Source of the DNA: Balanoglossus misakiensis
Lineage: Eukaryota; Animalia; Hemichordata
NCBI GenBank assembly: GCA_040954595.2
Contig: CM082589.2
Location: forward strand, 8,440,232 to 8,504,231
Length of the DNA stretch: 64,000 nucleotides
Reading direction: 5' to 3'
Below, one piece after another: positions 1 through 64,000 of this stretch (its first letter is position 1; each line of letters starts with the position of its first letter). The notes under the pieces are model-generated. The model was not told where the DNA came from, searched no databases, and saw only the letters and a list, made by a program, of their open reading frames with translations. The position numbers and the translations under genes are program-made.

Positions 1-391
1 CTGTCGACAAGACGCACATATGAGTGAGCCTGAATGCTGCACTCTGATTGGTCAATTTAGTAGCCACTAGAGGGCAGCGTTCGTGAGTCGCCCCCCCCCC
101 CCCCCCCCCCTGCTTACTAGGGTTATTGTTCGATGAACAACAACGTTGAGTTCCACCTGGGACTTGGACGTACATCCTGGTTCAACAGAAAACACAGATA
201 TAGTTGTTTATAAGTCTGAATTGCGGCATCCCTTACAGCAAACTGCGAAATATGCCCTTACATTAATCGTCTTGGTATTCCAAACAGTAGGCTTTGATCA
301 TATTTTTGGATTTTGGAGATACCTTTCTCTAGTGCCCCTTGGAGCTGAGGGTGTATTAGCTGAGAATGAAACCGTTTATCCCCCAATTTAA

Positions 392-1117
392 GGGGGCATT
401 GCATGAAAAGTTGTGATTTTTGCCTAATTTTTTTTACATAAATCGGTAGGTCTAATACTGACCCACATTCTGACAAATGCGTCTTGGCGGAAATGGAACA
501 TGATCACCCAAAAATAGCACTTTTCTAAATGAGTCCGCAGCTTAAGAAATAGGTGTCAACAATGCAAATTGCCATTTTTCTCAGTTTGCATTTTCGCTGC
601 TTTTGACAATTTCAGAAGAATTTAGCTCCGCTCTGCGTTGGCCGAATTTGCTCAAATTTTAACAGGGGATTGTGTATGACCCATCTAACAAAATAATTTT
701 TTTTAGTCGATAAAGTGTCCCTGGCGGGAATAATCTCTGATTCAATACAACTCATCGTTAATTTGATCAAATTTTCTAAAAATCTAACTTTCAAACGCTG
801 TTACTCCTCAATGGAAGCAGATAACGCAAAACAAAATTTTCATTTGTTTGCACGTGTACTATAGTTTCGAAAGACATATTAAGATGCATGATGCATGGTT
901 AACTTTTTACCTAATTCAAATTGAATGAGATAATATCAAAAATTGTTTTTTTAAACCCAAAAACGCAACCATTTCCGGGGGTCAATAAAATATGCAACTC
1001 AAACAAAAGTTCAAACATTCAGCTTCCACAATATATATGGTTTAAGGGGGTTTTAACGTTGTCTTTGACGAGAAATAGGCCTCTGAAAAAGTCTTGATGG
1101 TTTCGTGCAATGCCACC
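392..1117. mobile_element. TTAA-flanked non-autonomous DNA transposon (Kolobok-like MITE)
   Basis: TIRs GGGGGCATTGCATGAAA / TTTCGTGCAATGCCACC, with TTAA at 388-391 and 1118-1121. Confidence 0.75.
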
Positions 1118-1905
1118 TTAAAGTCCCATGAGCTGCAACTCGATAAACAATATGCTTTAAATAATCTCGGATATGCTTTTAATTTCGTCTATTAAATGAT
1201 ATTACCTGATACTAAATACAAAAAACAAAACATTTTATTTGTGATAAAATATCAAAAAAGAAATATAAGTACAGTAAAAGATTCACGCAGTTTTAAATAA
1301 GTGAAATCTTGCAATGAAAAAAATAAAAATGTAATGTCTCTCTTGGTAAACCATACCCAATAAAGAAATGAACATGTACCGGTACATTAACTATAACGTT
1401 ATTAAGGAATTGTCCTATACAAATTTTCTTCATATTTCAGAATGGAGAAAAACAACACACTACATATTCTTGTTTTGTCTCTCGTCATGAACTGTTTTAA
1501 ACTGTTTTGTCAGGCTGAAGAATCAGGTAATTGACTTCGTATGGTGATTGGAGAGAGAGAGAGAAGGGGGGAGGGTGTTTGTGGTAGTATCGAATGCCAA
1601 ACACACCATGGCACCCACATACTACAAACTGAAAACAAACCAAAACTATATTCGCTTGCGGCAAAGCTTTATTATTTATCTGGTTAAAACTTGCATATGC
1701 ACTCATATTTAGGGTTTATAATGCTTGTGTATAGTTCACTGCCTTCATCTGCATGGACTACTGGTAGTACAGTTTGAAACTAAAATTATGATAATTATCC
1801 CAAAAGTTACAGCTTATGTGCCTTTAATGACATAATTTATTTATAATTCCATGGCGTGTGTTTGGTTTTTAATGAGCATTACTTTTGTGCATCTTTGTTT
1901 AACAG

Positions 1906-4900
1906 ATCTTAGAATGGTCTTTGTGCATGTGAACGCCATAAATGAAATCATACCATTGGATGAGCCCAGTGGACTCGTACCCGTCATTAATTACCACAAC
2001 AACGGACCGGACGACATCACTGAAGCAAACGGAACCGACCTCAACTTTAATATCAAAGCTTACCTATCCTCGGACCCCGACAAAAGAGAGACAGACGCAA
2101 CATTCGCACTATCACTGGCGTTTCTGGGACTCAACTCCCTGATCGAGGATAACCTCCGGAAAGAATTGCTCGTGCGCCATTCCCGTGGGTTCACCCTGGA
2201 AGGCGTGAACATTGAGATCCCGTCGGATTCCTGCGAACAGGTGGATTACTTCTGCGTTGAGGCCGTTTTGGTTAAGGACGGTTTCACCGACCCCGATTTG
2301 AACAACAACATATACTGCGCAAAATTCGACTTGCCCCTGCCTGTTGACTTTGACAATGACAATATAGGAATATTCAAGTGTTATATAGGTAAGCCGCGGC
2401 CACGTTACATAACATATAGACGATAGTTTAACGTTCAATATCTTCTGGCGAGATATCTGTTAAAGGCCCTTCTCAAGAGTGGGTCAAATCTGTATGTTTC
2501 CAATAAACAGTTACGTGCTAACACAAAAGATTCTTATTTACCTCCATTGTTCTGCCAGATCGAGAAAATGGCCTTATCGACTGGTCAGCATACCTTCATA
2601 AAATTAACACCTTGAATCATTTGATATTTCCAATAATTATCTTGCTAGCTTTTATTTTAAATATAAGTCTGGACTTGACACTATCGCTATCAATCTTCTA
2701 AATAAACATGATTTTCTTGATTTGGAGAAGAGAATAAAACATTGGATGGTTACACGGAATAAAACACTTAAAGCACATTTCAAAGGGTACAGCTAGCTTC
2801 CGTTCGTTTTAAATACTTATGATGGTGTTTTTTTACCCAACGATATACGCCCAAACTAAGCACTGGACGAAGTCGCCGATGAATAATCATCTTCCGCTCG
2901 CACGGGTCCTGAGCAGCTCAACTACATACCTTGGTCGAAGAAGATGATGAAAATGCACACATTTCACGGTTCAGCCGTCTGTAATAATTATACAAAGCCG
3001 CAACAATAAAGCTTATCATGGCCACCAGTTCTCCCAGAATAACGTTTGATAACTTTCTTGACAGATATTGAAAATACGAACTCTCTTGTCACCGCTCCGG
3101 CCGACATCACCTACCTCGCTGGCACCGCTGAAACTGTCACTTTTCAAAGCACCATCCAGAACAATGGCGGCATCACGTTGGACGCCCAAAGCGCCGGCAA
3201 CTTCGCCCTCAAACCGGAGGTCTACCTCACCGACAGCGGCCAGTTAGAGACCGCCACGGTCAAAGTGCTGCAAGGAGCCATCGCCCAACGCTACACCGGC
3301 GACGTGGCCCCGGATACACCCATGACATTGTCGACATTCAACGCAGACATTCTGCTGCCCACCGAAAAGGCCATCTGCTCACAGATCACCCACATCTGCG
3401 TGGTCATAACGAAGGATGTCGGCAACTACACCGATAACGACGAAGCAAACAACGACTACTGTTTGGACTTTGGCAGTGTTGCTGACGGGAAGGCTGGAGT
3501 GAAATATGGATGTCCAATAGATGGGATAGGTAAGAGAAATACAACTAACATCGTCTCACCAAACAGTCTAAAGTCAAATCAAGCTATGTGTGTGAAATCT
3601 CTACACCTATAGTTGTTTTTCGTCAGTAAGGCTGCATTCACAAACACCTCTGGAGGGGGGGAGAATTGAGGGGGGGATTTGAAAAAAATGAGGGTATGTA
3701 AGGGGGGGATTTGAAATAATTTAGGGACTGAAAGGGGGGGACTTGAAAACTTTGACGACTAAATATTTATTTTGAGTCCACAAAAATGCAGTTTCGCGCC
3801 CTTTATTTTACAAAATATTCTAATGTGGGAGGGGGACACCCCCTCCATTCATCAACACCTTTCAATCATTGACTGGTTTATCTAGTGTCCCAGGTCAGGG
3901 GATTTGCCCCCACCGCATGATAACTTTGAGCGGCGACATACCGGTAGTTGAGTTAATTTGCTTTTGCCGGGTTCATAAAAATGCAGCTTTGAGCTCTGTA
4001 TTTTATAAATTTTCTAAATTTTCCCACACCCACCCCCTTCAATTCTCGGTTTACAATGTCTCCCAACACAGAATACTTAGAAAATAAAAACAATGTTCAG
4101 TTGTAATACCCACTGATGAGGGGAAACATCAGTTTCAAATTCTATTCATGGGAGCGCTGTTTTTCTTTTTTACAAGATAGATACATGTAGGTGATGTGTT
4201 TTGCTTCGTGAAAGAAAATGGGGGGGGATTTCAAAATTTTGGCAGTTCGGAAGGGGGGGATTTGAAATATTTTGGGTTGTGTACGGGGGGCATGTGAAAA
4301 TTAGCGGTAAAAAAATTGAATTCTCCCCCCCCCCCCTCCAGAGGTGTTTGTGAATGCAGCCTAACCAAACTTTCAAATACGACGTTTCTCTCTAAAATTA
4401 GAGCTACTGTACACCACACTCAGTCAGGTAAAACAAACAAACAAACAAACATTTCGTACGCAAGTGCAGACTAGATTCCACGTATTAAGTTCGAGTACTT
4501 GTTTTAATTGCAGACTTACAGATCCAGTCATTCGAAGTTAGAGATTGGGAAACTACCATATACGATATTGGTGCTGACAATACCATCACTGTCGACGCTT
4601 TCATTGTCAACCTTGGCGATGACGCCATCTCAGCCTCCAACGGCCCAGACAATTACGACTTTGAAGTTCACCTGAGTAACCACCGCGAGGACCTCGACAC
4701 GGCCACGCTGACCGTACCCTGTGACATGGATCTGGGGGTGACCACTAACCTGAAGTCGGGCCTGGCGTACGGCGACTCCCTGGGCACCAACGGCGTCGTG
4801 GCCACGTGCACTCTACCCGCAGACTTGTGCCCGGCATACCAAAGCGTCTGTCTGAAAGTAGTGAATGGGCCGAACGCTCCCTACACGGAGATCGTGACCG

Positions 4901-6679
4901 ACAACAATGTCGTCTGCCAAGAATTTGGGGACATGATAGGAAACAAGATTTGTTCAATATTGGACATAGGTAAACCCGGCGTCAGTTGTTCACTCATTGA
5001 CAAGTAACCTTTGTTACAGCAGACCGTCACAGAAACAGAGCAATGACATCGGGGAAAAATTGTCCGCGTGATTATCAAATATGTACCAATCCCTCCTATA
5101 TCGTTTAATTAAGCAATAACCCCCGCCGCAGGCGGGTATACCCGAGATTTGGGTACAATTCGAGACATATAGCACGAGCCGTCAGGCGAGTGCTATATGG
5201 AGCAAATTGTACCCAAATCGAGTGTATACCCGACTGAGGCGGGGGGTATTGCTATTATATTATATCAACAATTGTTTTTGCTGCATATCACTGTAATTTT
5301 CTTACCGAAACGGCGTCAGAAAGAGAAATTACGATCGTGAACCAACATGGCGACGATGAATGTAAACACGAGCGGCCGGGATCCAGCCGGGATCCAGCAT
5401 TAAACATGAAGCAGACGACAAAAAGTGACAAGACAGGCATCGCGCGTGGCAAAGTGACAAATATTTCCACAGAGCAGTTAATTCAACAGTATTTTTACGC
5501 GCGACTGTGGTTTAACCGCACATTTTCACCAACGCATGCTAGTTCAGGGGCCCGTTTTAGCACTGCCAGCAGTGCATTATGAGTATTTTACAATCGCTGG
5601 ATTGAGCTCTCGTCCAATCAGAATTGCGGACGGTAGCATGATGTAATATAATGACCGATGAACACAGTTCCTTGAGTGTGAACATTTGGACAATGTAGCT
5701 CCATTAGCTGTAACCTTTGATTATGTTTTTAGGATTTCTTTCTTTTTATCCATCAAGAATGCTGAAACACTCAAGTGTTGGGCCTTGTCACAGTCATGCG
5801 TTGATATCGTGGGAAATTTTTAATTGTCAGAATTGAATTGAGCCAACAATGGTCAGTACGAATACCGAATTATTTGACAATTACAAGCGGGGGTACTATG
5901 TAATAAAATAATGCACGGATTTGCTTTTAATAAATTCTTTAATTTACCATGTGTAAAATATCTAAGGTTGTTGTTTTTCGCAGTTTGTCTGCCATTTTAG
6001 ACAGTTTGTTCTTAATTTTCTCACAGATCTCCAGCCCACCCAGGCGACCGTCACGCCATCACAGGAACCGTATCCGTTGGATACCAATGTGCCAACCGAC
6101 ATCGCTGTCCGGGTCACCAACGCCGGGCCTGGCCACCTTCCCGAGGCAGACGACTCGAACGTAAACTTTGGGGTGTCGGTCTGTCTGTCCGACGGGGAAA
6201 ACATTCAGATCATTCAAAGTCCACACCCTCCCACCATCAACGTCACTCAGCTGAAGCAAGGCCTCGACGCGGGCGGCGTCACCGACATCCTCATTTCGGC
6301 CATCGACGTCCACATTCCCGAAGACTCCTGCGAGCAGCTGCTGTATCTCTGCGTTACGGTGTCTCTGGACACGAGCAGCATTTTCACCGACATTGACCCT
6401 TCAAACGACAACCGGTGCGTGGAATTCGGTCCCACTGCCGAAGGGAAAGCCGGTGAAACAGAATGCTTTGTTGGTAAGACGTACACACACTGTACACACC
6501 TTATGTACAATTACTGGGCCCTAAGAAACGATAAAACACCTTGCAAATTCATAATACACTGTTACTATTTCCAAGTCAGGCAAGCACCAACAGACATTAT
6601 CCGAGTAAGAACTGAAGATTGGCGTCGATCATGAGTACACATCGCTCTCGCATTCTGTTCAACACGAATGTCTTTTAAC

Positions 6680-6737
<58 letters not shown>

Positions 6738-9036
6738 AATACTGTCAGACAATAATTCAAACAAAATATTTTCAGATATTAACGCCACGGCTGTTGAGGT
6801 AAGGACATCGATGGATTTGACGTACAAGCCAGGCTTCGAAACAGACATAATGATACTGCTCTCGGTCGCAAACGAAGGAGGATTGGTCGTCGACGAGGCA
6901 GAAGATGGCCATAACTTTGCTGTTGCCGTGTATCTGACAAACGATGCGGACATCAACCAGGTCACGGTTAAACTGCCGGCGGCTGTTACCAGCGACGGTT
7001 TCACCAACCGCATACCCGGCAAGCCGGACACCCTGACCTTGCCCACCATCTCGGTTAAAGTCACCATGCCAATCGTCAAGGCCACGTGCGAGGAACTGAC
7101 CCACTTCTGCGTGGAACTGACTCACGACGACGCCAAATACGTCGACGTCGATCCGAGCAATGACTTCGTCTGCATCGAATTCGGCCCAGTGGCGCAGGGA
7201 TACGCCGGCATCAAAACGTGTGACGTAAGCATAGGTAAGAGAACGTTAACATTTATCCAGGAGCCTGGATCTTTCGCAAGACCAGATTCTGAATACCCCA
7301 ATGACCGAAGCGGCACCTGGTATAAACTATGGCAGTGTCTCTAAATTCATTGCAGCTGGGCCATTGGCTGTGTCTCCAGTAACTGTGAATATGTGCAGAA
7401 TCGACACGTGACGCTTATACGTGATACCGTATTAGGATTTTTGAGTCTTGAACTTAAGGAGGATTAGGATAGTTTTGTGATAAATACGAATGTCTAAACT
7501 TATCGCAGAAAACCAAGACATATATTTTTTAAAACTTGACATCATTCTTATTTCATATTATACCTCGATGCAATTGTGAGTCAACAAGCTAATCCATACC
7601 CAGTGTGGTTTAGATAGACTCACCTTGTGTGCGAGTCGATCTCTAGCGGTTCTTCTACGGGTAAAACGTTTAATATCTATCTGTCTGTCTGTCTGTCTGT
7701 CTATCCAGCTAATTTGACTTTGGCAGATGCAGATAACACGGCGTGGCTTGGAGGTAAGTGTGTGGAAATATAAAGGAGACATGTTGGTATAATGTTCACA
7801 CCTGTTTTTTTGCTCGGCCACGGACCTTGCTGGGACAAGGTCCTAGCCTTTTTGAGTAATGTGAACGGCCTAACTGAGGCACAAAGATGTGATTTTAATA
7901 TCTTTCCATTGTGTTACAAACTTATGGTTCAAGATAAATTCCTTTGCATCACTTTTCACTGTTACCACCTACAGCAAATACATTAAACGCTGGCTGAATT
8001 CTGAAAGGACAGCAGTGGACAGCACTCATATGTGGCAAACATCTGGTTGTTATTTTCAATTCGTGACTTAAAGAGAATGTCTCGGCTAACATTTTTTTCT
8101 TTCGTTTATTAGTTATAATTGCTTCGCCGATAGTGGTTTTGGCATTAATCACCATCCCCATCGTTATCTACATTCGTCGAAGGTATAGTAAATTAAGTGC
8201 AATCTAAACATTAATCGTCGCACCAATAGCAGCAGAAAGGAAGTGCGGGCCTCACAGAATGAGTCTTTAAAATAAATGGTAATCTTGCGAACCTTTGAAT
8301 TCGTTGCTATGTTCAAATAAGAGCCATTTTGAAAACAAGGAAGAAAACTGGGCGTTCACCATCTGCATCTTGTTTTCACAAAAAACACTAACTTTAAATT
8401 CTCTCCATAGACATATACAATGTAGGTAAAACAGAGATTAGGCGGCCATTTTGAATTTCGAATTTTATAAGACAATTTGAGTCATTTTGCTCCATCGTTA
8501 ACAAGTTTGCACGATGACCCATAAATTTTATTCTCAAATAAAGAGAAAATAATCATGGTTGTCTTGCTTGAGTAAAATCTCAGAAAAATGTTAAGACTTT
8601 AAATTTTGAGGCGCATCTACCTTAAGGTGCGAAACATAGCCAAATATCTTAACACCTGCCAAAATGTACATGTATATGATAAGAGAGATAATATGTTTTT
8701 TCCTCACACAGAAACGTCATTCGAAAATCGGATGAATTTCAGAGAAACGACTACCAAAATTCTAATTCAATCGAGTTAAGCGAGAATCCCACTGAACCAC
8801 CCCGACCGGTGACTGAAACAATTTCATCCGAACACTTGTACGACACTCTAAACCATTTTGATGACGTGTATATATACACATCTCAGAATGATCGCGGTCA
8901 TGCCCACAGTATTGAGGAGCCAGATGGGGTCACAGATGATCATGAATACGCTGAACCGACCGATGAAAATAATACCTACACCGAACTCACCGATAAAGAC
9001 ATTGAATTCTACACGCATATGCAGCCACATAATTAA
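1906..9036 (+). CDS. Type-I transmembrane receptor-like protein with tandem CARDB/Ig-like Cys-containing repeats and a Tyr-motif cytoplasmic tail (5' end lies outside the window)
   Basis: AG/GT-bounded symmetric phase-1 exons at 1906-2388, 3065-3529, 4514-4969, 6027-6473 and 6776-7234 (149-161 codons each) share the pattern D[LI]..N.G..[YHC]L[ST]..P...C....[FLIV]C......[DE]...NN..C..F...G...C. They are followed by microexon 7727-7753, TM exon 8113-8182 (VIIASPIVVLALITIPIVIYIRR) and last exon 8712-9036 (YQN, LYDTL, YIYT, YAEP, YTEL, YTHM, stop). All splice phases are compatible. The CARDB-like assignment is motif-based inference. Confidence 0.8.
3630..4361. mobile_element. PIF/Harbinger-type MITE
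   Basis: TIR GGCTGCATTCACAAACACCTC(TGGAGGGGG) with a TAA target duplication on both sides. A second copy lies inverted at 13373-13984. Confidence 0.85.
5109..5651. mobile_element. Non-autonomous element with long terminal hairpin (Crypton-like architecture)
   Basis: A ~150-bp imperfect palindrome (TAAGCAATAACCCCCGCC..GGCGGGGGGTATTGCTA) at 5110-5255, then CCAATCAG near the other end. A related partial copy lies at ~52695-52945. The superfamily assignment is tentative. Confidence 0.5.
6680..6735. repeat. (ATTG)n microsatellite
   Basis: Direct reading. Confidence 0.95.
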
Positions 9037-10446
9037 ACTGTACATATCGTATATTGGGGCAGAGATAGAAATAACATTTTTGAATCTCATATTTACAGAA
9101 GTCTACTCCAAGGAACATTTAATCATGTTTTCAATTTCTTATTCATTTGTTCGAAACGCGTGTTGTCTCATCTTTCACGGATTTGACTGTGTTATGCTTT
9201 GTATGGAAATATTTTATTAGCTGAATAACATTTACCAAACAATTGTAGAAGATATTTACATTGTAATATATAATTATAAAACACACATAAACGGGTTACG
9301 GAATAGTTCTTACAGAAAATAATAATTTTTCACTCGTACTGGGACATTTTAAACCTTATGAGAGCATGCCATGTAGTGCTGTACTATTTTGCATACGCCT
9401 TTCAATACAACTGGCCACGCAAACATAATATAGAATGTCGATGGGTGTGATCGGAGTTTATAAAATAAAACATGGTAAAATAGCTTCAGTTGAAAATATT
9501 TGTATGCATTTTTAGTAATAAGGAATCGGTTCAAATCAAATAGTTATGTTGTGCTGTGCAGTATACTTCAACTGTCAGACTTTGCACTTGTTTATGCAGA
9601 GAAATAGCACGCAAAAGTTCGATGACGTTTGCAAAAAAAGTCGAGGAAGCCGTCAACTTCCTCCTTGACGTTTGATAATTGCCACTATCATTCCGCCTGT
9701 CCTTTCCGTCAAATTATTATCAAGTGTGAGATGACGCATGCCTGCAGGCTGTAACATGGCAACGTACGATCAGTGGACATAATGCATGCTGTACTGATTG
9801 ACCTTTTCAGTCAGTGGCGGTGACCGCGAAGCGGAATACATCATCATCACCTATCTGGTGATAATTGGCCAACCTCAAGGCATCTCAATTCTGTAAAATT
9901 GGATATAACACATATCGGAAATGAATTTCATATACTTATGATATTTAAAGCCTTTCGTCTGTGATTAAAGGTACATTGTCACCGATGCAAATTTAGCCAT
10001 GGTTACCATGGAAAGTTGAGACCTGGCCAATCACAGATTTGCTAGTGAGTCGCACACAACGACGGCCCCTGACGAGACTCGCGCAAAAGTGCGCCCCTAT
10101 TCGGTCATTCAAAGGCTTAGACACGCCTTTTTGACCAGTTTATGGGTATATGCAAATTAGATGTGACTATTTAAATAACAGTTATGTTGCGGATACTTGG
10201 GATACTCAAACATGTACAAGTCGAAGATCAAACGTGGGCATATTTGTGACATGCTATATTTAACAATCCCATTATTCATGGTTATTATTTGATGAGCACA
10301 GTAATCTTCTTTACCATAGTTCCGCTGCCATCGTTAGATTAGACGGATGTAGCCAACACAGGAAATCATCTCTCTGTTCTGATGTTAAGATCTAGTGGTG
10401 GTCAAGTTTGGGGACCAAAATCACTGTGACAGTTTAATTTGAAATC

Positions 10447-12999
10447 TAGCAACAGATGGGACTTATAAATTTATTTTACAGCACTTGTTGGAATGCGAAC
10501 CACTCGCTTCACCACCAAGAGTTGACCGGTCAAGTGAATACAAACAATTGAATACAATCGCATAGTAGTACCGTTAATAGTACTTACTATAAGTATCTCA
10601 ATGCATCAAACAGCAAATTTTACCGTTTTATGGCAAGCATACTTCAATTAATCATTTCTTGGTACTCAACCCAGAAAGTGACCGACGCGCTTTCATATTC
10701 CACTGCGGCCAGTTGACCGCCACCCACATATATTTACAAGTTGAAACACCGACCCGTTATTGTGAAATATTGAAGATAATCTATCTCCATACTCTTCTAA
10801 GTTGAATCACCTTTATCGCAGTTTACGTACGGTTGCCCAAAATGTGTTTGATACTTGTACAGTCAACCACTATATTATTATATTATGATTGCAACTTGAA
10901 AATAAACAATATACAGAATAAGGGTGCCAGTGAGTATCCAAAAACACAGTGATTCATTATAAAAGATCTTATATGCAAACATTGATTACTAGTATTAAAG
11001 TAATATCAGAATTTGCTAACGTTTGTCAAATCAACAACTTTTTGACACTTAAATATCTCAGTAACATTATTACATACTCGGTGTATAGCTTACGATTGGT
11101 TGCGTCGCAATGGAAATATCAATCAATCGACCGATCGGCCGGCCGACCGATTAATCAATTAATCGATCAATTAATCAATCAATTAGTCGGTCAATCGAAT
11201 TTATATAGCATCGAATTCTTATCCGTAGTGAGGGCCAAGATATGTGGTGATGCAATGAACGATTCATCTATAAAGTAAACTAAAGTGCAAAATGTTTTTC
11301 TAAAAAGTGGGTGATTGTTGACTTTGATCACAGATTCGACATTCTGCCTAAAATCGCTATGAAATTATGAACAATATGAATAAAACGTAAATTCGTAAAA
11401 TATGAGAAATTTGCGTAATGACAACGACAGATTGCTTCGAGTATTTTGACCAATACGAATTATTGAAATAAATTAATATCAAGACACGGCAACTTAAAAT
11501 TTGGCGTCTCACTATCATTGCAAAGACACGGGAAATTCCTGCCATGCAGGTGCCAAATATTTATCGTGGTCGTAAAGCTGATAGCCTACGTTTAATTTAA
11601 GTCATGGATTCCGTCTAGAATACAAGTTATGTTTCTGACAGTATACTCCTAACATTGTATGACAGTCTTACGTTCAGCCTTTCAACAGATTTTATTGTGA
11701 AAACAGAACCTATATTTAATGCAGTATATTAGTTTTTTTCCAGCACTGTGACCGACTTGATCAAAAACGAAACGGTGGAACTTGATAGATTATCGTACAA
11801 ACACCATAAAACTCTGAAGAGTTTGCGTTGTTGTGCTACTTGGTATTTAAATGGTAATAGACATTTGTGTCTTCTTTGCCTCTGATGTGTTCTCCAATAA
11901 TCCTAGTTTCCCCTTCTCGAACAGTTACTCGGTCAAAAACGAAACAGTGGAGCTTGATAGATTATCTTACAAACACCATAAAACTCAGCGAACTTCGCGT
12001 TGTTGTGTTACTTGGTATAAATGGTTGTACATGCTTTCCTTTGGTGTGCACTCGAATGAAAACAGTTTTCTCTCTTCTTCTGGAAAACTACTGTGTTGGA
12101 CAGTGACTCTAATTACCGTTAGCGTGTCAGAATATATTTGTCTAAATTCAGGCTATTTTTTTCCACTGATAATACTACCACATTTAGGAAATTGAGCAGG
12201 TATACTTTGTGTGCCACACAACCCAGGAAGAAAACAGTTAACAGCTAACAAAGCAATTTGCAAGTCTTCTTCATAGTAGTGCTGTAATATTCATAAAAAT
12301 ATATGTGCCAGTGACCCTTACATTATATGGCTATGCTTTCATTTTGGCCGAGGGCCAACACTATTGTAATAAACTGCATGGATTTTTTTTTTATATTTAT
12401 TTATTAATAAGTCTGTCATTGGAATTAGAGCGATTTTATGATAATTCAGCTAAACTCGGATCTACGCCACCGCTTAAAAAATCAAACGTTCATGTAATTT
12501 CAAACCAAACAAAGTTGTCTGTCGATTTATTCAAAGTTTTAAGTGGTATCGAAGTATTCGAATTGATAGGCAATGGTTTATTTCTATTATTAGAAGAACC
12601 ACCTGTGAATGTGGACGCAATTTGCCAAAATGTCAGTATTTAACGAACGTGACACAACACACACTCAAACATACCCCTTCCACGCAGAATAACTTCAGAG
12701 TTTGTGGGCGATAGCAGGGCCCCTATTGCCCTGGTTTGCTTGTATCCGATCGGTGTGAGGTTCGACCTCGTGCGAGCCAATCATAGCAGGCGTTACCCAT
12801 CATTTAGGTAAACACGAACATCTAATATGGCGCCGACCAGCTGCAGCTCCCGGCTCAGTTGATGAACACACACGTCACAACAGAACCTATTTTCACCGAA
12901 GTCCTGTCACAGTACTTGCTGATCACACTGAATTAATCCCGTTATGATGTGAAGTGAGAGACCTTTAATCAGTCGCCATTTCATCAATCTGGGATACTC
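10447..12999 (+). repeat. 2.5-kb direct segmental duplication, copy 1
   Basis: Near-identical to 15277-17722 from TAGCAACAGATGGGACTT to CTGGGATACTC, with a few indels. The ORF track shows the duplicated spurious ORFs. Confidence 0.92.
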
Positions 13000-13372
13000 T
13001 TTCGAATGCAATATATTTACACTGCGAGATTCAAATGGCACCATTTCTAGTAGTATGTGGTATGCACGTAATGGGAAACACACTGTCATGCAAAATGAGC
13101 ATACATGTAGTTTCACAGTTGTTCAAATTTTCATTACAAGACCCGCATTGAGAGCCTATCCATGGAAACTCATACACGATGTGACAGTTAACTCACCGAG
13201 AGGCAAATGCTAACAAATACAACAGTTGAACTCAACAAAAAGAGATAACCTAATTTCATTTTAATTATATTATATTTTGAGGCAATCAACACATGTATGC
13301 AATGGCATTGGGCTGTATCCATATAATCAACATACGCATATTATTGTACAGACAATTTTTCTCTTAGTTTTA

Positions 13373-13984
13373 GGCTGCATTCACAAACACTTGAGGGGGG
13401 GCGGGAGAATTCATTTTTTACCGTTAATTTCCACATGCCCCCCCCGTACACAACCCGAAATATTTTCAAATCCCCCTTTCCGAACTGCCAAAATTGTGAA
13501 ATCCCCCCCCCCATTTTCTTTCACACAGCAAAACACATCACCTATCTATCTTGTAAAAAAGAAAAACAGCGCTCCCATGAAAAGAATATGAAACTGATGT
13601 TTTACCTCATCAGTGGGTATTAAAACGGAACATTGTTTTTAAGTATTTGTATTCTGTGTTGGCAGACATTGTAAACCGAGAAGTGAAGGGGGTGGTGGCT
13701 TAAAGTCAGCATGTGGGGGAGGGGGGGGGGCAAGTCCCCTGCCCTGGGAAACCAGTCAATGATTGAAAGGTGTTGATGAATGACGGGTGTGGGTGTGGGA
13801 GGGGGTGTCCCCCTACCACATAAGAAAATGTTGTATTATGAAGGGTTCAAAACTGCATTTTTGTGGACGCAAAATAAATATTTAATCCTCAAAGTTTTCA
13901 AGTCCCCCCTTACATACGCTCATTTTTATTCAAATCCCCCTCAATTCTCCCCCCCCCCTTCCACAGGTGTTTGTGAATGCAGCC
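13373..13984. mobile_element. PIF/Harbinger-type MITE (inverted copy of the 3630-4361 family)
   Basis: Same TIR GGCTGCATTCACAAACAC with TTA TSD. The internal sequence is the reverse complement of 3630-4361. Confidence 0.85.
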
Positions 13985-15276
13985 TTAGTGTACACGGTAA
14001 GATTACTCTCGTGTTTATACAATCTTTGTGATATCCTTCATGGGCAACTGTGTATTTAGACCGCTGTAAAAGTTAAATGTTTTAGTGGCATATGTTGCTT
14101 CACATTTCATGGCCGGCAGCATGAGAGCTGAAAATCGTGAAAAAATGCGCCATTTGGCAGGTATAGAGGCTGAGCCTTTAATGTTTAATAGACTTCTATT
14201 GCGCCTTTTCTACATTACAATATTCAAAAGCGCTTTACAATAAAAATAAGACATATAAAAACCAAACCATCTACAATACAGCGTTGTTGTCATAAGGCAG
14301 CGATCAAAACTTTTCTTACACTTGTGTAATCAGGCTGTGACGCGACATGCCAATGTGTTTGAATATAAGAAGAAATACTGAACTGTGTTGTTATGATGTC
14401 TACGTTTTCATTGGTTCAGTGACCAGGTGAACCGCATTTCTTTTGTTTAACCCGCCGAGTGATCAGGTGTTAATGAATTATGTATTTTTTTGGTATAAAA
14501 GGCACGTACATCGCCACGTTGCCTTGCTGCTACTTGTATACTAGGTTGGTACGCCATGCTGTCTCCACGTTGATAAGTTTATACCCGACCTTATGTGTGT
14601 GTGTACCTATGCGTGGTCCCGTCAACATGCGCTAGGACTCCGGTCACAGCCCGAGGGATGCTACGTTCTGCTGGACTTTCACGAAAATACCGTTTTCGAA
14701 GTTTTGGAAGTTCCGTGAGTACACAACGACGGCACATTCTGATACATGCGTCTTGACGGAAATGGTTCATGATCACTGGTATAATTGAGGGCCCACAGTG
14801 TTGTCAAATAGAAGCTAATGCTACATGTAAATTGTATGTAAATTAATATGCAAATTAGCCTTGACTCCATGATTTTGTCGTAGGGAGAACCCTGGATACG
14901 TATAACAACTGCTCGGTTGTTTTTCCCCATAGCGTCACACGGGCACGCTATTCTAGGAATATGATTAGAAACATTGCATCCCTGTTAGTCTCTCTGTACG
15001 TCCCTTTCGATTAAATTTTAATCCAAAGATACAATTTACGGCGTTTTAGGACACTAAAATACGCTTCGTGTTACAACCTGTTGGCTTTAACCCTTTCAAC
15101 GTCGATAGTCAACTTGTCATCTTTCTACATACAAAAATAAACCCTCAATATTATGTTCAATTACGTTAGGAAAACCAGGAGAGGAAAATTGGAGTAAATA
15201 TTAAAATGTTGCACCACACTTTGACTGAGAAAATGTGGCGTTCAAAGGGTTCACGATTGATTGTTAATGTGAAGTG

Positions 15277-17722
15277 TAGCAACAGATGGGACTTATACAT
15301 TCATTTTACAGCCCTTGTTGGAATGCGACCCACTTTTCAACGTCACCGTGGCGTTCGATGTTTAAAGACATGCTTCATCACCAAGAGTTGACCGGTCAAG
15401 TGAATACAAACAATTGAATACAATCGCATAGTAGTACCGTTTATAGTACTTAAGTATCTCAATGCATCAAACAGCACATTTTACCGTTTTATGGCAAGCA
15501 TACTTCAATTAATCATTTCTTGGTACTCAACCCAGAAAGTGATAATCTATCTCCATACTCTTCTAAGTTGAATCACCTTTATCGCAGTTTACGTACGGTT
15601 GCCCAAAATGTGTTTGATACTTGTACAGTCAACCACTATATTATTATATTATGATTGCAACTTGAAAATAAACAATATAAAGAATTAGGGTGCCAGTGAG
15701 TATCCAATAACACAGTGATTCATTATAACAGATTATATATGCAAACATTGATTACTAGTATTAAAGTAATATAAGAATTTGCTAACGTTTGTCAAATCAA
15801 CAACTTTTTGACACTTAAATATCTCAGTAACATTATTACATACTCGGTGTATAGCTTACGATTGGTTGCGTCGCAACGGAAATATCACTCAATTGACCGA
15901 CCGGCCGGCAGACTGATTAATCAATTAATCGATCAATTAATCAATCAATTAATCGGTCAATCGAATTTATATAGCATCGAACTCTTATCCGTAGTGAGGG
16001 CCAAGATATGTAGTGATGCAATGAACGGTTCATCTATAAAGTAAACTAAAGTGCAAATGTTTTTCTAAAAGTGGGTGATTGTTGACTTTGATCACAAATT
16101 CGACATTCTGCCTAAAATCGCTATGAAATTATGAACAATATGAATATAAAACGTAAATTCGTAAAATATGAGAAATTTGCGTAATGACAACGACAGATTG
16201 CTTCGAGTATTTTGACCATACGAATTATTGAAATAAATTAATATCAAGACACGGCAACTTAAAATTTGGCGTCTCAGTATCATTGCAAAGACACGGAAAA
16301 TTCCTGCCATGCAGGTGCCAAATATTTATTGTGGTCGTAAAGCTGATAGCCTACGTTTAATTTAAGTCATGGATTCCGTCTAGAATACAAGTTATGTTTC
16401 TGATAGTATACTCCTTACATTGTATGACAGTCTTACGTTCAGTCTTTCAACAGATTTTGTTGTGGATACAGAATCTATATTTAATGCAGTATATTAGTTT
16501 TTTTCCAGCACTGTGACCGACTTGATCAAAAACGAAACGGTAGAACTTGATAGATTATCGTACAAATACCATAAAACTCTGAAGAGTTTGCGTTGTTGTG
16601 CTACTTGGTATCTAAATGGTTATAGACATTTGTGTCTTCTTTGCCTCTGATGTGTTCTCCAATAATCCTAGTTTCCCCTTCTCGAACAGTTACTCGGTCA
16701 AAAACGAAACGGTAGAACTTGATAGATTATCTTACAAACACCATAAAACTCTGAAGATTTTGCGTTGTTGTGTTACTTAGTATAAATGTTTGTACATGCT
16801 TTCCTTTGGTGTGCACTCGAATGAAAACAGTTTTCTCTCTTCTTCTTGAAAACTACTGTGTTGGACAGTGACTCTAATTACCGTTAGCGTGTCAGAATAT
16901 ATTTGTCTAAATTCAGGCTATTTTTTCCACTGATAATACTACCACATTTAGGAAATTGAGCAGGTATACTTTGTGTGCCACACAACCCAGTCTTCTTCAT
17001 AGTAGTGCTGTAATATTCATCAAAATATATGTGCCAGTGACCCTTACATTATATCGCTAAGCTTTCGTTTTGGCCGAGGGCCAACACTATTGTAATAAAC
17101 TGCAAGGATTTTTTATATTTATTTATTAATAAGTCTGTCATTGGAATTAGAGCGATTTTATGATAATTCAGCTAAACCCGGGTCTACGCCACCGCTTAAA
17201 TAATCAAACGTTCATGTAATTTCAAACCAAACAACGTTGTCGATTTATTCAAAGTTTAAAGTGATATCGAAGTATTCGAATTGATAGACAATGGTTCATT
17301 TCTATTATTAGAAGAACCACCTGTGAATGTGGACGCAATTTGCCAAAATGTCAGTATTTAACGAACGTGACACAACACACACTCAAACACACCCCTTCCA
17401 CGCAGAATAACTCCAGAGTTTGCGGGCGATAGCAGGGTCCCTATTGGCCTGGTTTGCTTGTATCCGATCGGTGTGAGGTTCGAACTCGTGCGAGCCAATC
17501 ATAGCAGGCGTTACCCATCATTTAGGTAAACACGAACATCTAATATGGCGCCGACCAGCTGCAGCTCCCGGCTCAGTTGATGAACACACACGTCACAACA
17601 GAACCTATTTCCACCGAAGTCCTGTCACAGTACTTGCTGATCACACTGAATTAATCCCGTTATGATGTGAAGTGAGAGACCTCGATTTTAATCAGTCGCC
17701 ATTTCATCAATCTGGGATACTC
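15277..17722 (+). repeat. 2.5-kb direct segmental duplication, copy 2
   Basis: Matches 10447-12999. It lacks ~95 bp (equivalent to ~10682-10775) and ~40 bp (equivalent to ~12227-12264). Confidence 0.92.
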
Positions 17723-18343
17723 CTTCCAACCGCAATTTGTTCTTGTTGTAAATTGGAGTAACACTTTGAAGTCTGCTTTCTTTTTATGAACGATACCCAT
17801 ACAGTCACTGTTTGTGTTGAGGGTATTTTTAAATTTTTGAAGGGTTGTTTTTTTCCGATTGGACTTCTTAATTTAAAGGAAAATGTGTCGTGTTTTTAGG
17901 GATAGTCTTAGACCAAAGTTTCTTTTTAAAGCGGTTATCGAAGCAAACGGCGCAGGGTAACCATTTGTTCTTTTTTGGGTATAGGGTAGGAGTAATTGTT
18001 TCTGTAGGCGTTTTAAAAATTATTTATTGATAGGAGAATCCTGTCTTCAGTGGGTAGATAATCTCCTTGAAGAATTTACTGCGCGCGCAGACCTCTAATT
18101 TCAATGTCGGTGCTGTTGACCACAGCAGCAGAGAAGTGTGGGTTCATTGTACACTAACTTTGAAACGTTTCACCGAATTTATATTTGTGTTAAATTCAAT
18201 TCATTTTATTGACTTATACAGAGAAAAGATACAACAACAGTGGCGACAAAAAACACACATTCTAAGAGTCACAAATTTTTTAATTGGTAAAATCCCCTAC
18301 TTTTCAGTATGCTTAGCCATTAAACAAACACTATTCTCTATTG

Positions 18344-18740
18344 TAGTCTAGAATCTATCCGTTCGTAGTCGCATTCACCCTACTACCGTCTAGGAACGCA
18401 TAACCAAAATCTAGTAAGGCCATAAAAATGGTAATTTGAATGTGAATAGTCTCCAACTGAGCAATCTGACGTCAAGCGTCACCACGTGATCATGATTATG
18501 TATCATTCGGGGCGGAGCTACATTGTAAACATAATTAACATTCAACGTCATCACCTCATTAACATTGATAGCCAATCAGTAGTCGGTCAACGTAAGTGAT
18601 TGACTTCTCTGACGTCAGACTGCTCAGTTGGAGACTATTCACATTCAAATTACCATTTTTATGGCCTTACTAGATTTTGGTTATGCGTTCCTAGACGGTA
18701 GTAGGGTGAATGCGACTACGAACGGATAGATTCTAGACTA
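18344..18740. mobile_element. Young fold-back DNA transposon with ~130-bp TIRs and 9-bp TSD (AcademH/MULE-like non-autonomous)
   Basis: TAGTCTAGAATC..GATTCTAGACTA, with arms identical except one mismatch. TCTCTATTG is duplicated at 18335-18343 and 18741-18749. Confidence 0.88.
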
Positions 18741-19773
18741 TCTCTATTGTAAAACAACATTAACATGAGATTTAGGCCCAAGTTACATGATGTGAGAAAA
18801 ACTATGTAAATTCTTGCATCTAAAATGTAATACAAGAATTTTCTCATAAATATGTGTAATCTTTGCCTTTGGTATGGACAAAAAACTTAAAAGTTTTATT
18901 TCCTGTCTAGTTAAGTACAAGACTGCAGTGAATTTGATCAATTTGCACGGAAGAAATTTGATAAACTAAAGGTCTCATTTGCACATTTTCGTATCAGCCT
19001 TAAAATTATATTGGCATGAAAATACGAATCAGTAAGACGTCCAGTTCAGTCGGGAAGCGGCTTTGAACGTGGAATTCGGTAAATAATGGTTTATTTGTAT
19101 AGCAAGTATATATCTTTGTAATGTCGTTAGCATTTTACAATTTCAATCAGTCCTGAATATCAAAGTTACATAGCCTTTTTTCAAAACGTACGCATGCTAT
19201 CTTAAATGTTACCAGTACCAGCGACAGAATAAAAAAATAATTTACAAACATCATAAAATGTGCGTGGGAGTATGTTAATTGGTCATTAACTTGAAATCTT
19301 TGCGTTGGTGTGAAGTCGAAAACGGTTTTCCTTTCTCTTCTAGAACAAAAGTAGAAAACATAAATGGCAAAGAAGGGACCATTTCAAATTGTATTGTAGC
19401 AAATGAAATCAAAATGGCCATGACTGGTCATTTTTGTGTCAAGTTGATGTGGAATGTTTTGCAATGACGTGTAGACGGTGGAAGGGTCTCTAGCTAGGGA
19501 GGGTGTAAGAATGGGCGTGCGCAAGTGGGCATAATCACGGGGCCACCGGTCGAGTGGGCGGGCCCCACGATCACAACATTCATAATTGCAAACAACCAAC
19601 CACAGTCCCGGAACTTTAAATAAGGGAGTGTAGGCCCACTTTCTAAAGTCGGGCAGTTTGCCATCAGATTTAGTCCGGGTATTTAGTTCAGAGCGTAGGT
19701 GTCGGGAACCTTTATAAGTGATTGAATCGCGCACTTCGCTCTTGTCAGGGTAGAATCGTCGTCCGTCAGCGTC

Positions 19774-27720
<7,947 letters not shown>

Positions 27721-27820
27721 GTAAGTTGCGCGTGCGAATATACCGTACAAAGAAAAGGCCCCACGTCAACGAACCAACCGATTAATGTCATCAACCAATT
27801 CATCAACCAACTACAAGCCG

Positions 27821-27821
<1 letters not shown>

Positions 27822-27876
<55 letters not shown>

Positions 27877-27887
27877 GTCAGTCAGTC
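27822..27887. repeat. (CAAT)n/(CAGT)n microsatellite
   Basis: Direct reading. Confidence 0.9.
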
Positions 27888-29220
27888 ATTATCGTAAAAC
27901 AGTCGGGAAAGACGCCGCTTTCATAAAAACAAAGGATTTGTAATTTCGAACGTTGGCGATATTTTGATGGATAGACACAGGCAACTAACGCAGAGCTTGT
28001 GGCCTATGGCCAGTGCCCCTGTGCTGGAAAGTGTGAATAACCACTTAATTTGTGTTTTCAACGTGGAAAATCAGTAGTGATGAAAGTTCTTGTGACTGTG
28101 AGTTCACATGTGTATTCCAAAATCAAAGATGGCCCAGTGTTTTTTAACTTTTTTAACTTACTCAAATTCGAAAATTAGATCTGGTTTGCATGATGTTTAA
28201 CATAGCTCGTTTGATGTTAATTTTTGATATGATGCAGACATAGGTCAAACACAGACCATTGCTTTTTTACAATTTACATAAAAAAGCCCATAAGTTTACC
28301 TGCAGTGTCAATGTCGTCTGCTTGGTGCGCGTTCGCCCGCGATCTCTTCTAACCCTTCGGAGTTGATACTAAGTTAGGGAGTCTGGTTTCTACTGAAGCC
28401 AAAGCGAAAGCAGTATGACATGTCGGGAAATACCAGAATCTATTTTGAATGAAGCTTTATCAGGAATTGGCCGGCATTATTTCCACTTTTGCCCGAATAG
28501 TAAACATAGAAAAAAACGTGCAACCGAGGAACAGAGTCGCCATTTCTTGACTCTTCATTTTAGAAGCTCTATTATTTTGCATACTAATTTATCGAAGGCA
28601 TGGGCCCAGTATAAATATTCAGAGACTAGTTCTGGCAATTGTCAATCATTGTCATGAAAATATTTCCATGTAATTCACACACTCAGAAAAATGTGAATTA
28701 AGCCGAAAGTCGGTGATATTTCAGTAAACAGCAACAGAAGCAAGTTGTGATGTGAAATAAATAGAGAGATGGATGTGTGGATAATTCAATAAATGAAAAC
28801 ATAAGCGATTTTTATTAATTTAATGATATTATTCTGACTTCCACAAATAAATTTACATGGGCATTTCCTACGACTGTTTTGTCAAGAATGGTATACATAT
28901 AGATAACGCTTTGTGACTAAGTTATTCTATATTTCATACAAAACAAAATTCAATAAAAAAAAACAAAATAACAAAGAATGCTACTTAAAATAATAAATTT
29001 ATCTTTACGTACTCAGGGTCATGAACACATTAACAAGAGATCCGCCAAGCTACAGATCACTTTTTTCACAGAACAATAATTGATAAATCACAGACTTTAC
29101 CGCCATTATCGACAAAATGTTAACATAGCTGGCGGGGAAAAAATTATGTAAAGCTACATATTTCCCAGTTGTGCCACAAAAGATCTTTAGAAGCCATAGT
29201 TTTGTGTATTTTGTGATCAT

Positions 29221-32077
29221 TTATTTACTTGTGTCGCCCTCAGTACTCTTGGCTTGATAATCTACATCAATGTACTTGTGGAATTCTCGAGCTATGTTAG
29301 CAGTCTTGACGGCTGCTTCTTCCGCTAAATCTAAAATCTTGCTGCTTAGAGCCCCATCCCCGTGACCAGTGCCCGATCCCACCAATTCACGCGACAAACC
29401 CACCCAGTGAGTATAGTTGGATAATAACTCCGAGTCCAGTACCCATCCGTTTTCCTTAGCATTATACCCAGGCTGAATTTCGACCAGGAACAGGAAGAGC
29501 TTTCCAAATTTTTTCGGGAAATCATTCCAGCCACACTTTTCGGTGATTTGCCTAAGCCCGGCGGGAACGTCACTATCTGTTACGCGAAAGAACATACTAG
29601 TGTCCCGCGACTGAGATACTGCATGGTAGTGACACTTCTCGAAGTCAGACACGCATTTATGCAATACTGCGCAGGCTGTTCGGAGCAACTGCTTTGCGCT
29701 GCTTTGGATATCATTAGAATATTCTCGGCACGAATCACCATTTGACACTTTGCTAAACACGTTCATGTAGTCACCATACAGATCTCTCACTGCTTCAATT
29801 TCAGGGGCCACGATCTCGTCTAGGTCTTCCTGTAACTGTCTAACTCTGGCATTTATTTCACTGTTATTTCCGCCACGTTTCTGTTCGAGTAATCTCAGTT
29901 TGTTGGTGATGTTGTAAGAAATTTTGGCGCAATCGCTAAACCATTCTGGTTTAAACTTCTCCTTGTCATTACAGCGTTTGAGAATTTTCAGAAGTTTCTC
30001 CGAGCCCTTCAAGGATCTGCAGTCAGCGGCCATTGCATATTCTTTTCGTGCCTTTTCAGTTTCTTCCATTTCTTCATACTGATCGCCGTTTTCAATGTGG
30101 TATAAAGCATTTTTCATCGGCTCGCTCTCTTCATCATCAGAGTATTGAACTGAGTCTAAATACTCCCTTTCTTTTGAAGCATTGTTGGTTTGGTTGAAAA
30201 GCTCTGCCAGTTTAAATGCAACAAAGTCAGTTTTCTGAACTTCGTAGGCTTTTTCGTAGTAAAAGCACGCGCTGTCCAAATGTCCCATTTCGACATAAAT
30301 CCAACCGATTAGCCTCAAAGCTTCTGCATTTTTCGGATTTGCGGATACTTCTGTTAATTTTCTCTTAAGCAAGATTTTAGCCGCTTTCTGTCCGCTGTGA
30401 CAATCCGGATAAGCTGCCAGGGCTTTCTTGAAATGATCAATTGCTTTGACCTTATCATCCTTCTTATTTAGCCTTTCTAAAAATTTTGCAATATTTAGAT
30501 GGGCATCGGAGGTCTCGAGTTTGTCATTGGCTTTGCTTAACAGTTGCCTAAATTCTTCCCTCGCGTTCTGATTGCCATTCAAACCAGCGTAGGCGTGTAC
30601 CTTATCGCGAAAAGCTGCGTACCTTGTAGGTTGAAGCTCCAATGCTTGGTCAAAATAGTCCTTGGCTTTCTGCAGAAAAAAATTCTTTTCAACCGGGACC
30701 CCTTTCTTTTTTTCAGAAATTTGTTCGTAGGCTTTACCGATCTGGTGATGAATGAATGCGGATTTTGGATCAAGTTTGAGAGCTTTCACGAAAGTATCAA
30801 GAGCTTCATCAAGCTTGTCTGTCTTGAGGAAGTGCTCGGCCACTCGTTGAACTGTTGTGACGTCATTACCGCCATCTTTGAGCGCTTTTTCATAATGAAA
30901 CGTCGCCTCCAAATCCGCTTTCCTGACGCTCAGGGCCCTCGCTAAGTGAACTCGCGCAAAGGCATTCTCGTGATTTAATTGAAGTATTTTTCGCAGCAAT
31001 GTTTCCCTTTTTAAAGCCCCCTGTTCCTGACCAAGGCACTGAAAGTTAGCATCTAGCTTGCTGAAACACAAGGCAAGACCAAGTAACCACTCTTCATTCT
31101 TTGAGAACACATTCAGAGCATTCTGGTAACGCTCTGTTGCTCGTTCGAACTTACAAGGGCCTAGCCAACTGAGAGCGAAAGCTTCATTGGCATTGATATA
31201 CGCCATAGCCTTCTTGCATTCCAAATAACCCCTCTTTCCTTCTAACTGTTCTGTGACACGCTGTGCTTCCTCTGTGTCCCCCATTAACAGCAAAACCCGT
31301 GCTTTATTGGCCAGCGTCACTATCAGATTCCCCGCGTCGGCTGCATCTCCCGCGGAAGTATCGGAAATGTCAGTAAGCGCTCTGTCAAGCCACATCAGCG
31401 CCGCCACCGGGTCTTTCTCTCCCGTTGGATTCAGAGGTGACACGCAGAGATAACCACGAAATGTTTTCGCCGGGACTGGGGACAAGTCTCCGTGGTCCTT
31501 CAAATGATTATCCAAGTAATGCACGACCCCCTGAAATTGAAGAATCCTAGATATTCACAGACTACCTGTTCAAGACCAGTTAAAGGCAATAGATCGTCTC
31601 ACGCACATGCGCGTAACTTCCCAGCAAATTTTCCGCTCGATGGCGATGTATTCAAATAGTGGACTGACTTTGCTTCTTTCCATATTTCATGCGCACCGTA
31701 TAAGTAGAATCTGGTTTTGTCCCTCCTTTTCACCCAAGCTAGTGTCTTTTCCCGATCTCCGACACAGATTATGGTCGCCGCCATCTTCTCTGTTGTTAGG
31801 ACAGAGCACTGCCTTATGAGATTAACTGTTGAGTTCACTAAACGTCTGTAACCAGCGGCTACAGCTGGAACATGTGTGTTAGACGAGCTAGGCGCTTTAA
31901 GCCGCGAAAATGTGTAGGGGCTATGGTCGAACAATTTCCCAGCCATTTTCCAACAAAAAAATGCATCTGCGTACGTACCTGTATGTCCCTGGAGAAGCCT
32001 TCTTCAAGATTCCAATGAAAGTGACAGGGGAAATCTTTCAAGATAACTTCAAGGTTCTCACCATCGCGAGTTGCCAT
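29221..32077 (-). CDS. IFIT-like TPR protein (paralog A, ~802 aa) with C-terminal extension ending in a degenerate HEPN-like domain
   Basis: Exon 32077-31979 (MATRDGENLEVILKDFPCHFHWNL, the IFIT CHFxW signature) splices in phase 0 to exon 31530-29221. IFIT-like segments run throughout: LIVTLANKARV..EEAQ, LRKILQLNHENAFARVHLA, KALKLDPKSAFIHHQIG, EALRLIGWIY..ACFYYEKA. The C-terminal domain has EIQPGY..W..ELLSNYTHW. Confidence 0.85.
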
Positions 32078-33659
32078 CGTTGTCTCAGGAATTCTCTCTA
32101 AAATGAGGGCACATAAAGCACATATTGATTTTGGCCATGAGGCACCGAACTTTACGCGTCAAAACGTTTGGGATACGCAGACCCATGGAGCTTGCGGCCA
32201 GAGTCGAATTAGGCTGAGGTATACCCCGGTAATATGTGCCGCCGAGACAGATTTACAGTAAAAACTTTCAATTCTTTGTTATATCAAAGAAGATATGGAA
32301 TCTTTTTGGAAATATAAAGAAGACATAGCTTTCACCGCTTTGATTTCACAAAAATCGCTACTTTAATTTTCTCCATGGAGTTAACACAGGGATTGACGGC
32401 TATTTTCAATTTCAAATCATCTAAGACAATTCGGCCTTCTCATTCCAAATTTTGTTCGGCGACCCCTAGTTTTTATTCTCAATTTTAAAGAGAATAGTCT
32501 AAATTTGCCCTGAGAAAAGTTTAAGTAAGACTTGGATTTCGAAAGGCGCATAATAACATCACCTTTTGTGCATAGAATTGGAACGATGTCAACCTCTGCC
32601 CTCGGTGACCTATTCATATTGTGTCTTTCATTAAACGACGGGGCTTGCATCGCCTTGAAGATTTGTGATTATTGGTTGTAGTTCAATATTACACGAAGTG
32701 TGAACGCCTCCCAAAGTTTGTCTCATTAATAACAGTGATCATACATCATATATTGTACGATATTGAATGTGCTCTTATAAGTACGGTGTGTCAATACTGA
32801 CCATAGAGGTCGGGACTGCTGTGCTGAGTGGTTTCGTACGGTTTTGCTATGCGCGCTAAGCCTAAACATTTCTCACCATTTATCGCTGAGTGGTGGTGAA
32901 TTTCAATCATCATTCGTTCTGGTTGAATTCAGGGGAAGAGAGAGGGGGAAGAGGGAGATACAACGACAGACAGAGAGACAGAAAGAGAAAGAGAGAAATT
33001 CTGGGGGGAGAGAGAGGGGGTAGAGAGAAAAACAACGACAGACAGAGAGACAGAAAGAGAAAGAGAAAGGGGACAGGTTGGTTCGTTGCCAAGTGAACTC
33101 TCGACTCAGCCAGTTTATGTCTCCAGTACGACAATCTTACTAAGCACTTTGTCAACACCAATGTTGCTTACCTTTGAGTTGACGTCAGGTCTGAAGTGAT
33201 GACTGCACACAGATCTACCAAAGAAAGCCAGTTAGCACTTAAACGACGCAAAAGCTTTAATACAACGTTGTGTTTCCGTCTGTCACTTTACGTAGAAAGT
33301 AAATTCGTAGAATTCGTATTGTACTCGCAGTGACCCATTTAGAGTCTGATTGCGCATGTGCATGAATGCCTGTACTGACCTTGTGTTCCCGTGTTCAACA
33401 CTGTTATATATAACAGGTACGCGAACAAAACAGTGTTATGCCTGTCAGGATAAACATACTATGTTATTATTCATATCATAAGCGAACTAATATAAACTTA
33501 CGGTAAGAAATATGCAGTTGTCAGATGAATAATTTTCCCGCAATCGTACTCCTTGTCCATGTAATCCCCTTCACACTGCGAACAAAAACGTAAAGACAAA
33601 ATCGCGTCAAGGACACAGTAGTCCCATTTAGGGATTACGCAAGAAAAGTACATATTCAG

Positions 33660-33960
33660 ACAGACACACATACACACACATACATACATAGTTACATACA
33701 TAGTTACATACATACAGTACATACATACATACAGTACATACATACATACATACACACATACACACACACACACACATACATACATACATACATACATACA
33801 TACATACATACATACATACATACATACATACATACATACATACATACATACATACATACATACATACATACATACATACATACATACATACATACATACA
33901 TACATACATACATACATACATACATACATACATACATACATACATACATACATACATACA
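33660..33960. repeat. (ATAC)n microsatellite
   Basis: Direct reading. It explains the MYVC ORFs. Confidence 0.95.
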
Positions 33961-34607
33961 AACACAGTGTTTTGAATATTTATGTGCAAACTTTTATTAG
34001 GGTCACAAGGGTATAGGTATTTTAATTTCCATTACTTTAAAACGTTGGTATGCATACAATTACATCAAACATAGTTTTACAGTAATGTAGTACAATACAA
34101 ATATTGATTGAGTTGATTAGATGAATTATGATACAATTTATACATAAATAAAGTTGACAGATCTTACTTTGGGAGAAAAACTTAACGTGTCCATTGTTCT
34201 GATTGCTGACAAAAATCTATAAAATTGTTTTCAATTGACAAAAACCATTGGTAAGACCTCCACTAACTGATTTCGAGCCCAGCTGTAGAAACAAGCTTTG
34301 CGACAAGAACTGTTTTCGCATCGAAAACTATCAAACAGTGGTAAATATCAGAGAATTACAATTAATATGATTATGATTAACGTGGATAATGCTACTCGAC
34401 TTTCAGGCTATAGTTTTTGCGCTATAATTTTAACGCTAAGGTTTTGAACTTTTATATTCCATACACGTGCAGTTTTTTTTTTTTGTTATCTCAACGCAAC
34501 CTTTATATACGGCACAAGTTCTGACGGTGATTCAGCACGGGGGGGGGGCGCACTTGGGCGATCAAACCGGCGTGCCGACACAAAAAAGCTTCACGTTGAC
34601 GCGGCCC

Positions 34608-37076
34608 TTACATGTTATTCATGAATTCTCCAACTGTCCGGGTCGCCATGATAACCGACCAACGAGCGAGATCAACCAAATTAACAACGTGTGTGTCAGG
34701 GCCGATTTTGATTTCTTCTTCTGAACTAAGTTCTTTTCGGTGTTTGTGGCGATTGGCAATTTCAAATAGAAACCTCAGCTGGATGTTTTCGGCCTTGTGA
34801 CCTGGCTGTAAAGTAACTAAAAAATTGAATAATTCGCAGAATTTCACACGAAAGCCAATCCACTGATACTCTTTACTATGTTGGCCCTCTAATGTCCGCT
34901 GCAAGTTTATTTCCACATTCTTATCTTGTATGTAGAAAAAATTGCAATGGTGTTTCTTTGGATCCCTTGAGTAATGGTGTTCCTGAAAATCACCCATTAT
35001 TCTATCAAGTGTATTTCTTGCCTCCAGTATAACGTCGGCCGCACGACGAACTTGGTGTACATCGCCGCGGTCGTCGCCGCCTCCGTCGACGCCGGAAAAA
35101 CTGAGCAGTTCGACGTGCTTGGTGCACAAATTTTGTAGGCGTTTCGCGTGTCTCATGACAACACCGTCGAACTTGGTTTGCAGTTCCGCGTAACGCGATG
35201 CGCCGTCCTCGTCGCCGGTATGTGAACTGCAGCCCGGCGCTAAAGCTGACATCGTTTTCGATCTGAGAAGGCGCTTGACTTTGGCGCAGTCCTCGAACCA
35301 GCTGTGATCAAACATTTCACTTTCAGGACAAGAATTTAACATCTCAAGAAGGCTCAGTGATCCCTCAACACTATAAAAATCAACCGCTTTCGAAAATTCC
35401 GCCCTTGCTTCTTTCACGTTGCCGTCAGTTTTATGATCCCACCCTTTCAAACAATGGAGTCTGCCTTGCAATTTCCCATATTCCTCCACGTTGTAAGCCC
35501 GTATCTTATCTATATACTCCCTCGACTTACAAATGTTGTCCGTTTGCAAATACAAGTTTGCCAGCGCCATTTCGATACGTCGTACCTCGGTCGAATCCGA
35601 GTGCAGATACGCTTGCTCATAATAGAAACACGCACTCCCCACACACCCGCTCCTTTCATACACCCACCCCAGTAATTCAAGCGAATGCGTATCTTTATTA
35701 TTTTGAACCAACAATGTATTCAAAATCCCAATCAGTCGTTTCTCAGCCTGCGTACTAGACCAAGAATCTCTCTCGGCCCTCAGGGCTTCTTGGTATTGTA
35801 CGATTGCATCCTTGTTTTCATTTCTGTACTCTAGAAATTTTCCAAAGTAGAAATGCGCAGAGGCTTTGTCAATACTATCTTCCGTTTCAGTAAGCTCCGA
35901 ATACAGTTGGCGAGCTTTGTCGACTTCACCGCAAAGAGAGTATAAGAAAGCCCTCTCACATTTTACCACGAAATTACGTTTATCATTTTCCAAGGCCCGT
36001 TCACAATAATCAACAGCTTTGTTTACATGTAAATGATCCCGCTTCTTTGTCTTTAGAAAGCGTGATTTGTATACAAGTGCAAGCTGGTGTAGTGCGAAGA
36101 CGGATTTTGGTTCAATGGTCAGAACTTTTTCGAGAACATCGACGGCTTTCTGGAGATTATCACTCTTTTGGTGCGCCTCGCCTAAACGCTGCAACATGAT
36201 GGTGTTTCCCCCCGCCTCTTTGATTGCAAGTTGGAAATGCCAATCGGCTTCCAAGCGCGACCCCTTTTCGAGTAGTCTCCTCCCCAGAAACACCCTGGCT
36301 AAGCTATGGTTTGGGTCTAAGGCCAACAGCTTTCGCAGCAATTTCTCTTCTTTGGTGACAGCTGAGCCGGGCTTGCCCCTGTCGCCGCCTTCCCGAGTGC
36401 GGTGTTCTGTCTTGGCCACCAGCCGAGTGTAAGCATACAACCAAGCCACTTTCTCGGGGTAAACCTCAAACGCTTCCTCGTAAAGTGAGATAGCGCCCCC
36501 GAATTTCGTGGGACTGAACCACCCCATAGCAAATGCCTGGTGGGCTTTCAGATACGCCTTAGCATTGCCTGAAAGGCTGCCAAACATGTTTTTCAAACAC
36601 GAAAAGGTTTCTTGGGATTCTGATGCTCTACCCTGCTTGAATAAAATCCAGGCTTTATCCGCCAACAAGACGGCTGTGTCTCCACAGGGACCATCATCCC
36701 CAAGTTTCACCTGTTTCTTTTCTCTCTCGTTGTCTTCCAACGCTTCATTCAGCCACTTGAGAGCCTCGACTAAATCTTTTGATACAAACAGATAGGCCTT
36801 CAGGGCCTTTCCTGGTACAGGTGTCTGTTCGGGGTAATCTCTTAAATCGGCATCGATGTAGTCCATTAACTTCTGCAAGAGAGAACAACACAAAGAACAC
36901 GATATATATTTTTGTGACTACAATTTCGTGGAATTTTCTCTACTTCAACGTTTTTCAATACAGACTGTATCTGTGTACTGACATAGGCCTACCTCCGTTG
37001 TTCGGTAGCATTTGTCTTCCAAATTCCAGGTGAAATGGCACGGGTATCGCTTGAGTTCTTCCCCAACATTCAACAT
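34608..37076 (-). CDS. IFIT-like TPR protein (paralog B, ~782 aa) with C-terminal HEPN-like domain (N-R-H-K-H-R)
   Basis: Exon 37076-36993 (MLNVGEELKRYPCHFTWNL) splices in phase 0 to exon 36872-34608, at the same intron position as paralog A. IFIT-like segments include ADKAWIL, LRKLLALDPNHSLARVFLG, PKSVFALHQLA, AHFYFGKFLEY and DTHSLELLGWVY..YYEQA. The C-terminus reads EARNTLDRI..NFF..LVTLQPG..LFEIANRHKHR. Confidence 0.85.
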
Positions 37077-37154
37077 TCTGCAGGGTGGGAATAAATTGAT
37101 AACATATAAGCAGGGGTTTGGTATGGCAAGCCTCAGGGATCTTAAGTATAGCAA

Positions 37155-37713
37155 TAGTAGTATACAATGTTGAAGTAGTACGATTATATTTTGATTCGTT
37201 AATATATTATAATAAATAGTAGTATATAATGTTGAAGTAGTACGATTATATTTTGATTCGTTAATATATTATAAATAAATAGTAGTATATAATGTTGAAG
37301 TAGTACGATTATATTTTGATTCGTTAATATATTATAAATAAATAGTAGTATATAATGTTGAGGTAGTACGATTATATTTTGATTCGTTAATATATTATAA
37401 ATAAATAGTAGTATATAATGTTGAAGTAGTACGATTATATTTTGATTCGTTAATATATTATAAATAAATAGTAGTATATAATGTTGAAGTAGTACGATTA
37501 TATTTTGATTCGTTAATATATTATAAATAAATAGTAGTATATAATGTTGAAGTAGTACGATTATATTTTGATTCGTTAATATATTATAAATAAATAGTAG
37601 TATATAATGTTGAAGTAGTACGATTATATTTTGATTCGTTAATATATTATAAATAAATAGTAGTATATAATGTTGAAGTAGTACGATTATATTTTGATTC
37701 GTTAATATATTAT
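37155..37713. repeat. 63-bp minisatellite array (~9 copies), left TIR
   Basis: GTTGA(A/G)GTAGTACG recurs at 37169, 37231, 37294, 37357 ... 37672. Confidence 0.95.
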
Positions 37714-38189
37714 GATACTTTGCTAGTATTATTATTATTTACTTGTTTACAACCTTCACTTCCACCTCACCAGAGGGCGCACAATTTTTGCTGTCGGCCA
37801 TTTTCCGTGTTTTCCGTTTGTTTTGTGCGTCTCAGTCGCAGTCGAATGAGATGGACATCGAGGCAATATTGCAGGAGATAAATTTGGCAATGAGCGGGTT
37901 GAAGCTGCCACCGTTCTTTCCATGACGGAAGGGGAAATAAAGAGCTTGGGAGTTACAAGAGCAGGTGATCGAGTGCGACTCCGAAACCTTTGCAAGGAAG
38001 CAACTCAGCCGTCACCGGCCTAGCTCTGCGTACAGGTCTGTGTGTTCCCGGCGTTACACGGCCTCCACCACAGCCCTGCAAGGCGCCATAGAAAAAACTG
38101 GTGCTTCTGCGGTCCGGATCCGGACTGCAGCTTTTTCGGCCGAAATTCGATTTTATCCAAGCAAAATCCTTTACCTGTCTACTTCTGCC

Positions 38190-38403
38190 CCCTAACCGAC
38201 TCCAAATATGATGCGATTAACTTGTCCTAACGTCCGAACCGCTCGCTTTCTAAAACTTTTTTGTTTACCCATGGAGATAAACTCGCTGTAAGCTTTATAT
38301 TTAATATGGCGATCTCAACATGTAAACACACAAAAATGAATCAAACGCGAGTGGTTCGGACGTTAGGACAAGTTAATCGCATCATATTTGGAGTCGGTTA
38401 GGG
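38190..38403. mobile_element. Small hairpin MITE with ~50-bp perfect TIRs nested in the fold-back element
   Basis: CCCTAACCGACTCCAAATATGATGCGATTAACTTGTCCTAACGTCCGAACC and its exact reverse complement. Confidence 0.7.
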
Positions 38404-39099
38404 ACCGTTCAGTTTTTACGGCCTGGGGGGGGGGGGGCGGCAAAATCCAGGGGGGGGGGGGTCACTTGAATTTTGAAGTCCACAAGGGGGGGGTCATCTG
38501 GTTTTTTTAAACGTTTAGGGGGGGGGTCACATACTTTCGCCACCGAACTTTTGCTTTTGAGTCCACAAAATTGCAGTTTCGCACCCTTTATTTTACCCCC
38601 TCCCACACCCACCCCCTTCATTATCCGCCACATGTCATTTTTTGCTGGTTTGTCTAGTGAACCAGGCCAGAGTGCTTGCCACCCCAAACCCACCGATGAT
38701 AAAATTTAACAAAGTGAATACATAAGGGACCGTTCAGTTTTTACGGCAGGGGGGGGGGGGCAAGTTTGTGTCATCGGTTCTCAAAATCAGGCCGACCCCC
38801 CCTTCACCCAGGACCAAAAAATGATGCCCCCCCTTTGACAGACCCAAAAATATGATGACCCCCCCCCACGCCCAAAACATTCGCCGTCCTGATCCTATGT
38901 ACACTGTATGCAATAAAGGGAATGAGGCTCCTGACACCCCAATTATAAATTTCTTAAAGTATTATTGAAGTATATAATAGTATATCGTTGCAATAAAGAA
39001 ATCTATGAACAAATCAAAATGACAAGTCAATACAATTATAGTTGCTAGAATCGGTAAAACAAGAAAAGTGCCGGGGGTGGGTGTGGGAGGGGGTGTCGT

Positions 39100-39448
39100 A
39101 TATAATCGTACTACTTCAACATTATATACTACTATTTATTTATAATATATTAACGAATCAAAATATAATCGTACTACTTCAACATAATATACTACTATTT
39201 ATTTATAATATATTAACGAATCAAAATATAATCGTACTACTTCAACATTATATACTACTATTTATTTATAATATATTAACGAATCAAAATATAATCGTAC
39301 TACTTCAACATAATATACTACTATTTATTTATAATATATTAACGAATCAAAATATAATCGTACTACTTCAACATTATATACTACTATTTATTATAATATA
39401 TTAACGAATCAAAATATAATCGTACTACTTCAACATTATATACTACTA
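39100..39448. repeat. 63-bp minisatellite array (~6 copies), right TIR, inverted
   Basis: CGTACTACTTCAAC at 39107, 39170, 39233, 39296, 39359 and 39421. Confidence 0.95.
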
Positions 39449-40119
39449 TTGCTATACTTAAGACCCCTGAGGCTTGCCATAGGTTTGGGGCACCAATCTA
39501 ATATTCTTCGATATCAAATGACGTCAGACGCGCTCAGGCGGCAGTTATGTTTGCATTCAAATTTCCAGATGACGGGCAACTTCAGCAACGTGGTCCAAAC
39601 AAAGACTGTACAGACGAAACTCTATGAGGCTGATAAGGCATTATACCTGATACATGTTACGTGTCTGGCGGTTTTACAGTAAAAACATAATCGGAAAAAC
39701 TTTTACTGGATGCCGAAATATTGCTTGCCCGTCACCTGGAAATGACGACGCCGTGGGTCACATAGCCAGATCACGTGATTGAAAGTAAAGAATTACAAAG
39801 AACCTGCCTTCATGTGTGTTATCTCTTAAACACCTTGTGACGTTGTTCAAAGGGTTCTGTGTTTGTATATTTGACTATTTAAACATGTTGAATTATACTT
39901 CAATACTTCCATCGTCCATTTTTGGTCAATACCAAAAACTATGTCGAAGTGCTATTCACATATGATGAGCATGTACATGTATGTGTATGGATGTTTACTT
40001 GCATTTCACATGATTCGAAATCGCGTCGTCTTGTGTTACTTATATACATGTAATCGTAGGCCTACACGCAGCAAGGAAGTCAGCGCACAAAATCTATCAA
40101 CATAGAGTCTTTCGCTTAC

Positions 40120-40350
40120 CTCGAATTCTGGCGGATACAGTATTTAAAAGATTTCCTTTTGGTGCGTGTGTTACAAAAATTAACCGTCGTTCGTAATTCT
40201 CTCCGACAACAAAGTATTAAAACGATAAGCACTCTACTGTTTAGGTCTTTCGGTTCGAATACACAGAAATGTGGAATTTCCGAGAATGAGGCCACTCAAG
40301 TCACCCAGACCTTGCTGTGTTCTACACTGCGCATGCGCGGAAATACCTGG
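40120..40350 (-). promoter_or_regulatory. Putative promoter and non-coding first exon of IFIT-like paralog B
   Basis: Minus-strand donor GAG|GTAAGC at 40120/40119, NRF1-type TGCGCATGCGC (40328-40338), kB-like TGGAATTTCC (40272-40281) and IRF-like GAACCGAAA (40248-40256). Paralog A has a comparable donor at 33172 and GCGCATGTGC at ~33352. Confidence 0.4.
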
Positions 40351-41208
40351 ATAGTGATACGCAGAACGCGGTTTTCCAGCAACAAGGACAATGCATGTAT
40401 TTTCTGAATTATATTCTTGAGTTCCCAGACCCAGACATTGTACCCAAAAATATTTTATCGTGATCTGTGTACATCCCATTTATAATAAGTAAATGAGCTA
40501 ATGTTACATGTGAATCAAGCTTACAACTCATTCATGGTATATGTAGATCAGGGCCAGGCCGAGGTAACCCGCGACTCAACTATGCCACATTTTGCTATGC
40601 TTCAGCAAATATTGGACTGGATTTTGTTTGTGTCACAAATCAGTGCCATTTTGTGTGCAGTTCTACTTTTTGCGTCATCGTATGTCGACTTTAAATAAAT
40701 GAAACTTTTTAAATTAGTGACATATTTCCTAAATTACTGCACCCATTTTGATAAAACGTTCGACTGATATTGATCTAACAGACAACTAACTGTGCCGTGA
40801 GTCATATAGAAATGTCATGTTAATTACCTGCTAATTTGAATATGTAACTAACTTTGGTAATAACAGTATCACTATAAATCCTAATAACATAAGAATTACA
40901 TGTTTTGTAATAAGTGTGTCACTCTTAAAATTTAATTTTTTTATGTAAATGTTCTGTATTGTGCGATTACGCTAATCAATGCGATTGCACGCAAAGTAAC
41001 TGTTTGTGTTAGATTTTAGTTATTTAAAGGTACATGGTAACCCCCAATTTACATATGTCCGTAAAGGGCCAAACTGGCGTATCTGAGTGTTCTAAAGAAC
41101 ATATGGTGGCGCTTTTTTGCGTGTTTGTAACTATGTGTATTGATAAAGACGTGAATTTAATGACGTTTTATGTAGAATAACGTTCTTTTCTATCTTATGA
41201 ATGAACAG

Positions 41209-41728
41209 ATCCTCCACAATATAAACAACCAGTGGGGGAGTTTATTGAAATGCAGCCCAATTTTAACAAAAATGCAAGAGTTACATTAGCATGGGCAAAG
41301 ACCAATCAGCCAACCAGGTAAGAGTAATATTAGAGACGGACATACAAATATACATGTACATATATTAGAATTAGGATCAGACTACAGCCAATGTCAAAGA
41401 CAGCACGAACAGCCAGACAGACAGACGGACCGACAGACAGACAGACATATAGGCATGATGTTTACTGAAATGAAGGCAGTCATATGAACTGTGAGTGAAA
41501 AATTATTTTTTTTAAATATAAAACTACATAATTTTGATGAGGTAAGTTTAGAGGACTGTATAGTAGTATCGGTAGATCAAATTATAACATAACAATACTT
41601 GACTTACTGATAGATTGATTTGATGGCAATATTGGTCGAAAATAAACCTCTGGGCCAATTTCCAATATTAATCTGTACTTTTCAGGAATGACACCCAAAT
41701 GACGACGTTGTCAGAGAAGAGCAAGTAA
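41209..41728 (+). CDS. Two small candidate terminal coding exons, possibly the 3' end of the TRPM-like gene
   Basis: 41209-41317 (AG..GTAAG, open in phase 1->2: DPPQYKQPVGEFIEMQPNFNKNARVTLAWAKTNQPT) and 41686-41728 (NDTQMTTLSEKSK*). The phases match the phase-1 donor at 27720. No homology was recognised. Confidence 0.35.
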
Positions 41729-42228
41729 ATAGATTGCAGAGAAAATAGTTCAATGGTCAAAAACCCTAAACTCCCATCCTGGTATTTTGGCGGTATCTGG
41801 TATTCACAAATCGACATTTTGGTGTGAGAGAAAAAACATATTTTGCCTCAAAATGCGCTACATTGATGATAAACATGCATATATGTACACATTTGGTGAA
41901 CATGGCCGATTGAGTAAACTGATGAGTCATTCCGACAAAAGTCACCAGGATGTAAGGTTCTTCAGGGTTCTTGAAATGGCCTATAGTAGAATATCTTGAA
42001 CAACCAGAGGCAAATACTATCGCGTGTGTTCAGTAAATGCACGAAGATTAGATTACTATGCCGAGTCTGATGATATCCATGACGTCACAGGAGCATAGCT
42101 GCCAGGAAAATATATACATTACGTAAAACTTGAAACCCCAAACTGTATGCGGTAAATAAGATAAATTCGTGGAAAAAAGAATGTCAGCGTTAATAGCAAT
42201 ATGCAACCCGTTTCGATTTAAATGTTAA

Positions 42229-42551
42229 AGGGACAAAGTCTCTCTCTCGCTGCCCTTTATCAATTAATCATACAAGACGCCATTTATGTTAATTTACATG
42301 TGGATATATAGTGAACGAATGTTAAACTACACACACCTTCCATCCCGCTTGTAAACACGTGAGTGAAAAACTTGCCAAATGAATAATCAGAGTTTACCAT
42401 TTATTCATTTTGGCGAGATTTTACTCTCATATCCTACAAACGGGATTGAAGGTGTGTGTGGTTGAACGTTCATTCACTACATTAACATTACGGTGTCTTG
42501 TATCAAACATATTTAATGGGTAAAGTGCAGCAATAGAGAGACTTTGTCCCT
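42229..42551. mobile_element. AGGGACAAAG-family MITE, copy 2
   Basis: TIRs and TTAA TSD (42225-42228, 42552-42555). Confidence 0.85.
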
Positions 42552-42899
42552 TTAATGTTTTCTACGCTGATTTTGCACGAACAATGACAATTGTAAATAT
42601 TCCAGAAAATGTATATAAAAGTACCTGTAAATGGAACTATGTTTATGTAACAGGAATGAAATCTCGAACAAAATAATAAGGTTCGTGTTGTAAAATGCAA
42701 CGGCCTTTCTGTAAATAATTACTGGCAAATGAGGAGAATGTGACATTTATGTAACATGATTTGTGTCATATAGTGTAGGCTTTTTCAACGAGTGTGCAGT
42801 ACTCTTTGAGTAATGTACATAATATAAATAGTGAAATTTAAAGTTTTAAAAGGGGAATATTGTTTCTAGATTTGTCAATCAAACATAGCTCGTGGGAAC

Positions 42900-43048
42900 T
42901 ACGTAACTTATTGAGGCCAATCCGTGAAAAAAATAAAACGAGATTAAAAGTCGTAATTATGAGTTTTTAAACTCGTAGTTACGAGAATAAAAACTCGTAA
43001 ATTACGAGATTTTTTTGTTTACAAATTGGCCTCAATAAGCTTCCGTAT
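42900..43048. mobile_element. Short MITE with internal ~22-bp repeats
   Basis: TACGTAACTTATTGAGGCCAAT / ATTGGCCTCAATAAGCTTCCGTA inverted ends, with internal repeated TCGTA..TTACGAGA. Confidence 0.6.
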
Positions 43049-43553
43049 GAGAACAAACCCCATGCATTAAATTTAAATCCTATAATGTAAGCAATACTAA
43101 TTGTGTTTTAGCAACTGACCCGTGATGCGAGATAATCAAGCAAATAATACTGCAAGAAGGCAGGGAAATGTACACATTATGTTTTTTTATATTTTGAAGG
43201 CAAGTGAAAATTCCTTAGGTTTTCCAGACTAGTGTACTTGTATACCCCAAATAGAAGGGCAACAGCATACAGGAAGCATATCACACGTTTATTGGACAGA
43301 ATGATGTGAAATTAACGGTACTGTTTTTAGATTTTGTTTTGTGTAAATTGTTATTTCACAAGAATATATAAATAAATCATCATGTTAAGTTCACTGATGA
43401 ATGGGGTGTGTGTATTATACATGTATATGTCTACATCGGCCATCGCCACAGCCCGCGGAGTTCAAATGTATTGAATTTGATCAGGGTCGACTTGAAAAAT
43501 CGCCGTTTTCCATTCGTTTTATCGGTTGGTAGATCAAGTGAAGCCCAAATTAA

Positions 43554-44057
43554 AGGCACGTAAGCTGCAACTTTTGGGATAATTTTCATAATTTTTGTTT
43601 CAAACTGCACTACCATAAGTCCATGCAGATGAAGGTAGTGAACAATACACAAGCATTATAAACCCTAAATATGAGTGCATATGAAAGTTTTAACCAGATA
43701 AATAATAAACCTTTGCCGCAAGCGATTATGGCCGCCACCGTGGGAAAATGCAAGAAACAATGAAAATGTTGCATTTCCGGTTATGAAACTTCATAAACAA
43801 AACATGATCTCATCCACTTGAGCTCATGGAAGTAAATGTACACCACTGAGACATCAGATTTTCATTTTTCATTGCAATATTGCACTTTTTTTAAAATTGC
43901 AGGAATTTTCGTTTTTCTTTAATTTTTGGCCATTTTTTCATAAATAAGTGTTGATCTTGATATATTATCATGAAATATCATTTAATAGACATAATTAAAA
44001 GCATATATGAGATTATTTAAAACTTTCATTTTTTATCCAGTTGCAGCTCATGTACCT
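43554..44057. mobile_element. TTAA-flanked MITE (AGCTGCAACT family)
   Basis: AGGCACGTAAGCTGCAACT / AGTTGCAGCTCATGTACCT with TTAA flanks. Related single ends occur at 1122 and ~60700. Confidence 0.75.
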
Positions 44058-45502
44058 TTAAATGAGTAAGATAGATTTCAGTGCCTATATGGTGGCACGT
44101 TTCAATCGATCGCTGGTGGATGGGGTGTTTTTTCCGGGCCTCGAAGGTGGCCGATCAGCCTGGATCGCCGGGCTGGGGCATCTCGATTCTGCCGTTGCCG
44201 TAAGACAGGGGCGACACTCGGCGACCACATGACGTTTGGCGACCTATAGATTATCTTTTATCACCATCACCATCCTGTGCTAACTGATTGAGGGCGCCTC
44301 ATTGTAAGAGTCTTGTAGCGGACGGTGGGCTGTGAGACAGTCTGGAACTACTTGTATGCATTATGACTATAGGCCTATGAGGTAGTCTGTTGAAGCTTTT
44401 GGAAAGGTGATGTTAGCGAGAACGGCGAGGTTTTTGTCAAATAACTACAAACGAACTGTTTTCTTCATATTTTGATATCTGATTGTGTACGAAATATTCA
44501 CTGTATAAAAATGGTGCTGATTTCAGAAACTGCAGTCTGAATGACCTCGTAAGGCGAAATTGCCATTTGGCAACTTTTTGCCCCAAATGATCATTTTTAG
44601 AAAAGGGTTAAAAACAAACCGTTTTTTCCACATTCAGTGACCTGATGATATATGAACAGTCCATTGTGTGTTAAAAGTGGTGACGATTCCAAAAAAGCAG
44701 TGTCATTGACCCCACTCTTGACAAAAATTGCAATTTTGGCAACTGCATTGCCGTGTAACTGTGCAGTCACCGCACGCAGCTCTGTTGACGACGTACGTAC
44801 GTCACGGTGCGATCATTCAACGATCCCGAACTGGTAAACATTTCGGTTTTAGCCATTAGATTTCAGATTTTCGACGTCTCCTTCAAGTTCCATGCATGGC
44901 TCTATGCACATAACTGAAATATATACATAAATTCAGCAAAATTAAAATGGGGTCGCAAAAACTTTGCCAAAGTTTGTTGGTATAATGCATTAGCTTATAT
45001 AAATTTCTTTTTATGGTAAAGTTTGGCAAGTCTTTGTTCGGTTACTGGTAACTGTAATCCATGTCGTAGAGGGCGTCATTGACGGGAACTGTGGACGAAT
45101 CCAGGGGACGGAATCACATTATTCTCGGTACGGTCGTATGATCATTACTGCAAGTTTCTGCTCGCCGTTACTGTTCCTTATTTGTCTCACAAACACCCAA
45201 TAAATAAACCACCAAGCCATGCCAGATCTTGCAGGCAGGGTCTTGGGTTCGGAATGTTTTTAGTATTGTCTTGACTCACAATGAGTAAGCATCCATCCCT
45301 ATCATCATGACTTGGCACTTTTTGTATACCAGTGCTCACAACCGATACAAGGGCGTGGCACCCCCGTGCTTCTTACGGCACTCGTACCCAGAGAAGGTCG
45401 ACAACACTTATGTCATTGAACGCTGGGGTCATTGGATGTAAAAGAGTCACCGCAGTCTTGTTATCGATCAAGCTAGTTCGGTCTGTGAAAACTTCGAGTA
45501 AC

Positions 45503-64000: not shown

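Follow-up and report, generated by a model that had tools for sequence, protein, structure and literature searches.

A gene on the minus strand of the acorn-worm DNA analysed here, a stretch of 64,000 nucleotides that we call the window, raises the question of whether an IFIT-like sensor of RNA and a HEPN-type ribonuclease can share one polypeptide chain. In the literature, IFITs are described as without catalytic activity (PMC13197388) and restricted to jawed vertebrates, and TPR matches in acorn worm and lancelet were judged not to be IFITs (PMC3688568); PMC9334734 dealt with IFITM only.

The preliminary description had placed the protein at 34608..37076. Its motifs are indeed present in this span, but the gene is spliced. 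The longest stop-free frame runs from 36917 to 34608, an unspliced reading from the ATG at 37076 hits a stop after 43 codons, and the IFIT signature CHFTWNL (37040-37020) falls outside the longest frame, on a separate exon. Our splice model and tblastn place this signature in exon 2 (36993..37077, minus strand), where the tblastn alignments of the relatives P0003 and P0004 also start. From the splice signals we infer that a GT-AG intron of 120 nt in phase 0, which contains an in-frame stop (36873..36992), joins this exon to the main exon of 754 codons plus stop (34608..36872; protein P0001). P0003, from Glandiceps, aligns uninterrupted across the junction, and a tandem paralog in the window is interrupted at the same codon, by an intron of 448 nt. 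A putative first coding exon, recognised by its splice signals only, has an ATG at 37801 and a phase-2 donor (37743..37801) and would join exon 2 in frame to give an 802-aa protein. A phase-2 first intron is also described for mammalian IFITs (PMC3688568). Contamination was ruled out as the source, since the gene has spliceosomal introns and both its neighbours and its relatives are animal; the surrounding 64 kb are of animal type, intron-bearing and 38% GC.

Several repeats lie near the 5' end of the gene. A 63-bp AT-rich minisatellite (8.9 copies, 37122-37717) occupies the putative first intron, and an inverted copy with a shared flank is found 1.4-1.6 kb away (39100-39481; 5.6 copies, 99% complementary); the pair is possibly a mobile element. 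A MITE-like inverted repeat of 60 bp, whose spacer measures 94 nt (38190-38403), lies upstream of the putative first exon at a distance of about 400 bases. The ISRE-like sequence GAAANNGAAA occurs 12 times within the 64-kb window, where 5.3 matches would be expected; five of the 12 fall in GA-rich runs and none lies upstream of the putative first exon of the IFIT-HEPN gene. These matches were not counted as evidence.

The first part of the protein does follow the IFIT layout from the signature to the final helix pair, as had been proposed. Residues 1-424 of P0001 (35601..36872), continuing from exon 2, form the IFIT-like TPR region. Among natural PDB sequences, phmmer ranks IFIT5 first (E 8.6e-25, residues 32-422 vs 68-462), a score that argues against a chance match; IFIT1 comes next, and the sole PDB sequence scoring above IFIT5 is an engineered consensus TPR. 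The alignment to IFIT5 ends on the SL..LG.VY....A..YYE.A helices. A Foldseek search with the full protein model (pLDDT 88) returns IFIT5 or IFIT1 at all of ranks 1-13 over their length (E 2e-13, TM by target 0.65-0.75), followed by OGT/SPY at rmsd >11. Three relatives carry the NCBI names IFIT1-like or IFIT5-like, and a CHFTW-like motif is present in 8/8 relatives with an intact N-terminus. Compared with vertebrate IFIT5 and IFIT1 (PDB 3zgq, 4hot, 5w5h, 6c6k), the window gene is alike in this signature, in a TPR layout that it follows as far as the last helix pair, in its tandem copies and in its putative phase-2 first intron, whereas it has one additional intron and about 330 more residues, including the HEPN-like domain. 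Past the point where IFIT5 ends, residues 427-572 (35157..35594) are predicted by the full model to fold into further TPR-like helical hairpins together with linker helices, a region in which G..E(G)...L and W..DCAK patterns are conserved in relatives. Neither the window proteins nor 14 relatives gave a Pfam match to a TIR domain.

The window copy also differs from the vertebrate proteins in that most of the triphosphate-binding residues are replaced, which makes the sensing of 5'-triphosphate or cap0 RNA that had been suggested for it doubtful. PMC9677429, with its Table 5, gives K150, Y250, R253, Y254, R260, R186 and Q288 of IFIT5 as residues of high effect. The first five align to W118, I225, Q228, R229 and Q235 of P0001, R186 to K154 and Q288 to Q263, so that 2/7 are kept or conservative; the H287 position is kept as well. 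The pairing of K150 with W118 follows our own ungapped register, where HMMER placed K123 using two gaps, and R or K at the K150 position in 5/5 echinoderm-type rows backs the ungapped register. R or K occupies the R186 position in 13/13 rows, and Q the Q288 position in 11/13, which we counted in favour of the reading preferred below. In the N-terminal subdomain, the D and R of the IFIT1 segment PDLENRVLDQ, which presumably take part in RNA binding, are kept in P0004, with K and Y there in the window protein. Because the pocket has diverged, 5'-triphosphate sensing cannot be assumed for the window copy, and its ligand is probably something other than a plain 5'-triphosphate end.

The remaining domain (residues 575-754; 34611..35150) very probably has a HEPN fold, as its predicted structure suggests. 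An AlphaFold2 model of the last 180 residues (19-row alignment; pLDDT 92, pTM 0.88) starts with two long helices, followed by an insert that contains short helices; a further helix then ends in NRHKH, and a beta-hairpin and a final helix complete the domain. In the HEPN scheme given in section 7 of PMC3710099, helix 2 carries an acid, an insert separates helices 2 and 3, and Rx4-6H ends helix 3; the model agrees with it on the acid, the insert and the position of the motif. In this predicted model, whose match scores are moderate, the four-helix up-down core carries the insert between helices 2 and 3. The acid is E617 of EARNTLD in helix 2 (35004..35024), which with R619 supplies candidate acidic and basic active-site residues; a Q-P pair follows at 34808-34803, and helix 3 ends on the candidate catalytic motif NRHKHR (34737..34754), in which the polar N707 lies four residues before H711 and K710 directly precedes it.

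Among 48,161 chains searched by structure, ranks 1-8 are HEPN-type (Z 8.8-6.9), as are 16 of the top 20, the best being 1jog_A (Z 8.8, rmsd 3.0, 120 aligned); in a second structural look, ranks 1-12 are all HEPN-type chains. These labels are our own and follow the titles in part. The tool itself cautions that Z below about 13 may reflect merely a common arrangement for helical bundles, and the vinculin and p130Cas bundles, which score Z 6.5-6.8 in the same search, were counted against a HEPN assignment. The assignment, which upholds the HEPN-type domain originally suggested, rests on the ranking of matches and the motif positions, not on the Z value.

Searches for named families place the domain in none of them. 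No Pfam, NCBIfam or PADLOC model names it, Foldseek gave no match at E<=0.001, and two sequence profiles run against PDB sequences returned nothing meaningful and no link to any solved HEPN. The label 'Cthe_2314-like' is not retained, since the 13 animal domains matched nothing among Pfam HEPN families at E<=1 apart from one weak DUF4145 hit (E 0.063); the library searched presumably included the HEPN_Cthe2314 model. An Atlas lead to RiboL-PSP-HEPN clusters scored 0.86, under the Atlas bar, and the Atlas structure rows for P0006, a poor model, have TM<=0.40 throughout. A homodimer prediction of the domain, run without an alignment, gave no verdict (score 0.01).

A difference between this domain and other HEPN RNases is the missing arginine of Rx4-6H: positions 704-706 are E, I and A, and no R is conserved there in the relatives. 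Compared with HepT (8xdj/7ae2/5yep), Las1, Csm6 and RNase L's KEN domain, the domain is alike in its predicted four-helix fold and insert, in the acid in helix 2 and in the N...H ending helix 3, but has NxxKH without arginine, ExR rather than Ex3[KR], and no match to a Pfam HEPN family. HEPN families without this R exist and probably use another basic residue (PMC3710099, section 6). In the window protein, K710 and R619 may stand in for it.

The fusion is found again in other hemichordates and in echinoderms. Searching 1.84 billion representative proteins exhaustively with the domain gave 16 at E<=0.001, which shows that a word-index search with the domain alone, in which no relatives appeared, misses them; tblastn of the domain against plasmids gave no match. 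All 13/16 relatives with species names are hemichordate (Ptychodera 3, Glandiceps 2) or echinoderm (the brittle star Amphiura 5, the crinoid Anneissia 3), and a profile search added an Antedon fragment. The long relatives are TPR proteins with the same layout as the window protein, whose nearest neighbour in the tree is Ptychodera P0002 (100/100). Conservation of NxxKH, an expectation stated in advance, is borne out: the K-H pair is kept in 13/15 rows that reach the motif, and where a residue is present, N707 is kept in 12/15, K710 in 13/14 and H711 in 14/15. Farther upstream, E617 and R619 are each kept in 14/19 aligned rows. These C-terminal motifs persist among relatives that are only 20-57% identical, which likewise speaks against chance. 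K-H is missing from two rows, those of the window paralog and of Ptychodera P0005; both were left out of alignment A4 because the motif is lost, as were P0011-P0013 and P0018, which stop before it. The records of these last four all break off at one point immediately before QP, where there is probably an intron that is absent from the window gene.

The tandem paralog (minus strand, 29221..32077; exons 32077-31979 and 31530-29221) lies 2.5 kb from the IFIT-HEPN gene, has an open frame and the same architecture, and is 30% identical to P0001. In place of E-x-R, N and K it has other residues (TAC; SNYTH), with the H kept. The motif-less P0005 of Ptychodera has an accession adjacent to that of P0002 and a contig of equal length, and the tree neither pairs it with the window paralog nor makes the two orthologous. 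Several divergent copies per genome, some of them motif-less, fit an immune family. An ISRE-like GAAATTGAAA is found at 32413-32404, 330 bases before the paralog ATG. Elsewhere in the window, on the plus strand, exons at ~23800-27800, whose single exons had no Pfam match at E<=0.001, read to us like a TRPM-type channel; an exon resembling glutathione S-transferase omega, in which a CPWAHR motif occurs, lies at 45311-46748 (GST_N_2, E 5.5e-05); and serial acidic exons of ~170-200 aa at ~1836-9036, in which a C...C...D....N...C pattern recurs and which match nothing in Pfam, appear to encode a repeat extracellular protein.

The animal domain is related to a standalone prokaryotic family, which makes good the suggestion that prokaryotic relatives of NxxKH type exist. 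Searching species genomes with the degenerate pattern QP...W[LF]xx[LF]xx[LF]xNxxKH gave 101 loci (L001-L101), 57 of them in frames of at least 150 codons. An upstream motif of the type [NEH]xRxxL[DE], which lies outside the search pattern, is present in 32/57 long frames vs 5/844 background windows. The family consensus, ENLRSxLD...FP...QP...WL..L..L.N..KH, shares its motif order, spacing and final helix with the window domain, and EARNTLD aligns with ENLRSxLD; N, K and H are invariant in 43 prokaryotic relatives, which were themselves selected on that motif. A profile-profile comparison of these 43 members with the animal domain gives a probability of 97.3 (E 2e-11), a partly circular result. 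The motif-free upstream part alone, which aligns EARxxLD to NLRSxLD and CxFF to YFP, scores 21.8 (E 0.0012), compared with 14.0 for the reversed control and 21.6 for the best of 59 block shuffles, a narrow margin. At E<1e-5 the prokaryotic profile matches 12/20 animal proteins, always in the C-terminal domain, with P0001 at 0.0016. A brittle-star domain led in the Atlas to bacterial proteins without names (188-237 aa; 0.91, 180 shared features). An unrooted tree separates the 13 animal domains from the remainder by a branch with 99% support, which points to no donor.

The prokaryotic members stand alone at ~190-300 aa, with a TPR fusion in 0/57 long frames, and five of 22 viral-contig loci carry members (L103, L105, L111, L113 and L116, of prophage type). 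No Pfam HEPN, PADLOC or NCBIfam model matches the family, and the 43 members gave no match to Pfam HEPN families at E<=0.1. It has no name so far, and the full alignments of PMC3710099 may include it. In one type I restriction operon, a member is inserted between hsdM and hsdS (L001:2683-3348, minus strand), and others adjoin PARIS (L011), Shedu and a type IIG system (L021), or a reverse transcriptase (L048). Overall, defence genes are nearby in 12/32 family loci vs 7/29 controls (p 0.28), no clear enrichment; after post hoc removal of housekeeping-like matches, the counts are 7/32 vs 1/29 (p 0.055). Of the 37 family loci chosen for this test, 32 were used, and one probable family member (L061) was removed from 30 controls.

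Taken together, these observations lead us to favour a model, which we put somewhat short of an even chance, in which the IFIT clamp binds RNA and thereby aims or unlocks a variant HEPN RNase in the same chain. The C-terminal domain would itself be an active RNase, a part of the model that we consider likely. The TPR clamp would hold the RNA, and the nuclease would cut through an active site of H711, K710, N707 and R619, with catalysis by H711 and with K710 and R619 in place of the usual HEPN arginine. Dimers would form as in other HEPN RNases, and the motif-less tandem paralog would act as a non-catalytic partner or sensor. The protein would then be an innate-immune ribonuclease with an antiviral role. 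RNA cleavage triggered by foreign RNA ends, the mechanism first proposed, is weakened by the absence of the HEPN arginine and by the replacement of most IFIT5 triphosphate residues.

The diverged pocket of the hemichordate copies would be easier to understand if the TPR part held an active HEPN RNase shut until a protein cue arrived, be it a protein of viral origin, a partner in signalling or the release from the motif-less paralog. The ~150 additional helical residues between the IFIT part and the HEPN-like domain fit such a latch, as does the motif-less paralog close by, with P0005, which the tree does not make its ortholog, as a counterpart in Ptychodera. We nevertheless regard a protein cue as fairly unlikely, because the R186, H287 and Q288 positions are kept in the window copy and echinoderm-type rows hold R or K at K150 without exception.

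The missing arginine bears instead on whether the domain cuts at all. It might bind RNA or dimerise, and the protein would then sequester RNA like vertebrate IFITs. The title of the top match, 1jog, names a nucleotidyltransferase substrate-binding fold, Roquin scores in the same search, the motif is lost with the frame intact in 2/15 rows, and non-catalytic animal HEPN domains are described in PMC3710099. Against this, hemichordates, echinoderms and prokaryotes alike have kept N, K, H and the upstream R, and section 6 of that source holds that families lacking the R probably use another basic residue, so we think a non-cutting domain decidedly unlikely. A four-helix bundle unrelated to HEPN and with another function would account for the moderate Z, the blank Foldseek result and the missing sequence-profile link to a solved HEPN. 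It is very improbable in view of the HEPN-type chains that dominate the structural ranking, the motif positions that fit the HEPN scheme and the Atlas lead, itself below the bar, to RiboL-PSP-HEPN clusters.

Joining a HEPN effector to an immune recognition or repeat module has precedents. The animal fusions given in PMC3710099 are RNase L (ankyrin-kinase-KEN), the DZIP3 family (TPR, NACHT, DEATH), CXorf38 (dsRBD) and sacsin, and LA2681 is a prokaryotic fusion to TPR. Because that list already holds HEPN joined to TPR, dsRBD, NACHT and DEATH, a sensor-HEPN fusion as such is known and the IFIT version is what is new: none of the listed fusions has an IFIT module, and Pfam places the window domain in none of those families. 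No report of an IFIT-HEPN fusion was found in a literature search largely confined to journals outside subscription.

The OAS-RNase L pathway works through a second messenger, whereas the sensor part and the HEPN-like part of the window protein share one chain. A broader hypothesis, which we hold to be somewhat unlikely, is that IFITs began as, or became, one-chain sensor-effectors. RNA binding by the IFIT part would, in acorn worms and echinoderms, switch on a HEPN RNase that came from a bacterial defence family, providing an interferon-independent counterpart of OAS-RNase L that needs no second messenger, and vertebrate IFITs would be the effector-less remainder. IFITs have been regarded as non-enzymatic proteins that arose with jawed vertebrates; the conservation of an IFIT-HEPN fusion in two phyla of invertebrates would make the scaffold older and give it a candidate enzymatic output, through a HEPN-like family whose unusual NxxKH site is common to bacteria, an archaeon, viral contigs and animals.
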